A stretch of DNA of 63,674 nucleotides, counting the filler, from Licmophora abbreviata (lineage: Eukaryota): the NCBI GenBank assembly GCA_900291995.1. It is 13 parts of 13 records of this genome, joined end to end, with 100 filler letters (N's around TTAATTAATTAA, not from the genome) between each part and the next. Parts side by side here need not be neighbours in the genome. Positions count along the whole stretch, not along the records: positions 25,623 to 31,073 come from OLMU01002847.1; 12 more parts are not named here. One strand, written 5' to 3'. A program made the position numbers and the translations under genes. The stretch's first letter is position 1; each line of letters opens with the position of its first letter. Shown here one piece after another: positions 1-63,674 of the stretch. A model generated the notes under the pieces. That model was not told the origin of the DNA. It saw only the letters and a program-made list of their open reading frames with translations, and searched no databases.

Positions 1-471
1 CGATTTCAGATCGTTCAACGCGCCGAAAGCGTCCAGCAAGGCACGGTGCCCCTTGGGGTCCAGAAGACCGCGATCATCGTGCTGGCCGTGCAATTCCACC
101 AAGGTATCCGAAAGACGCCGCAGCACCTCGCCCGAACATCGGCGATCATTGACCCAGGCGGTCTTGCGCCCGTCACTGGTATTGACCCGGCGCAGGATCA
201 ATTGATCCTCTTCTGGCAGGCCCGCATCCAGCAAAACGGCGCGGGCTGGATGATCCTTGGGCAGATCGAATTCTGCCACCACCTCGCCCTGATCGGCTCC
301 CTGACGGACCAGTTCGGCCCTGCCCCGCCAGCCCAAAACAAACCCGAGCGAGTCGAGCAGGATGGATTTTCCCGCACCGGTTTCGCCGGTCAGAACATTC
401 AGACCCGGCTGAAAGGCCAGTTCCAGATGGTCGATGATGAGAATGTCGCGGATATCAAGTGCACGCAGCAT
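1..471 (-). CDS. recN: DNA repair protein RecN, N-terminal part (runs off window)
   Basis: Manual translation of the minus strand from ATG at 471: MLRALDIRDILIIDHLELAFQPGLNVLTGETGAGKSILLDSL...ELHGQHD, with SMC-type Walker A and Q-loop; lies downstream of bamD. Confidence 0.93.
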   Translation of the reverse strand, partial: MLRALDIRDILIIDHLELAFQPGLNVLTGETGAGKSILLDSLGFVLGWRGRAELVRQGADQGEVVAEFDLPKDHPARAVLLDAGLPEEDQLILRRVNTSDGRKTAWVNDRRCSGEVLRRLSDTLVELHGQHDDRGLLDPKGHRALLDAFGALNDLKS

Positions 472-510
472 TGACTATGTCCCGGTGACGCCAACATCTC
501 CGTCGCCGCA

Positions 511-1359
511 TTACAGCCAGCGGCCCTGAATCATCTGGCGATAGATCTGACGAAGCCAGCTGTCGCCGGCGGCTTCCAGCGTCAACCCCTGCCCTGTCAG
601 CAGCGTGTAGCTGTCCTCGTACCATTGAGTGCCGCGGAAATTGTAGCCAAGGATCGCACCGGCTGTGCGCGCCTCGTCCGTGAGGCCAAGCGACAGATAC
701 GCCTCGACCAGGCGGTGGAGCGCCTCGGCCGTGTGACTGGTGGTCTGGAAATCCTCGACCACGACACGGAAGCGATTGATCGCCGCCGAGAAATGATCCC
801 CGCGCAGGTAGTATCGACCGATTTCCATTTCCTTGGCGGCCAGATGATCAAAGGCCAGGTCGAACTTGAGAACTGAAGACTGGGCATATTCGCTATCGGG
901 ATACCGTTCGATGACTTCGCGCAGGGATTGCAACGCCTGGAACGTAAGGCCCTGGTCGCGCCCGACCTCGTCGATCTGGTCATAATAGCTCAGTGCCAGC
1001 AGGTATTGGGCATAGGCCGCGTCTTCATCGGTCGGATAGAAATCGATGAACCGCTGCGCCGAGGCACGGCTGTTTTCATAGTCTTCGGCCTGATGATACG
1101 AGAAAGCCTGCATGATGAGCGCACGCTTGGCCCATTCGGAGTATGGATACAGACGCTCGACCTCGCCGAATACCTCGGCCGCAAGGTCGGGATCGTTTCT
1201 CGAGAGATCATATTCCGCGCGTTCGAATATCTGTTCCGCGGTGAAGTTCTCGAAATCGACCTCGCCCCGTTCGACGCGTGAATTCTCGCTGCACCCTGCG
1301 AGACCAAGGCCAACGACGATTGCACCGACCAGTGTTGCCCGGGACTTGCCGATTGTCAT
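511..1359 (-). CDS. bamD: Outer membrane assembly lipoprotein BamD (ComL)
   Basis: Lipobox LAGC, TPR-like helices, YPYSEWA and RDQGLTFQAL motifs; lpxC-bamD-recN synteny; start chosen at ATG 1359. Confidence 0.93.
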   Translation of the reverse strand: MTIGKSRATLVGAIVVGLGLAGCSENSRVERGEVDFENFTAEQIFERAEYDLSRNDPDLAAEVFGEVERLYPYSEWAKRALIMQAFSYHQAEDYENSRASAQRFIDFYPTDEDAAYAQYLLALSYYDQIDEVGRDQGLTFQALQSLREVIERYPDSEYAQSSVLKFDLAFDHLAAKEMEIGRYYLRGDHFSAAINRFRVVVEDFQTTSHTAEALHRLVEAYLSLGLTDEARTAGAILGYNFRGTQWYEDSYTLLTGQGLTLEAAGDSWLRQIYRQMIQGRWL

Positions 1360-1467
1360 GCTGGAACTCACCTATCTTGCGCGATTTCGGACCGAAACCC
1401 TATCTATCTCGTCTGGTCCTAGCACATAAATTTCCGGTGCAAAACGTCTTTGGGCGTTTTTTGGACG

Positions 1468-2400
1468 TCAGGCGACTGCGGGAATTTCACCCCAATGGAC
1501 GCCCACTCCGGGCAAGCGCGCAGCCGTGGTCTCGTCACACAGAAGCGTCTCGAAGGTGCGGGGACGGGAGAAGAGTTCACACAGAAGATCATTCGTCAGC
1601 GCGTGACCGGCGCGGAAGCCGTGATAATGCCCAAGGATCGGCATACCGGCCAGACCAAGATCGCCCACCGCGTCAAGCATCTTGTGGCGCACGGCCTCGT
1701 CGTCGTGACGCAGACCACCCGGGCTGAGAACGCGCGCGCCGTCCACGACGACCGCGTTTTCAAGCGTTCCGCCAAGCGCCAGACCGTTCGACCGCATCAT
1801 GTCAACATCTGCCTTGCGGCAAAAGGTGCGACTCGTGCTGAGCTCGCGGACGAAACTGCCATTCGACATGTTCAGGGTTTTCTTCTGACTGCCGATGGCG
1901 GCATCCTCGAACTCGATATCGAACTCGATCATGAGGCTGTCATGCGGCGTCAGACGCGCCCATGCCTGCCCGCGCCGCACCTCCACCGTCTCAAGCACCC
2001 TCAGGGCATGGACGGGCGTACCGAGATGCTGGACGCCGCGCGACAGGATGCCCCGAACGAAAGCGGCGGAACTTCCATCGAGGATCGGAATTTCCGGACC
2101 GTCGATTTCGACGATGGCGTTATGGATTCCGCAACCGATCAGAGCTGCCATGATATGTTCGACCGTCGAGACGGTCGCACCAAAGCGGTTTTCCAGCAAG
2201 GTACAGAGCGGCGACTGACGGACATTGCTCCAAAGCGCAGGGATCATCGCATGATCCGGCACCATGTCGCTCCGGCGAAAGGCGATCCCGTTCCCCGCTG
2301 CAGCCGGCAGGATCGTCGCACGAGCAGGCTTGCCGGAGTGCAGGCCGACGCCTTCGAACGAAACTGGTGTCTTGATCGTTGTCTGCAAGATGTCCCTCAT
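1468..2400 (-). CDS. lpxC: UDP-3-O-acyl-N-acetylglucosamine deacetylase
   Basis: GVGLHSG, TVEHIMAAL and RHKMLDAVGDL zinc-binding motifs. Confidence 0.97.
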   Translation of the reverse strand: MRDILQTTIKTPVSFEGVGLHSGKPARATILPAAAGNGIAFRRSDMVPDHAMIPALWSNVRQSPLCTLLENRFGATVSTVEHIMAALIGCGIHNAIVEIDGPEIPILDGSSAAFVRGILSRGVQHLGTPVHALRVLETVEVRRGQAWARLTPHDSLMIEFDIEFEDAAIGSQKKTLNMSNGSFVRELSTSRTFCRKADVDMMRSNGLALGGTLENAVVVDGARVLSPGGLRHDDEAVRHKMLDAVGDLGLAGMPILGHYHGFRAGHALTNDLLCELFSRPRTFETLLCDETTAARLPGVGVHWGEIPAVA

Positions 2401-2561
2401 GTGGTCAACGGACCACGCCTTTAATGATTAACGAGGGGTTTAAATCCCTGAAACCCAAGGCTCAACTCAATCTTTGCAACGTGTTGAAACATCTTCCGTG
2501 ATGCGTTGGCGAATTCTTGCCCAAATCAAAATCGACACCTGCAAATGGCTGATTTCAAAAC

Positions 2562-2590
2562 AAAAAGAGCCGCCAAATGGCAGCTCTTTT
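2562..2590 (-). terminator. Rho-independent terminator after ftsZ
   Basis: On the minus strand GAGCTGCCA-TT-TGGCGGCTC followed by TTTTTGTTTT; A/T tracts on both sides. Confidence 0.7.
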
Positions 2591-2609
2591 CTCTCTCTTT
2601 TTGGCCGGA

Positions 2610-4244
2610 TCAGTTGGCTTGACGCCGCAGGAATGCCGGAATCTCGATCTGCTCGTCGTCTTCGCTGCGCGGTTCCGGAGCAACTTGCCGGGTTTGCGGT
2701 GCCTGCACCGTCGGCTGTTGGCGCGCTGTGCGCGTGGCGTCAGGCTCGCCATGTCCGGTCATCCGGTTGATCAGCGAGTTGATACCGAAGCGCGGCCGCG
2801 GATCATGGCTCTGATCTTGCGGGGCGGCAGGCTGTGGCTGACGTTCGCGCGCTTCAGGCGCTTTGCTCACCGCAGCTTGCAGACGGGCCATTGCCTCGGG
2901 CGTAGGGGTGCCCGGCGCCGGACGTGCCGGTGAGGGCGCAATGAACTCTTCACGGTCAGATGCTCTTTGCGCGTGATGCGCTGCCGGATCAAACTCTTCA
3001 AACCGCGGCGCATAGGCCGGCGGAGGCAAATCATCGTCCTCGTACCGGGCGGCCGTCTGCTCTTCGAAGATGTCTTCCATCTGCTCTTCGGCAGCAGCGC
3101 GCTGTGCGTCAAGATCGTCATCCTGGAACAGACTGGGTTCAGGTTCGGCACGATGCGCGGCAACGTGGGTTTCCTCGTATTCGCCGGCCATGTCCTCTTC
3201 ATGATCCTGATGTACGGCCGGGCGCAGCGGCGCAGCCATCGACCGGCGCGGCATCGGCGGGTCCATACGATCGGACTGTGCATCGATCCCGGTTGCCACA
3301 ACGCTGACCCGCATCGTGCCTTCCATGCTGGTGTCGAGGGTAGAGCCCACGATGATGTTGGCGTCCGGGTCCACTTCCTCGCGGATGCGGTTCGCTGCTT
3401 CGTCCAGTTCGAACAGCGTCAGGTCATGGCCGCCCGTGATGTTGATAAGGACGCCCTTCGCGCCCCGCAGGCTGATTTCGTCGAGCAGCGGGTTCGCGAT
3501 AGCCTTCTCGGCGGCCTGGATCGCGCGATCCTCGCCCGAATCCTCGCCCGTGCCCATCATCGCCTTGCCCATCTCGTCCATGACGGCGCGCACATCAGCG
3601 AAATCGAGGTTGATAAGGCCCGGCCGCACCATCAGATCGGTCACACCCTTGACGCCCTGGTACAGAACGTCGTCCGCCATCGAGAAGGCATCGGTAAAGG
3701 TGGTCTTTTCGTTGGCCAGACGGAACAGGTTCTGGTTAGGGATGATGATCAGGGTATCGACCATCTTCTGCAGCGCTTCCACGCCTTCCTCGGCCTGGCG
3801 CATCCGCTTCGCGCCCTCGAATTGAAACGGCTTGGTCACGACACCAACGGTCAACACGCCAAGTTCGCGTGCGGCCTGCGCGATGATCGGCGCGGCGCCG
3901 GTGCCGGTGCCGCCTCCCATGCCTGCGGTGATGAAGCACATATGCGCGCCAGCCAGATGGTCGACGATCTGTTCGATGTTCTCTTCGGCGGCCGCGGCGC
4001 CGACGGACGCCTTGGCGCCCGCGCCAAGCCCCTCGGTCACCTTGACACCCAGCTGGATGCGATGCTCGGCATTGCTCTGCTGCAAGGCCTGCGCGTCGGT
4101 GTTGGCCACAACGAAGTCAACCCCGTCCAGCTGCTTTTCGATCATGTTGTTGACCGCGTTACCACCCGCGCCACCGACACCGAACACGGTGATGCGGGGT
4201 TTCAGTTCCTGATCCTGTCCTGGCATCGTGAGGTTCAAAGTCAT
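2610..4244 (-). CDS. ftsZ: Cell division protein FtsZ (long alphaproteobacterial linker)
   Basis: GGGTGTG tubulin signature, NLDFADV, C-terminal [12 protein letters not shown]. Confidence 0.99.
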
Positions 4245-4427
4245 TGCTCTATCATCCGCCTGCTGTTGCGCCTGCCTCTGCCAGACAGGCCGTTTTTCCG
4301 CCTAATCACGACCATTCTTACCGATGGTTGCCCCTTGCGTCACCCAAAAAACAACGAAATGATACAAAATATGGGCATATTTTTGTCCCTGCACGCGGGA
4401 TTTCGCCGATATGACCACATATTGCGT

Positions 4428-5762
4428 TCACCAGTTGTCCTTGAACCATTTGACGGCCCGCTTCAAAGAGCGGGCGGGGTAGCGATCGACGGGAATCTCG
4501 AAGTCCCACCATTCATCCTGTGGATTGGCCGCGAACAGGCACATGCCCACGGCGCTGGAAAAGCCCGGCCCGGTGGCGGCCTGCGGCAGGCCATGCACCC
4601 GCAAGGGTCGACCCAGCCGGACCTGATGGCCGAGGATCTTGCTGGCCAGACCATCGAGACCCGGGATCTGGCTGCCGCCGCCTGTCAACACGATCTGCTG
4701 GCTCGGCAGATGGTCGAACCCCGCGGCATCGAGGCGGGCGCGCACCTCCTCGAGAATTTCCTCGACACGAGGACGCATGATGCCAATCAGTTCGGCGCGG
4801 CTCACGGTGCGGCGATCATGTTCCCAATCGCCGGTCTCGCCGCCGATCTCGATCATTTCGCGGTCATCCATGCCGGTTGCGACAACGCCGCCATAAAAGG
4901 TCTTGATCCGTTCCGCGGTGGCCTGCGGCACCTGCAGACCCATGGAGATGTCTCCAGTGACGTGATCGCCGCCCATGCGGACACTGTCGGCGAAGATCAT
5001 GTGTTTCTTGATGAAGATCGACACGCCGGCGGTGCCGCCGCCCAGATCGATGCAGGCGGCCCCAAGCTCCTGCTCGTCCTCGACCAGCGCCGAGATGCCA
5101 CTGACATAGGCCGAGCTGGCCAGCCCCGCCAATTCTAGGTCACAGCGTTTGACACAATGGGCGATGTTCTGAATGGCCGCGCCCTCGACCGTCAGCATAT
5201 GCATATCCGTGGACAGCGTCTGCCCCATCTGACCGCGCGGGTCGGCCAGACCCGAGCGATGATCCAGTGCGAAATTCACTGGCTGGGCATGAAGAACCTC
5301 ACGCCCATCTCCGTAATCGGGCACATCACAGGCGCTGAGCACACGGCCGATATCCTGTTCGGTGACGGTATGCCCCTCCAGATCGACAGACCCCGCCAGC
5401 CCGTAAGAGCGCGGACCCGCGCCAGAAAAACAGGCGATCACGTGGTCGACACGGATATTCGCCATCTTCTGTGCCGCCTGAATGGCGGTGCGGATCGCGC
5501 GCTCGGTCTCGACCATCGCGGTGATCTCGCCAAAGCGCACGCCGCGCGACCGCGTCGTTGCAGCACCGATCACCCGAAAACCGGCCTGCCCTGCCATCGC
5601 GCCGATGCCGTCGCTTTCGGTCAATCGCTCGGTTCCGTCAAAGCGCAAAACCAGACATGCAATCTTGGATGTGCCCACGTCCAGAACTGCGACCACGCCA
5701 CGCTGCATGGCCGCCTTTCGCATGTTCCGCATCGCCCGTTGGGTTTCGTAGAGCTCGATCAT
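4428..5762 (-). CDS. ftsA: Cell division protein FtsA
   Basis: LDVGTSK, IDLGGGT, VLTGGGS actin-like motifs; C-terminal amphipathic WFKDNW. Confidence 0.98.
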   Translation of the reverse strand: MIELYETQRAMRNMRKAAMQRGVVAVLDVGTSKIACLVLRFDGTERLTESDGIGAMAGQAGFRVIGAATTRSRGVRFGEITAMVETERAIRTAIQAAQKMANIRVDHVIACFSGAGPRSYGLAGSVDLEGHTVTEQDIGRVLSACDVPDYGDGREVLHAQPVNFALDHRSGLADPRGQMGQTLSTDMHMLTVEGAAIQNIAHCVKRCDLELAGLASSAYVSGISALVEDEQELGAACIDLGGGTAGVSIFIKKHMIFADSVRMGGDHVTGDISMGLQVPQATAERIKTFYGGVVATGMDDREMIEIGGETGDWEHDRRTVSRAELIGIMRPRVEEILEEVRARLDAAGFDHLPSQQIVLTGGGSQIPGLDGLASKILGHQVRLGRPLRVHGLPQAATGPGFSSAVGMCLFAANPQDEWWDFEIPVDRYPARSLKRAVKWFKDNW

Positions 5763-5766
5763 CTTT

Positions 5767-6633
5767 TTATTGTGTCCCGATTGTCATTTTCGTCACGCGC
5801 CACCAGTCCTCGACAGCGCGGGGTGTCATCCGGATCGTCGGGCGCCCCGACAGGCGCAGGTCCACTGCCACCAGATCGCGCGCCAACATGTCGTGCACGT
5901 CATTCAGCACCAGCACGCGTTCAAGGGCTTGCACCGGGTTGGTTTCCGGCAGAAGAATGCGCTGATCGCGGTCCAGCACCAGATCCCACCGGCGCTCTCC
6001 CATGCGCACCAGCCCGCGCACGCGCGCTTCGAGCGGGGCTGCCGCGCGCAAGATCTCCAACGCCTCGGCGACCCGCTTGTCGGCACTGTCGCCCGCAATC
6101 AAGGGAAGGTCCGGCCGGTCGGCACGCGATGCCGGCTCACTGACCGCGATGCCCTCGATATCCAGAGCTCCAAGACCTTCGCGGGTGCGCCACAGGACGA
6201 CCGGCTGGCGCTCGACGATCTCGGCCATGAGAACGCCGCCCTGCCGGATCCGCAGATCCACCTTCGCGACGCCGGGCAGTCCTTCGATCATCTCGCGGAC
6301 ATGCTCGAGATCAAGATCGAAAGAACTTGCCGGCAGATCATAGGGAAAAATCTCGCGGATATCCGTCTCAACGCCTTCGCTCGCCCCCTCGACGGCGAGC
6401 AGGTCAACCATGAATTCAGGTCGCGTTTCGATCTGATCGCGCAGATCGGCCAGGTGCAACGCGATCGCCTCGCGCCGTGTCTCGTCCGAAAAATACGCAA
6501 ACGCCACCGCCGCCATGACGGTCACCGGCACGCCGATGCGCAACAGCCGGCGCAGTCCGGGCGTCAGCATCAGGCGCTGAAGCCTGTAAGACCAGCGCGA
6601 TGGCGCGGGATCGGGCCGGATCACCTGTTGCAT
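5767..6633 (-). CDS. ftsQ: Cell division protein FtsQ
   Basis: Single TM plus POTRA-like region, ERRWDL and VDLR motifs; between ddl and ftsA. Confidence 0.93.
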
Positions 6634-7544
6634 GAGGCATCCTCCACCATCCAGCGGCACAGATCGGGAAACGAAATGCCCATGACCTTGGCCTGTTCGG
6701 GGCTAAGAGAGGTCGGCGTCATCCCCGGCTGGGTGTTGGTTTCGAGAAGAACGAGCCCCTCAAGACCACGCGCTTCATCCCAGCGGAAATCCGTCCGGCT
6801 CAGCCCACGGCACCCAAGCACCCGGTGGGCACGCAGGGCATAGTCCATGCAGGCATCGAATATATCGGCCGGAATATCGGCAGGCACCACGTGACGCGAG
6901 CCGCCGAGCGTGTATTTGGCATCATAATCGTACCAGCCATCGGTCAGGATATCGGTGACGGTCAAAGCCTTGTCGCCCATCACCGTCGCGGTCAGTTCAC
7001 GCCCCGGCGCGAAGGCCTCGACCATCACCTGCTCGGGCATGTCGTCAGACAGATCAGGCGGCGCACTGGCGGCGTCCTGCACCAGATAGACACCCACGGA
7101 AGAGCCTTCGTTGTTGGGCTTGACCACATAGGGCGGCGCGATGACATGCGCGCGGCGCACATCATCGCGCCGGGCCAGAATGCTGTGCACCACCGGAAGC
7201 CCCTCGGCGCGGTAGATATCCTTGGTCTTCTGCTTGTCCATCGCCAATGCCGAGGCCAGAACCCCGGAATGCGTATAGGGCAGCCCCATCCATTCCAGCA
7301 GTCCCTGCACGCAGCCATCCTCACCCCATCGACCATGCAGGGCGTTGAACACGACATCGGGAGAGATTTCGGAAAGCCGAAGATACAGGTCAGGCCCGGC
7401 ATCCACCTCGACCACCTGATATCCAGCTTCCCGCAATGCGGCGGCGCATTCATGTCCTGTCGACAGAGAAACCTCGCGCTCCGCCGAAGGGCCACCCATT
7501 ATCACCGCTACAGTCGGGGATTTTCTGCTCGAAAGTCCCAACAT
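6621..7544 (-). CDS. ddl: D-alanine--D-alanine ligase
   Basis: [29 protein letters not shown] motifs. Confidence 0.98.
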
Positions 7545-7604
7545 GTGCCTCAAAGTCCCGGATCGTTCGCCGATCCACTTATTCTTGTTTCGCCTGCCTT
7601 GGCG

Positions 7605-8525
7605 TCATGGGGCAGTTTCGCCTACCCTCATGATTTCCCAATGTAACTCTATTCCACTGTTTTGGAAAACCCTTTTTCGCACCTCTTCGCCCAAACCTTC
7701 GAGATCGGCGGCGGTGGCATTTCCGGTGTTCACGAGAAAGTTGGAATGCATCTCGCTCATCTGCGCGCCGCCCCGTCGGGCACCACGCATCCCGGCATCA
7801 TCGATCACCTTCCAGGCCTTGAAATCATGCACGTCATCGGCCCGCCCCGTGCTCGAGTGTCCCGAGGGGTTGCGGAAGGTGCTGCCCGCCGTCCTGTCCT
7901 TGGTGGGCTGGGTCGCATCGCGTTTCGCCAGCTGCTCATCCATGCGCGCTTCAAGCTCGGCGGGATCGCCGGAGGGCGCCTCGAAGGTTGCCTCGACAAG
8001 CACCCAGCCATCCGGCAGTTCGGTGTGGCGGTAATCGAAATTCAGGTCTTCGGCCTGCAGCGTGACGATTTGGCCGTCGCGGGTAACGGCACGGGCCGAT
8101 ACGAAGCGATCGGCGGTGTAGGTGCCATAGCAGCCCGCATTCATCCGCACCGCTCCGCCGATGGACCCCGGAATGGTACGCAAAAAGGTCAGGTCCCGCC
8201 CGGCTTGAGCGGCCTTGCGGGCGACATGCGCATCCAGAGCCGCGGCCCCTGCCGTGACGCGGGATCCGTCGATATCGATCTGATTGAAGCCCCGGCCCAG
8301 CCGGATCACCACGGCGCGCAACCCGCCATCGCGCACGATCAGGTTGCTGCCGACGCCCATCGGAAAAACCGAGACGTCCCTGTCAAGGGTGGCGAGGAAG
8401 CCTGCAAGGTCGTCGATATCGGCAGGCTGGAACAACCAGTCGGCAGGACCGCCAACGCGCAGCCAGGTCAGATCGGACAATGACCGGTTTTCGGTCAGCT
8501 TGCCTCGCGTTTCAGGCATATGCAT
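7605..8525 (-). CDS. murB: UDP-N-acetylenolpyruvoylglucosamine reductase
   Basis: [32 protein letters not shown] motifs. Confidence 0.98.
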
Positions 8526-8529
8526 CGCG

Positions 8530-8784
8530 TCATCTCACCTTAACAAAGCGCAGCAGCCAGCGTCCCAGATAGATGACCGGCCAGCGCAGCACGCTCATCC
8601 CCGCAGCCAGCACCGCCAGCCCCCACCATGGACCGTTCTGATACGTCACGTAGCCCAGAAGGGGAACCCCGATCACCACCAGAAACGCGGCCCGTCGCCA
8701 GTGATTGTTCCGGCTCGGGATCATGGCCAGCACATTGGCAAGGATCGCCCACAGACAGGCGAGGATCAGCGACAGGTTCATCAT
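8530..8784 (-). CDS. Small membrane protein, DUF2484-like
   Basis: 84-aa hydrophobic protein ending SVLRWPV; its position before murB is typical of Rhodobacteraceae dcw clusters. Confidence 0.75.
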
Positions 8785-9980
8785 CCGGCCACTCCGAAGC
8801 TGACTGCAAGCGCGGCCAGAGACCCCAGAAGCCCCAGCACCGGCACCGCCATGGGCACCCGGAACGGCGCATGAGGATCGCTCCTCTTGACGGCGATCAG
8901 CGCGCCATTGACCAGCACAAAGACCGATAAAAGAATGGCAGATGTCGCTTCGGCAAGATTCGCGATCGGCAAGAGCACCGCCATGCCGATCACCAGCCCC
9001 CCGATCACCGAGGTCGCCAGAACCGGCGTTCCGAAGCGCGGATGCGCGTGATGGAAAACCGCAAGCCAGGTGGTGCGCTTGCCCACACCGAAAAGAACCC
9101 GGCTGGCCATCACGATCTGGGCAAGAATGCCGTTCATCGCCGCCGCCACCGCGATGATCGACAGAAAACCGGCCCCACCGCCCTGCCCGTGGCTCCAGAC
9201 CAGTGCCAGCGGCTGTTCACTGCGCGCCAGCATGTCCTGCGGCACGACCCGCACCGCAGCCCACGAGACCAGCATGTACAGCAGGCTGGTGATCACCAGC
9301 GCCAGAAGGATCGCACGCGGCATCGTGTGCGTCGGATCGCGCACCTCTTCGGCCATGTTGACGATATCCTCGAAGCCGATGAAGGCGAAAAACGCCAGCA
9401 CCGCCGCCGAGGCCACACCCGACCACACGATGGCCGGCGGCATGCTGTAATCGGCCACAGGCTCTCCGCTGGCGCCAGCCCAGACAACCAGCGCAAGGCC
9501 TGCCACCTCGATCACGGTGAACACTGCGGCAACGGTCAAGCTTTCCAGCACTCCGGCAATGGCCACGCCGACGAGCAAAAGACCGATAACAACCGCCGTC
9601 GCGTTGAAAGGCAGATCCACCACCGATGTGAGATACCCCGTGCCGCCGCGCAGCACGGCCGCTGCCGACACGGTTCCCGCAGCCACCACCGCAAGCCCCA
9701 CCACATTGGCCAGCCAAGGGCGGCGCAGGCCCTTGGCCACGAAAATCGCCTCGCCCGCCGCTTCCGGAAGACGGGTCGAGAACTCGGCATAACTCAGCGC
9801 CGAAGGCGCCGCGATAAGACCCGCGATCAGAAAGGAAAGAGGCGCCCAGATACCCGCCTCGGCGGCAACAGCGCCCACAAGGACATAGATGCCGGCGCCC
9901 ACCATGACGCCCACGCCGTAAGCGGTCAGCAGGCCAAGCCCGATACGTCGCTTGAGGTCTTCAGCCATTGCAGCACCCAT
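8781..9980 (-). CDS. APC-family amino acid permease
   Basis: GVMVGAGIY (TM1), YAEFSTRLPEAAGE and FAFIGFE motifs; multiple TM helices; start uncertain (9980 or 9968). Confidence 0.9.
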   Translation of the reverse strand: MGAAMAEDLKRRIGLGLLTAYGVGVMVGAGIYVLVGAVAAEAGIWAPLSFLIAGLIAAPSALSYAEFSTRLPEAAGEAIFVAKGLRRPWLANVVGLAVVAAGTVSAAAVLRGGTGYLTSVVDLPFNATAVVIGLLLVGVAIAGVLESLTVAAVFTVIEVAGLALVVWAGASGEPVADYSMPPAIVWSGVASAAVLAFFAFIGFEDIVNMAEEVRDPTHTMPRAILLALVITSLLYMLVSWAAVRVVPQDMLARSEQPLALVWSHGQGGGAGFLSIIAVAAAMNGILAQIVMASRVLFGVGKRTTWLAVFHHAHPRFGTPVLATSVIGGLVIGMAVLLPIANLAEATSAILLSVFVLVNGALIAVKRSDPHAPFRVPMAVPVLGLLGSLAALAVSFGVAG

Positions 9981-10058
9981 GATCCATCCGCCACCCGGCC
10001 CGGAACACACGACCAACACGCATCAGGTAGCATGACGACCCCGGCAGCGCCAGCGGGC

Positions 10059-11459
10059 TCAAGCCGACTGCAAGCGCTCCGGCAGGCTGTTGGCCCATGC
10101 GCTTATAGTGCCCGCACCCAGACAGACGACCATGTCGCCGGGACGCGCCTGTTCGCGCACCAGTTGCACGAGATCATCCAGATCGTTGAACGCCCGTGCA
10201 TGGCGATGACCCGCCCGAATAAGCCCCGCAACCAGATCGTCGCGCGTGGCACCATCGATCGGATCCTCGCCGGCGGCAAACACCTCGGCGATAGCGACGA
10301 CATCGGCTTCGTTGAAACAGGTGCAGAACTCGGCGAAATGATGGTGCAGCCGGGAATATCTGTGCGGCTGGTGCACCGCGATCACGCGCCCCTCGCAGGC
10401 CTGGCGCGCAGCTTTGAGCACGGCGGCGATCTCGGTCGGGTGATGGCCGTAATCGTCGATGATGGTCACGCCGTTCACCTCGCCCACGCGGGTGAAGCGC
10501 CGGTTGACGCCACCGAACGCGGCCAGCGCCTCACGGATCTCCGAGCGTTTCATGCCAAGATGCCGCGCCACCGCCACCGCCGACAGCGCGTTGCTGACAT
10601 TGTGATCGCCCGGCATCGGCAGGGTGCAGCCTTCGATCATCGTGCCTTCGGCCTGCAGCGCCACGTCGAAATGCGCCACGCCCTTTTCATACCTCAGGTT
10701 GACCGCGCGAATATCGGCCTGTGTGTTGAACCCATAGGTCACCACACGCCTGTCGGTCAGCTTGGCCACCAGCGCTTGCACGTCCGGATCGTCGGTGCAG
10801 CAGACCGCCAGCCCGTAGAAGGGGATATTGCTGACGAACTCGTAAAAGCCGCGATGCAGGTTTTCCTCGGTGCCCCAGTGATCCATGTGTTCCGGGTCGA
10901 TATTGGTCACGATGGCGATGGTCGCCGGCAGACGGTTGAACGTGCCGTCGCTTTCATCGGCCTCGACCACCATCCATTCGCCCTGCCCCACGCGCGCATT
11001 GCTGCCATAGGCATGGATGATGCCGCCATTGACGACCGTGGGATCGAATTTGCCGCGATCCAGAAGCGCCGCGACCATCGTGGTGGTGGTGGTCTTGCCA
11101 TGGGTTCCGGCCACAGCAACATTGGATTTCAGGCGCATCAGCTCGGCCAGCATCTCGGCGCGGCGCACCACCGGCAACCCGCGCCTGCGCGCCTCGTCCA
11201 GCTCGGGATTGCCCGGCTTGATCGCCGATGAGATCACGACCACCTGAGCGTCCTCGAGATTTTCGGCCCGCTGCCCTTCGAAGACCAGCGCCCCCATCTC
11301 CGCCAGCCTGCCGGTGATCGGCGAGGATTTCAGATCCGAGCCCTGCACCGTGTAGCCGTGGTTCAGCAGCACCTCGGCAATGCCGGACATGCCGATGCCG
11401 CCGATGCCCACGAAATGTATCGGGCCCACATCTCCCGGCAGCTTGGTCGCCGCATTCAT
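10059..11459 (-). CDS. murC: UDP-N-acetylmuramate--L-alanine ligase
   Basis: [40 protein letters not shown] before ATG 11459. Confidence 0.98.
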
Positions 11460-11488
11460 CACCTTGTCTCCTTCGGCACGGAAATCTT

Positions 11489-12593
11489 TCATGTCTTTGC
11501 CCCTTGCGCCAAGTCCTGGACCATATCGGCCAGTTTCTGCGGTGCATCGACCATCGCCACACCCAGAGCCGCGCGCGCCATCTGCTCGGCTCCTTGAGGA
11601 TTCGTCAGGACGCTGGCTATCTGCTCCGAAAGCGTTTCGACCGCAAGTTTCGATTCCGGAATGACGATGGCAGCCCCCGCCTGGGAAAGCCCCTTGGCGT
11701 TGGCGCTTTGGTGATCCTCGGCGGCCGCGGCATAGGGGATCAGAATCGCAGGACGCCCGATCACACTGATATCGGCTACGCTCGAGGCCCCTGCACGGCT
11801 GATGACCAATTGCGCCTCGCTCATGCGGCGCGGCACATCCCGAAAGAAGGCCGCCACATCGGCATCAATACCATGCCCGGCGTAAAATTCCGCCACCCGC
11901 GCGCCGTCTTCTTCGCGCGCCTGATGGCTGACCCGGATATTGCGCCGCAGCGCATCGGGCAGCGCCGCGATCGCCTCGGGCACCACATCACTGAGGATGC
12001 GCGCCCCCTGACTGCCGCCGATCACCAGCACCGACATCGGATAATCGCCCGGCGGAATATAGCCCGCCGCCTGCCGCTCCAGCACCGCCGCGCGCACGGG
12101 GTTGCCGACATGCACGCCCTCGAGGCCTTGGGGCAAGGCGGTGGGCCATGTCCCGCAGGCCACCCGGTCGACCTTTTTGGCAAACAGCCGATTGACCCGG
12201 CCCAGAACACCGTTCTGCTCATGCACCATGCGCGGTACCCTCAGCAGCCATGCCGCCCCGAGCGCCGGAATGGTCGGGTAACCGCCGAAGCCCACCACCA
12301 CGTCGGGCTTTTCGCGCAGCATCCTGAGGCTTGCCCCCAATACGCCACCGAGAATATGGGCCGGCGCCAGAAGCTTGTTGATCACCCCGCCGCGCGCGAA
12401 GGTGGCGCTGGACACCTGCTCGATCTCGACCGAATGGGGAAACCCCCCGGTATAGCGCGCCCCGCGCGCATCCGTGCTCAGCTTGACCCGCCAGCCGCGC
12501 CGCAGCATCACTTCGGCCAGCGCCTGTGCGGGAAACATATGCCCCCCCGGTGCCACCTGCGGCGATCACCAGCAATGGCCGCCTGTCCGTCAC
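11489..12593 (-). CDS. murG: MurG glycosyltransferase (apparent +1 frameshift in C7 run at 12542-12548)
   Basis: N-terminal IAAGGTGG lies in one frame and HMFPA...HEQN...GNPVR...GGSQGA in another; removing one base from the homopolymer restores GGTGGH. Confidence 0.95.
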
Positions 12594-12617
12594 GCCCACA
12601 CCTCGCCCCGATGGATG

Positions 12618-12717
12618 NNNNNNNNNNNNNNNNNNNNNNNNNNNNNNNNNNNNNNNNNNNNTTAATTAATTAANNNNNNNNNNNNNNNNNNNNNNNNNNN
12701 NNNNNNNNNNNNNNNNN
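12618..12717. other. Artificial scaffold gap linker (first of 12)
   Basis: N44-TTAATTAATTAA-N44 with stops in all six frames; also at 15776, 20372, 24013, 25523, 31074, 33479, 36500, 44080, 47885, 59873 and 62156 (100 nt each). Confidence 0.99.
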
Positions 12718-12769
12718 AGGCGCGCCCGCCGGTGGCGCGTGCGGCCTCGGCTGCGGTCCAGAGCGTCAT
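12718..12769 (-). CDS. murF: MurF N-terminal fragment (rest lost in gap)
   Basis: MTLWTAAEAARATGGRA starts in an ATGA overlap with the murE stop; expected dcw order. Confidence 0.8.
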
Positions 12770-14271
12770 GCCAGCCCCCCATCCAGCGCCGAGACCGCGA
12801 CGCTGGCCTGTTCGCAATCATCGAAGGGAAAGACATCGTCGCCGACGACCTGCCCGGTTTCATGGCCCTTGCCGCAGATCAGCAGCGCATCCCCCGGCCC
12901 CAGCATGTCGACGCCGCGCAAGATCGCCTCGGCGCGGTCGCCCACATCGGTCGCCCAATCGGCGCCGCCCGCGTCGCGCACGCCGGCCATGACGGCGGCG
13001 CGGATCGCGGCGGGGTCTTCGCTGCGCGGGTTGTCGTCGGTCACGAGGACCAGATCGGCGTTTTGCGCGGCAGCGGCCCCCATCAACGGGCGCTTGGCGG
13101 TGTCGCGGTCGCCGCCTGCGCCGATGATCGCCACAAGACGGCCCATCACATGCGGGCGCAGGGCGCTCAGGGCGGTGGAAATCGCATCCGGCGTATGGGC
13201 GTAGTCCACGAATACCGCCGCCCCGTTGCGGCGGGTGGCCGCGAGTTGCATCCGGCCACGCACGGTTTTCATATGGCGCAGGGTGTCGAACACCCGATCC
13301 GGGTCAGAGCCGGCGGCAATCACGAGGCCTGCAGCGAGCGCCACGTTTTCCCCCTGAAACCCGCCCATGAGGTTGAGCCGGATCTGATGGGCGCGGCCCT
13401 TCCATTCAAAGCGCAGATCCTGCCCGGTGGGGGCGAAACGCTGTGCCTGAATGTGCAGATCGCTGCCCGGCTTGCGCCCGACGGTGATGAGATCCTGCCC
13501 TCGGGCACGGGCGATCTCGGCCATGGCGGGGCCTTTGGGGTCGTCGATATTGATGACGGCAATGCCGTCTTCGGGCAGGACACGGGCAAAGAGCCCGGCC
13601 TTGGCGGCGAAATATTCGTCAAACGTGGCGTGATAGTCGAGGTGGTCCTGACTGAAATTGCTGAACCCCGCCGCGACCAGCCGCACCCCGTCCAGCCGGC
13701 GCTGTTCCAGCCCGTGCGATGACGCCTCCATCGCGGCATGGGTGACGCCTGCGGCGTCGCACTCGGCCAGAACGCGGTGCAAGGTGATCGGCTCGGGCGT
13801 CGTGTGGGCCAAGGGCGCCTCATAGGCGCCTTCGACGCCGGTGGTGCCGATATTGACCGCGTCGTATCCCAGCTCACTCCAGATCTGCCGGCAGAAGCTG
13901 GCGACCGAGGTCTTGCCGTTGGTGCCGGTCACGCCGATCATCACCTCGGGCTGCGCCCCGAACCACAGCGCGGCGGTATAGGCCAGGGTCTGGCGGGGGT
14001 CTTCGGCAACGATCAGAGCGGCGTCGCTTTCAGCCAGCACATCGGCGGCGATCCGCGCGCCTTGTGTATCGGTCAGGATCGCAGCGGCCCCCATGCGCAA
14101 GGCATACTGGATGAACTCCGCGCCGTGCACGCGGGTGCCGGGAAGCGCCGCGAAGAGCGTGCCGTCGCGCACCTGCCGGCTGTCCACGGCAAGCCCGGTG
14201 ATGTCGGCGCGCCGCCCGCCCTGAGCGGTCAGGCCAAGATCCGTCAGTGATTTGCGCTGCCCCGCCACCAT
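12766..14271 (-). CDS. murE: UDP-MurNAc-dipeptide--meso-DAP ligase
   Basis: GVTGTNGKTS, MEASSHGL, DYAHTPDA, DNPR (DAP specificity), GKGHE. Confidence 0.98.
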   Translation of the reverse strand: MVAGQRKSLTDLGLTAQGGRRADITGLAVDSRQVRDGTLFAALPGTRVHGAEFIQYALRMGAAAILTDTQGARIAADVLAESDAALIVAEDPRQTLAYTAALWFGAQPEVMIGVTGTNGKTSVASFCRQIWSELGYDAVNIGTTGVEGAYEAPLAHTTPEPITLHRVLAECDAAGVTHAAMEASSHGLEQRRLDGVRLVAAGFSNFSQDHLDYHATFDEYFAAKAGLFARVLPEDGIAVINIDDPKGPAMAEIARARGQDLITVGRKPGSDLHIQAQRFAPTGQDLRFEWKGRAHQIRLNLMGGFQGENVALAAGLVIAAGSDPDRVFDTLRHMKTVRGRMQLAATRRNGAAVFVDYAHTPDAISTALSALRPHVMGRLVAIIGAGGDRDTAKRPLMGAAAAQNADLVLVTDDNPRSEDPAAIRAAVMAGVRDAGGADWATDVGDRAEAILRGVDMLGPGDALLICGKGHETGQVVGDDVFPFDDCEQASVAVSALDGGLA

Positions 14272-14289
14272 GTCGCCCCGCGTTCTGGC

Positions 14290-16179
14290 CTAATTCGATG
14301 TGAGCGTTATACCAGCCAGTTCGCCGGGTTCAATCTGCGGTCTGAGCCCCAGAAGAGGGGCCACACGGCGGATGATTTCAGCCGCGACAGGCACGGCTGT
14401 CCAGCCTGCGGTGCGACGCGGCTCGTCGCCCGAGGTCTCGACGGGTTCGTCCAGCGTGACCACGAGGACATATTCCGGGTCATGCGCCGGAAAGACGCTT
14501 GCAAACGTGGAGAGCACCTTGTCTTCGTAATAGCCGCCGCCGCGCGCCTTGGGCTTGTCGGCGGTGCCGGTCTTGCCGCCCACCGCATAGCCGGGCACTT
14601 CGCCGAAGCTGGCGGTGCCTTCGGTGACCACCTTGCGCAGCATGTCCATCGAGACGCGCGCGGTCTGCTCCGAGATGACCTGCGGGCCGGGTTCGGTCGT
14701 GGCCCCGTGCAACAGCGTCGGGGTGACCTTGCGCCCGCCATTGGCCAGCGTCGCATAACCCGCCGCCAGATGCATGGGGCTGGTCGAGATGCCGTGGCCG
14801 TAGGAAATCGTCATGGTCGAAAGTTCGGACCAGTTGCGCGGCAAAAGCGGCTGCGCGCCATCGGCCTCGACGATCTCGACCGGGGGCGGATCGAGAAAGC
14901 CGAGCTCCTTGAGGAACGCCTTCTGACGCTCGCCGCCGATCAGCTGGGCGATCCGGGCGGTGCCGATATTGGAGGATTTCACGATCACCTTGGTGACGCT
15001 CATTTCGTTGCCGTAATTCCGGAAATCGCTGATCCGGTGCTTGCCCCAGCGAAGCGGGCCCTTGGTGTCGATGATGGTGTTCGGGTTGACGAGCCCCATA
15101 TCGAGCGCCTGCGCCACGGTGAAGATCTTGAGCGTCGAGCCCAGCTCGTAGACGCCCTGCACCGCGCGGTTGAACAGCGGGCTGTCGGTCGGATCGCCTT
15201 CGGTGGGCGGGCGGGGTCGGTCGTTGGGGTCGAAATCGGGCAGCGAGGCCACGGCGACGATTTCGCCGGTCTTGACCTCCATCAGGATCGCCGTGGCGCC
15301 CTTGGCGTTCATCAGCTTCATGCCGCCGTAAAGCACACGTTCGATCGCCGCTTGCACCGACAGATCGAGGGACAGCCGCAGTGGTTCGTGGCTCTGGGCC
15401 GGATCGCGCAGACGGGCGTCGAATTCTTTTTCGATGCCCGCCACGCCGATGACTTCGGCGGCATGCACGCCTTCACGCCCGAAACTGGCGCCACCCAGAA
15501 CATGCGAGGCCAGCCGCCCGTTGGGATAAAGCCGCATCTCGCGCGGGCCGAACAAAAGGCCCGGCTCGCCGATATCATGCACGGCCTGCTTCTGTTCGGG
15601 ACTGATTTTTCGCTTGATCCACAAGAACTTGCGCGTGCCGGTGAAGTCCTTGACCAGCCTTTCGCGATCCAGATCGGGGAAGATGCGCACCAGCTCGTCG
15701 GCGGCGCGCTCGGGATCGACGAGTTGCTCGGGTTGGGCATAAAGGCTGTGGGTTTCGAAATTGGTGGCCAGGATANNNNNNNNNNNNNNNNNNNNNNNNN
15801 NNNNNNNNNNNNNNNNNNNTTAATTAATTAANNNNNNNNNNNNNNNNNNNNNNNNNNNNNNNNNNNNNNNNNNNNGGATACGCCCCTGGCGGTCGACGAT
15901 ATCGGCCCGCTGCGCGACGATCTGCGCCCCCGCGACCGAGCTGCGCGGCTCGGTCGGTTCGCTATTGGCCAGAACGCCCATCCGCCCGCCGATCAGGACG
16001 AAGGACAAGGTGAACATGATACCCAGCACGAAAAGCCGCCCCTCGGCGCGCTTGCGCGCGCGGTCGCGCATCTGTTCATGACGGATGCGGATATTCTCGC
16101 GCTCGATCGCGTCGGGGTTTTCCCCGTTGGAGCGGGCCTCCAGAATGCGGGCGAGCGGACGAAGCGGCGTGCGGATCAT
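14290..16179 (-). CDS. ftsI: Peptidoglycan D,D-transpeptidase FtsI/PBP3 (split by gap linker)
   Basis: RADIVDRQGRI joins LATN across the gap (contig ends overlap by GGATA); STLK, SSN and KTGT catalytic motifs. Confidence 0.96.
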
Positions 16180-16523
16180 GGGCGGGCCTCGGTTTCGGAG
16201 ACTTCGATCGGGTCAAGGATCGGCAGCAGGGTGTCCTCGGGAGGGAAGGCCACCTGATCGATCCGACCGAATTGATTGGGCTGCAGCGGCAAAAGACCCA
16301 GCCGGTCGAAATTGATGTCGGCCAGTTCGCGCAGACGGTCGGGCCGGTTGAGATAGGCCCATTCGGCATTGAGAACACGCAGGCGCTGGCGGGCATCGCT
16401 GATCTGGGTCTGCAGATCCTCGGCCTCGGACAGCGCCTCCTGGGTTTCGTAATTCTCGTGATAGGCCCAGAAGGCAAGGCCGATCACCGACAGTGCAGTC
16501 AGAATGAAATACAGGCTGCGCAT
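16176..16523 (-). CDS. ftsL: Cell division protein FtsL
   Basis: N-terminal TM, coiled coil, AEWAYLNRPDRL; between rsmH and ftsI. Confidence 0.9.
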   Translation of the reverse strand: MRSLYFILTALSVIGLAFWAYHENYETQEALSEAEDLQTQISDARQRLRVLNAEWAYLNRPDRLRELADINFDRLGLLPLQPNQFGRIDQVAFPPEDTLLPILDPIEVSETEARP

Positions 16524-17518
16524 CAACGTTTCCCCTTGAGCAATGGCATCCCGATAGCTTTGCGATCAGCGGGCGTGGCCGCCGCGTCGGTGCGTATGGC
16601 GACCCGCAGCTTGGCGCTGCGCGAGCGCGGATTTTCAGCCAGTTCGGTCTTGTCCGGGCCAATGGCCTTGCGCTGAGTGACATCGAATTCGGCTGGTTCT
16701 GGGCGCATCGCGGGCGCGTGGCGGCTGCCACCTCCGCCGCCTGCCGATTTGGCCTGAAGGAAGCGCTTGACCATCCGGTCCTCGATCGAATGAAAAGTGA
16801 CCACCGCAAGCCTGCCGCCGGGTTTGAGCGCGCGTTCGGCCGCTTCCAGCCCGGCGACCAGTTCGCCGAATTCATCGTTCACCGCGATGCGCAATGCCTG
16901 AAAGCTGCGGGTGGCGGGATGGACCTGCCCGGGCTTGGGCCGCGGCAGGCAGGATTCGATGATCCGCGCCAGATGCAGCGTGGTGTCGATATCACCCGAG
17001 GCACGCTCGCGCAGGATGGCCCGCGCGATCCGGCGGCTGGCGCGCTCTTCACCATAAAGATAAAGGATATCGGCCAATTCGCTCTCATCGGCGGTATTGA
17101 CCAGATCGGCGGCGGTCGGGCCTTGCTGGCTCATGCGCATATCGAGCGGGCCGTCCTTCATGAAGGAAAACCCGCGCTCGGCGCGATCCAGCTGCATCGA
17201 CGAGACGCCCAGATCCAGCACCACGCCGTCCACGGCTTCGGCATGAGCATCCATGTTGGAAAAAATATCCTGCACCAGCACGAGCCGGTCGCCATAGGCC
17301 GCGCCCCAAAGCTCGGCCATTTCAAGTGCGAGCGGATCGCGGTCCACGCCGATCACGGTTTGCGCCCCGGCCTCGAGCAGGCCGCGCGTGTAGCCCCCTG
17401 CGCCGAGCGTGCCGTCGATCCAGACGCCCTCGACCGGGGCCACCGCCTCGAGAAGCGGGCGCAACAGAACGGGGATATGCGGGGCGGAAGGATTGGGGGC
17501 TTGGGCAGCGGCAGCCAT
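16523..17518 (-). CDS. rsmH: 16S rRNA m4C1402 methyltransferase
   Basis: [41 protein letters not shown]. Confidence 0.98.
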
Positions 17519-17521
17519 CCG

Positions 17522-18025
17522 TCACGCCCCTTGCGGACCGTCCAGGAAGGACAGCGGATCGACATCCTCGGGCAGCTCTTCGAGCCATTGCTCGGTGCGC
17601 GCCAGTTCTTCGGATTCGTAGGTCTCGGGCTTCCAGATCTGGAACGTGTCGCCCGCGGCGATGAAAAACGCCTCGGCATCGAGCGCGATCTTCTGGCGCA
17701 GCTTGGCGGGCAGCACGAGCCGGCCCGTCTCATCGACATTGGTGGGATAGGACTGCCCGTGGAAAAGACGCTGCAGCATCCTGCGCTCCATCGAGCCGCG
17801 CGGCAGCGCGTCGATCTTGGCGTCCACCTCAGCGATCGCCTCCATCGTGTAGCATTCAAGGTAATTGCGGCGATGATCGCCATAGACGATGACCAGCTCG
17901 GGGTTCAGTCCTTCGGTCCAGTTGGGGTCGGACGCTTCGAGCACACGGCGAAACGAGGCCGGGATCGACACCCTGCCCTTGCTGTCCACCTTGTGCTGGC
18001 TCTCGCCTCTGAACCTGCGAACCAC
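17522..18025 (-). CDS. mraZ: Transcriptional regulator MraZ
   Basis: Two DxxGR repeats (DSKGRV, DETGRL); first gene of the dcw cluster. Confidence 0.97.
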   Translation of the reverse strand: MVRRFRGESQHKVDSKGRVSIPASFRRVLEASDPNWTEGLNPELVIVYGDHRRNYLECYTMEAIAEVDAKIDALPRGSMERRMLQRLFHGQSYPTNVDETGRLVLPAKLRQKIALDAEAFFIAAGDTFQIWKPETYESEELARTEQWLEELPEDVDPLSFLDGPQGA

Positions 18026-18084
18026 TGTCCCGTCCGCCTCTCTGATGCCCCCCGAAATATCTTGCCCGGGTCTTCAAGCCCCCT

Positions 18085-18128
18085 GAAACGAAACGACGGA
18101 TTGAGCTGCTGCCACTGCCCAATCCGCC
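18085..18128 (-). terminator. Leader-internal terminator upstream of mraZ
   Basis: GGCGGATTGGGC / GCTCAATCCGTC 12-bp stem (2 GU pairs) followed by GTTTCGTTTC. Confidence 0.75.
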
Positions 18129-18299
18129 GCCCTCGTCCCGCTGTGCGGGGTGTCCGACTGCGCGCGCCACCTGGGGGGATGTCTGCTCGCCCGCGCGCCG
18201 GATCTCGTGTTTCGATGAAAGCGGGGCCTGTATGAAACCTGACTTGGGATTTTTTGTTCGGGGTCTTTTGTGCGCCCCTGTTTTCCCGTCCTCATCGTG
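18085..18299 (-). ncRNA. UpsM-like sRNA / long 5' leader of mraZ
   Basis: About 270-nt leader between a predicted promoter and mraZ, with an internal intrinsic terminator; same architecture as the Rhodobacter sphaeroides UpsM leader (positional inference; ends approximate). Confidence 0.65.
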
Positions 18300-18304
18300 G
18301 GTTA

Positions 18305-18334
18305 AGGGATGCCATGGGAATTCATGGAAATCAA
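18305..18334 (-). promoter_or_regulatory. Predicted dcw promoter overlapped by MraZ-type boxes
   Basis: Minus strand TTGATT-N17-CATCCC; plus strand AGGGA/TGGGA/TGGAA at a 10-nt period (18305, 18315, 18325), resembling TGGGN MraZ repeats. Confidence 0.55.
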
Positions 18335-18355
18335 TAACTTTTTGAGGGAAAAAGG

Positions 18356-18399
18356 CACATCATCTTGAGTGAGCACCCTGCCCCACTCAAGATGATGTG
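18356..18399. repeat. Perfect 16-bp inverted repeat
   Basis: CACATCATCTTGAGTG (18356-18371) and CACTCAAGATGATGTG (18384-18399). Confidence 0.9.
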
Positions 18400-18710
18400 T
18401 CTATTTCGAGGGTTTAAACGCATAACCTAGCTATTCGGAAGCCAATTTACACTAAATGTGGTAGACTGGCTTGTGTTGAAATTTTTCCCACGATTTCCCG
18501 GAGTTTCCGAAATATTTTGCAATCAGGCCCCAATTGACGCCGGATTGCACCGTAAATCAAACGCGCTTCACGCTGCAAATGCCCGTGATTCGGCGTTTAC
18601 CCAAGGCTCTCCCGTGATTTCCCGCAGATCAGGCCCATGGTTTCCCATGGCCCGTCATCTCCCATCCCGGCCCGGATCAGAGGCAACAGCGCATGTGGTC
18701 GCCGGCCCTG

Positions 18711-19229
18711 TCACGCCGGCTCGCCCTCATCCAGCCACTTGTACATGACCAGCGCATCGACGAAACCGGCCTTGGGATGGGCAAACGCCCCCGGCAATCG
18801 GCCAATGGTGCGAAATCCCAGATTGTCCCACAGGCCGATCGCGGCGGTATTGGTCACGACCACCAGATTGAACTGCATCGCGAGATAGCCCAGTTTGCGC
18901 GCCTCGGACTGGGAATGCAGACACATGGCGCGCGCCACGCCGCGCCCGCGCGCCGCCTGAGCGGTCATGTAGCCGCAATTGCAGACATGCGCCCCACCCC
19001 CGGCCTGATTCGACTTGATGTAATAGGTGCCGACAAGCTCGCCATCATGTTCGGCCACATAGCAAGCGCGCGGCTGCCGGATCCACAGGTCCAGCGCGCG
19101 CTCGCGTGTCAGGCCGGGATCGATGGCATAGGTTTCGCCTGCGCGGATCACCCGGCGCAGGATCGGCCAGAGCGAATCCTCGTCGCTGTCGCGCACCGCG
19201 CGGATCACCAGACCGTCGCCATATGTCAC
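18711..19229 (-). CDS. GNAT-family N-acetyltransferase
   Basis: ARGRGVA acetyl-CoA motif, QFNLVVVTNTAA..LW..LGF; GTG start at 19229 with GGAGGAG SD. Confidence 0.9.
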   Translation of the reverse strand: MTYGDGLVIRAVRDSDEDSLWPILRRVIRAGETYAIDPGLTRERALDLWIRQPRACYVAEHDGELVGTYYIKSNQAGGGAHVCNCGYMTAQAARGRGVARAMCLHSQSEARKLGYLAMQFNLVVVTNTAAIGLWDNLGFRTIGRLPGAFAHPKAGFVDALVMYKWLDEGEPA

Positions 19230-19338
19230 CGAAGGCTCCTCCCGGGCGGCTGCCCCGTCACGACCATATCCGGCAACCGCCAAAGAGCAAGCCGCGCCGG
19301 GCCCGGCACCGCCCTTGCAGGACCAGGCCGCTTTCCGC

Positions 19339-19755
19339 TCAGCCGCGCACCACGAACACCGAGACTTTGGCGTGTTCGGCGATCTTGCCGCCATTCGAAG
19401 GCCAGACATAGTCGAGGATATTGGGCATATGGCTTTGCATCACGACGATATCGGCGCCCGTGTCCCTGACCGCCTTGAGCAGCACATCATCCACATCCGT
19501 GGTCGGATCATGCGCGATCACCATGTCGGCACTTGCCTCGAAGCCATGCGCCTCGCTCTGGTCCTTGGCAAAAGCCTCGAGCTTTTTGCGGTATTCCTCG
19601 GGTGTGTGGGCGGTCGCGCTCGGGGTCGAGCTGGTCGCTCCCACGAACACGACCGATGCACCATAATGCTTGGCCAGATCGGCCGTCACGGCCAGGGCTT
19701 TTTGCAAATCGCCCTGATGGGACAGATCAACAGGTGTCATGATCTTCTTGAACAT
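19339..19755 (-). CDS. Universal stress protein (UspA family)
   Basis: MFKKIMTPVDL...ADIVVMQSH...AKVSVFVVR; AAAGGAGG SD. Confidence 0.92.
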   Translation of the reverse strand: MFKKIMTPVDLSHQGDLQKALAVTADLAKHYGASVVFVGATSSTPSATAHTPEEYRKKLEAFAKDQSEAHGFEASADMVIAHDPTTDVDDVLLKAVRDTGADIVVMQSHMPNILDYVWPSNGGKIAEHAKVSVFVVRG

Positions 19756-19958
19756 AAAATATCCTCCTTTCGCGCGGCTGCCGCTCGGGATGGGCCTGAA
19801 TATGGCCCGCAGCGCACCGCACCGACCGGGGGCCTGCGGCGGGTCCGCAGGATGCCCCTTACAGCAACGGTAACGCGGCCGCGGCCCGGAAATCAATCAA
19901 CCGCGCCGCAAGAGGCGCCGGAAACGGCAGGACCGCCCCCGGTGCCATCCATCCATCG

Positions 19959-20371
19959 TCAGGCGTTCACATCGACGACGACACGGCCTTTCACTTGCCC
20001 CTTAAGGATATCGCGCCCCAATTGCGGCAGATCCGACAGAGTCGCCGGCTGGACCATCGCCTCGAGCTTGGCCATCGGCAGATCGCTGGCGATCCGCTGC
20101 CAGGCCCGAAGGCGCGCATCATAGGGCTGCATCACGCTGTCGATCCCCAGAAGATTGACCCCACGCAGGATGAACGGCGTGATCAGCGCCCCCTCGATCG
20201 CCGCCCCACCCGCAAGACCCACCGCTGCGACGGAACAGCCGTATTTCATCTGCTTGAGCACCCGGCCCAGCATGGCCCCCGCCACCGCATCGACACAGCC
20301 GGCCCAAAGCTCGGACTCGAGCGGCTTGCGGGTCGCCTCGGCGAACTCCTCGCGCGCCACGATCTGCGTGG
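19959..20371 (-). CDS. acuI: Acryloyl-CoA reductase AcuI (YhdH family), 3' part; 5' end in gap
   Basis: WAGCVDAV, GLAGG, PFILRGVNLLGIDSV, GRVVVDV; downstream of dmdA as in Roseobacters. Confidence 0.92.
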
Positions 20372-20475
20372 NNNNNNNNNNNNNNNNNNNNNNNNNNNNN
20401 NNNNNNNNNNNNNNNTTAATTAATTAANNNNNNNNNNNNNNNNNNNNNNNNNNNNNNNNNNNNNNNNNNNNCCCT

Positions 20476-20530
20476 GCTTCTTCTGGCTTCAAATATCCCG
20501 GGGAGCGCGAGGGGCTGGCCCCTCGCTCCC
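20476..20530 (+). repeat. REP-like element, copy 1 (hairpin-tail type)
   Basis: GCTTCTTCTGGCTTCAAATATCCCGGGG followed by CGAGGGGC-TG-GCCCCTCG hairpin; at a contig end. Confidence 0.85.
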
Positions 20531-20547
20531 ACGCTTGCAACCGCCGC

Positions 20548-21657
20548 TCAGGCCCAGAAGGCCTCGCGCACCTCCGCCTCCCGAATCCCGTCAGGCGTCT
20601 GCACCTGCAGCCGCGTGCCCGCATCCCAATGGGTCATGCGCACCATGCCGATGGCCACGTTGATGCCGAAATCCGGGCTCCAGGCCGCCGAGCTGATCCG
20701 CCCCACCGGCTTGCCCTGTGCCAGAAGCGGCCACCAGTGATCGCAGGGCGGCACTTTCGGACCGTCGATCGCCACGGCGCGGATCTGCTGCACCGGGCCT
20801 TCCTTGGCCACCCGCAACAGCGCATCCCGTCCGATACATCCGATCGCCGTATGGGTGTTGCAGAACCGGCCAAGCCCGCATTCATGCGGTGTGTTGTCAT
20901 CCGTCATGTCATTGCCATAGCTCAGCAATCCGCCCTCGATCCGCTCGATCAGGTTCGGACAGCCAGCATGCACATCCATGCCCGCCCCCGCCTCCATCAG
21001 CGCATGCCACAAGGGCATCCCGATATCCGATCCCTCGATATAGATCTCGAAGCCGCCCTGCTTGGAATAGCCCGATCGCGCGATCACCATGTCGCGACCC
21101 TGGAAATCGAACACCCCAAAGCGGAAGAAGCGGATATCGCGCACCTTGTCACCAAAGACCGCCGCCATCAGATCATCGGCACGCGGCCCCTGCACCGCCA
21201 GCGGCGAGACGTCCGGCTCATCCACCAGCACATCCAGCCGCCAGCCATGCGCCGTGGCGCGCACCCAATAGAGCAGATCACTGTCGGCGATCGAGATCCA
21301 CCACCGATCCTCGGCCAGCTTGACGGCCACCGGATCGTTCAGCATGCCACCCGTCTCGTCGACGATCGGCACATAAAAACACTGCCCCGGCGTCATCCCC
21401 CGCAGATCGCGCGGCGTCAGCATCTGCATCAGCCGTCCGGCATCCGGCCCGCGCAGCTCGACCTGGCGCTCACAGGCCACGTCCCAGATCTGCACCGCCT
21501 CCTTGAGATGGCGGTAATCCTCTTCGATGCTGCGAAACACCGTCGGCAGCAGCATGTGGTTATAGACCGTATAGGCCTTCACGCCCGCCGCCTCGACCCC
21601 TTCGGAAAAGGGCGTGCGGCGCAACCTGCGCGACAGGGACAAAAGCGGCGCGGACAT
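20548..21657 (-). CDS. dmdA: DMSP demethylase
   Basis: GcvT fold with DmdA-type SRRLRRTPF, YTVYNHMLLP, WDVACERQV, RSGYSKQGGFEIY, GCPNLIERIE; adjacent to acuI and a FadR regulator. Confidence 0.93.
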   Translation of the reverse strand: MSAPLLSLSRRLRRTPFSEGVEAAGVKAYTVYNHMLLPTVFRSIEEDYRHLKEAVQIWDVACERQVELRGPDAGRLMQMLTPRDLRGMTPGQCFYVPIVDETGGMLNDPVAVKLAEDRWWISIADSDLLYWVRATAHGWRLDVLVDEPDVSPLAVQGPRADDLMAAVFGDKVRDIRFFRFGVFDFQGRDMVIARSGYSKQGGFEIYIEGSDIGMPLWHALMEAGAGMDVHAGCPNLIERIEGGLLSYGNDMTDDNTPHECGLGRFCNTHTAIGCIGRDALLRVAKEGPVQQIRAVAIDGPKVPPCDHWWPLLAQGKPVGRISSAAWSPDFGINVAIGMVRMTHWDAGTRLQVQTPDGIREAEVREAFWA

Positions 21658-21725
21658 CAGTCACTCTCCTTGGGCATGACGAACGGATCGCAAGACAGGC
21701 AGGGCCATCAGGCCCGGGCGGATCA

Positions 21726-22409
21726 TCAGCGCGGGCCTTTCCAGTCGATCTGGCAGATCTCGGCGCTGCGGCCATCGAAATCCCAGACCCGGCCAAAGGC
21801 ACGGACCCGACCCTTGGTGGCGGTGGCCACGGTGATGTCGGGGCCCATCCAGTATTCCGTGTTGGTCACCACGATATCCTCGCCATTATGGCCCGACACG
21901 GGGACGACCTCGCCCTGGATCTTCTTGCCCACCATCAACCGGCGTGTCTTGCCTTCGGTTTCGAACACCACCGGCGCGCGCTCGGCGCCCAGAAACTCGC
22001 TGACCAGAATGCCGAACAGCCCCGTGGTGCCGCGCGCCTTGCCGCTGAAGATATCCACCAGCGCGGTATAGGCGTCATTGCTGGCGCGCTCGTCGATATA
22101 GGCCGCGGCCTTCCAGTTGCCCCGTGCCATCAGGCCCGGGATCTCCAGCATCAGCCCGACATTCAGCCCCGACAGATCCGTGTCGCCATAATGCCCCTCG
22201 TCGATGCGCACCCCAGACCAGGCCTGGCAATAGCCCTCGGTCGGCGGATGCTGACCAAGCGAGACAACGCAAGGGCAGAACACCGTGCAATTGCAGTTCA
22301 GGATGAGTTCCCCCTTGATCGCCCATGGCACGGTGCCATGGCCCGATTTCGGCACACCGGGCATCCGGTTGTCGATCTTGGCGGGTGTGTCCAGTCTGTC
22401 AGCGGCCAT
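21726..22409 (-). CDS. DUF1326-family protein (Cys-rich N-terminus)
   Basis: W.IKGE..LNCNC.VFCPC...HPPTEGYC motif; paired with DUF2182. Confidence 0.85.
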   Translation of the reverse strand: MAADRLDTPAKIDNRMPGVPKSGHGTVPWAIKGELILNCNCTVFCPCVVSLGQHPPTEGYCQAWSGVRIDEGHYGDTDLSGLNVGLMLEIPGLMARGNWKAAAYIDERASNDAYTALVDIFSGKARGTTGLFGILVSEFLGAERAPVVFETEGKTRRLMVGKKIQGEVVPVSGHNGEDIVVTNTEYWMGPDITVATATKGRVRAFGRVWDFDGRSAEICQIDWKGPR

Positions 22410-22427
22410 CTGCGGCCCTCCCTTTGC

Positions 22428-23188
22428 TCAAATCCCGGCGCCAAGCGCCATCCAGCCCGCCGCCGCCAGCAGCACGACCCCCAAGGGGCGCGTGAGCCAA
22501 CGGCCAAGATCGGGCAGTTTCTCGATCACCATGACCACCGTCGCAAGGCCCATGAACGCCAGGTTCATGACCCCCCCCAGAAGGCCAGCGCCATCAGCGC
22601 CCAGCAACAGCCAAGACAGACCGCGCCAAGCCGCAAACCGTTGCGCCACGGCCCCTCGTCCCAATGCTGCATGAAGAACGAAAGCGGCGCGCGGCACTTG
22701 GCCAGACATGCCTCCTTCAGGGCGCTGAACTGATAGCCCCCCGCCAGCGCCAGCAGCCCCGCCGAGAGCCAGCCCGAGCGGCTGTCTCCGAAGGCGCTGA
22801 CCAGATCCGCCCGGAACAGCGCCATCTGCGCAGCGGCCGCCACCACCGAAAAGCCCAGCCAGACCGCAAGATACCCCGCCAGAAGCCGCCCGAAGCGGGT
22901 CTGGCCGCTATGGCCAAGCTCGTCATATGTGGCCAGCGCCGGCAGCGCCGTAGGCGCCATCATCGCCGCCGACATCAACGCCCACATCACGGTGATTCGC
23001 GCAAACCCCGCCGCATCGGGGGTGACCACGCACAGGCTGGCCAGAAATTCAGCGCCGTAAATGCGCCCCGCAACCCGCAGATCCGACGGCAGCGCCATCA
23101 CGTAAAGCGCGCCCCAGGCCAGCAAAATCAGGCCGAAAAGCATCAGCCAATGCCCCCCAGCCATCCGCCTGATACGTGCCGAAATCAT
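22428..23188 (-). CDS. DUF2182-family putative metal-binding membrane protein (frameshift at C8 run 22571-22578)
   Basis: MWALMSAAMMAP, YQFSALKEACLAKCR, CLGCCWALM, then GVMNL...IEKLP in the shifted frame; GGAGAGG SD before ATG 23188. Confidence 0.85.
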
Positions 23189-23222
23189 GCGCCCTCTCCG
23201 CGACTCGATGCTTGCGCCGAAA

Positions 23223-23248
23223 TTGTCAGACATTTAAATGTAAGACAA
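23223..23248. promoter_or_regulatory. FadR/GntR-type operator (26-bp palindrome)
   Basis: TTGTC-ag-ACATTTAAATGT-aa-GACAA, made of two TGT-N3-ACA sites, in the 60-bp divergent intergenic region. Confidence 0.8.
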
Positions 23249-23998
23249 ATGAAAATTGATCCCGCCAACAAAGCCGACCTCTCGGCCCAGATCGCCGAAG
23301 CGATCCGCGACGCCATCGTCGAGGGCCGCATGATCGTGGACGAGCGCCTGCCCTCCGAGGCCGAGCTTGCCGACCAGTTCGAGGTGTCGCGCCCCACCGT
23401 GCGCGAGGCGCTCAAGCGGCTGGCCGCGCAATCGCTCATTCGCACGCAGCGAGGCGCGTTCGGCGGCGCCTTCGTCAACCGGCTCAGCTATGAAGGTGCC
23501 TACGGCCAGCATATCACCACCTCAACGCTGCTTTTGTCGATGAACGCGGTCAGCTTCGAGACCGCCTGCGAGGCGCGCTACGCACTCGAACGCGCCTGCA
23601 CGCCGCTGGCCTGCGCGCGCCGCACCGCCGATCATCTGGCCACCATGCGGGCCGAAATTCACCGCCAGGCACAGCCGGGCCTGTCGGATGAATCCTTCTG
23701 CGCCTCGGATGTGGCCTTTCACCGCGCGCTCGTGGATGCCGCCGGCAACCCGGTGCTCAGCTACCATCTGGCCGGCGCTGTCGAGGCGATGCAGCCCTTG
23801 ATGAACATGATTACCTTCACCGCCCGCTCGCGCGAGTTGATCGAGCGGTTGCACACCCGCATCGCCGATGCCCTTCAGGCACAGGATGCCACCGCCGCCG
23901 AAACCGCCCTGCACGAGCTCGAAGCCTATACGCTCACCCTCGGGCGCGACGTGATGGCCGCCCATGCCCGCAAATCGGCGCCTGTTTCTTCTGGCTGA
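23249..23998 (+). CDS. FadR-subfamily GntR regulator (probable DmdR-type regulator of dmdA/acuI)
   Basis: MKIDPANK...RLPSEAELADQFEVSRPTVREAL wHTH plus FCD domain (DVAFHRAL..AAGN); divergent from the dmdA operon. Confidence 0.9.
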   Translation: MKIDPANKADLSAQIAEAIRDAIVEGRMIVDERLPSEAELADQFEVSRPTVREALKRLAAQSLIRTQRGAFGGAFVNRLSYEGAYGQHITTSTLLLSMNAVSFETACEARYALERACTPLACARRTADHLATMRAEIHRQAQPGLSDESFCASDVAFHRALVDAAGNPVLSYHLAGAVEAMQPLMNMITFTARSRELIERLHTRIADALQAQDATAAETALHELEAYTLTLGRDVMAAHARKSAPVSSG

Positions 23999-24012
23999 AA
24001 ATATCCCGGGGG
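23984..24012 (+). repeat. REP-like element, copy 2 (truncated by gap)
   Basis: GTTTCTTCTGGCTGAAAATATCCCGGGGG overlapping the regulator stop codon. Confidence 0.8.
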
Positions 24013-24112
24013 NNNNNNNNNNNNNNNNNNNNNNNNNNNNNNNNNNNNNNNNNNNNTTAATTAATTAANNNNNNNNNNNNNNNNNNNNNNNNNNNNNNNN
24101 NNNNNNNNNNNN

Positions 24113-24751
24113 CATGATCTCCTCGCCATCGCCGCCGCGCAGGGCGTATTCGATCAGCGTCACCAATGTTTCGCGGCGCGTGCTCAGCGACGGCGCCTCA
24201 AGCAGCGCCTGCTTGTCTTCGGGCTCAAACCCCAGCAGCATGGAGAGCGAGTTGATGAGCAATTCGTCATCCGCCTGCTCGAGCGACTCCCAATCCGTCT
24301 GCAACTCGCGCGACCTGAAATAGCGGTTCAGCAGATCGAGGAACCGTGCGCGGTCGAAACAGGTGTCGGGCTCCGGCGGGCTCATGTCCCGCTCGAACCC
24401 GCTCCACGAAACACGGGTCCGGCGGTAGGGCTGAAAGCCTTCGACCTCTTCGAGGACGCGAAAGCGCGAAATGCCGGTCAGGGTGATCATGTATCGCCCG
24501 TCCTCGGTTTCGGAAAACTGCGTCACACGACCGACACAGCCGATCGTATGCAGCCCGGCGCGGTCGCCATCGCGGCCCGGATTGGGTTGCACCATCCCGA
24601 TCAGACGTCCCGGCGTCTTCAAGGCGTCATCGAGCAACGCCAGATAGCGCGGCTCGAACAGGTGCAGAGGCAGCCGAGAGCGCGGCAGAAGCAGCGCACC
24701 GGGCAGCGGAAAGACGGGGATCACCTCGGGAAGATCGGCCTTGTTGAACAT
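24113..24751 (-). CDS. Lon peptidase N-terminal substrate-binding domain protein (3' end in gap)
   Basis: IPVFPLPGALLLPRSRLPLHLFEPRY, GCVGR, DGRY; downstream of ybbN. Confidence 0.92.
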
Positions 24752-24777
24752 GGGTTGGAACTAGCCCACACCGGCGA

Positions 24778-25743
24778 TCAGGCAAATATCATCGAGCTCA
24801 ATTTTCGCCGACCGTTCAGAACAACAGGATCATTCGGTTTCAGGGCCTCGAAAATGGTGAACAACTGCTGCTTGGCGGCGGCCTCGTTCCACTCGCGATC
24901 CCGGCGGAAAAGCTCCAGCAATTCGTCCACTGCTTCGGCGGTCTGACCGCTCGCCTGCAGGGCCAGCGCCAGATCGAACCGGGCCTGATGATCCTCCGGG
25001 GCGGCGTCCACACGGGCGCGCAAGTCACTGACCGGGCCGGCGCTGGCGGCCTGTCGGGCCAGTTCGAGCTGCGCATTGGCCGCTTCGAGTTCCGGCGCCT
25101 TGGAAATCTCGGCCGGCGCGCCGTTCAGGATCGCCTCGGCCTGTTCCAGATCATCGAGCGCGATATAGGACCGCACCAGCCCGCCATAGGCGGCGGCGTT
25201 CTGCGCGTCTTCCTGAAGGATCGCCGCAAAGGTCTGCGCCGCATCCGCCGCTGCCCCCTGCTCGAGCATCTCTTCGGCGGCGGCCACAGCCTCGGCCAGC
25301 TCATCCCCCGGCGCCTGACCGCCCGATGCCGCGATCACACGTTCGATGAACGCCTCAAGCTCCGACGGCGGAACAGCCCCCTGGAACCCGTCGATCGGCT
25401 GGCCTTGCCAGAAGGCATAGACCGTGGGGATCGACTGTACCCGCAACTGCCCGGCGATCATCTGGTTTTCGTCGACATTGACCTTGACCATCTTCACCGC
25501 GCCGCCTGCCTTGGTCACAGCCNNNNNNNNNNNNNNNNNNNNNNNNNNNNNNNNNNNNNNNNNNNNTTAATTAATTAANNNNNNNNNNNNNNNNNNNNNN
25601 NNNNNNNNNNNNNNNNNNNNNNAGAAATCGACGATGACCGGAACGGTCCGACTGACATCGACAACCTCGGCCATGAAATCGGCCTCCGAGACATCTTTAA
25701 TCAGATCCTGTGCGGACGGCGCCTTGCCACCAAGTTCGATCAT
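24778..25743 (-). CDS. cnoX: Thioredoxin-TPR chaperedoxin CnoX/YbbN (split by gap; CxxC region not sequenced)
   Basis: 5' part MIELGGKAPSAQDLIKDVSEADFMAEVV...PVIVDF; 3' part KVNVDEN..VQSIPTV..GRRKLSSMIFA. Confidence 0.88.
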
Positions 25744-25781
25744 GTCGCGGACTCCAAGTTGTTGCGATCCCTATAGCGCCT

Positions 25782-25810
25782 AAATGGCGCAGCGTGGATG
25801 GTGTTGCAAG
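25782..25810 (-). promoter_or_regulatory. Possible RpoH-type promoter of cnoX
   Basis: CTTG-N19-CCATTT about 40 nt upstream of the ATG; cnoX is commonly heat-shock regulated. Confidence 0.35.
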
Positions 25811-26070
25811 GGGGGACCCCCCGTATCGGGGACTGCCGGGAGTGTCCGCGCCGCATCATCCTGACGCGACCACCGCCGCAGAGCCTACCCAGGGCGGGCA
25901 GCAATCCTACCGTGGCAGGTTTGCCGCCCTGAAGGACAAGACCCCTGGCAATCGTACACAGACAATAATTAACATTGTCCGCCCTTCTGACGCTGTTGTT
26001 ACATAGCAGGATTTAAATATAAGTATGGAAAACCTTACCTTTGGCCCCCTTGTCGCGCGGGCCGCGGCGT

Positions 26071-26859
26071 TCAGCAGTCGAATGTCGCGAAAACCGGGGC
26101 GTGATCGCTGGGTTGGTCCCACCCGCGCGCCGCGCGCAACACGCGGCTCGAGTGGAATGCATGCCGCAAATCAGCCGAGGCCCAGACGTGATCCAGCCGC
26201 CGGCCCTTGTCGGCGGCGTCCCAATCCTTGGCGCGGTAGGACCACCAGCTGTACAACTGGCCCTCGGGAATGTCGCTGCGGGTCACGTCCACCCAACCGC
26301 CGGCCTCCTGCACATCGCCCAGATGCGCCACTTCGATGGGGGTGTGGCTCACCACCTTGAGAAGTTGCTTGTGCGACCAGACATCATCCTCGCGCGGGGC
26401 GATGTTGAGATCCCCCACAAGGATCGCCTTTTCCGGGCGCCCGTCGCGGAACCAGTCGCGCATCTCGGTCAGATAATCCAGCTTCTGGCCGAATTTCTCG
26501 TTCTTGTCGCGATCCGGGATATCACCGCCCGCAGGCACATAGAAATTATGGATCACCACGCCGTTTTCCAGACGCCCCGCCACGTGCCTTGCATGGCCCA
26601 AAGCGGCGAAATCCATATCGCCCGCATCCTCGATCGGCAGTTTCGACAGGATCGCCACGCCGTTATAGCCCTTTTGCCCACGCGCCACCATGTAGGGGTA
26701 GCCAAGTGCTGCAAAGCTTTCGGCAGGGATCTTGTCGACCGGGCTTTTGCATTCCTGCAGGCACAGGATATCCGGCGCCTCCTCGCGCAAGAGCCTGGCC
26801 ACCAGCCCCTCGCGCAGACGGACCGAATTGATGTTCCATGTGGCCAGCGTGAATGCCAT
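26071..26859 (-). CDS. xth: Exodeoxyribonuclease III
   Basis: TWNINSVR, LCLQECK, GYNGVAI, GDLNIAP, SDHAPV. Confidence 0.96.
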   Translation of the reverse strand: MAFTLATWNINSVRLREGLVARLLREEAPDILCLQECKSPVDKIPAESFAALGYPYMVARGQKGYNGVAILSKLPIEDAGDMDFAALGHARHVAGRLENGVVIHNFYVPAGGDIPDRDKNEKFGQKLDYLTEMRDWFRDGRPEKAILVGDLNIAPREDDVWSHKQLLKVVSHTPIEVAHLGDVQEAGGWVDVTRSDIPEGQLYSWWSYRAKDWDAADKGRRLDHVWASADLRHAFHSSRVLRAARGWDQPSDHAPVFATFDC

Positions 26860-26956
26860 CTGTCGCCCCTTTCGTGGTCATGTCCCGATTGCCTTGGTCT
26901 ATACCGCGGCGGGGTCGAGATGCCACCCGGATATCGCCCGGGCGCCACCAAGGGGC

Positions 26957-27032
26957 AAAAAAGCCCCGGCACGAAGCCGGGGCCAGTCCAACAGGGAGGT
27001 TGCATGTGATAACCCGCACATGCGACGGGATT
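26957..27032 (-). ncRNA. Candidate FNR-activated small RNA (~76 nt)
   Basis: 5' hairpin GTCGCATGTG/CACATGCAAC, unpaired CCTCCCTGTTGGACT, terminator GCCCCGGC-TTCGT-GCCGGGGC-TTTTTT; FNR box centred at -41.5. Confidence 0.7.
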
Positions 27033-27066
27033 GGATGCAGGATGCCGCAACGCACGACCGCCTGCA

Positions 27067-27080
27067 TTGATCTAGGTCAA
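27067..27080. promoter_or_regulatory. FNR/FnrL (Crp-family) box
   Basis: TTGAT-CTAG-GTCAA, one mismatch to TTGAT-N4-ATCAA. Confidence 0.75.
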
Positions 27081-27112
27081 GACCGCTCAACTTCGCGGGT
27101 TGCCCGCCAGTG

Positions 27113-27799
27113 TCACATCAACAGGCGATAACCGCCCGATTCCGTAACCAGCAGGCGCGCATTCGAAGGGTCCGGCTCGATCTTCTGGCGCAGGCGGTAG
27201 ATATGCGTCTCCAGCGTATGCGTCGTCACACCAGCATTGTAGCCCCACACCTCATGTAGAAGCACATCGCGTGCCACAACGCCTTCCGGCGAGCGATAAA
27301 GGAATTTAAGGATATTGGTTTCCTTCTCGGTCAGACGGATCTTGCGGTCATTCTCGTCGATGAGAATCTTCATCGCGGGCTTGAACGTATAGGGTCCAAG
27401 CTGGAAAATCGCGTCCTCGGATTGCTCGTGCTGGCGCAACTGCGCGCGGATACGCGCCAGCAGAACCGGAAACTTGAAGGGCTTGGTGATATAGTCATTG
27501 GCGCCCGCATCAAGCCCGAGGATCGTGTCGGCATCCCCGTCATGGCCCGTCAGCATCATGATCGGCGCTTTCACCCCCTGCTTGCGCATGAGCCGGCACA
27601 ATTCGCGGCCATCGGTATCGGGCAGACCGACATCGAGGATCACCAGATCATAGATGCCGTCGCGCGCACGGGCCATCGCATCCGCGCCGGTGCCGGCTTC
27701 GAAAACGTCGAAATCCTCGGTCATCACGAGCTGTTCGCTCAGCGCCTCGCGCAGATCCTCGTCATCGTCCACCAGAAGTATTTTCTTGAGCTGTCCCAT
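27113..27799 (-). CDS. cenR: OmpR-family response regulator CenR
   Basis: ILLVDDDEDLREAL..., HEQSEDA, LTEKETNILKFLYR, VWGYNAGVTTHTLETHIYRLRQKIEPDP typical of CenR; orphan gene between xth and ribA. Confidence 0.85.
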   Translation of the reverse strand: MGQLKKILLVDDDEDLREALSEQLVMTEDFDVFEAGTGADAMARARDGIYDLVILDVGLPDTDGRELCRLMRKQGVKAPIMMLTGHDGDADTILGLDAGANDYITKPFKFPVLLARIRAQLRQHEQSEDAIFQLGPYTFKPAMKILIDENDRKIRLTEKETNILKFLYRSPEGVVARDVLLHEVWGYNAGVTTHTLETHIYRLRQKIEPDPSNARLLVTESGGYRLLM

Positions 27800-27961
27800 C
27801 ACAATCATCCTCGCGCTGTTTGGCCACAGATGCGCCCGAAGATGCGAAAGAGCAAGATTTGCAACATCCCCTTCACGCCCACGTGTTGGGATGCGAGGGA
27901 ATATTTCATTTCGTTTCAAAAAGCCCTACATCTGACGGGCCGAAATCTGGAAAGGCCCGCC

Positions 27962-29053
27962 ATGACCCTTGCCCCCGACCTGATCGAAACGCTCGCCCGG
28001 GCCAGAGCCGATCTGCGCATGGGCGTGCCCGTCGTGCTGCAGAACGACCGCGAGGCCGCGCTGGTCCTGGCCGCCGAAACGCTGGATGCGCAGCGTCTGG
28101 CCGATCTGCGCGCGCTTGGCCAGCAGCCGGTTCTGGCGATCAGCGCGCGCCGCGCGCAGACGCTCAAGGCGCGGGCCTATGACGGCGATGTGGCGCGGGT
28201 GATCGTGCCCCCCGATGCCAGCCTATCATGGGTTCTGGGGGTGGCCGATCCCGCCGACGATCTGAAGACCCCGATGAAAGGCCCGCTGATGACGGCGCGC
28301 GACGGATCGGCGGATCTGCACCGTCTGGCGCTCGATCTGGTGAAATCCGCGCGCCTCTTGCCTGCGGCGCTGATGCTCGATCTGACAGCCCCCGAAGCCT
28401 TTGCCGAGGCACACCACCTGACCCGGATTCCCGGCGTGGAGGCGGCAGCGCTCATGTCGCGGTCAAGCCCGCTCGATCCGGTGGTGAGCGCCCGGCTGCC
28501 CTTGGCCGTGTCCGAGGCGGGCCGGCTGCACATCTTCCGTCCCGAGGATGGCGGCGAAGAGCATTACGCCATCGAGATCGGCCAGCCCCGCCGCGACGCC
28601 CCGGTTCTGGCGCGGTTGCATTCGGCCTGTTTCACCGGCGACCTGATGGGCAGTCTGAAATGCGACTGCGGCCCGCAATTGCGCGGTGCCCTCGCCCAGA
28701 TGGGCGCCGAGGGCGCGGGCGTGCTGCTCTATCTCAATCAGGAAGGGCGCGGCATCGGCCTTGCCAACAAGATGCGCGCCTATAGCCTGCAGGATCAGGG
28801 CTTTGACACGGTCGAAGCCAATCACCGGCTGGGATTCGAGGATGACGAGCGCGATTTCCGCATCGGCGCCGACATTCTCAAGCGGATGGGCTTTTCGTCG
28901 GTCCGACTGCTGACCAACAATCCCGGCAAGATCGCCATGATGGAGCACTGCGGCGTCACCGTGGCCGAACGCGTCCCCCTGAAGGTGGGCGAGAACAGCC
29001 ATAACCGCGCCTATCTGGCCACCAAGGCGGCGAAATCCGGCCACCTGCTGTAA
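27962..29053 (+). CDS. ribA: GTP cyclohydrolase II
   Basis: RLHSACFTGD..GSLKCDC, QEGRGIGL.NK, LLTNNP; degenerate N-terminal RibB-like domain. Confidence 0.95.
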   Translation: MTLAPDLIETLARARADLRMGVPVVLQNDREAALVLAAETLDAQRLADLRALGQQPVLAISARRAQTLKARAYDGDVARVIVPPDASLSWVLGVADPADDLKTPMKGPLMTARDGSADLHRLALDLVKSARLLPAALMLDLTAPEAFAEAHHLTRIPGVEAAALMSRSSPLDPVVSARLPLAVSEAGRLHIFRPEDGGEEHYAIEIGQPRRDAPVLARLHSACFTGDLMGSLKCDCGPQLRGALAQMGAEGAGVLLYLNQEGRGIGLANKMRAYSLQDQGFDTVEANHRLGFEDDERDFRIGADILKRMGFSSVRLLTNNPGKIAMMEHCGVTVAERVPLKVGENSHNRAYLATKAAKSGHLL

Positions 29054-29076
29054 TCCTGCGGCGTGGTGCCAATTCA

Positions 29077-29121
29077 GGCGGGGGCCTCCGGCGGGGATAT
29101 TTGAGGCCAGAAGAAGCGCCG
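29077..29121 (-). repeat. REP-like element, copy 3 (CCGGAGGC-tail type)
   Basis: Reverse complement is identical over 45 nt to 33377-33421; lies between convergent ribA and pyrG. Confidence 0.9.
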
Positions 29122-29146
29122 AGTGCGCCGGGCCTGCAAGATGGGG

Positions 29147-30790
29147 TCAGACCAGTCGCGAGGTTTCCAGCGCAGCGCGGATGAAATCCGCAAAAAGCGG
29201 ATGCGGCGCGAAGGGTTTTGATTTCAGCTCGGGGTGGAACTGCACGCCGATGAACCACGGGTGATCCGACCATTCCACGATTTCGGGAAGCCGGCCATCG
29301 GGCGACATGCCGGAAAAGCACAAGCCGACCGCTTCGAGTTTTTCGCGATACTTGATATCCACCTCGTAGCGGTGGCGGTGACGCTCGTCGATCGCGGTGC
29401 CGCCGTAGATACCGGCGACGCGACTGCCGTCTTTCAAGGTGGCGTCATAGGCGCCGAGGCGCATGGTGCCGCCCTTGTCGTCCGAGACGTTGCGCTTGAC
29501 CTTTTCGTTGCCCTGCACCCATTCCTTGAGGTGATAGACCACGGGGGTGAAGCGTTTCTTTCCGGCCTCATGGTCGAATTCCTCGGAGCCCGCGTCTGTC
29601 AGCCCGGCGAGATTGCGCGCCGCCTCGATCACCGCCATCTGCATGCCGAGGCAGATGCCCATATAGGGGATCTTGCGCTCGCGGGCGAATTGCGCCGCCT
29701 TGATCTTGCCTTCGGTGCCGCGCTCGCCGAAGCCGCCGGGCACGAGAATCGCATGGAAGCCCTCGAGATGGGGGGCGGGATCTTGCGTGTCGAAAATCTC
29801 GGCATCGACCCATTGCACGCGCACCTTGACCCGGTTGGCCATGCCGCCATGGGTCAGCGCCTCCTTGATGGATTTGTAGGCATCCTCGAGCTGGGTGTAT
29901 TTGCCGACGATGGCCACCGTCACCTCACCGTCGGTATGGTGGATGCGGTCCACCACATCGAGCCATTTGCTGAGGTCGGGCTTGGGCGCGGGAGAAATCT
30001 GGAACGCGTCGAGCACCGCCTGATCGAGGCCCTCGTGATGATAGGCCAGCGGCGCCTCGTAGATCGAGCCGAGGTCATAGGCCGGGATCACGTCGGATTT
30101 GCGCACATTGCAAAAGAGCGCGATCTTCTCGCGTTCCTTGTCGGGAATGGGCTGTTCCGAGCGGCAGACAAGGATATCGGGCGCGATGCCGATGGATTGC
30201 AGTTCCTTGACCGAATGCTGGGTCGGCTTGGTCTTGAGCTCGCCACTGGCCGCAAGATAGGGCAACAGCGTCAGATGCATGTAGATGCAATTGCCACGCG
30301 GACGGTCATGGCCGAACTGGCGGATCGCCTCGAAGAACGGCAGCCCCTCGATGTCGCCTACAGTGCCGCCGATCTCGCAAAGCATGAAATCGACCTCGTC
30401 ATCGCCGATGGCCAGCCAGTCCTTGATCTCGTTGGTGACATGCGGGACGACCTGGATCGTCTTGCCCAGGTAATCGCCGCGGCGCTCTTTCTCGAGCACG
30501 TTGGAATAGATGCGCCCCGAGCTGACCGAGTCGCTCATCCGGGCAGGCACACCCGTGAAGCGTTCGTAATGGCCCAGATCGAGATCGGTTTCTGCCCCGT
30601 CATCGGTGACGAACACCTCGCCATGCTCAAAGGGCGACATCGTGCCGGGATCGACGTTGAGATAGGGATCGAGCTTGCGCAGCCGGACAGAGAAGCCGCG
30701 CGCCTGCAAAAGCGCGCCCAGTGCCGCCGAAGCCAGCCCCTTGCCGAGTGAGGAAACGACGCCGCCCGTGATGAAAATATACCGTGCCAT
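29147..30790 (-). CDS. pyrG: CTP synthase
   Basis: [38 protein letters not shown]. Confidence 0.99.
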
Positions 30791-30962
30791 GCGCTGGCGA
30801 TCCCCCGTGAGTGTCTGCCTGATATCAGGCCAGTTCAGAGCCCTGTCCAGCCGGATTCGGCCATGGCATCACGGGACTCGACATATAATGGATTCTCGCG
30901 ACATGCGCAAGCGTACCGCAAGATGCTGTTGCGGCTGTCGGCCGTTCATCAAGCCATTGTGG

Positions 30963-31451
30963 TCAGTCAGCTGTCGGCGTCAGCGGCGCAGTATCGTCCG
31001 CAGCCGGTGGCAACAGATCGCCGCCCGTGCCTGGCAGCACCGGATCGGCCGGCTCGTCGCGCAGCGGCGCATCNNNNNNNNNNNNNNNNNNNNNNNNNNN
31101 NNNNNNNNNNNNNNNNNTTAATTAATTAANNNNNNNNNNNNNNNNNNNNNNNNNNNNNNNNNNNNNNNNNNNNCGGCTCGTCGCGCAGCGGCGCATCGGT
31201 GATCCGGTCGAGCACGGACGACCCGCCCGCCTTTTGCGCCGCCAATACGGTCAGCGTCAACGACGTGATGATGAAGGCGATCGCCAGGATCCAGGTGACC
31301 TTGCCCAGAGCCGTGGCCGCGGCCCGACCCGTCATGGCGCCGCCACCGCCACCGCCCATGCCAAGCCCCCCGCTTCGGAGCGCTGCAGCAGCACCACGCC
31401 GATCAGGGCGAGGGCCAGAAGGAGATGCACGGTGAGGACGACGTTTTCCAT
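30963..31451 (-). CDS. secG: Preprotein translocase SecG (1-nt frameshift near 31366-31373; gap linker with overlapping contig ends)
   Basis: MENVVLTVHLLLALALIGVVLLQRSE + GLGMGGGG...ALGKVTWILAIAF; contigs overlap by 24 nt; upstream of pyrG. Confidence 0.92.
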
Positions 31452-31637
31452 TGAGGGCGGCCTTTGTCGGATACGGGTGGTGGCGTCTGTCGGGCTATCT
31501 ATGCAATTCGGGCGCACCCCGCAACCCGACAATCAGCCCACAGCCGCCAGACGGGGTCAATTTGCTGTTTCACGCAGCCGCGCGGCCCGCTATACCGGCG
31601 CGGGTTTCGTCCGAAGACCATCACCGAGAGGATCATC

Positions 31638-32933
31638 ATGGCAAATGTCGTCGTCGTGGGCGCCCAGTGGGGCGACGAGGGAAAAGGCAAGATCGTCGAC
31701 TGGCTCAGCCAGCGCGCCGATGTGATCGTCCGCTTTCAGGGCGGGCACAATGCCGGGCACACTCTGGTGATCGACGGCAAGGTCTACAAGCTCAACGCGC
31801 TGCCCTCGGGCGTGGTGCGGGGCGGCAAGCTGAGCGTGATCGGCAATGGCGTGGTGCTCGATCCCTGGCACCTGATGAAAGAGATCGCGGCGATCCGCGA
31901 TCAGGGCGTCGAGATCTCGCCCGAAACACTGATGGTCGCCGAGAACACGCCGCTGATCCTGCCGATCCATGGCGAATTGGATCGCGCCCGCGAGGAAGCC
32001 GCGTCCAAAGGCACCAAGATCGGCACGACCGGTCGCGGGATCGGGCCAGCCTATGAGGACAAGGTGGGCCGGCGTTCGGTGCGGGTGGCGGACCTGTCGG
32101 ACGAAGCGACACTGGTGGCGCGGGTCGACCGGGCGCTGCAGCACCACGATCCGCTGCGGCGCGGCCTTGGCATCGCCCCGGTGGACCGCGACGCTCTGAT
32201 CGCGCAGCTCAAGGAAATCGCACCTCAGGTCCTGCCCTTTGCGGCGCCGGTCTGGAAAGTGTTGGGCGAGCGGCGCAAGGCCGGGCAGCGCATCCTCTTC
32301 GAAGGCGCTCAAGGCGCGCTTCTGGATATCGATTTCGGCACCTACCCTTTCGTCACCTCCTCGAATGTGATCGCGGGACAGGCCGCCACCGGTGTGGGCC
32401 TCGGACCAGGATCGATCGATTACGTGCTGGGCATCGTCAAGGCCTATACCACCCGTGTCGGCGAAGGCCCCTTCCCGACCGAGCTTGAAGACGAAGACGG
32501 CACGCGGCTCGGCACGCGCGGGCATGAGTTCGGCACGGTCACCGGCCGCAAGCGCCGCTGCGGCTGGTTCGATGCGGCCCTGGTGCGCCAGACCTGTGCG
32601 ACAAGCGGCGTCAACGGCATTTCCCTGACCAAGCTCGATGTGCTCGACGGGTTCGAGACACTCAAGATCTGCGTCGCCTACGAGCTGGACGGCCAGAGGA
32701 TGGACTACCTTCCGACAGCCGCCGATCAGCAGGCCCGCTGCCGCCCCATCTACGAGGAAATGCCCGGCTGGAGCGAATCGACCGAAGGCGCGCGCAGCTG
32801 GGCCGACCTGCCCGCCAACGCGATCAAATACGTGCGCCGCGTCGAAGAGTTGATCGACTGCCCCGTCGCGCTACTTTCCACCTCACCCGAGCGTGAAGAC
32901 ACGATCCTCGTGACCGACCCGTTCGCCGATTGA
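31638..32933 (+). CDS. purA: Adenylosuccinate synthetase
   Basis: [36 protein letters not shown]. Confidence 0.99.
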
Positions 32934-32961
32934 TCCGATCCACCCCCGAAGCGGAGGGCAT

Positions 32962-33198
32962 ATGCAGCTGAGCTACAAGGCGCGCAAGCGCTGGTCCCTG
33001 GTGATCCTGCTGATCGGCCTGCCGCTCTATATCGTGGCAGCCGTCAACCTCGTCGATCTCTTCGACCGCCCCCCGCTCTGGGTGGAGTTCGCGATCTATG
33101 TGGGCCTCGGTGTCTTGTGGATCACGCCGTTCAAATTCATCTTCAAGGGCATCGGCCAACCCGACCCCGACGCCCGCCCCGAGGATGAGACGCGCTGA
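32962..33198 (+). CDS. DUF2842-like small membrane protein
   Basis: RKRWSLVILLIGLPLYIV...YVGLGVLWITP; GGAGG SD; follows purA. Confidence 0.8.
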   Translation: MQLSYKARKRWSLVILLIGLPLYIVAAVNLVDLFDRPPLWVEFAIYVGLGVLWITPFKFIFKGIGQPDPDARPEDETR

Positions 33199-33376
33199 CA
33201 CCTGTCTGCCCGGCGCGCCACAGGGTCTGACCGCGAGCCCGATTCGCAACCTCCGCCAGATCTCCATCCAAACCGGCAACACAGGCAGACCGCGAAGGAG
33301 CAGCACAAGACGACCCCTGCGCGCGTCCTGCCTTGTTACCTGCGCAAATGGCTCATGCGTCCGTGATCTCGCATCC

Positions 33377-33421
33377 CGGCGCTTCTTCTGGCCTCAAATA
33401 TCCCCGCCGGAGGCCCCCGCC
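33377..33421 (+). repeat. REP-like element, copy 4
   Basis: CGGCGCTTCTTCTGGCCTCAAATATCCCCGCCGGAGGCCCCCGCC. Confidence 0.9.
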
Positions 33422-33626
33422 CATCACCGGCACGCCGCCGCAGGACAAAGACCGCGGCCCAAACCTGCAAACGTCGGCNNNNNNNNNNNNNNNNNNNNNN
33501 NNNNNNNNNNNNNNNNNNNNNNTTAATTAATTAANNNNNNNNNNNNNNNNNNNNNNNNNNNNNNNNNNNNNNNNNNNNCGTCGGCAAGCGCGCGGTCCCG
33601 GGCAAGGCCTCTCCGGCTGGGAGCGT

Positions 33627-34256
33627 TCAGCGGGCTTTGCCTGATCCGGGCGCGCGCGGGGCATTCCATCCGCGCCAGACGCTGACGATGCGGAACCCCG
33701 CCGTCATCACCACGCCGATCGCCGCCGCCCATCCGGGCGGCAGCGCCATGGCCTCTCCCGCGACCACGATGATCGCCCCGATCAGCGCCGCCAGCGCATA
33801 GACCTCTTCGCGCAGCACTCGGGGCGGCTCGGCAACCAGCATATCGCGCAGCGCGCCGCCACCCACCGCCGTCACCACCCCGAGAATGACCGCCGGCAGC
33901 GGATCAAGACCGGCCTCCAGCGCCTTGCGGCATCCGCTGACCGCGAAAAGACCCAAACCAAGCGCATCGAGCAGCATCACGGGCTTGGCCAGCCGCTCGA
34001 TGACCCGGTATCCAACGAACGCGGCGCCCGCCGCCAGGGCGGCCGCGCCGATATAGCGCGTATCGCTGAAGGCGGCAGGCGGTGTGGCGCCCAGCAGGAC
34101 ATCCCGTATCACGCCTCCCGCAAGGGCCGCGGCCATGGCCAGAACCAGAATGCCGAAAATGTCGAAGTCCCGGCGCACCGCCAGTGTCGCCCCGCTCAGA
34201 CCGAAGACGAATGTTCCGACCAGATCGAGCATCAGACCAAGCGAAACATCATCCAT
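33627..34256 (-). CDS. TRIC / UPF0126 (YadS/YicG-like) membrane protein
   Basis: Duplicated GGG.RD motifs (AGGVIRD, GGGALRD), DxxG starts, about 7 TM. Confidence 0.9.
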   Translation of the reverse strand: MDDVSLGLMLDLVGTFVFGLSGATLAVRRDFDIFGILVLAMAAALAGGVIRDVLLGATPPAAFSDTRYIGAAALAAGAAFVGYRVIERLAKPVMLLDALGLGLFAVSGCRKALEAGLDPLPAVILGVVTAVGGGALRDMLVAEPPRVLREEVYALAALIGAIIVVAGEAMALPPGWAAAIGVVMTAGFRIVSVWRGWNAPRAPGSGKAR

Positions 34257-34522
34257 TCAAGCACCTGTCATCCTCAATGCGGGGGCGCGGTAGAGCTCCC
34301 GACAGGGGGTGTGCCGCGTCCCGAATGCAGCAGCGTCGCCTCACGCGCGCCTTGACCAAAAGGATACGCAGAAGGCTGCAGCGCCAGCAACCGGCATCCG
34401 CAGGGCGGCACATGATCGCTCGGCGCCGCACCCCTGAGTGGCGCGCAGGCAATGGCGGCCAGCGTCAGGACAACGCTGGCCGCCGCAATCATCACCGAAA
34501 GGCCATTGCCCATCGCGCGCGA

Positions 34523-35740
34523 TCAGTTGGACCCGACGATGTTATGCTCGGGACCGAAGGGGAAGCCGGTGATGTTCTCCGCCCCATCCTCGCCGATCAC
34601 GAGGATATCATGCTCGCGGTAGCCGCCCGCACCGGGCGCCCCCTCGGGGATCATGACCATCGGCTCCATGGACACGACCATGCCGGGCTTGAGCACCGTG
34701 TCGATATCCTCGCGCAGCTCGACCCCGGCCTCGCGCCCGTAATAGTGACTGAGCACGCCAAAGCTGTGGCCATAGCCGAACGAGCGGTATTTCAGCAGGT
34801 CCCATTCGCGATACATCTCGTTCAGTTCGATCGCGATATCCATGCAGCGCGCACCCGGCTTCATCAGCTCGAGTCCGCGACGATGCACCGCCACGTTCTT
34901 TTCCCAGACATCCAGGCTCGCATCATCCACCGAGTCGCAAAACAGCGTCCGCTCCAGCGCGGTGTAATAGCCGAAGATCATCGGAAAGGTGTTGAGACTG
35001 AGGATATCGCCCGATTGCACCACGCGGTTCGTCACCGGGTTATGCGCACCGTCGGTATTGATGCCCGACTGGAACCAGGTCCATGTGTCCATCAATTCGA
35101 CGAAGGGGAAGGATTTGGCGATCTCGCGGATCATCGCATTGGTGCCCGCGATGGCGACCTCATGCTCCGGCACACCCGCCTGCACGGCGGCAGCCACGGC
35201 ATATCCGCCGACATCCGCCACCCGTGCGCCTTCGCGGATCAGCTTGATCTCCTCATCCGATTTGATCGTGCGCATCCACATCGACGGCTGGCTGACATCG
35301 ACGAAGTCCACACCCGGCAGCGCATCCTGCAAAAGATCGCGATACTCCAGCGAGACATGGTCGAACTCGATGCCCACACGCCGCGCGCCCTGGGTCAGCC
35401 CCTGCACCGCGCGATAGAAATTGTCTCGGCGCCAATCGGTATAGGTGACGTTGTTGCCAAAGCTCCGGCGCCAGGGCTGACCGCCATCGATGCCCGCCGA
35501 AACGGTGGTGGCAGTCTTCTGGTCGATCACCATTCCGTATTTGCGACCGAAATAGCAATACATCCAGCCTGAGTAATATGTAATGCAGTGATAAGACGTG
35601 AGCAGCACCGCATCGACGTCGTTCCTTGCCATCCAGTCGCGCAATTCATTCTGTCTGCGTGCCATTTCATTATCGGAAAAAGGCGAAAATTCCTTTTCTC
35701 CGTTGTGCCATTCGGTCACGTGGAGCATGTCGTCAAGCAT
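34523..35740 (-). CDS. Creatinase (creatine amidinohydrolase)
   Basis: HNGEK...FS..EM..R, YCYFGRKYG, NTDGAHNPVT, YYTALERT, GYGHSFG, GGYREHD. Confidence 0.96.
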   Translation of the reverse strand: MLDDMLHVTEWHNGEKEFSPFSDNEMARRQNELRDWMARNDVDAVLLTSYHCITYYSGWMYCYFGRKYGMVIDQKTATTVSAGIDGGQPWRRSFGNNVTYTDWRRDNFYRAVQGLTQGARRVGIEFDHVSLEYRDLLQDALPGVDFVDVSQPSMWMRTIKSDEEIKLIREGARVADVGGYAVAAAVQAGVPEHEVAIAGTNAMIREIAKSFPFVELMDTWTWFQSGINTDGAHNPVTNRVVQSGDILSLNTFPMIFGYYTALERTLFCDSVDDASLDVWEKNVAVHRRGLELMKPGARCMDIAIELNEMYREWDLLKYRSFGYGHSFGVLSHYYGREAGVELREDIDTVLKPGMVVSMEPMVMIPEGAPGAGGYREHDILVIGEDGAENITGFPFGPEHNIVGSN

Positions 35741-35806
35741 TCGGGGATCTCCTTGATGTAGTGGATATCCAATCCGCTAACAGCAAAGCATTTTGAAACA
35801 AAATTA

Positions 35807-35821
35807 ATAGGTTTGATTTAT
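35807..35821. promoter_or_regulatory. LysR-type T-N11-A box upstream of creatinase
   Basis: ATA-GGTTTGATT-TAT inside an AT-rich tract between LysR and creatinase. Confidence 0.5.
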
Positions 35822-35843
35822 AAATTAGATTTGGAAATACACG

Positions 35844-36499
35844 TCATCCGCGCGCCAGGGTCGGCTTGCGGAATGCGCTCACGCCCTCGGTGATCTGTTC
35901 GATCAGCTTGAGCGCCGCATCCGAGGCCTTGATATGCTTGTAGAACAGGCCGACATGCAGGTTCGCCAGCGGCGGAAACCCTTCCTTGGGCGTCAGCACC
36001 CGCATCCCCGGCAACAACGTCTTTTTCGTGAGTGCGGTGACCCCCATACCATCAAGGACCGCATTCTGAAGCGCGGAGATGCCGGGGCTTTCGAAGCAGA
36101 TCCGCCATTCCCGCCCTTCGGTATTCAGCGCATCGATCATCCGCTTGCGATAGAAACAGCCCTTGGGATGGGCCAGCACCTGCACCGGCTTGTCGAGGCT
36201 GAACTGATACTCCCGCCCGCAGACCCAAAAGGGTCGCTCGGACCAGTAAAGCGACACGTAGGGCGCCGGCATCGTGTCGGTAATGGCGATGGCCAGGTCC
36301 AGCTCGTCCACATGCAGCTGGCTCAGGATGTTCCGGCTCCAGTCGCATCGGATATCAAGGCTCACATCGGGATTCGCCCGCGCGAAATCCGCGATCAGGC
36401 GCTGAAAATAGCCAATCGCGTAATCGGTGGGCAAGCCGACCCGCAGAGTGCCCATGAATTTGGCCTCCTGCAGATTGGCCACCGCCCGATCATTCAGAC
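35844..36499 (-). CDS. LysR-family regulator (HTH end lost in gap)
   Basis: GTLRVGLPTDY..., ELDLAI, AVLDGMGVTAL LysR substrate domain. Confidence 0.9.
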
Positions 36500-36602
36500 N
36501 NNNNNNNNNNNNNNNNNNNNNNNNNNNNNNNNNNNNNNNNNNNTTAATTAATTAANNNNNNNNNNNNNNNNNNNNNNNNNNNNNNNNNNNNNNNNNNNNC
36601 CC

Positions 36603-37718
36603 ATGACACGCCCCATCAATTGTAGCCGGCGACGCCTTTTGCAAATGACCGCCGGAGCGGCGCTTGCCACGCCTTTCCTGTCGATCCGCGCCGCGGCGCA
36701 GACCGTCAACCTGTCGATGCTGGCATGGTATGGCCATGCCGAACCCGACATCGTCGGCGCGTTCGAAGAGGCCAATAACGTCAAGTTCACGCCCAAATAC
36801 TATACCGGCGGCGACAACATGCTGGGGCTGATCGCTCAGTCCCCGCCCGGCACCTATGATGTGATCCTGTCGGATGCCGAATATGTGCAACAGCTCAATG
36901 CCGCAGGCTATATCGAGCCGCTCGATGCCGCCGATTACGCCTTTGACGATTTCTTCCCCGAATTTCAGAAATTCCCCGGCCATTGGCAGGGTGACACGCT
37001 CTATTCGGTCATCACCCGCTTCGGCTTTCTGGGTGTCGCGCATAATACCGATGTGCTCAGCGAAAAGGACGCCGCCAGCTATTCGGTCTTCTCCGATCCG
37101 CGCGTGACCGGCAAGGTCGGCCATTTCGACTGGCACCTGCCCAATCTCGGGCAAATGAGCCTCGCCGCCGGCAATGGCTCTGCCTATGACATCGACGACG
37201 CCGGCTGGGACAAACTGCAAGAGGCCACGATGGCCATGCGCGGTCAGGTCGGCGGGTTCTTCGATTATGGTGGCACGTTCTCGTCGCTTAATGACGGGCA
37301 GATGCTGGCCTTTGCCGGGATCGGCGACTGGATCACCGGCGTGCTGGAAAAGAACGGTGCCAAGGTCCGCACCACCATCCCCGAAGAAGGCGGCCTGCAA
37401 TGGACCGAATCCTTCTCGATCGGCAAGGGCACGGCCAATTACGAGATGGCCCGCAAATGGATCCAGTGGATCACCTCTGCCGAAGGACAGGCGAAATCCG
37501 CCGACATGGCCGCCTATCCCGCATTGGTGCCCAACAAGAAGGGCTGGGAGGTGCTCAACGCCCACAACCTCGCCGAAGCCAAGCGCCAGAACATGGTTCT
37601 GGGTACCCGCAACGCCATGGACATGATCCGCGAGGGTCGCATCCAGTACCGCCAACTGCCCGTGCAACAAAGCCTCGAGGACTGGAACGACTTCTGGTCC
37701 GACTACAAGGGCGCCTGA
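36603..37718 (+). CDS. ABC transporter substrate-binding protein (PotD/PotF-like, Tat signal)
   Basis: SRRRLLQ twin-arginine signal; W.GHAEPD, YDVILSD, IPEEGGLQW. Confidence 0.9.
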   Translation: MTRPINCSRRRLLQMTAGAALATPFLSIRAAAQTVNLSMLAWYGHAEPDIVGAFEEANNVKFTPKYYTGGDNMLGLIAQSPPGTYDVILSDAEYVQQLNAAGYIEPLDAADYAFDDFFPEFQKFPGHWQGDTLYSVITRFGFLGVAHNTDVLSEKDAASYSVFSDPRVTGKVGHFDWHLPNLGQMSLAAGNGSAYDIDDAGWDKLQEATMAMRGQVGGFFDYGGTFSSLNDGQMLAFAGIGDWITGVLEKNGAKVRTTIPEEGGLQWTESFSIGKGTANYEMARKWIQWITSAEGQAKSADMAAYPALVPNKKGWEVLNAHNLAEAKRQNMVLGTRNAMDMIREGRIQYRQLPVQQSLEDWNDFWSDYKGA

Positions 37719-37790
37719 CCCGAGAGAAGCCGGGCGCCCGTCTCGCGGCGTCCGGCGGCCTCGTCCCTGCCCCAGTGAAAGCCCGAACAC

Positions 37791-38639
37791 ATGACCCGAT
37801 CCCGCCCCAGCCTGTTTTCGCTCGTGTTGTCCTTGCCGCTGCTGATCTGGCAACTGGCCTTCTTCGCCTTTCCGCTGCTGTTCCTGATCGCCATCAGCTT
37901 CTGGAGCGTGCGTAATTTCCAGATGACCCCGGATCTGAATTTCGGCAACTGGGAGCGCATCCTGACGCGGAACACCTTCTGGGACGCCTATGCGCGTTCG
38001 GCGATGCTGGCCACGGCAAGCGCCGTGCTGACAAGCGCCATCGCCTTTCCCGCCGCCTATGCGATTTCCTTCAAGCTGTCGGAGCGGGCCAAGCAATGGG
38101 TGATCTTCGTGCTCATCATCCCGTTTTTCACCAGCTATCTTGTGCGCGTCTACGCGCTGCAGGTCTTTTTGTCGGATGCGGGCATCATCAATGCCGCACT
38201 CGGCACACTGGGGATCGGCCCCTTCGCCATGCTCAACACCACCTTCGGCACGCTGGTCGGCATGGTGACACTGTGCCTGCCGCTGGTCATCCTGCTGCAG
38301 GTGTTCAGCCTGAATTTCGTGAACCGCGACCTGGTCGAGGCGGCGCATAACCTGCGCTGCGGACGGCTGCGCACCGTGCTGTCGGTGATCGTGCCCTCGG
38401 CGCGGGTGGGGCTGGTCATCGCCGCACTCTTCGCCTTCATCCTGTCCTTCGGCGATTTCGTAAGCCCGCTCTACCTGGGCGGAGGCAACCCGCCGACCCT
38501 GTCGATCATGATCACCGACATCACCAAATCCGGCCAGCAATGGCCGCGCGCCGCCGTGGTGGCCCTCATGATGATCGTCACATTGCTGACCGTCGCCTTC
38601 GCCGCCATCGGCTTTGCCTACAAGGAGCGTGGAAAATGA
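37791..38639 (+). CDS. ABC permease (PotB-like)
   Basis: PFFTSYLVRVYA, EAAHNL EAA loop, FILSFGDF. Confidence 0.92.
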   Translation: MTRSRPSLFSLVLSLPLLIWQLAFFAFPLLFLIAISFWSVRNFQMTPDLNFGNWERILTRNTFWDAYARSAMLATASAVLTSAIAFPAAYAISFKLSERAKQWVIFVLIIPFFTSYLVRVYALQVFLSDAGIINAALGTLGIGPFAMLNTTFGTLVGMVTLCLPLVILLQVFSLNFVNRDLVEAAHNLRCGRLRTVLSVIVPSARVGLVIAALFAFILSFGDFVSPLYLGGGNPPTLSIMITDITKSGQQWPRAAVVALMMIVTLLTVAFAAIGFAYKERGK

Positions 38640-39436
38640 CCGGCAACCGAAACCGTCTCATCAATGCAGGTCTCAAGCTTTATATCCTGGTCTGCGTGCT
38701 CTTTATCTTCGCGCCGATCCTTGGAAGCTTCGTCTTTTCGCTTAACTCGGATCGTTTTCCCTCGCTTCCACTCGGGGACATCTCGACCGAGTGGTATCGG
38801 CTGATCTGGGAAGATCCCTTCGTCTGGGCGGGGTTCTTCAATACCGTGATCGTCGGCCTGATCGTGGCGGTGATCGCCACGGTGCTGGGCTTCGGCGGAG
38901 CCTATACCGATTTTCGCTACAACTTTCTCGGCAAGAAGGTCTATCTCGCCCTCGCCCTTCTGCCGCCCACGATCCCGGTGGTCATCATGGGGCTTGCGAT
39001 GCTGGCCTTTCTGTCGCGGGTCAACCTGTCGGGCAGCACGATTTCGGTCATCATCGCGCATGGCGTGATGTGCAGCCCCTTCGCGATGGCGATCATCCGC
39101 CTGCGCCTGTCGCAGATGGACCGCGACCTCGAGGCGGCGTCGTGGAATCTCGGCGGCAATGAATGGGCCACGCTGCGCCATGTCATCATCCCCTTCACCA
39201 AGCCCGCGATCCTTGCCGCGCTCTTCATCACGATGGCCGTGTCCTTCGATGAATTCGCGGTAGCCTGGTTCGTGTCGGGCCTGAACGAAACGCTGCCCGT
39301 GAAGATCCTCGGCTTTCTGCAGGGCCAGGTCAGCCCGCGCATCAACGCGATCGGATCGCTGGCGTTTCTCAGCTCGATCACCCTCATCATCCTGGCGCAG
39401 ATGCTGTTGCGCAATTCTTCAAAGGACAGGCCATGA
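38636..39436 (+). CDS. ABC permease (PotC-like)
   Basis: STEWY, LEAASWNLG, SFDEF, TLPV; ATGA overlap with the previous gene. Confidence 0.92.
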   Translation: MTGNRNRLINAGLKLYILVCVLFIFAPILGSFVFSLNSDRFPSLPLGDISTEWYRLIWEDPFVWAGFFNTVIVGLIVAVIATVLGFGGAYTDFRYNFLGKKVYLALALLPPTIPVVIMGLAMLAFLSRVNLSGSTISVIIAHGVMCSPFAMAIIRLRLSQMDRDLEAASWNLGGNEWATLRHVIIPFTKPAILAALFITMAVSFDEFAVAWFVSGLNETLPVKILGFLQGQVSPRINAIGSLAFLSSITLIILAQMLLRNSSKDRP

Positions 39437-40539
39437 ACATGCGTTCCATCATCCAATCCGACGCCATCGTGAAGCTTGAAGGTGTGGTCAAGAAATTCGG
39501 CGACTTCACCGCCGTCGAGCGGGCCGATTTCGAGATCGGACGCGGCGAATTTCTGGCGATCATGGGCTCGTCAGGCTGCGGCAAGACCACGACTCTGCGC
39601 ATGCTGGCCGGTCTCGAGGACCCTACCGAAGGCAATATCTACCTTGATGGGGTGCGCGTGAACGGCAAGGCCACATGGGACCGCGACACGCCGATGGTCT
39701 GGCAAAGCCTGGCGCTCTTTCCGTTCCTCACGGTGCAGGAAAACGTCGAATTCAGCCTCAAGATGCGCGGCGTCGCCAAGGCCTAGCGCGTCACCCGCGC
39801 CCGCAAATGGCTGGACAGGATGCAGATCCTCGAATTCGCGGACCGCAACATCGCCCAGCTGTCCGGCGGCCAGCGCCAGCGCGTCGCTCTGGCCCGTGCC
39901 CTTGTCACCGAACCCAAGATCCTGCTGCTGGATGAACCGCTCTCGGCGCTCGATGCCCATCTCAAGGTGCGCATGCAGGCGGTGCTGTCCAATCTGCAAA
40001 AGGAACTGGGCATCACCTTCGTCTATGTCACCCATTCCATGTCCGAGGCCTTTTCCATGGCCGACCGCGTCGTGATCATGAGCCGCGGCAAGATCGAACA
40101 GATCGGCACCCCGCAAGAAATCTACCATGCCCCGCGCAACCGCTTCGTCGCGGAATTCCTCGGATCGGCCAATATCTTCAGCGGCACGCTGGCCGACACA
40201 TCGGACAAGACATGGACGGTCGACACTGCGCATGGCCGCTTCACCATCGGCTCGACCGCCGCGCCCTCAAGGGCCAAGGGCGACACCGTAAGCTTCATCG
40301 TCAGCGCCGAGAACATGGCGATCAGCCCGGTCACCTCGGGCGTGCCCGGCATCACCGCGCGCGTGGTCGGTGAGGAATTCGTCGGCGCCTCCGCCGTCAT
40401 CTTTCTCGAAACCGACAGCGGCACCGAATTGAAGGTCCAGAAAAGCCATCACGAATTGGCCAGCCTCGATCTGCGCCCCGGAACCAGACATATCCTGCAT
40501 TGGACCCCGGAAAGCTGCCATGTCCTGCCTGGAGAATGA
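39433..40539 (+). pseudogene. ABC ATPase (PotA-like) interrupted by in-frame TAG at 39784-39786
   Basis: GSSGCGKTT before the stop; [17 protein letters not shown] after it in the same frame; may be a sequencing error. Confidence 0.75.
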
Positions 40540-41548
40540 CACCTTCGCCGCCCGCGCGCCCATCATTCCGCAAGGGGCCGCGTTCTTTGCGGTCAAGCCC
40601 ACCACAGGCGTTCGGCATTTCGCCTTTCACCTTTTGCCGGATTTCACGCTTCTGGCCTTCAGCGCCGCGATCGATCCACTGCGCATCGCCAACCAGCTGG
40701 CCCAACAACCGCTCTATCGCTGGACGGTGATCTCCGCCGATGGCGGCCCCGTAGTCAGTTCCTGCGGCATGTCCGTGAATGTCGATCAGCCGCTCGCCCC
40801 CCTGCCCCGCGAGACCGATATCGTGGTCTGCGGCGGCACCGTGCGCACAAAGGGCGTCAGCCGGGATCTGCTGGCTGTCTTGCGCCAGCACGCGCGCTTC
40901 GGGGGGCGTATCGGCGGCATCTGCACCGGCGCCATAGCACTTGCACAGGCCGGCCTGCTCGAGGGCAGGCGCGCGACGCTTCATTGGGAAAACCAACCCG
41001 CCTTCCGCGAGACATTTCCCGGCGTCGAGGTGACCGCCAATACCTGCGAAGTGGATGGCCCGATCTTCACCTGCGGCGGTGGGGTCGGTGCGGCCGACAT
41101 GATGCTCGACCGGATCGAAGCCGATTATGGCCGAAGCTTTGCCGATGTGGTCGCCGATATGTGCCTGCACACGCAGCGCCGCACCCAACGCGCCCCGCAG
41201 CGCGCCTCGATCAGCAATGCACTCGACAGCCGCAACCCGCTGCTTGTGCGCGCGATCAAGGCGATGCAGGCCAATATCGAAACACCTGTGAGCATGGATG
41301 ACCTGGCGGAGGCCGCAGGCTGTTCGCGCCGACAGATGGAACGCCTGTTCGTCAAATACCTGCATCAGACGCCCTACCGCTATTTCCGCGATCTGCGTCT
41401 GGATCATGCGCGCGGCCTGATGCGCGAAACGGATCTCAGCGTGACCGAAATCGCCGTGGCGTCGGGCTTCACCTCTCCGGTGGTGTTCACCAAAAGCTTT
41501 CGCGCGCGTTTCGGCTATTCGCCAGCCAAAGGGCGCAAGGCCGTCTGA
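40520..41548 (+). CDS. GlxA-family AraC regulator (GATase-like domain + HTH; GbdR/SouR-like)
   Basis: [42 protein letters not shown]. Confidence 0.92.
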
Positions 41549-41581
41549 CCTTTCATTCGGGGCGCGCGGACACGCGCCCTC

Positions 41582-42163
41582 TCACCGATCCCCGGATTTG
41601 AACCGCAAGAATCGGCGTGGCACGCCAAGATCCATCACCGGGCTCAAAAGATCGCGCCACAGGCTCGGATCGGAATTATAGCTGGCGGTCTCGGTCACAC
41701 GATCAAGCCGCAGCGTATCATTGAGGAGCGTGCTCAGGATTTTCTCGTCCAGCACATAGCGGCCCTGCCGCCCCTCCAGCCGATCCGCCTCCTGATAGGA
41801 CAGCCATTTCGCCAGCGTCTTGCGGCTGGCCACGTCCCGGCCCGGATCCACCAGGTAAAACCCGCTGTTCACCCGGCGCACGATATTGTCCAGCAACACC
41901 GCAACAGGCTGATATTCCTTGGAAACCTGCCGCTTCGGAATATAGTTGAAGCGCTCGGGGTCGCCGTTGAAGAACGCCGTGAGCGCCGATCCCAGATCAA
42001 TGCAGGCCTGCGCCATGACCCATCCCATGACCGCTTCGGGATACATCGACCAGTCATACCGCCGTGCCAGATCGCGCAGCTGCGCGGGATCCGCCTGCCA
42101 GGCGATGGCAAGGTGCTCGCCCTCTGACCCGGTAAGCCAGTCGAACTCCTCAAAATTCTGCAT
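41582..42163 (-). CDS. Hypothetical protein, DUF4274-like
   Basis: LRDLARRYDW...IDLGSALTAFFNGDP resembles the DUF4274 pattern; GGAG SD before ATG 42163. Confidence 0.6.
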   Translation of the reverse strand: MQNFEEFDWLTGSEGEHLAIAWQADPAQLRDLARRYDWSMYPEAVMGWVMAQACIDLGSALTAFFNGDPERFNYIPKRQVSKEYQPVAVLLDNIVRRVNSGFYLVDPGRDVASRKTLAKWLSYQEADRLEGRQGRYVLDEKILSTLLNDTLRLDRVTETASYNSDPSLWRDLLSPVMDLGVPRRFLRFKSGDR

Positions 42164-42240
42164 GAAATCGCTCCGCAAGCTATATTGCCATGTCACCCGG
42201 TGACAGTCGCGTTTAGATTGTCCCCGGATATCGCAATTTC

Positions 42241-42981
42241 TTGGGAGCAATTGTGTCCGTTCTGAGGCCATTCCGAAACAAGCGCAATATTGCCGGTTTT
42301 CTCGCCATGCTGGCGCTGGCACACACGCTGGTCGGCCCTGCCCGGGCAGATGCGGCCCTGATAAACACGGCTTATGCCCTGCTCGAAGAAGAGCTTGACG
42401 CCAAACTCAATTTCGAGACCCTGCCGCGCCGTGCCGAGCCGGGCATCCGGCTCGATGCCCCCATGCGCAAGGGCCTTGTTTGGCTGGGCGAACGGCTCGC
42501 AGGCCAGCAGGTCACAGGCGAGCCGCATGACGTCTTGCTGGGTCCCCCGACAGCGCCGCTCGCGATCGCCGCGGGCCTACCGGGTGCCGCGCTTTCGGTT
42601 GCGCATCACCGTGGATTTGCCTCCAACGCGCTCTTTCCTCTTGGCCCCGCCGGGTTTCCCGCGCTCGCCGCGCGCGGCGAAGGATCGGTGGCACTTCTCT
42701 TCGATCACGGCCAGCGCGCCATCGGCCTGCGCATTCACAGCGATTACGCCGCCCCGCTTGGCGCCGCGCAACCACAAGGCACACTCACCCTCGCCTTTTA
42801 CCGGCGCGACGGCGTGCTCATCGGACAGGTCCGTCGCCGGCTGGAGACCGGCATCACCGAGCTGGGCTTTCGGCGCGGCGACGGCATGGCCGATATTGCC
42901 GCGATCACCGTCACAAATGACGATCCGGGCGGGATTGCCTTGGACGATATCCTCTATCAAACTGCGCCCATGGCGTTTTGA
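42241..42981 (+). CDS. Hypothetical exported protein
   Basis: Signal-peptide-like ...LALAHTLVGPARA/D; beta-rich C-terminus (GIALDDILY); start uncertain. Confidence 0.65.
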   Translation: MGAIVSVLRPFRNKRNIAGFLAMLALAHTLVGPARADAALINTAYALLEEELDAKLNFETLPRRAEPGIRLDAPMRKGLVWLGERLAGQQVTGEPHDVLLGPPTAPLAIAAGLPGAALSVAHHRGFASNALFPLGPAGFPALAARGEGSVALLFDHGQRAIGLRIHSDYAAPLGAAQPQGTLTLAFYRRDGVLIGQVRRRLETGITELGFRRGDGMADIAAITVTNDDPGGIALDDILYQTAPMAF

Positions 42982-42998
42982 CAAAAAGGGAATTTTTC

Positions 42999-43292
42999 AT
43001 GCCGAAAGGATATTGGGTCGCGCATGTCGATGTGGACGACCCGCAAGCCTACGAGACCTACAAAGCCGCCAATGCCGCGCCCTTCGCAGAATACGGCGCG
43101 CGCTTTCTGGTGCGTGGCGGCCCCGGCGAAACCCGCGAGGGTCAGGTCCGCGCCCGAACCGTGGTGATTGAATTTCCCAGCTATGCCGCCGCATTGGCCT
43201 GCTACGACTCGCCGGGTTACCAGGCCGCCAAAGCCCTGCGCGACCCGGTCTCGACCGGCGATCTGGTGATCGTCGAGGGCTACGGGGAGTGA
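42999..43292 (+). CDS. DUF1330-family protein
   Basis: MPKGYWVAHVDV..YGARFLVRGG..VVIEFPS..Y.SP.YQAA. Confidence 0.9.
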   Translation: MPKGYWVAHVDVDDPQAYETYKAANAAPFAEYGARFLVRGGPGETREGQVRARTVVIEFPSYAAALACYDSPGYQAAKALRDPVSTGDLVIVEGYGE

Positions 43293-43296
43293 CATC

Positions 43297-43737
43297 TTGA
43301 ACCGTTTGCTGGCCGCCCTGCTCGCCCCCAAGCCGCAACCCTTGCCGGAACCGGACGCCAAGCTGGCGCTCGGCGCGCTGATGGTGCGCGTCGCGAAATC
43401 CGATCACCTCTACCGGTTCGAGGAAATCCGCCGCATCGACCGGTTGCTGTCCCGCGTCAACGCAATCGGCCCGATCGACGCGGCCAAGATGCGCGCCACC
43501 TGCGAAAAGCTGGAACATGCGTTTCCCGATACCGGGGCGCTGGCGCATCTCATCCGCGAAGCCGTGCCCCACGAGGCGCGCATCGACGCGCTCGAGGCCC
43601 TGTGGGAGGTGGTTCTGTCCGACGATGTCGGCCAGGACGAGGAAATCGCCGTCATCCTTGCCGCACAAGAAGCTCTGGGTCTGTCCGAGGCCGACAGCGA
43701 CGCCGCCCGCGCCCGTGCGCTCAACGAAACCCGATAG
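43297..43737 (+). CDS. TerB-like protein
   Basis: LALGALMVRVAKSD...E...LEALWEVVLSD. Confidence 0.82.
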   Translation: MNRLLAALLAPKPQPLPEPDAKLALGALMVRVAKSDHLYRFEEIRRIDRLLSRVNAIGPIDAAKMRATCEKLEHAFPDTGALAHLIREAVPHEARIDALEALWEVVLSDDVGQDEEIAVILAAQEALGLSEADSDAARARALNETR

Positions 43738-43775
43738 CCCTTTTCGCCCCCGACACGAAAGCCTATATTCCCCCC

Positions 43776-44249
43776 ATGTTCGCAGATCTTCTCAAAAAGC
43801 TCGTCCAGCCCGAACCCGAACCGCTTGACGACGCCGACGCGCGCCGCGCCCTGACCGCCCTTCTGGTGCGTCTGGCGCGGTCCGACAGCCATTACGCCGC
43901 CTCCGAGATCATCCGCATCGATCGGATCATCTCGACCCGGTATCATCTGGATAAATCCGCCGCCGCCGCCCTGCGCGCGGAAGCCGAACAACTGGAATCC
44001 GAAGCGCCCGATACCGTGCGCTTCACCCGCGCCATCAAGGACGCCGTGCCCTATGACGAGCGTGTCGGCGTGATCGAGGNNNNNNNNNNNNNNNNNNNNN
44101 NNNNNNNNNNNNNNNNNNNNNNNTTAATTAATTAANNNNNNNNNNNNNNNNNNNNNNNNNNNNNNNNNNNNNNNNNNNNGGCCAACCTCCTCGGCGTGAA
44201 CGACCGCGACAGCGCCTTGGCCCGCCGCCGGATAGATCAGCGCCCCTGA
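43776..44249 (+). CDS. TerB-like protein (split by gap)
   Basis: ALTALLVRLARSD..Y...E, EAPDTVRFTRAIKD; after the gap ANLLGVNDRDSALARRR. Confidence 0.82.
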
Positions 44250-44462
44250 TCGCAGGCCAAGCGATGCCGAACCGCGCCCGGACGGTGGCAGCCGGTGACT
44301 CGTGCGCCGTGGCGATTGACTCGGCCAAAAGACAAATTCCGGACTCGTACGAAACCGCCTGCATATTCGTACGAACCGTCCTCATCCCGCCCAAACCCAC
44401 GCCGTCACCGCCCGAAGCGGCATGACCAAACGTCAAAACGGTGCCCAACCGGGAATATCTTT

Positions 44463-44483
44463 CGTTTTGCAAGTTGCAAAACG
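44463..44483. promoter_or_regulatory. Perfect palindrome upstream of the amino acid ABC operon
   Basis: CGTTTTGCAA-G-TTGCAAAACG. Confidence 0.6.
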
Positions 44484-44537
44484 GCGTTTTTTCTTCCAAC
44501 TTTCGTAATCAGGCGGCCCAACCGACGGAGCCAGCAG

Positions 44538-45314
44538 TTGACCAAAGACACGCCTGTCATGGAAATCCGCAACCTTCACAAGGCCTATGGGGCGCTTGAA
44601 GTGATCAAGGGCGTTGATATCACCGCCCACCGCGGCGACGTTGTCTCGCTGATCGGATCCTCGGGCTCCGGGAAATCCACCATCCTGCGCTGTGCAAACC
44701 TGCTCGAGGACAGCCAGCAGGGCGATATCCTGTTCAAGGGCGAACCGGTCAAGTGGACGGGTCAGGGGCTTGAGCGCCATCCTGCTGATTTCAAACAGGT
44801 TCTTCGCATCCGCACGAACCTGTCGATGGTCTTTCAGCAGTTCAATCTCTGGGCGCATATGACGATCCTGCAGAACGTGATGGAAGCCCCGGTGACCGTG
44901 CTGGGCCGTGACCGCGCCGAAGTCGAAAAGGCCGCGCGCGCCTATCTCGACAAGGTGGGCATCAGCGACAAATGCGACGCCTACCCGGCACAGCTTTCGG
45001 GCGGCCAGCAACAGCGCGCCGCAATCGCCCGCGCGCTGTGCATGGAGCCCGAGGCGCTGCTTTTCGACGAACCCACCAGCGCGCTTGATCCGGAACTCGA
45101 ACAGGAAGTGGTGCGCGTCATCAAGGATCTGGCGGCCGAAGGCCGGACCATGATGATCGTCACCCATGACATGAAGATGGCGGCGGATGTCTCTGATCAC
45201 GTTGTCTTTTTACATCAGGGCCTGATCGAGGAAGAAGGCGCGCCCGACATCCTGTTCAAGTCCCCAAAATCCGAACGATTGCGGCAGTTTCTCAACTCGA
45301 CAATGGCCGCGTAA
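44538..45314 (+). CDS. Polar amino acid ABC ATPase (HisP-like)
   Basis: GSSGSGKST, MVFQQFNLWAHMT, LSGGQQQR, FDEPTSALDPE; TTG start with GGAG SD. Confidence 0.94.
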   Translation: MTKDTPVMEIRNLHKAYGALEVIKGVDITAHRGDVVSLIGSSGSGKSTILRCANLLEDSQQGDILFKGEPVKWTGQGLERHPADFKQVLRIRTNLSMVFQQFNLWAHMTILQNVMEAPVTVLGRDRAEVEKAARAYLDKVGISDKCDAYPAQLSGGQQQRAAIARALCMEPEALLFDEPTSALDPELEQEVVRVIKDLAAEGRTMMIVTHDMKMAADVSDHVVFLHQGLIEEEGAPDILFKSPKSERLRQFLNSTMAA

Positions 45315-45339
45315 AACATCAATTAATGGGAGTAACAAT

Positions 45340-46056
45340 ATGAAAAAAATCATCTTTTCCACTGCAGCACTGGCCTTTTCGGCTAATCTCGCGATGGCTC
45401 AGGACGTCGTTCGCCTCGGCACCGAGGGCGCCTATCCTCCGTGGAACTTTCTCAATGACGCGGGCCAGGTTGACGGCTTCGAGCGCGAGCTGGGGGACGA
45501 GCTGTGCGTGCGCGCCCAGCTGACCTGCGAATGGGTCACAAATGATTGGGACAGCATCATTCCCAACCTCGTCTCGGGCAACTACGATGCGATCATCGCC
45601 GGCATGTCGATCACCGACGAGCGCGATCAGGTCATCGACTTCACCCAGAACTACACGCCGCCCGATCCCTCGGCCTATCTGGCGATGTCGGAAGATATCG
45701 ACCTGTCAGGCGGTGTGATCGCCGCGCAATCCGGCACGATCCAAGCCGGCTATATCGCCGAGCAGGGCGCCACGCTGGTCGAATTCGCCACGCCTGAAGA
45801 AACCATCGCCGCCGTGCGCAACGGCGAGGCGGACGCGGTTCTGGCCGACAAGTCGTTCCTCACACCCATCGCCGAGGAAGATGCCGAGCTGATGATCGTC
45901 GGCCCCGATGTGCCCCTTGGCGGCGGCGTCGGCATGGGCATCCGGGAATCGGATGCCGAGTTGCGCGACACGTTCGATGCCGCCATCCAGTCGATGAAGG
46001 ACGATGGCAGCCTGAACGAGCTAATCACCAAATGGGAGGTCTCCTCGACGTTTTGA
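45340..46056 (+). CDS. Polar amino acid ABC substrate-binding protein (HisJ/ArgT-like)
   Basis: Signal peptide, GTEGAYPPWN, WDSIIP, MSITDER. Confidence 0.94.
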   Translation: MKKIIFSTAALAFSANLAMAQDVVRLGTEGAYPPWNFLNDAGQVDGFERELGDELCVRAQLTCEWVTNDWDSIIPNLVSGNYDAIIAGMSITDERDQVIDFTQNYTPPDPSAYLAMSEDIDLSGGVIAAQSGTIQAGYIAEQGATLVEFATPEETIAAVRNGEADAVLADKSFLTPIAEEDAELMIVGPDVPLGGGVGMGIRESDAELRDTFDAAIQSMKDDGSLNELITKWEVSSTF

Positions 46057-46139
46057 TCCTCTGATGGGCCGGGCATAGCACCCGGCCCTCCCTCGTCCCG
46101 CTCCTCAGACCGGGGCCGCCCCCTGCAGGATGCACCGGC

Positions 46140-47024
46140 ATGTTTTCCTACTGCACAGACCCCCAAACGCTGTCAGGGCTCACATGGCTGTCGTGCTACC
46201 TGACGACCGGCAAGCACATGCAGTTCTACATCTCCTTCGGGGTTGTGCTTCTGCTGCTGGCGATCACCGCACCCACGGCGCTTTTGTTCGGCTTCGGCGG
46301 AGCCGCGGCGGCACGGTCACGGATCTGGCCGGTCACCTGGCTGGGCAAGGGCTATATCGCCATCGTGCGCGGGGTGCCCGACATCGCCTTCTTCATGTTT
46401 TTCGTGATCGCCCTGGATCAGGGCTTCGAATGGATGCGCCACCAGCTGCTCTGCCCCGATTGGGAGCAACCGATCCGACAGGGCAATGATTTCGTGGTCT
46501 GCACTCAGGCCAAGCTGCCGCTTGGCAATGCGCCGCAGTGGATCCATGAAATATACGGTTTCGCGCTGGCCGTGCTGACCTTTGCAATCGTATTCGGCGC
46601 CTTCGCGGCCAATGTGCTCTACGGCGCCATGCGCGCCGTGCCTCAGGCTCAGCTTGAAACCGCCGCAGCCTACGGGATGACGCGCCGCCAGATCTTCTGG
46701 CGCATTCTGGTGCCGCAGATGTGGGTCTATGCGCTTCCCGGTCTGGGCAACCTTTGGATGGTGCTGATCAAGGCGACGCCGCTGCTTTTCCTGCTGGGAA
46801 TCGAGGATATCGTCTATTGGGCGCGCGAGCTCGGCGGCACGGCCAATCCGCGCTTCACCGACTATCCGCATGGCGACTGGCGCGTGTGGTATTTCCTCGC
46901 ACTTCTGGTGTTCTATCTGGGCTTCACCCGGATTTCCGAGGTGTTTCTCGAACGCCTCATGCAGAAACTGACTCATGGACAGGCCACAACGGGCGGCGAC
47001 TCGCAGCGAAAGGCCGCCGCATGA
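46140..47024 (+). CDS. Amino acid ABC permease (HisQ-like)
   Basis: YIAIVRGVP, QLETAAAYGM, ALPGLGNLW..LIKAT. Confidence 0.92.
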   Translation: MFSYCTDPQTLSGLTWLSCYLTTGKHMQFYISFGVVLLLLAITAPTALLFGFGGAAAARSRIWPVTWLGKGYIAIVRGVPDIAFFMFFVIALDQGFEWMRHQLLCPDWEQPIRQGNDFVVCTQAKLPLGNAPQWIHEIYGFALAVLTFAIVFGAFAANVLYGAMRAVPQAQLETAAAYGMTRRQIFWRILVPQMWVYALPGLGNLWMVLIKATPLLFLLGIEDIVYWARELGGTANPRFTDYPHGDWRVWYFLALLVFYLGFTRISEVFLERLMQKLTHGQATTGGDSQRKAAA

Positions 47025-47827
47025 GCTGCTGGCAGACCATTCAGGATTACGGCCTGCGCAGCCTCGGCATCGGCGAACGTCTGCTGCCCCGCGAAGACTT
47101 CACCGTGTGCGAGCAAGTCACCCTGATCGGCTCGGGCCTGTTGTGGAACATCTACTTCGGCACGCTGGCGCTGCTTGCGGGGTTCCTTCTGGCAACCGCG
47201 CTGGCAATCGGCAAGGGCGCGCGCAACCGGGCGGTGCGTGTCGCCAGCACATGGTTCATCTTCATCTTCCGCGGCTCGCCGCTCTTCATCCAGTTCTTCT
47301 TTGCCTATTTCGCGTTCCTGTCGCTCAAATCCGTGAGCCCGATCTTCGATCCCTTCACATCGGCCTGGGCCGGCGCGCTGATCGTGTTGTTTTTCAACAC
47401 CGCCGCCTATTCCGGCGAGATCTTTTACGGCGCGCTGCGCTCGATCCCCAAAGGCGATGTGGACGCCGCCGACGCCTATGGTTTTTCCGGCTGGGCGCGC
47501 TTTCGCCGGATCATCTGGCCCACCATGCTGCGCCTGGCATGGCCCGCCTATACCAACGAGGCGATCTTTCTCTTTCACGCAACGACACTCGTCTTCTTCT
47601 CGGGCTTTCCCGCCTGGCAACAACGCGGCGACGCGCTCTATTACGCCAATTACTTCGCGGACAAGACGTTCAACCCCTTCGTGCCCTACCCGATCCTCGC
47701 CGGCTACTTCATCCTGCTTACTCTGGTTATTCTGGGCCTATTCGGCCTGATAAACAGCCGTCTGAACCGCCATCTCCCGAAAGAAGCGCGGCGACGGCTC
47801 AAGCTCCGGCTGAACATCATCCGCTGA
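47021..47827 (+). CDS. Amino acid ABC permease (HisM-like)
   Basis: FRGSPLFIQ, NTAAYSGEI, PAYTNEAIFLFHAT. Confidence 0.92.
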   Translation: MSCWQTIQDYGLRSLGIGERLLPREDFTVCEQVTLIGSGLLWNIYFGTLALLAGFLLATALAIGKGARNRAVRVASTWFIFIFRGSPLFIQFFFAYFAFLSLKSVSPIFDPFTSAWAGALIVLFFNTAAYSGEIFYGALRSIPKGDVDAADAYGFSGWARFRRIIWPTMLRLAWPAYTNEAIFLFHATTLVFFSGFPAWQQRGDALYYANYFADKTFNPFVPYPILAGYFILLTLVILGLFGLINSRLNRHLPKEARRRLKLRLNIIR

Positions 47828-47834
47828 CATGGAC

Positions 47835-47883
47835 TTGGGGGCTCTGCCCCCAAACCCCCGGGATATTTCCGGCCAGAAGAAAC
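47835..47883 (-). repeat. REP-like element, copy 5 (hairpin-tail type)
   Basis: Reverse complement GTTTCTTCTGGCCGGAAATATCCCGGGGGT + TTGGGGGC-AGA-GCCCCCAA; at a contig end. Confidence 0.85.
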
Positions 47884-48049
47884 GNNNNNNNNNNNNNNNN
47901 NNNNNNNNNNNNNNNNNNNNNNNNNNNNTTAATTAATTAANNNNNNNNNNNNNNNNNNNNNNNNNNNNNNNNNNNNNNNNNNNNTGCCGAAACGCGCAGT
48001 GATGCGCAACCCGGCAAGCGGCAGTCTTCAGGTCAAGCGCTCTTTGGGC

Positions 48050-49312
48050 TCAGCCGAACATGTCCTCGGTGATCCCGGCATACCAGCCGATGCTTTCCTC
48101 ATAGGTCGCCTTGCGCAGCGCCGCATCCTCGCCGGTATCGCTGATGAAGCCGTCGACCTTGGCGATCTTCTCCTCGGTCGCCTCATACGAGGCGCCGACC
48201 TTCACGCCGTCATCCGTGTCGATCAGGCTCCAGCAGGTGTTGGAGAACTTGGCCGGGAAGACCTTCGAGCCGGTCAATGCCCCCCGCACCGCCATCGCCG
48301 CGACCTTGGCCTGGCTATTGGCTGAATACCCGGATTTCGGCATGTCGCCCTGATTGGTGGCGTCGCCCAGAATATGAATATTCTCGTCCATGCGGCTTTG
48401 CATCGTGGCCGGCACGATTGGCGCCCAATTGCCTTCGGTGATCTGAGCCATGTCACAGATGCGACCGGCTTTCTGGGCCGGGATCACATTGCAGACATCC
48501 ACCTTTTCCACCGCTCCATCGATATCGACGGTCATCTCGTCGGGGTTCACGCTGACATTCTTGCCGCCAAAATCCGGGCCGATCCAGTCGATCATGCCGC
48601 CGTAATGCTTCTGCCAGCCTTCCTGGAACAGTGCCATCTTCGAGAATTTCTCTTTGGGGTCGACGACAAGGATCTTGGCGGTCGGATTGATCTGCTTGAG
48701 CAGATGCGCCACCATGCTGACCCGCTCATAGGGTCCAGGTGGGCAGCGGAACGGGTTGGGCGGGGCCACCATGGCAAAAAGCCCGCCTTCCGGCATCGCC
48801 TCGATCTGGGCTTTCAGCAATTCGGTCTGGCTGCCGGCCTTGTAGGCATGGGGCATCTTGTTCTGCTGCGCCACGCTCCAGCCCGGCACGGCATCATCGA
48901 CGAAATCGATGCCCGGGCTCAGGATCAGCCGATCATAAGGCAGCACGGCGCCGCCTGCCAGCGACACGGTCTTGGCATCGCGGTCGATCCCCACGGCCCA
49001 GTCATGCACCACGTTGATCCCGTAATCGGTGGCCAGCGTGCCATAGCTGTGGCCGATCGAACTCAGATCGCGGAACCCGCCGATATAGAGGTTCGAGAAA
49101 AAGCAGGTGTAATAGGCGCGCGTCGGCTCGACCAGTGTGACGTCAATCGCGCCATCGCTGTCCTTTGCGATATAGCGCGCCGCCGTGGCGCCACCGGCGC
49201 CACCGCCCACCACGACCACGCGCGGCTTGCCCTGCGCGCCCAGCATGGGCGCCGATAGCAGTGCCGCCGCCGCGGCACCAGTGCCGATAAAGGCCCGTCT
49301 GTTGAGTGTCAT
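48050..49312 (-). CDS. soxF: Sulfide dehydrogenase flavoprotein SoxF (FccB-like)
   Basis: Tat NRRAF, GGGAGG FAD motif, TCFFSN, RCPPGPYER, NTCWS. Confidence 0.95.
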   Translation of the reverse strand: MTLNRRAFIGTGAAAAALLSAPMLGAQGKPRVVVVGGGAGGATAARYIAKDSDGAIDVTLVEPTRAYYTCFFSNLYIGGFRDLSSIGHSYGTLATDYGINVVHDWAVGIDRDAKTVSLAGGAVLPYDRLILSPGIDFVDDAVPGWSVAQQNKMPHAYKAGSQTELLKAQIEAMPEGGLFAMVAPPNPFRCPPGPYERVSMVAHLLKQINPTAKILVVDPKEKFSKMALFQEGWQKHYGGMIDWIGPDFGGKNVSVNPDEMTVDIDGAVEKVDVCNVIPAQKAGRICDMAQITEGNWAPIVPATMQSRMDENIHILGDATNQGDMPKSGYSANSQAKVAAMAVRGALTGSKVFPAKFSNTCWSLIDTDDGVKVGASYEATEEKIAKVDGFISDTGEDAALRKATYEESIGWYAGITEDMFG

Positions 49313-49349
49313 CTTGATCTCCTCCCTGGTAACGACCGGCTGTTCCGGT

Positions 49350-50054
49350 CTACTGTATATCTGCGAAATAGGCCGCGAGCGCCGCGATCTCCTCATCGCT
49401 CAGGCGCCCCGCCATCATCTGCATCACCGGATGCGGCCTCAGCTTCCGCTTGTAGGCGTGCATGGCGACCACGAAATCCTCCTCGGGCCAGTTGGTGATC
49501 GACGGAATACCGTCATCATTGCCGTCGGCCTGATGACATATCTTGCATTCGCTCGACAGGTATTCGCCGTATTCCGGATCGCCCGCCAGCGCCAACACCT
49601 CGGGCGGCAACTCGACCTCTGGGGCCAATGCCGTGGGGTCGGCCTCGGGGATGTTCTGCGGGTTGTCGGAATAAAGCCGCAGATAGGCCAGAACATCCGC
49701 CCTGTCCTGTGGCTTCTTCATTCCGCGAAAGCTCATTCTGGTGCCACTGACCAGCGCCTTGGGGTTTTCCAGATAGGCATCCAGCGTGTCCAGATGCCAT
49801 TCCAGCCCGTCTGCCCCGGCCCGTTGCAGACCTTTTGAGTAACGGTACTCCCCCTCGACCCCGCCGGCCTTGCGCCCGAAAATCCCGTTGAGATGCGGCC
49901 CGATGCCGTTTTCAGCCCCCCGGCCCACCTCGTGACAGCCCGAACACGTGCTGAACAAGTCCTTGCCGCGCTCCGCATCACCGATCTCGTCGGCCTGCAC
50001 CACACCAGCGGTGATCATGGCAGACATCAGCCATGCCAATCCCCGGCCCGTCAT
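49350..50054 (-). CDS. soxE: Diheme cytochrome c SoxE
   Basis: CSGCH and CKICH heme motifs; between soxD and soxF. Confidence 0.9.
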   Translation of the reverse strand: MTGRGLAWLMSAMITAGVVQADEIGDAERGKDLFSTCSGCHEVGRGAENGIGPHLNGIFGRKAGGVEGEYRYSKGLQRAGADGLEWHLDTLDAYLENPKALVSGTRMSFRGMKKPQDRADVLAYLRLYSDNPQNIPEADPTALAPEVELPPEVLALAGDPEYGEYLSSECKICHQADGNDDGIPSITNWPEEDFVVAMHAYKRKLRPHPVMQMMAGRLSDEEIAALAAYFADIQ

Positions 50055-50179
50055 TCGCAAAAGGTCCCGGCTGCTGCGTGTGCAGGGTCTGGCGTCGGGC
50101 ACGACAGGCCCAAAACATCAAAAATCCGGCCCCTGAGGGACCGGCGCCGCATCGTCATCGAAGCCGGGTGCGTCGTCAT
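50051..50179 (-). CDS. Candidate 42-aa small protein upstream of soxE
   Basis: GGAGGAGGAG SD, ATG 50179; its TGA overlaps the soxE ATG (ATGA). Confidence 0.55.
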   Translation of the reverse strand: MTTHPASMTMRRRSLRGRIFDVLGLSCPTPDPAHAAAGTFCE

Positions 50180-50237
50180 GTTGTCTCCTCCTCCCAAAGG
50201 ATCACTCATCACTTTAAAACAGCTTGCCCCTCCAAGG

Positions 50238-50272
50238 CAAAACAAACAGGGCCGGCAAAACGCCGGCCCTGT
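50238..50272 (-). terminator. Terminator after soxD
   Basis: ACAGGGCCGGC / GCCGGCCCTGT 11-bp stem followed by TTGTTTTG on the minus strand. Confidence 0.75.
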
Positions 50273-50282
50273 CGATTTTTTG

Positions 50283-51494
50283 TCATTGCGAGTATGACTT
50301 GAGGTATTCAACCACCGCCGAGATATCCTCTTGCTTCCTCAGCCCGTTGAAAGACATCTTCGTGCCCTTCACGTAGCCCCTTGGATCGGCAAGGAATTCC
50401 GCCAGCGTCTCTTCATTCCAGACCATGCCGTCGGCGCCCATGCCTTCCAGCGTCTTGGAATACCGGAACCCGTCGACCGCGCCCATCTGCTGACCCATGA
50501 TGCCATTCAGATGCGGGCCGACACGGTTTGTCGCACCGTCTCCAACCTGATGGCACGCAGCACATTTCTTGAAGACGTTTTCACCCTCTTCGACCAGCGC
50601 CATGTCCAACGCCGCCTGATCCGACGCAGGTTCTTCGGCAGCTGGCGTTTCGGTGGATGCGGACGCCACTTGCTCGATCTTTTCATCGGCGGCGGTATCG
50701 GCGTTGGTCTCTTTCATCGCCTCTTCGGCTTCCGCCGCGCCATCCTCCTCGGGCGTCACATCCAGAACCGCAGCGCGCATGGTGATTTCCACGCTCTCCT
50801 TGCAGTTTTCCATGCAGGCCGACTCACTGAACAGCGGATACTCGGTTTCGGCACGGTCATCTACGATGAACCCGTCGGCATTGGGCATCTCGACCTCGAG
50901 GAAGTTTTCGTTCGACAGAACGAAATCATCATCCACAAGGAAGTTGGAATACAGGATATAGGCCGTGATCGCATAGGTCTCATCGACGGTCAGCGTCTGC
51001 GCCGCGCCAAACGGCATCGAGCGATGCACGTAATCCCAAGCGGTCGACAGGTAAGGCCAGTAGGACCCCACCGTCTTGACCGGATCCTTGTCGGCCAGCG
51101 TGTCGTCACCACCTGCCAGCTTGGGCCAGTTGCCCACGCCTTCGGCGAAATCCCCGTGGCAGACGGCACAATAGGCGATGAACGCCTCTTCACCCTCGGC
51201 CACCGATCCCGATCCGGGCGGAAGCCCGGTGCCGTCGGGGCGCACATCGACGTTCCATGCGGCGATTTCCTCGGGCAGCGCCTCGCGGCCCACACCGATG
51301 CGCTTGGCGTCGGCAGCGGCTTCGGCGCGTGCGGCGGCGATGAACATCATATCAGGAGAGCCCGCATCCGCAGGCATGACCCTTGCGACATCCGGCATCG
51401 GTGTGACGTTGCGCTCGGCGAAATTATAGGCCGCCGTCAGCATCGCAGCGGCACTGACCACCGTGACGCCGTAAAGCTTAAGAGACTTCGACAT
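50283..51494 (-). CDS. soxD: Sulfane dehydrogenase diheme cytochrome SoxD
   Basis: CAVCHG, TVGSYWPY, MPFG, acidic linker, second heme CAACH. Confidence 0.95.
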   Translation of the reverse strand: MSKSLKLYGVTVVSAAAMLTAAYNFAERNVTPMPDVARVMPADAGSPDMMFIAAARAEAAADAKRIGVGREALPEEIAAWNVDVRPDGTGLPPGSGSVAEGEEAFIAYCAVCHGDFAEGVGNWPKLAGGDDTLADKDPVKTVGSYWPYLSTAWDYVHRSMPFGAAQTLTVDETYAITAYILYSNFLVDDDFVLSNENFLEVEMPNADGFIVDDRAETEYPLFSESACMENCKESVEITMRAAVLDVTPEEDGAAEAEEAMKETNADTAADEKIEQVASASTETPAAEEPASDQAALDMALVEEGENVFKKCAACHQVGDGATNRVGPHLNGIMGQQMGAVDGFRYSKTLEGMGADGMVWNEETLAEFLADPRGYVKGTKMSFNGLRKQEDISAVVEYLKSYSQ

Positions 51495-52761
51495 TCTCTG
51501 CCTCCCCGTTTTCCTTCACCCACCATGTCTGGATGCAGTTGTTGTGATAGATCGAGTTCTCGCCGCGAATTTCGCGCAGCTGGTCCTTGGTGGGCTGGAC
51601 ATACCCGGTCTCGTCATGGGCGCGCGACTGAAGCAGCATTTCGCTGCCGTCCCAGTCGATCTCGAGATAGAAGCGCGACAGCGCCTTGGTCTGGCCTTCT
51701 GCTGCCAGACGCGCCTGCGTCCAGTTCTTGCCGCCATCGGTGGACACATCCACGCGGGTGATCGCACCCTGACCCGACCAGGCCAGGCCGGTGATGACCA
51801 GTGGGCCGGGGCCATGGGTGATCGGCGATTGCGGGCTGGGGCTGGTGACCACCGATTTGGCGTCCATCACCCAAGTCCACTTTCGGCTCGTGCCATCAGC
51901 CAGCGTGTCGGTATATTTGCTGGTTTCCTCGCGGCTTTCCACGGGTCCATCCATGACCTCGATGCGGCGCAGCCACTTGACCCACATGTTGCCTTCCCAG
52001 CCCGGCACGACCAGACGTACGGGATAGCCGTGTTCCTTGCGCAGCGCCTCGCCGTTGGCCTTGAAGGCCACCAGAACATCGTCCAGCGCCTTGTCCATCG
52101 GGATCGAGCGACCGTTCGACGATGCATCCGCACCCTCGACATACACCCACTTGTCCGACAGATCGCCCGTGGTTTCCATGCCCGCTTCGGTCAGCAGCGT
52201 GCGCAGCGACACCCCGGAATATTCCATGTTGTGGATCATGCCATGGGTGAATTGCGCACCATTGAGCTGCGCACCGGCCCATTCCATGCCGGTATTGGCG
52301 GCACATTCGCAGAAATACACGTGGTTTTCGCGCGGGAAGCGTTCCAGGTCGGCATAGGTGAAGATCATCGGCTTATCGACAAGCCCGTTGATCATCAGCC
52401 GGTAATCTTCTTTCTTCAGCTCGATCGCGCCCGAATGGTGCCGCTCGAAGGCGCAGCCCTGCGGGGTGATCGTGCCATCCAGCGCATGGATCGGCGTGAA
52501 GTTGATCGAGCTGATCGTGTCCGCCGTCAGCCATTCCACGTTGCGGCGCACCACATCGCTCTCGAATTGGATCGGCAGGCCGTAAGGCGTGGCATCGACG
52601 CCCTCACCCAAGCCGCTGGCCCATTCCTGAACTTCGGTAATCAGCGGGTCCGGCTCGGCGGCGCGGGCCATTCCGGCCCCGGCCACCGCACTCCCGGCGG
52701 CAACCGCGCCCTTCAGGAACGCGCGGCGCGAGGCGCCCTTCTTGTCGTTGTCGGCTGTCAT
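51478..52761 (-). CDS. soxC: Sulfane dehydrogenase molybdoprotein SoxC
   Basis: Tat SRRAFL, FERHHSG, ECAAN Moco Cys, HGYPVRL, YHNN. Confidence 0.96.
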   Translation of the reverse strand: MTADNDKKGASRRAFLKGAVAAGSAVAGAGMARAAEPDPLITEVQEWASGLGEGVDATPYGLPIQFESDVVRRNVEWLTADTISSINFTPIHALDGTITPQGCAFERHHSGAIELKKEDYRLMINGLVDKPMIFTYADLERFPRENHVYFCECAANTGMEWAGAQLNGAQFTHGMIHNMEYSGVSLRTLLTEAGMETTGDLSDKWVYVEGADASSNGRSIPMDKALDDVLVAFKANGEALRKEHGYPVRLVVPGWEGNMWVKWLRRIEVMDGPVESREETSKYTDTLADGTSRKWTWVMDAKSVVTSPSPQSPITHGPGPLVITGLAWSGQGAITRVDVSTDGGKNWTQARLAAEGQTKALSRFYLEIDWDGSEMLLQSRAHDETGYVQPTKDQLREIRGENSIYHNNCIQTWWVKENGEAENVEVS

Positions 52762-52790
52762 CTGTCCTAAGCCTCCTCTTCCAACATCAT

Positions 52791-52806
52791 ATTCATCTAC
52801 GTGAAT
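52791..52806. promoter_or_regulatory. SoxR/SqrR-type box upstream of soxC
   Basis: ATTC-ATCTACGT-GAAT (ATTC-N8-GAAT). Confidence 0.6.
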
Positions 52807-52846
52807 GTGATGAATACAGGATATCTGTCAAAAGGTCGCGGCGCGC

Positions 52847-54544
52847 TCAGACGCCGCTCACCTTCACGCTCGTGTTGGGCTCCAGCGACACGGTGCCCTT
52901 CTTGCGGATATGGCTTTCGACCACATCCCAGATCTGCGGGCCTTCGGTGGCCTCGTTCACGCTGGCCCATCCGGCGACCACATAACTGCGCGCGGGGTCG
53001 ATCGGCTCACCGGTGCTCAGAAGGGTCATGTCCGAAATACGCTCGCCTTGCGGTTTGGAGACGTCGATCGAATAGCCCATGCCGCCGATCCGCACCATGT
53101 CGCCGCCCTGCTGGTAATAGGGGTCCGGGTTGAAGATGTTGTCGCCCACATCCTCGAGGATCACCTTGATGAATTCGCCCGTCATCTCGCTGCGATAGGC
53201 TTTGCCATAGGTCATCGAGGTGACGTTCCAGATGTCGTCGCGGGTGATGTCGTCGCCGGGGATCAGGCTCGGACCCCACCGCACGCCGGGGCTCATGGCG
53301 ATCTCGGCATCGCGCTCGCTCAGCAGCGCGTCGCAGATCAGATCATCCCACGATCCGTTGAAATTGCCGCGACGATAGAGCAGCGTATCGGTCTGGCCGA
53401 TCACCTCGTCCAGCTCGGCCTGATAGGGCGCGCGCTGTTCGTCGATCAAGGCGGCCATTTCGGCATCCGGCTCGATCACATCGCTGAAGATCGGGATCAG
53501 CTTGTGGCGGAAGCCCATCATCTGCCCGTCGCGGACATCCAGATCCACGCGGCTGACGAATTTGCCATTCGATCCTGACGCGATGATGATCGTGTCGCCG
53601 ACCAGAACCGGCTCGGGCAGCGCGTCGTGGGTGTGACCCGACAGGATCACGTCAATCCCGCTGACGACGCTGGCCATCTTCTTGTCGACGTCAAAGCCGT
53701 TATGGCTCAGGCAGACAACCAGCTCGGCGCCCTCTGCGCGCACCTCGTCGACCATCTGCTGCATGTGCTCGTCGCGGATGCCGAAGCTGTAATCGGGGAA
53801 CATCCAGCCCGGATTGGCGATCGGCATATAGGGGAAGGCCTGACCGATCACCGCGATCTTCACGCCGCCACGTTCGTAGAACTCATAGGGTTTGAACTCC
53901 TGCGCGGGCTCGTCCCATGTGGCGTCGAAAATATTCTGGCCAAGCGCATCGAAGGGCAGCCCCTCGACCAGCTCGCGCACCCGGTCCTGACCAAGCGTGA
54001 ATTCCCAGTGGAAGGTCATCGCGTCGGGCTTGAGCGCGTTCATCACATTGACCATGTCCTGCCCGTTGGTGTGATAGCAGGTATACGAGCCATGCCATGT
54101 ATCGCCGCCATCCAGCAGCAGCGCGTCGGGGCGCGCAGCGCGGATCGCCTTGACCACCGTAGCCACCCGGTCCAGCCCGCCGACCCGGCCGTATTCCTTG
54201 GCCAGCGCGGAGAAATCATTATAGGTCAACGCGTAATGGCTGGGGCTGCCATCGTCGATCCCATAGAGCTTGCGGAAATCGGCGCCGGTGACATGCGGCA
54301 CCTCGCCCTTGTTCGGTCCGACGCCGATATTGATCTCCGGCTCGCGGAAATAGATTGGCTTCAACTGCGCGTGAATGTCGGTGATATGGATCAAGCTGAC
54401 ATTGCCAAACGTGTCGAATTCGAGCAGTTGGTCCTGTGTCAGCGCCTGTTGCGCTGCAAGTTTCGCCCAGTTGCCGAAACCGCTTGCACCATAAAGCGCC
54501 GAGGCCGCCATGCTGACCTGAAGAAAATCGCGACGAGAGATCAT
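52847..54544 (-). CDS. soxB: Thiosulfohydrolase SoxB
   Basis: Tat SRRDFL, TDIHAQ, DGGDTWHGS, HWEF, SHNG, GHTHD, YQQGGDMVR. Confidence 0.98.
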   Translation of the reverse strand: MISRRDFLQVSMAASALYGASGFGNWAKLAAQQALTQDQLLEFDTFGNVSLIHITDIHAQLKPIYFREPEINIGVGPNKGEVPHVTGADFRKLYGIDDGSPSHYALTYNDFSALAKEYGRVGGLDRVATVVKAIRAARPDALLLDGGDTWHGSYTCYHTNGQDMVNVMNALKPDAMTFHWEFTLGQDRVRELVEGLPFDALGQNIFDATWDEPAQEFKPYEFYERGGVKIAVIGQAFPYMPIANPGWMFPDYSFGIRDEHMQQMVDEVRAEGAELVVCLSHNGFDVDKKMASVVSGIDVILSGHTHDALPEPVLVGDTIIIASGSNGKFVSRVDLDVRDGQMMGFRHKLIPIFSDVIEPDAEMAALIDEQRAPYQAELDEVIGQTDTLLYRRGNFNGSWDDLICDALLSERDAEIAMSPGVRWGPSLIPGDDITRDDIWNVTSMTYGKAYRSEMTGEFIKVILEDVGDNIFNPDPYYQQGGDMVRIGGMGYSIDVSKPQGERISDMTLLSTGEPIDPARSYVVAGWASVNEATEGPQIWDVVESHIRKKGTVSLEPNTSVKVSGV

Positions 54545-54682
54545 TTGCGTCTCCGAGTGGTTATAGTTCTACTGTTCCGCTCCGGCGATCCGGCAGCGGC
54601 TCTGGCCGAAACACCAGGGATTTCAATGTCATGCAGGCAGCTTAGGGACCGGGGCGATCACGCCGCCCCGGCCCGGATCACA

Positions 54683-55537
54683 TCAGTTGCGCACCGAGGG
54701 TCCCTCGACGGACAGGCCGTTGCCGCGGCTGGCCACATACAGTTCCAGTGCGACGAATTCCTCGCTGCCCGGGTTGAACGTATGCGCGCGCGTATCGCGG
54801 ATGCAGCCCTTGAAACGGCCATGCACGGTATTCAGCTTGGCGTTTTTCAGACGATAGGTCGGAAACCCGTTGATCTGCCCCTGGCTCAGGTGGTCGGCGC
54901 GGATCATGTTGCCGTAGTTGTCTTCGTGGCAATTGGCGCAGCTGAGTTCCAGCTGTCCATAACGGGTATAGTACATTTCCTTACCCTTGGCCCAAGCGTC
55001 GGCCGCAGGTCCGTCGATCGCCACATTGACCGGCATGCCGCGCGACTGCAATGTGATCAGCGCTTCCATGTTCACCATGGGGCCGCTGTCATACTTGTAG
55101 GGCTCGGCGCCCATATTGGTCTCGCGGCAATCGTTGATCTGCATGGCGATGGTCTGCACTTCGCCGGCCTTTTCATCCCACTTGGGATAAACGGCCCGCA
55201 CACCCTTCAGGCTCGACGGATCTTCGTGGCACGTCGCGCAGGAATTGCCCTCGGTGCCTTCGACGGTGTTCCACTGCTCCAGAGCGGCATCGACGAAGAT
55301 CATGCCCGGATTGTCGAAATCGTCCATTTCCAGGGCTTGCGTTTCGTCCGAACGGAAATGCCAGCCAGACATGATCTGGTCCATATTGACATCTTCCATA
55401 TGCGCGGGCAGCGGTGCCTTGGTCACAAGCTCGGTTTCACCATTGATGATCAGCGTGTCATCATCCGGATCCGCGAGGCTAACGCCCGGCAGGGTCAGCA
55501 TCAGGGCCGCCACTGCTGTCATTGACTTGAAATTCAT
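54683..55537 (-). CDS. soxA: Diheme SoxA
   Basis: CATCH, CANCH, FPTYRLK, RFKGCIR, EGPSVRN. Confidence 0.97.
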   Translation of the reverse strand: MNFKSMTAVAALMLTLPGVSLADPDDDTLIINGETELVTKAPLPAHMEDVNMDQIMSGWHFRSDETQALEMDDFDNPGMIFVDAALEQWNTVEGTEGNSCATCHEDPSSLKGVRAVYPKWDEKAGEVQTIAMQINDCRETNMGAEPYKYDSGPMVNMEALITLQSRGMPVNVAIDGPAADAWAKGKEMYYTRYGQLELSCANCHEDNYGNMIRADHLSQGQINGFPTYRLKNAKLNTVHGRFKGCIRDTRAHTFNPGSEEFVALELYVASRGNGLSVEGPSVRN

Positions 55538-55611
55538 GCGTTTCCTCCCTTGAGCGGCCCTGCCAGCCCCGTATCGGGACATGGCAGGACGCCCATCATT
55601 TTCTTGGTCAA

Positions 55612-55941
55612 TCAGGCGACGGAAACCGCCTGCTTGTCTTCATAGACCGAGCCGTCATCGTCATACCAAGTGAACACGAATTCACCGGCTTGCGGGACGG
55701 TGGCCTCGAACTCGAAATAGGGGTTGGTCGAGATCGCCGGCTCCATCGTGACGTCAATCACCATCTCACCGCCGAATTCGCAGGTGAAACGATTGATGAT
55801 CGAACGCGGAATGGGATTTCCGTCGCTGTCCTTGCGCTGACCCGATTCCATCTTGTGGCTAATCAGGGTCTTGAGAACCACAACCTCACCAGCCGAAGCC
55901 GATTTCGGAGCTTTCACGCGGGGGCGTACACCTTCTGCCAT
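55612..55941 (-). CDS. soxZ: SoxZ
   Basis: ISHKMESGQRKD, AISTNPY, WYDDDG. Confidence 0.97.
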   Translation of the reverse strand: MAEGVRPRVKAPKSASAGEVVVLKTLISHKMESGQRKDSDGNPIPRSIINRFTCEFGGEMVIDVTMEPAISTNPYFEFEATVPQAGEFVFTWYDDDGSVYEDKQAVSVA

Positions 55942-55966
55942 CTGTCTGTCTCCTTCTCGAGTTCGC

Positions 55967-56392
55967 TCAGCCGCCGCAGCCGCCGATGGTGACTTTCACG
56001 TTCTTCTGCGACTTGGCAAAGCTGCCATCAGCCATCTTCGCCACAGCAATCACGTCCTGCGTGCCAGCCAGACGAATGCGCGTCTTAGCCGTCTGCGCCC
56101 CGGCCAGTGGGCCGAAATTGAACGTCGCAACGCCGGGCGTGGGGTTGCCGGCTGCCAGAACCATGATCGCCGTCGCGCCTTCGGCGCTGACTTCGATCGG
56201 CACGGTGTTGCCGTTTTCCGCAATCTCGGGCGCATCCAGTGTAACGCCGGAATCGCCAACGGCCGCGCCGCCTGTGAATGCGTTGATTGCGTCATCCACG
56301 GCCGAGGCCATGGCGGGCATCGGAAGGGCGACGGCAACCGCCGTTGCGCCACCGATGACCAGGGTTTCGCGTCGTGTGAAATCCATATTCAT
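55967..56392 (-). CDS. soxY: Sulfur carrier SoxY
   Basis: Tat TRRE, APEIAENG, C-terminal VKVTIGGCGG. Confidence 0.98.
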   Translation of the reverse strand: MNMDFTRRETLVIGGATAVAVALPMPAMASAVDDAINAFTGGAAVGDSGVTLDAPEIAENGNTVPIEVSAEGATAIMVLAAGNPTPGVATFNFGPLAGAQTAKTRIRLAGTQDVIAVAKMADGSFAKSQKNVKVTIGGCGG

Positions 56393-56411
56393 CTCCTTGG
56401 ATAAAAGGTCA

Positions 56412-56888
56412 CTAGTCCTTGAGGGTCACAAGGAACGCGACCACATCTTCGATCTGCTGGGCCGTCAGCAACGGATCCAGCGGGCCTTCTGCCGCTTTGC
56501 CCGTGTAGGCATTGCCTACACGAATGAAATCATCAACCCGGTAGTAGGACGGCATCATCGTGCCGGGATAGGTCTTCTTGGCGTCACTCACGATGCCGCG
56601 AAGTTCGGCCTCGTTCCAGCGATCGCCAACACCGTCCAGCATCGGACCGATATTGCCCTGAAAGGGAACATCCGGCAGCGCCGATATCTGGTGACACGCC
56701 ACGCAATTGCCAAGCGACCGCTTGCTCAGAACCTCGGCGCCCTTTGCAGGATCACCGGCCTCACCCGTCAGTGACGCGGTAACGGCACCGTAGTCGTCGT
56801 ACTGGACATCTCCCGGTGCGACTGGTTCGGCAAACGCGGACCCGGCGGCAAGTACGCTTGCGGCCAGAATTGTAGTTGAAAGCTTCAT
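56412..56888 (-). CDS. soxX: Monoheme SoxX
   Basis: GNCVACH, GNIGP.L, TMMPSYY; GGAGGAG SD before ATG 56888. Confidence 0.96.
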   Translation of the reverse strand: MKLSTTILAASVLAAGSAFAEPVAPGDVQYDDYGAVTASLTGEAGDPAKGAEVLSKRSLGNCVACHQISALPDVPFQGNIGPMLDGVGDRWNEAELRGIVSDAKKTYPGTMMPSYYRVDDFIRVGNAYTGKAAEGPLDPLLTAQQIEDVVAFLVTLKD

Positions 56889-56968
56889 GTCTCCTCCCAT
56901 GGCTACCGTATTCTCCGATTGGATAGCTCGGTATACAATAGGCCACCACCCGCCCGTCACGCAACAAC

Positions 56969-56988
56969 AAATTCACAATTGTGAATTT
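56969..56988. promoter_or_regulatory. SoxR operator in the soxW-soxX intergenic region
   Basis: Perfect 20-bp palindrome AAATTCACAATTGTGAATTT containing ATTC-N8-GAAT. Confidence 0.8.
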
Positions 56989-57024
56989 TTAGCCTCCAAG
57001 CCATGCCCGCGCCAACCATTGCGC

Positions 57025-57606
57025 TCAGTTCTGCCCCGCGGCCCGTTCCTGAATGCGGCGGGCGTGGTAACGCTGAAAATCTTCTTCGTTTTCGAGCGCA
57101 TAGCGCTTTTCGTTGACCCAGGTGTACATATCGAGCGTGGTGCCCTTCTGGAACGCTCCCGGCATGATCGCCACCGCCGCGTCCTTGGCCGAACTCCCCT
57201 CGGGCACCTCTTCGGGCAGGAAAATCACGGTCGGCGTGAACAGGATCCCCCATTTGCGCAGCATGTCTTTTTCAGACAGCGATTCTCCGTCGAAATCGGT
57301 CACCTCACGGTCGCCATGCAGATTGAGCTGCACCACAACATAATTCTCCGAAATGTAGCTCGAGATTTCGGGACTCGGATACACCTCCTCGTGCATCTTC
57401 TTGCAATAGATACAGCCGCGCTGCTCGATCATCACCGCCATGCGCTTGCCCTCGGCAGTCACCTCCTCCAGATCATCCCGCAGATAAAGGAAGGTATCGC
57501 GCATCCACGAAGCCTTGTGCAGCCCGTCATCGCCCACTTCGGCAGCCGATGCCGGCGCTGCCAGACCGCTCAACGCCAAGACCAGCGCCAGTGCGTAGTG
57601 TTTCAT
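57025..57606 (-). CDS. soxW: Periplasmic thioredoxin SoxW
   Basis: Signal peptide, EQRGCIYC, FTPT. Confidence 0.93.
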   Translation of the reverse strand: MKHYALALVLALSGLAAPASAAEVGDDGLHKASWMRDTFLYLRDDLEEVTAEGKRMAVMIEQRGCIYCKKMHEEVYPSPEISSYISENYVVVQLNLHGDREVTDFDGESLSEKDMLRKWGILFTPTVIFLPEEVPEGSSAKDAAVAIMPGAFQKGTTLDMYTWVNEKRYALENEEDFQRYHARRIQERAAGQN

Positions 57607-57637
57607 TCCGTCCTCCCTTGGTTGCGTATCGGTCCCG

Positions 57638-58375
57638 TCAGCCCAGTGACTGAAAGCTCGGGAACCACTCGATCATGACATTTGCAATGATGTTCACGGC
57701 GTTGGTGGCGATCAGGATCGCGAACACGATCAGCATGGCGCCCATCACCTTTTCCACATAGGCCATGTATTTCCGCTTGCTCTGGATCCAGGCCAGAAAC
57801 GGCCGCGCGAAAAACGCCGCGACCACGAAAGGCGCAGTCATCGCCAGACCGTAGACCATCAGCAGCGCCGCCCCTTCCGTCAGGCTGCCCATACCGCTCG
57901 CCACCATCAGGATCGCTGCCAGCGCCGGCCCCACGCAGGGTGTCCAGCCAAACCCGAAGGCCAGCCCCATGACATAGGCGCCAATCACCGTTGTCGGCTC
58001 GGCGGTGCTTTCCATGCGCGCTTCGCGATACAAGAGCGGTATCCGCACCACTCCCAGAAAATGCAGCCCGAAGAGCGCCAGAATCCCCGCCGCCACATAG
58101 CTCAGCGGCTCTCGCCACTGCGCAAAGGCCTGACCAAGCGCCGTGGCTCCCATTCCCAGCAGTACGAAAATCGTCGTCACGCCCAGTGCGAACATCACCG
58201 CCGAGATCACCAGCCGTTTCTGCGCACCCGTCGCGATTGCGCCATCGCCGCGCAATTCGGTCATCGACAGCCCCGCCATATAGCACAGGTAAAACGGCAC
58301 CATCGGCAGGATACATGGCGTGAAGAAAGACAAAAGCCCCGCAAGTGCTGCGCCTGCATAGGAAATATCAAGCAT
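57638..58375 (-). CDS. soxV: CcdA-like membrane protein SoxV
   Basis: SFFTPCILP and FGWTPCVGP. Confidence 0.94.
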   Translation of the reverse strand: MLDISYAGAALAGLLSFFTPCILPMVPFYLCYMAGLSMTELRGDGAIATGAQKRLVISAVMFALGVTTIFVLLGMGATALGQAFAQWREPLSYVAAGILALFGLHFLGVVRIPLLYREARMESTAEPTTVIGAYVMGLAFGFGWTPCVGPALAAILMVASGMGSLTEGAALLMVYGLAMTAPFVVAAFFARPFLAWIQSKRKYMAYVEKVMGAMLIVFAILIATNAVNIIANVMIEWFPSFQSLG

Positions 58376-58399
58376 CCGCGAAGCCTCTTGTTGAAATGA

Positions 58400-58423
58400 C
58401 ATATTCAAATTAAGTTGTATATG
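58400..58423. promoter_or_regulatory. Probable SoxR operator between divergent soxV and soxS
   Basis: CATATTCAA-N6-TTGTATATG (8/9 inverted arms), AT-rich. Confidence 0.6.
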
Positions 58424-58439
58424 CATACAACGTCAATCG

Positions 58440-58829
58440 GTGTTCACAATGATCGCTCGCCTCGTCGCAACTATCCTTGCCTGCCTATGGCTTGTGCAGG
58501 CAGCCGCAGCGCAGACGATCGAGCTGGTGATGGTGGAGCAAGCCGGGTGCTATCACTGCACCGAATGGAAAAAGACCATCGGTCCGATCTATCCCAAAAC
58601 ACCCGAAGGCGCCTATGCGCCGCTGCGCATGGTATCACGCGCCGACGCACCGCCCCCGGGCGTGACATTCGCCCGCCCAGTTAACTTCACCCCGACATTC
58701 ATTCTTGTCGAAAACGGGCAGGAATTGGCCCGTATCGAAGGCCATCCCGGAGAAGATTTCTTCTGGGGCCTGCTCGACATGATGCTGCGTCAAAATACCG
58801 ATTTTGCAGACCCGGTGAAAACGAACTAA
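58440..58829 (+). CDS. soxS: Periplasmic thioredoxin SoxS
   Basis: MVEQAGCYHC..W, FTPTF, RIEGHPGEDFFW. Confidence 0.92.
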   Translation: MFTMIARLVATILACLWLVQAAAAQTIELVMVEQAGCYHCTEWKKTIGPIYPKTPEGAYAPLRMVSRADAPPPGVTFARPVNFTPTFILVENGQELARIEGHPGEDFFWGLLDMMLRQNTDFADPVKTN

Positions 58830-58869
58830 ATAACGCCGAGCGCGCAGGGCTGGTTGCCCGTTAAAGAGA

Positions 58870-59238
58870 ATGGAACTCCGAACGATGGCTCTTCCGGTGT
58901 TTGACAACTCCCTCAGCGAAGCTGAAATGGACCGCATGGTCGAGAATGCGACCAACGCCTCCAACTTCCTCAAGGCAATCAGTCACGAAGGCCGGCTCAT
59001 GATCCTGTGCCATCTGGTGACAGGCGAAAAATCGGTGACCGAACTCGAAGACCTGCTGTCGGCGCGTCAGGCCGCCGTATCGCAGCAACTGTCGCGCTTG
59101 CGCCTCGAAGGGCTGGTGGTGCCTCGGCGCGACGGCAAGGCGATCTATTACCGTCTCGCCGACGAGCGTCCGCGCCGTGTACTTGAACTCGTCTATGAGT
59201 TATTCTGTGCTCAGGATGCGGGGTCCGCGCGGCCTTGA
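58870..59238 (+). CDS. soxR: ArsR-family persulfide-sensing repressor SoxR (BigR/SqrR-like)
   Basis: RLMILCHL and ELFC conserved Cys pair, VSQQLSRLR HTH. Confidence 0.92.
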   Translation: MELRTMALPVFDNSLSEAEMDRMVENATNASNFLKAISHEGRLMILCHLVTGEKSVTELEDLLSARQAAVSQQLSRLRLEGLVVPRRDGKAIYYRLADERPRRVLELVYELFCAQDAGSARP

Positions 59239-59274
59239 CGGGAAGGCACGCTTCCGCATCGGGAGGAACGCGCC

Positions 59275-60429
59275 ATGTATCAATTTCTAGGTGACAACAC
59301 GCTTGTGGCCCTGTTCGGGCTTGCCTCGGGTATCCTGCTCGGCCTTGCCGCGCGACTCGGGCGGTTCTGCACGATGGGAGCGATCGAGGACATGCTCTAT
59401 GGCGGCTCATCGCTGCGCATGAGGATGTGGATCCTTGCCATAGGTGTCGCGGTCATGGGCACCTTCGCGCTTTCGGGCGCGGGAATGATGGAGACCGAAC
59501 GCTCGTTCTATCTCTCGATCCAGTGGATGCCCCTCGCCTCGATCCTCGGCGGGCTGATGTTCGGCTACGGCATGGCTCTGGCTGGCAATTGCGGCTATGG
59601 CTGCATCGCCCGGCTTGGCGGTGGCGATTTCCGGGCCTTCGTGATCGTCGTGGTGATGGGCATATCGGCCTATGTGGTGCTGCATGGGCCGCTGGCCTAT
59701 CTGCGCAACTGGGCCTTCATGCAACAGGATGTAACCGGGCTGCCTCCCGGGCTGGTGCATCTGCTCTCCTCTCAGACAGGCCTGCCGCTCGCACCGCTCG
59801 GCATCGCCATCGGTGCGCTCATCACGCTTGGCGCCCTGTCGTCCCGAGACCTTATCAGCGCGCCGAAATCGANNNNNNNNNNNNNNNNNNNNNNNNNNNN
59901 NNNNNNNNNNNNNNNNTTAATTAATTAANNNNNNNNNNNNNNNNNNNNNNNNNNNNNNNNNNNNNNNNNNNNCTTCTGGGCCTGTATTGTGGGGCTGGCG
60001 ATCACCGGCGGATGGGCTGGCAGCTATTGGGTGGCGACCACCGGCTTTACGGCCATGCCCGTCGTCTCGCACAGCTTCTCGGCCCCGGTGGGTGAAACGC
60101 TGCTCTACTTCATGACCGCTTCGGCCCGGGCGCCGTCCTTTGCCGTGGGCTCGGTCGCGGGCGTGGCCACGGGCGCCTTCATCGGCTCGCTCATCAAGGG
60201 CCATTTCCGGTGGGAGGCCTGCGAGGACCCGCGCGAATTGCGCCGCCAGATGACCGGGGCCGCGATCATGGGCGCGGGCGCGGTGCTGGCGATGGGCTGC
60301 ACCGTGGGTCAGGGCCTGTCGGCGTTTTCCGTTCTGGCCTACTCGGCGCCGGTCACGTTCCTTGCGATCATCGCAGGCGCAGCCCTTGGCCTACGCCAAT
60401 TGATCGAAGGCTTCCAGCCCGCCGAGTGA
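59275..60429 (+). CDS. soxT: YeeE/YedE sulfur transporter SoxT (split by gap of about 1 nt)
   Basis: RFCTMGA, LAGNCGYG and AMGCTVGQG motifs; follows soxSR. Confidence 0.9.
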
Positions 60430-60481
60430 CACGCAGCCCAGCGCGTCAGCCCGTCAAGGGCTGACAAGCCCCCCAATCGGC

Positions 60482-61726
60482 TCAGACCTTTTCCTGCGTG
60501 TAAGCGCGCAGCTCGGCCCGCGCCACCTGCCGCCGATGCACCGCATCCGGGCCATCCGCCAGACGCAGGGTGCGCAGATGCGTCCACATCGTGGACAGCG
60601 GCACATCCTGACTGATGCCCTGCGCGCCGAACATCTGCACCGCCTCGTCCACCACCTTGAGCGCCATGCGGGGGGCGACCACCTTGATCTGGTGGATCCA
60701 GGGCGCGGCCGCCCGCGCATCGCCCTGATCCATCATCCACGCCGCCTTGAGGCACAGCAACCGCGCCTGTTCGATCTCCATGCGGCACTCCGCGATGATG
60801 TCGTAATTCGCGCCCAGTTGCGCCAGCGGCTTGCCGAACGCCTCGCGCGCCAGCGACCGGCGGCACATCAATTCAAGTGCCGCCTCCGCCTGACCGATCG
60901 CGCGCATGCAATGATGGATGCGCCCCGGTCCAAGCCGCCCCTGCGCGATCTCGAAGCCGCGCCCTTCGCCCAGCAACAGGTTCTCCACCGGGACGCGGAC
61001 ATTTGTGAAGCGGATATGCATATGCCCGTGCGGCGCGTCGTCATGGCCATAGACCTGCATGGGGCGCAGCTTTTCGATACCGGGGCTGTCGGCGGGCACC
61101 ACGATCATCGAATGGCGCTGATGCTTCGGCGCGCTGTCATCGCCGCTGCGCACCATGACGATATAGACCGCACAGCGCGGATCACCCGCCCCCGTGGCCC
61201 ACCACTTCTCGCCATTGAGGACATAGCCATCACCGTCCCGCACACAGGACATCGCGATGTTGGTGGCGTCCGAACTGGCGACATCCGGCTCGGTCATCAG
61301 GTAAGCCGACCGGATCTCCCCCTCCAGCAGCGGCGCCAGCCAGCGCGCTTTCATCTCGTCGGTGCCATACCGCTCGAACACCTCCATATTGCCGGTATCG
61401 GGCGCGTTGCAGTTGAACACCTCCGCCCCCATCGGCGTGCGGCCCATCTCTTCGGCGAAATAGGCATACTCCACCGTGCTCAGCCCATGACCCTTGTCGC
61501 TGCCCGTCAGCCAGAAGTTCCACAGCCCGCGCGCCTTGGCCTTGGCCTTCAACCCTTCGAGGATCTCCGCCTGCCGTGCGGTATACTGCCAGCGATCCCC
61601 CTTGCCGATCTCGGCGGCATACTCCGCCTCCAGCGGCATGATCTCGTCGCGGACCATGGCGCGCACCCGGCCCAGCAGCGCGCGGGTCTCGTCGCGCATC
61701 CCGAGGTTCATCTCCATCCCCTGCAT
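60482..61726 (-). CDS. Acyl-CoA dehydrogenase (ACAD10/11-like)
   Basis: NCNAPDTGNME, MTEPDVASSDATN, QGRLGPGRIHHCMR, LADGPDAVH. Confidence 0.95.
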   Translation of the reverse strand: MQGMEMNLGMRDETRALLGRVRAMVRDEIMPLEAEYAAEIGKGDRWQYTARQAEILEGLKAKAKARGLWNFWLTGSDKGHGLSTVEYAYFAEEMGRTPMGAEVFNCNAPDTGNMEVFERYGTDEMKARWLAPLLEGEIRSAYLMTEPDVASSDATNIAMSCVRDGDGYVLNGEKWWATGAGDPRCAVYIVMVRSGDDSAPKHQRHSMIVVPADSPGIEKLRPMQVYGHDDAPHGHMHIRFTNVRVPVENLLLGEGRGFEIAQGRLGPGRIHHCMRAIGQAEAALELMCRRSLAREAFGKPLAQLGANYDIIAECRMEIEQARLLCLKAAWMMDQGDARAAAPWIHQIKVVAPRMALKVVDEAVQMFGAQGISQDVPLSTMWTHLRTLRLADGPDAVHRRQVARAELRAYTQEKV

Positions 61727-61852
61727 CCTCCCTCATGTGCAGCGCCCCGCGCCGCGTCCCGCCAAGGGATAGCCGCCCCTCGCGCCAAGCGCCAGCCCTG
61801 CCCCCGGTTTCGCCCCCTTCCCTGCACGCCTCGGCGCGCTAGACTGAGCGCC

Positions 61853-63083
61853 ATGACCGCACCCCTTTTCATCGGCTCGGAAATCTATCGCGGCTCCAGC
61901 TATGGGGCGCGCCATCCTCTGTCGATCCCCCGGGTGCCCACCGTGATCGACCTCAGCCGCGCGATGGGCTGGCTGCCGCCTGCGCAATACCGCACCAGCC
62001 CCCGCGCGCGCCCCGCAGCCCTGACCGCGTTTCACACCCCCGCCTATGTCGCGGCCCTGCAAGAGGCCGAGACCACAGGCCATGTCAGCCCCGCGATCCG
62101 CGCGCGCCATGGGCTTGGCACGCTGTCCAACCCGATCTTCCCCGAGATGTTCCGCNNNNNNNNNNNNNNNNNNNNNNNNNNNNNNNNNNNNNNNNNNNNT
62201 TAATTAATTAANNNNNNNNNNNNNNNNNNNNNNNNNNNNNNNNNNNNNNNNNNNNGAGATGTTCCGCCGCCCCGCCACCGCCGCCGGCGGCTCGCTTCTG
62301 GCAACCGAGCTTCTGGCCAATGGCGGCGCGGTCTATAATCCTGGCGGCGGCACCCATCACGGGATGGCCGACCGGGCCTCGGGCTTTTGCTATCTCAACG
62401 ATCCCGTTCTGGCGCTCAAGGCGCTCTTTGCCCAGGGTCTGACCCGCATCGCCTATGTCGATATCGACGCGCATCACTCCGACGGGGTCGAGGAGGCCAT
62501 GGCCGGCACACCGGGTCTTCTGATGATCTCGACGCATGAGGCAAACCGCTGGCCCTTCACCGGCGCGCTGCACGACACGGCCCAAGGCACCGCCTTCAAC
62601 CTGCCGCTGCCGCGCGGCAGCCATGACGACGACGCCGCCTTCGCCTTGCACGAGCTGATCCTGCCCGCGCTCTGCGCCCACCGCCCTGATGCCATTGTCC
62701 TGCAATGCGGCGCCGATGCGGTGCTCGAGGATCCTCTCTCACGGCTGGCATGGTCCAACAACGCCCATTTCGAGGCGCTGCGCCTCATCGCCCCGCTCAG
62801 TCCTCGGCTTCTGCTGCTCGGGGGCGGCGGCTACAACCCATGGAGCGTCGGACGCCTCTGGACTGGTCTCTGGGCGACGCTCAACGGCCATGCGATCCCC
62901 GAGCATCTGCCCGATCCGGCCCGCGATGTGCTGTCTGCCCTCAGCTGGTCGCGCAAGGGCAGCACCCCGCGTCCGGCACATTGGACCACAACAATCCACG
63001 ACACGCCCCGCCCCGGCCCCGTGCATGACTCTGTCCGCACCGGCGTGCAGTCGTTGCGGGCGCGTCTGGCAGCGCATGTCTGA
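61853..63083 (+). CDS. acuC: AcuC / histone-deacetylase-family protein (split by gap; contig ends overlap)
   Basis: HPLSIPR, GGTHHG, GFCYLND, DIDAHHSDG, GADA..DPL, GGGGY. Confidence 0.88.
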
Positions 63084-63194
63084 CGCGCCCGCCTGACGCA
63101 CAGGTCTGACGCACAGGCCTGCCCCCTTGCAATCCCCCCCGATCCGGGCGACCTCTAGGGTCCAAACCGCCTTTGCCACAACACGGACCCCGCC

Positions 63195-63674
63195 ATGTCC
63201 TCCAGTACACCGCCCTCCAACGATCCTTTCGCCATTCCCGCCGACACGCTCGGGATGGACCCCGCCACGATGCGCCGTCTGGGTCACAAGGTGGTGGACA
63301 TGGTGGTCGACCGACTGGAACGCCGCAACACCGAGGCCGTCATCACCACCGGCAATGCCGCTGACCTGACAGCACGCCTCGGCGGCCCCCTGCAAGACGC
63401 GCCCTCCGATCCCGACGCGGCTCTGGATCTTCTGGCAGAGGTGGCGCTCACCAACATGCAACACGGCGATCACCCGCGCTATTTCGCCCGCGTTCCGGGG
63501 CCTGCGGCCTTCGCCGCCACCCTTGGTGACTGGCTGGGCACCGGCTTCAACACGATCTGCGCCAGCTGGGGCGGCGGCTCGGGTCCGGCGGTGGTGGAAA
63601 CCACCGTCTGCGCTTGGGTGGCCGAGATGCTCGGCCTGCCCGCCCGCACCGAAGGCGTGCTGTTGTCGGGCGGC
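63195..63674 (+). CDS. Group II PLP-dependent decarboxylase (aromatic amino acid/glutamate type), N-terminal part
   Basis: Manual translation MSSSTPP...MRRLGHKVVDMVVD...HPRYFARVP...GPAVVE....W.AEMLGLP...GVLLSGG; open to the window end. Confidence 0.88.
   Translation, partial: MSSSTPPSNDPFAIPADTLGMDPATMRRLGHKVVDMVVDRLERRNTEAVITTGNAADLTARLGGPLQDAPSDPDAALDLLAEVALTNMQHGDHPRYFARVPGPAAFAATLGDWLGTGFNTICASWGGGSGPAVVETTVCAWVAEMLGLPARTEGVLLSGG

What the first reader, a model, noticed from the sequence alone, without database searches (positions are those of the whole stretch)
26957..27080. Complete FNR-class-II promoter driving a ~76-nt anti-Shine-Dalgarno sRNA behind cenR
Seen on the minus strand, in order: FNR box TTGACCTAGATCAA (27080-27067); -10 hexamer CATCCT (27044-27039; A at -11, T at -7); predicted +1 at 27032, which puts the box centre at exactly -41.5; a 10-bp 5' stem; single-stranded CCUCCCUGUUGGACU; then an 8-bp GC terminator with U6. 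Established: -41.5 is the canonical FNR activation geometry, and CCUCCC seeds pair with ribosome-binding sites in alphaproteobacterial sRNAs. Inference: an unannotated low-oxygen-induced trans-acting sRNA (functional analogue of FnrS) that shares its terminator with the envelope regulator cenR.
Basis: partly seen in the sequence, partly recalled or inferred. Interest (0 to 1): 0.75.

Follow-up and report, generated by a model that had tools for sequence, protein, structure and literature searches.

The report
SorX small RNA with low-oxygen switch
This is a known small regulatory RNA (SorX) behind an envelope-regulator gene, and it probably also has its own low-oxygen on-switch, a second control route that has been hinted at but not shown.

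Summary
The RNA is not new: 27030-26957(-) is full-length Rfam SorX (82.9 bits, cut-off 46.6), behind a cenR orthologue as in R. sphaeroides. All stated coordinates hold. FnrL binding beside SorX (RSs2461) and the FnrS comparison were already published from ChIP-seq, without showing regulation (PMC4263372).

What I add is comparative support for a real internal promoter. An FNR box lies upstream in 36 of 89 cenR-SorX loci (downstream control 2 of 86). Aligned on the box alone, 31 loci show T-12 (24), A-11 (26), T-7 (22) and a purine at +1 (24), the -41.5 geometry. The box does not covary like RNA and has no -10 on the other strand (0 of 31).

Against: no start site is shown. The window's -10 lacks T-12. 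In Cereibacter the predicted start matches neither published 5' end.

Best reading: SorX with two inputs, RNase E processing of the cenR mRNA (known) plus FNR-family transcription under low oxygen (inferred, about 0.6). The scan earlier noted an FNR-box SorX-like sibling in another genome.

The parts
27872..27886 (-). CenR-like autoregulatory site upstream of cenR (ACACG...GCGTGA)
   Evidence: Sequence; resembles the site listed for RSP_0847 in PMC9275681; similarity by eye only, not tested further
27828..27856 (-). RpoH-type promoter of cenR (CTTG-N20-CATCT); probable source of the long cenR-SorX transcript
   Evidence: Same pattern at a tight position in 28 of 72 cenR upstream regions, shuffles mean 0.6, max 3. 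The RpoH label rests on a recalled consensus, the spacing seen in SorY-like paralogues, and PMC3320616
27113..27799 (-). cenR orthologue, orphan OmpR-family response regulator (228 aa)
   Evidence: OmpR-type hits, none over a curated cut-off; 85-96% identical to Rhodobacteraceae proteins; same xth neighbour and SorX position as in Cereibacter; RSP_0847 = CenR
27067..27080 (-). FNR-family box TTGACCTAGATCAA, centre at -41.5 from 27032
   Evidence: box in 36 of 89 loci against 2 of 86 controls; the R. sphaeroides FnrL ChIP motif sits at the same place in Cereibacter
27039..27044 (-). -10 hexamer CATCCT (A-11 and T-7 present; T-12 absent)
   Evidence: box-anchored profile of 31 loci
27032..27032 (-). 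Predicted +1 (A); inferred, not mapped
   Evidence: Purine at this offset in 24 of 31 loci; 2 nt upstream of the Rfam match start
26957..27032 (-). SorX sRNA, about 76 nt (Rfam match 27030-26957)
   Evidence: RF02784, 82.9 bits, E 6.5e-19, model 1-73 of 73
27002..27023 (-). 5' hairpin, 7-bp core
   Evidence: 5 of 7 pairs show compensatory changes in 15 rows
26985..26999 (-). Anti-Shine-Dalgarno seed CCUCCCUGUUGGACU
   Evidence: Single-stranded in the Rfam structure; CCUCCCUGUUGGA invariant in alignment A1
26957..26984 (-). Intrinsic terminator shared with cenR
   Evidence: 5 of 8 pairs with compensatory changes

Best explanation
The locus encodes SorX, an Hfq-type sRNA whose CCUCCC seed pairs with ribosome-binding sites, mostly of transporter mRNAs, and blocks their translation. 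It has two inputs. (1) Known in R. sphaeroides, assumed here: the cenR mRNA from an RpoH-type promoter reads to the shared terminator, and nucleases including RNase E release the 3' piece under oxidative or heat stress. (2) Inferred: under low oxygen an FNR-family activator (most likely FnrL) binds the box at -41.5 and RNA polymerase starts at about 27032. This makes the same ~76-nt RNA directly, without changing the dose of the essential regulator CenR. Shown here: family membership, synteny, a conserved box, fixed box to -10 to +1 spacing, and a conserved cenR promoter. Inferred: actual initiation, activation rather than repression, which FNR paralogue acts, and the targets in this organism.
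For: Rfam match. Box (at most 1 mismatch, TTGCG half-site counted as 1) in 36 of 89 cenR-SorX loci, 24 perfect; downstream control 2 of 86; shuffles mean 1.3, max 4. Stop-to-box distance ranges from -1 to 241, but box-to-CCC of SorX is 50-51 nt in 21 of 36. Box-anchored, ungapped: T-12 24, A-11 26, T-7 22, purine +1 24, of 31. nAnnnT at the canonical offset in 20 of 31; one locus per genus: 10 of 21 against 8% expected, p about 2e-6. Box loci 16 of 28 against box-less 2 of 27. Other strand 0 of 31. Spacer identity 0.31 against half-sites 0.94. The box has no compensatory change and its fifth pair is unpaired in 10 of 15 rows, while both RNA stems covary. The box is scattered over the cenR tree, 23 changes. 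It is independent of xth adjacency: 13 of 32 against 12 of 42. Extra SorX copies beyond the first terminator carry their own box in L007, L031, L069 and L075. FnrL ChIP peak at RSs2461; the same 14-mer overlaps the cenR stop in 6 of 6 Cereibacter-genus genomes, each followed by a TATA-like hexamer at offset -1 or 0.
Against: No start site or oxygen response is shown for any species. The ChIP enrichment is weak (4.53-fold; many listed sites are 30-450-fold) and regulation was not established. In Cereibacter the box starts 74-77 nt before the Rfam start, predicting a 102-105-nt RNA; the published R. sphaeroides 5' ends, from microaerobic cells, are 75 nt and 116 nt and are read as processing products. 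The window's -10 has C at -12 and a G+C-rich spacer. Its closest protein relative, L121 (96%), has no box. 46 of 89 loci lack a box and 7 have two mismatches. nAnnnT also peaks at offsets -17 (15 of 31) and -6 (13 of 31), unexplained. Two of the five short-class loci (L027, L196) have the box abutting the hairpin, which does not fit the geometry. FnrL is in the assembly, but on another contig of a fragmented 29-Mb assembly that looks mixed.
Confidence: 0.62

Rival explanations
1. SorX is made only by processing of the cenR mRNA. The FNR site is bound but acts otherwise, for example as a roadblock or repressor that lowers read-through into SorX under low oxygen.
For: All published 5' ends are processing products. 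FnrL represses some targets and only about half of the bound operons change expression. In Cereibacter the predicted start matches no published end.
Against: A roadblock needs no -10 hexamer or +1 purine at fixed spacing. Copies beyond the terminator carry boxes.
Confidence: 0.17
2. The promoter works in many relatives but is weak or decaying in this organism, so here SorX comes almost only from the cenR mRNA.
For: C at -12 where 24 of 31 loci have T; repeated loss across the tree, including near relatives; box-less genomes keep fnrL, 5 of 5.
Against: The box is a perfect consensus, the spacing is modal (51 nt to CCC), and A-11, T-7 and A+1 are all kept. Two other loci also have C at -12 with A-11 and T-7 (L134, L157).
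Confidence: 0.14
3. The palindrome is an RNA hairpin or processing signal in pre-SorX, or drives xth or an antisense RNA to cenR.
For: It is an inverted repeat in a transcribed 3' UTR, and xth follows on the same strand in the window.
Against: No covariation and frequent mismatches; a terminator lies between box and xth, and xth adjacency is independent of the box; no -10 on the opposite strand.
Confidence: 0.05
4. The box is a chance match.
For: 13 of 100 window shuffles give at least one perfect match somewhere.
Against: 36 of 89 against 2 of 86, at fixed spacing; a ChIP peak.
Confidence: 0.02

Closest known systems
SorX / RSs2461 of Rhodobacter (Cereibacter) sphaeroides, Rfam RF02784
   Same: Sequence and structure over the whole model; position in the 3' UTR of cenR (RSP_0847), before xth; shared terminator; RpoH-type promoter on cenR; an FnrL-type site upstream.
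   Different: In the window and most box-bearing marine relatives the predicted start nearly coincides with the mature 5' end, so no processing would be needed. In Cereibacter the box overlaps the cenR stop and predicts a 102-105-nt precursor with an extra hairpin. The potA target is untested here.
FnrS of E. coli
   Same: Would work alike: a sRNA under FNR control that represses mRNAs under low oxygen (PMC4263372 passage).
   Different: No sequence similarity (stated in PMC4263372); FnrS is not embedded in a regulator's 3' UTR (recalled); oxygen induction of SorX is not shown.
SorY / RSs1543 and SorY-like paralogues
   Same: Stand-alone paralogues with the same seed and terminator are common in these genomes. 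SorY has its own RpoH promoter and targets a transporter, takP.
   Different: Not linked to cenR, and with an RpoH-type promoter instead of an FNR box. Equating these paralogues with SorY is my inference from promoter type.
Class II FNR/FnrL/Dnr promoters (e.g. D. shibae nosR2, hemA3)
   Same: Palindrome centred 41.5 bp upstream of the start (PMC5398030).
   Different: Here the promoter lies inside the 3' UTR of an essential gene and would drive an sRNA.

Membership tests
SorX (RF02784) | Covariance-model score above the gathering threshold, full length | tested here: met
   82.9 bits against 46.6; model 1-73 of 73
SorX (RF02784) | [quoted passage not shown] | tested here: met
SorX (RF02784) | 5' hairpin, single-stranded CCUCCC seed, terminator hairpin | tested here: met
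SorX (RF02784) | Co-transcription with cenR from an RpoH-type promoter | tested here: inconclusive
   Promoter-like motif present and conserved in 28 of 72; transcription not measured
SorX (RF02784) | RNase E-dependent maturation and Hfq dependence | not testable with these tools
   Known for R. sphaeroides only
SorX (RF02784) | Represses potA | tested here: inconclusive
   Best duplexes with 15 potA-like starts in five relatives -8.7 to -21.3 kcal/mol, against a window median of -11.1 for 49 ORFs; the best start was picked per gene, which biases the result
Class II FNR-family promoter | TTGAY-N4-RTCAA palindrome | tested here: met
Class II FNR-family promoter | -10 hexamer and +1 placed for a centre at -41.5 | tested here: met
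   Box-anchored profile, controls; the window's own -10 lacks T-12
Class II FNR-family promoter | In vivo binding of the regulator | not testable with these tools
   Published only for R. sphaeroides, 4.53-fold ChIP peak
Class II FNR-family promoter | Primary 5' end at +1 and FNR-dependent induction under low oxygen | not testable with these tools
   Only contigs were available; no matching entry in the supplements searched
FnrS (Rfam family) | Sequence and structure match | tested here: not met
   The Rfam scan of the whole window returned SorX only

The most novel reading that the evidence does not exclude
Across Rhodobacteraceae, SorX has two opposite-signal inputs: cut from the cenR mRNA under RpoH-driven oxidative or envelope stress, and transcribed directly by FnrL from an internal class II promoter under low oxygen. 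It would then be the working counterpart of FnrS in this family. The low-oxygen input has been lost repeatedly or handed to duplicated, shortened copies downstream of the terminator.
Probability: 0.55. Interest if true: 0.5.

Novelty: new variant of a known kind. Interest (0 to 1): 0.36.

Why it matters
The RNA itself is ordinary. The promoter matters because PMC4263372 left open whether FnrL regulates RSs2461, and later papers treat SorX only as an RpoH-controlled processing product. The conserved geometry gives an exact, testable start position. [quoted passage not shown]

Tried and rejected
Search of relatives of the own genome: none held. The original SorX paper (PMC5056773) is not held; it may already mention the box.

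Searches looked for the published ChIP motif next to a SorX seed and missed Cereibacter; for the gap I allowed was too short (the real gap is about 95 nt). Their loci (L201-L299) were left out of all counts. The motif was then found through L100/L321.

RNA runs: 22 listed, all contigs with small shares. Laying 4 of them gave no start or end information.

Supplement searches for a seed sequence or a start site near the predicted R. sphaeroides position found nothing: PMC5107571, PMC4809877, PMC6238624, PMC8407463 (lists gene-assigned starts; only an xth start was found) and PMC8625941. These are weak negatives. File 13 of PMC4263372 was not searched.

Targets: an exact 10-nt complement before ATG gave 21 rows in 5 genomes, 10 of them the sRNA loci themselves. 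Of the 11 genes, 5 are transporter parts, 4 are other families and 2 have no Pfam hit. The reversed-pattern control (0) does not correct for Shine-Dalgarno content, so this is a lead only.

One search used a mis-registered structure for the two RNA stems and was replaced. The RpoH-like count (16 of 71) used too strict a pattern and is not used.

Rejected: novel sRNA; FnrS family member; RNA hairpin; antisense promoter; promoter for xth; loss of the box explained by loss of fnrL.

Full report
Observation. The perfect box is the only one in the window, but 13 of 100 shuffles also give one, so alone it proves little.

Identity of the RNA. Rfam gives one hit in the whole window: SorX, RF02784, 27030-26957, 82.9 bits against a cut-off of 46.6, model complete. 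The upstream ORF (27799-27113) is an OmpR-type regulator, 85-96% identical to Rhodobacteraceae proteins and nearest to Roseovarius. RSP_0847 of R. sphaeroides is the essential regulator CenR (PMC9275681, passages). Published: SorX is a 75-nt RNA cut by RNase E from a 116-nt pre-SorX in the RSP_0847 3' UTR (PMC6238624, passages). It is Hfq-dependent and inhibits potA translation (PMC9438474, passages), and is co-transcribed from an RpoHI/II promoter (PMC3320616, passages). The original paper was not held, so these facts are second-hand. The window keeps an RpoH-type motif before cenR, found in 28 of 72 upstream regions against a shuffle mean of 0.6. So the RNA is known, not unannotated.

What is known about FNR here. 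FnrL ChIP-seq in R. sphaeroides lists RSs2461 as a direct target: 4.53-fold peak, motif TTGATCTCACGCAA. The authors compare it with FnrS and say regulation could not be established (PMC4263372: passages, section 8 and Table S1 read). Searches for SorX with sRNA (26 papers), RSs2461 (5), SorX with FnrL (4), FnrL with RSP_0847 (1) and Roseobacter with small RNA and FnrL (1) showed no paper on an FnrL promoter for SorX, judged from listings and the passages I read. Subscription papers are not covered.

Comparative test. The controls are 2 of 86 equal stretches downstream and a shuffle mean of 1.3. The distance from the cenR stop to the box varies from -1 to 241, while the distance from the box to the CCC at the SorX start is 50-51 in 21 of 36. 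I set aside five loci with the box 51-52 nt from the seed. The other 31, aligned on the box without gaps, show T at -12 (24), A at -11 (26), T at -7 (22) and a purine at +1 (24), while the spacer is diverged (identity 0.31 against 0.94). With one locus per genus the canonical offset holds in 10 of 21 (expected 8%). Box-less loci lack the hexamer (2 of 27 against 16 of 28), and the opposite strand has none (0 of 31). Secondary peaks at offsets -17 and -6 remain unexplained. In 15 aligned rows the two RNA stems show compensatory changes (5 of 7 and 5 of 8 pairs) and the box shows none; its variants TTGAG and TTGCG also occur among the FnrL ChIP sites. On a cenR tree of 81 rows (8 short rows dropped) the box needs 23 changes, at least 11 forced by well-supported branches, so the signal is not one clade of near-copies; gain cannot be told from loss. 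Five box-less genomes all keep fnrL. Box presence is unrelated to xth adjacency. Four loci carry an extra SorX copy beyond the first terminator with its own box.

Cereibacter. In the C. azotoformans genome reached from L100, the reverse complement of the ChIP motif overlaps the cenR stop codon (L321); it does so in 6 of 6 genomes of that genus search, followed by a TATA-like hexamer at offset -1 or 0. There the box starts 74-77 nt before the Rfam start, predicting a 102-105-nt RNA. This matches neither published end (75 and 116 nt). That is the main result against an active promoter, though such an RNA could be trimmed at the same RNase E site.

Mechanism. Most likely SorX has two inputs: processing of the cenR mRNA (shown in R. 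sphaeroides, assumed here) and FNR-family activation from the internal promoter under low oxygen (inferred). The -41.5 position is the usual activating one in this family (PMC5398030, passages). FnrL is the likeliest factor, but Dnr and CrpK recognise similar sites. An fnrL gene is in the assembly but on another contig. Output is probably translational repression through the CCUCCC seed; target evidence here is weak. No RNA data could test the start site.

Other papers seen: PMC8625941, PMC5107571 and PMC4809877 (passages and supplement searches); PMC4615379 and PMC8307010 (passages); PMC8407463 (supplement search only); PMC7471390 (first of two parts).

Verdict. A member of the known SorX family, with a probable second, FNR-dependent promoter whose binding site was reported in 2014 and whose family-wide promoter geometry I did not find described. 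Interest 0.36.

Noticed in passing
L007:1060-1170(+), L031 (second copy, minus strand), L069:950-1050(+), L075 (second copy, minus strand): Extra SorX copies downstream of the first terminator, each with its own FNR box. In L007, L031 and L069 the box is 48-49 nt from the seed, predicting a minimal ~45-nt RNA that starts at the seed. L054, L174 and L322 have extra copies without a box.
   Followed up: partly
L004, L155, L180 (Roseibacterium, Rhodophyticola, Roseicyclus): cenR-linked copies that lack the usual 5' hairpin and have the box about 28 nt closer to the seed, as if the promoter spacing was kept when the hairpin was lost.
   Followed up: partly
L040, L049, L066, L074, L077, L079, L100 and many more: A common stand-alone paralogue with the same seed and terminator and a CTTG...CCTA(A/T)AT promoter. 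It scores only around the SorX cut-off in Rfam and hits no other family; probably SorY-like.
   Followed up: partly
positions -34 to -27 in box-bearing loci (e.g. L146, L154, L158): A conserved AGT..TA directly after the box, the source of the second peak at offset -17. The window lacks most of it. Unexplained.
   Followed up: no
window 27022-27008: The hairpin loop GGGU(U/C)AU is well conserved across SorX copies and could be a second pairing or protein-binding site.
   Followed up: no
window 27872-27886 (-): A sequence like the published CenR autoregulation site is kept upstream of cenR in several relatives (printout).
   Followed up: no
whole window; G000: The window is a scaffold of Roseovarius-like contigs joined by N runs inside a 29-Mb, 7,734-contig assembly that looks mixed. 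Several genes are cut by gaps (e.g. near 24065, 25518-25600, 31121).
   Followed up: no
window 20548-23998: A GcvT-like aminomethyltransferase ORF, two small conserved ORFs and a divergent GntR-type regulator, next to an acrylyl-CoA-reductase-like fragment. It resembles a DMSP demethylation (dmdA) region; labels are recalled from the translations, not tested.
   Followed up: no
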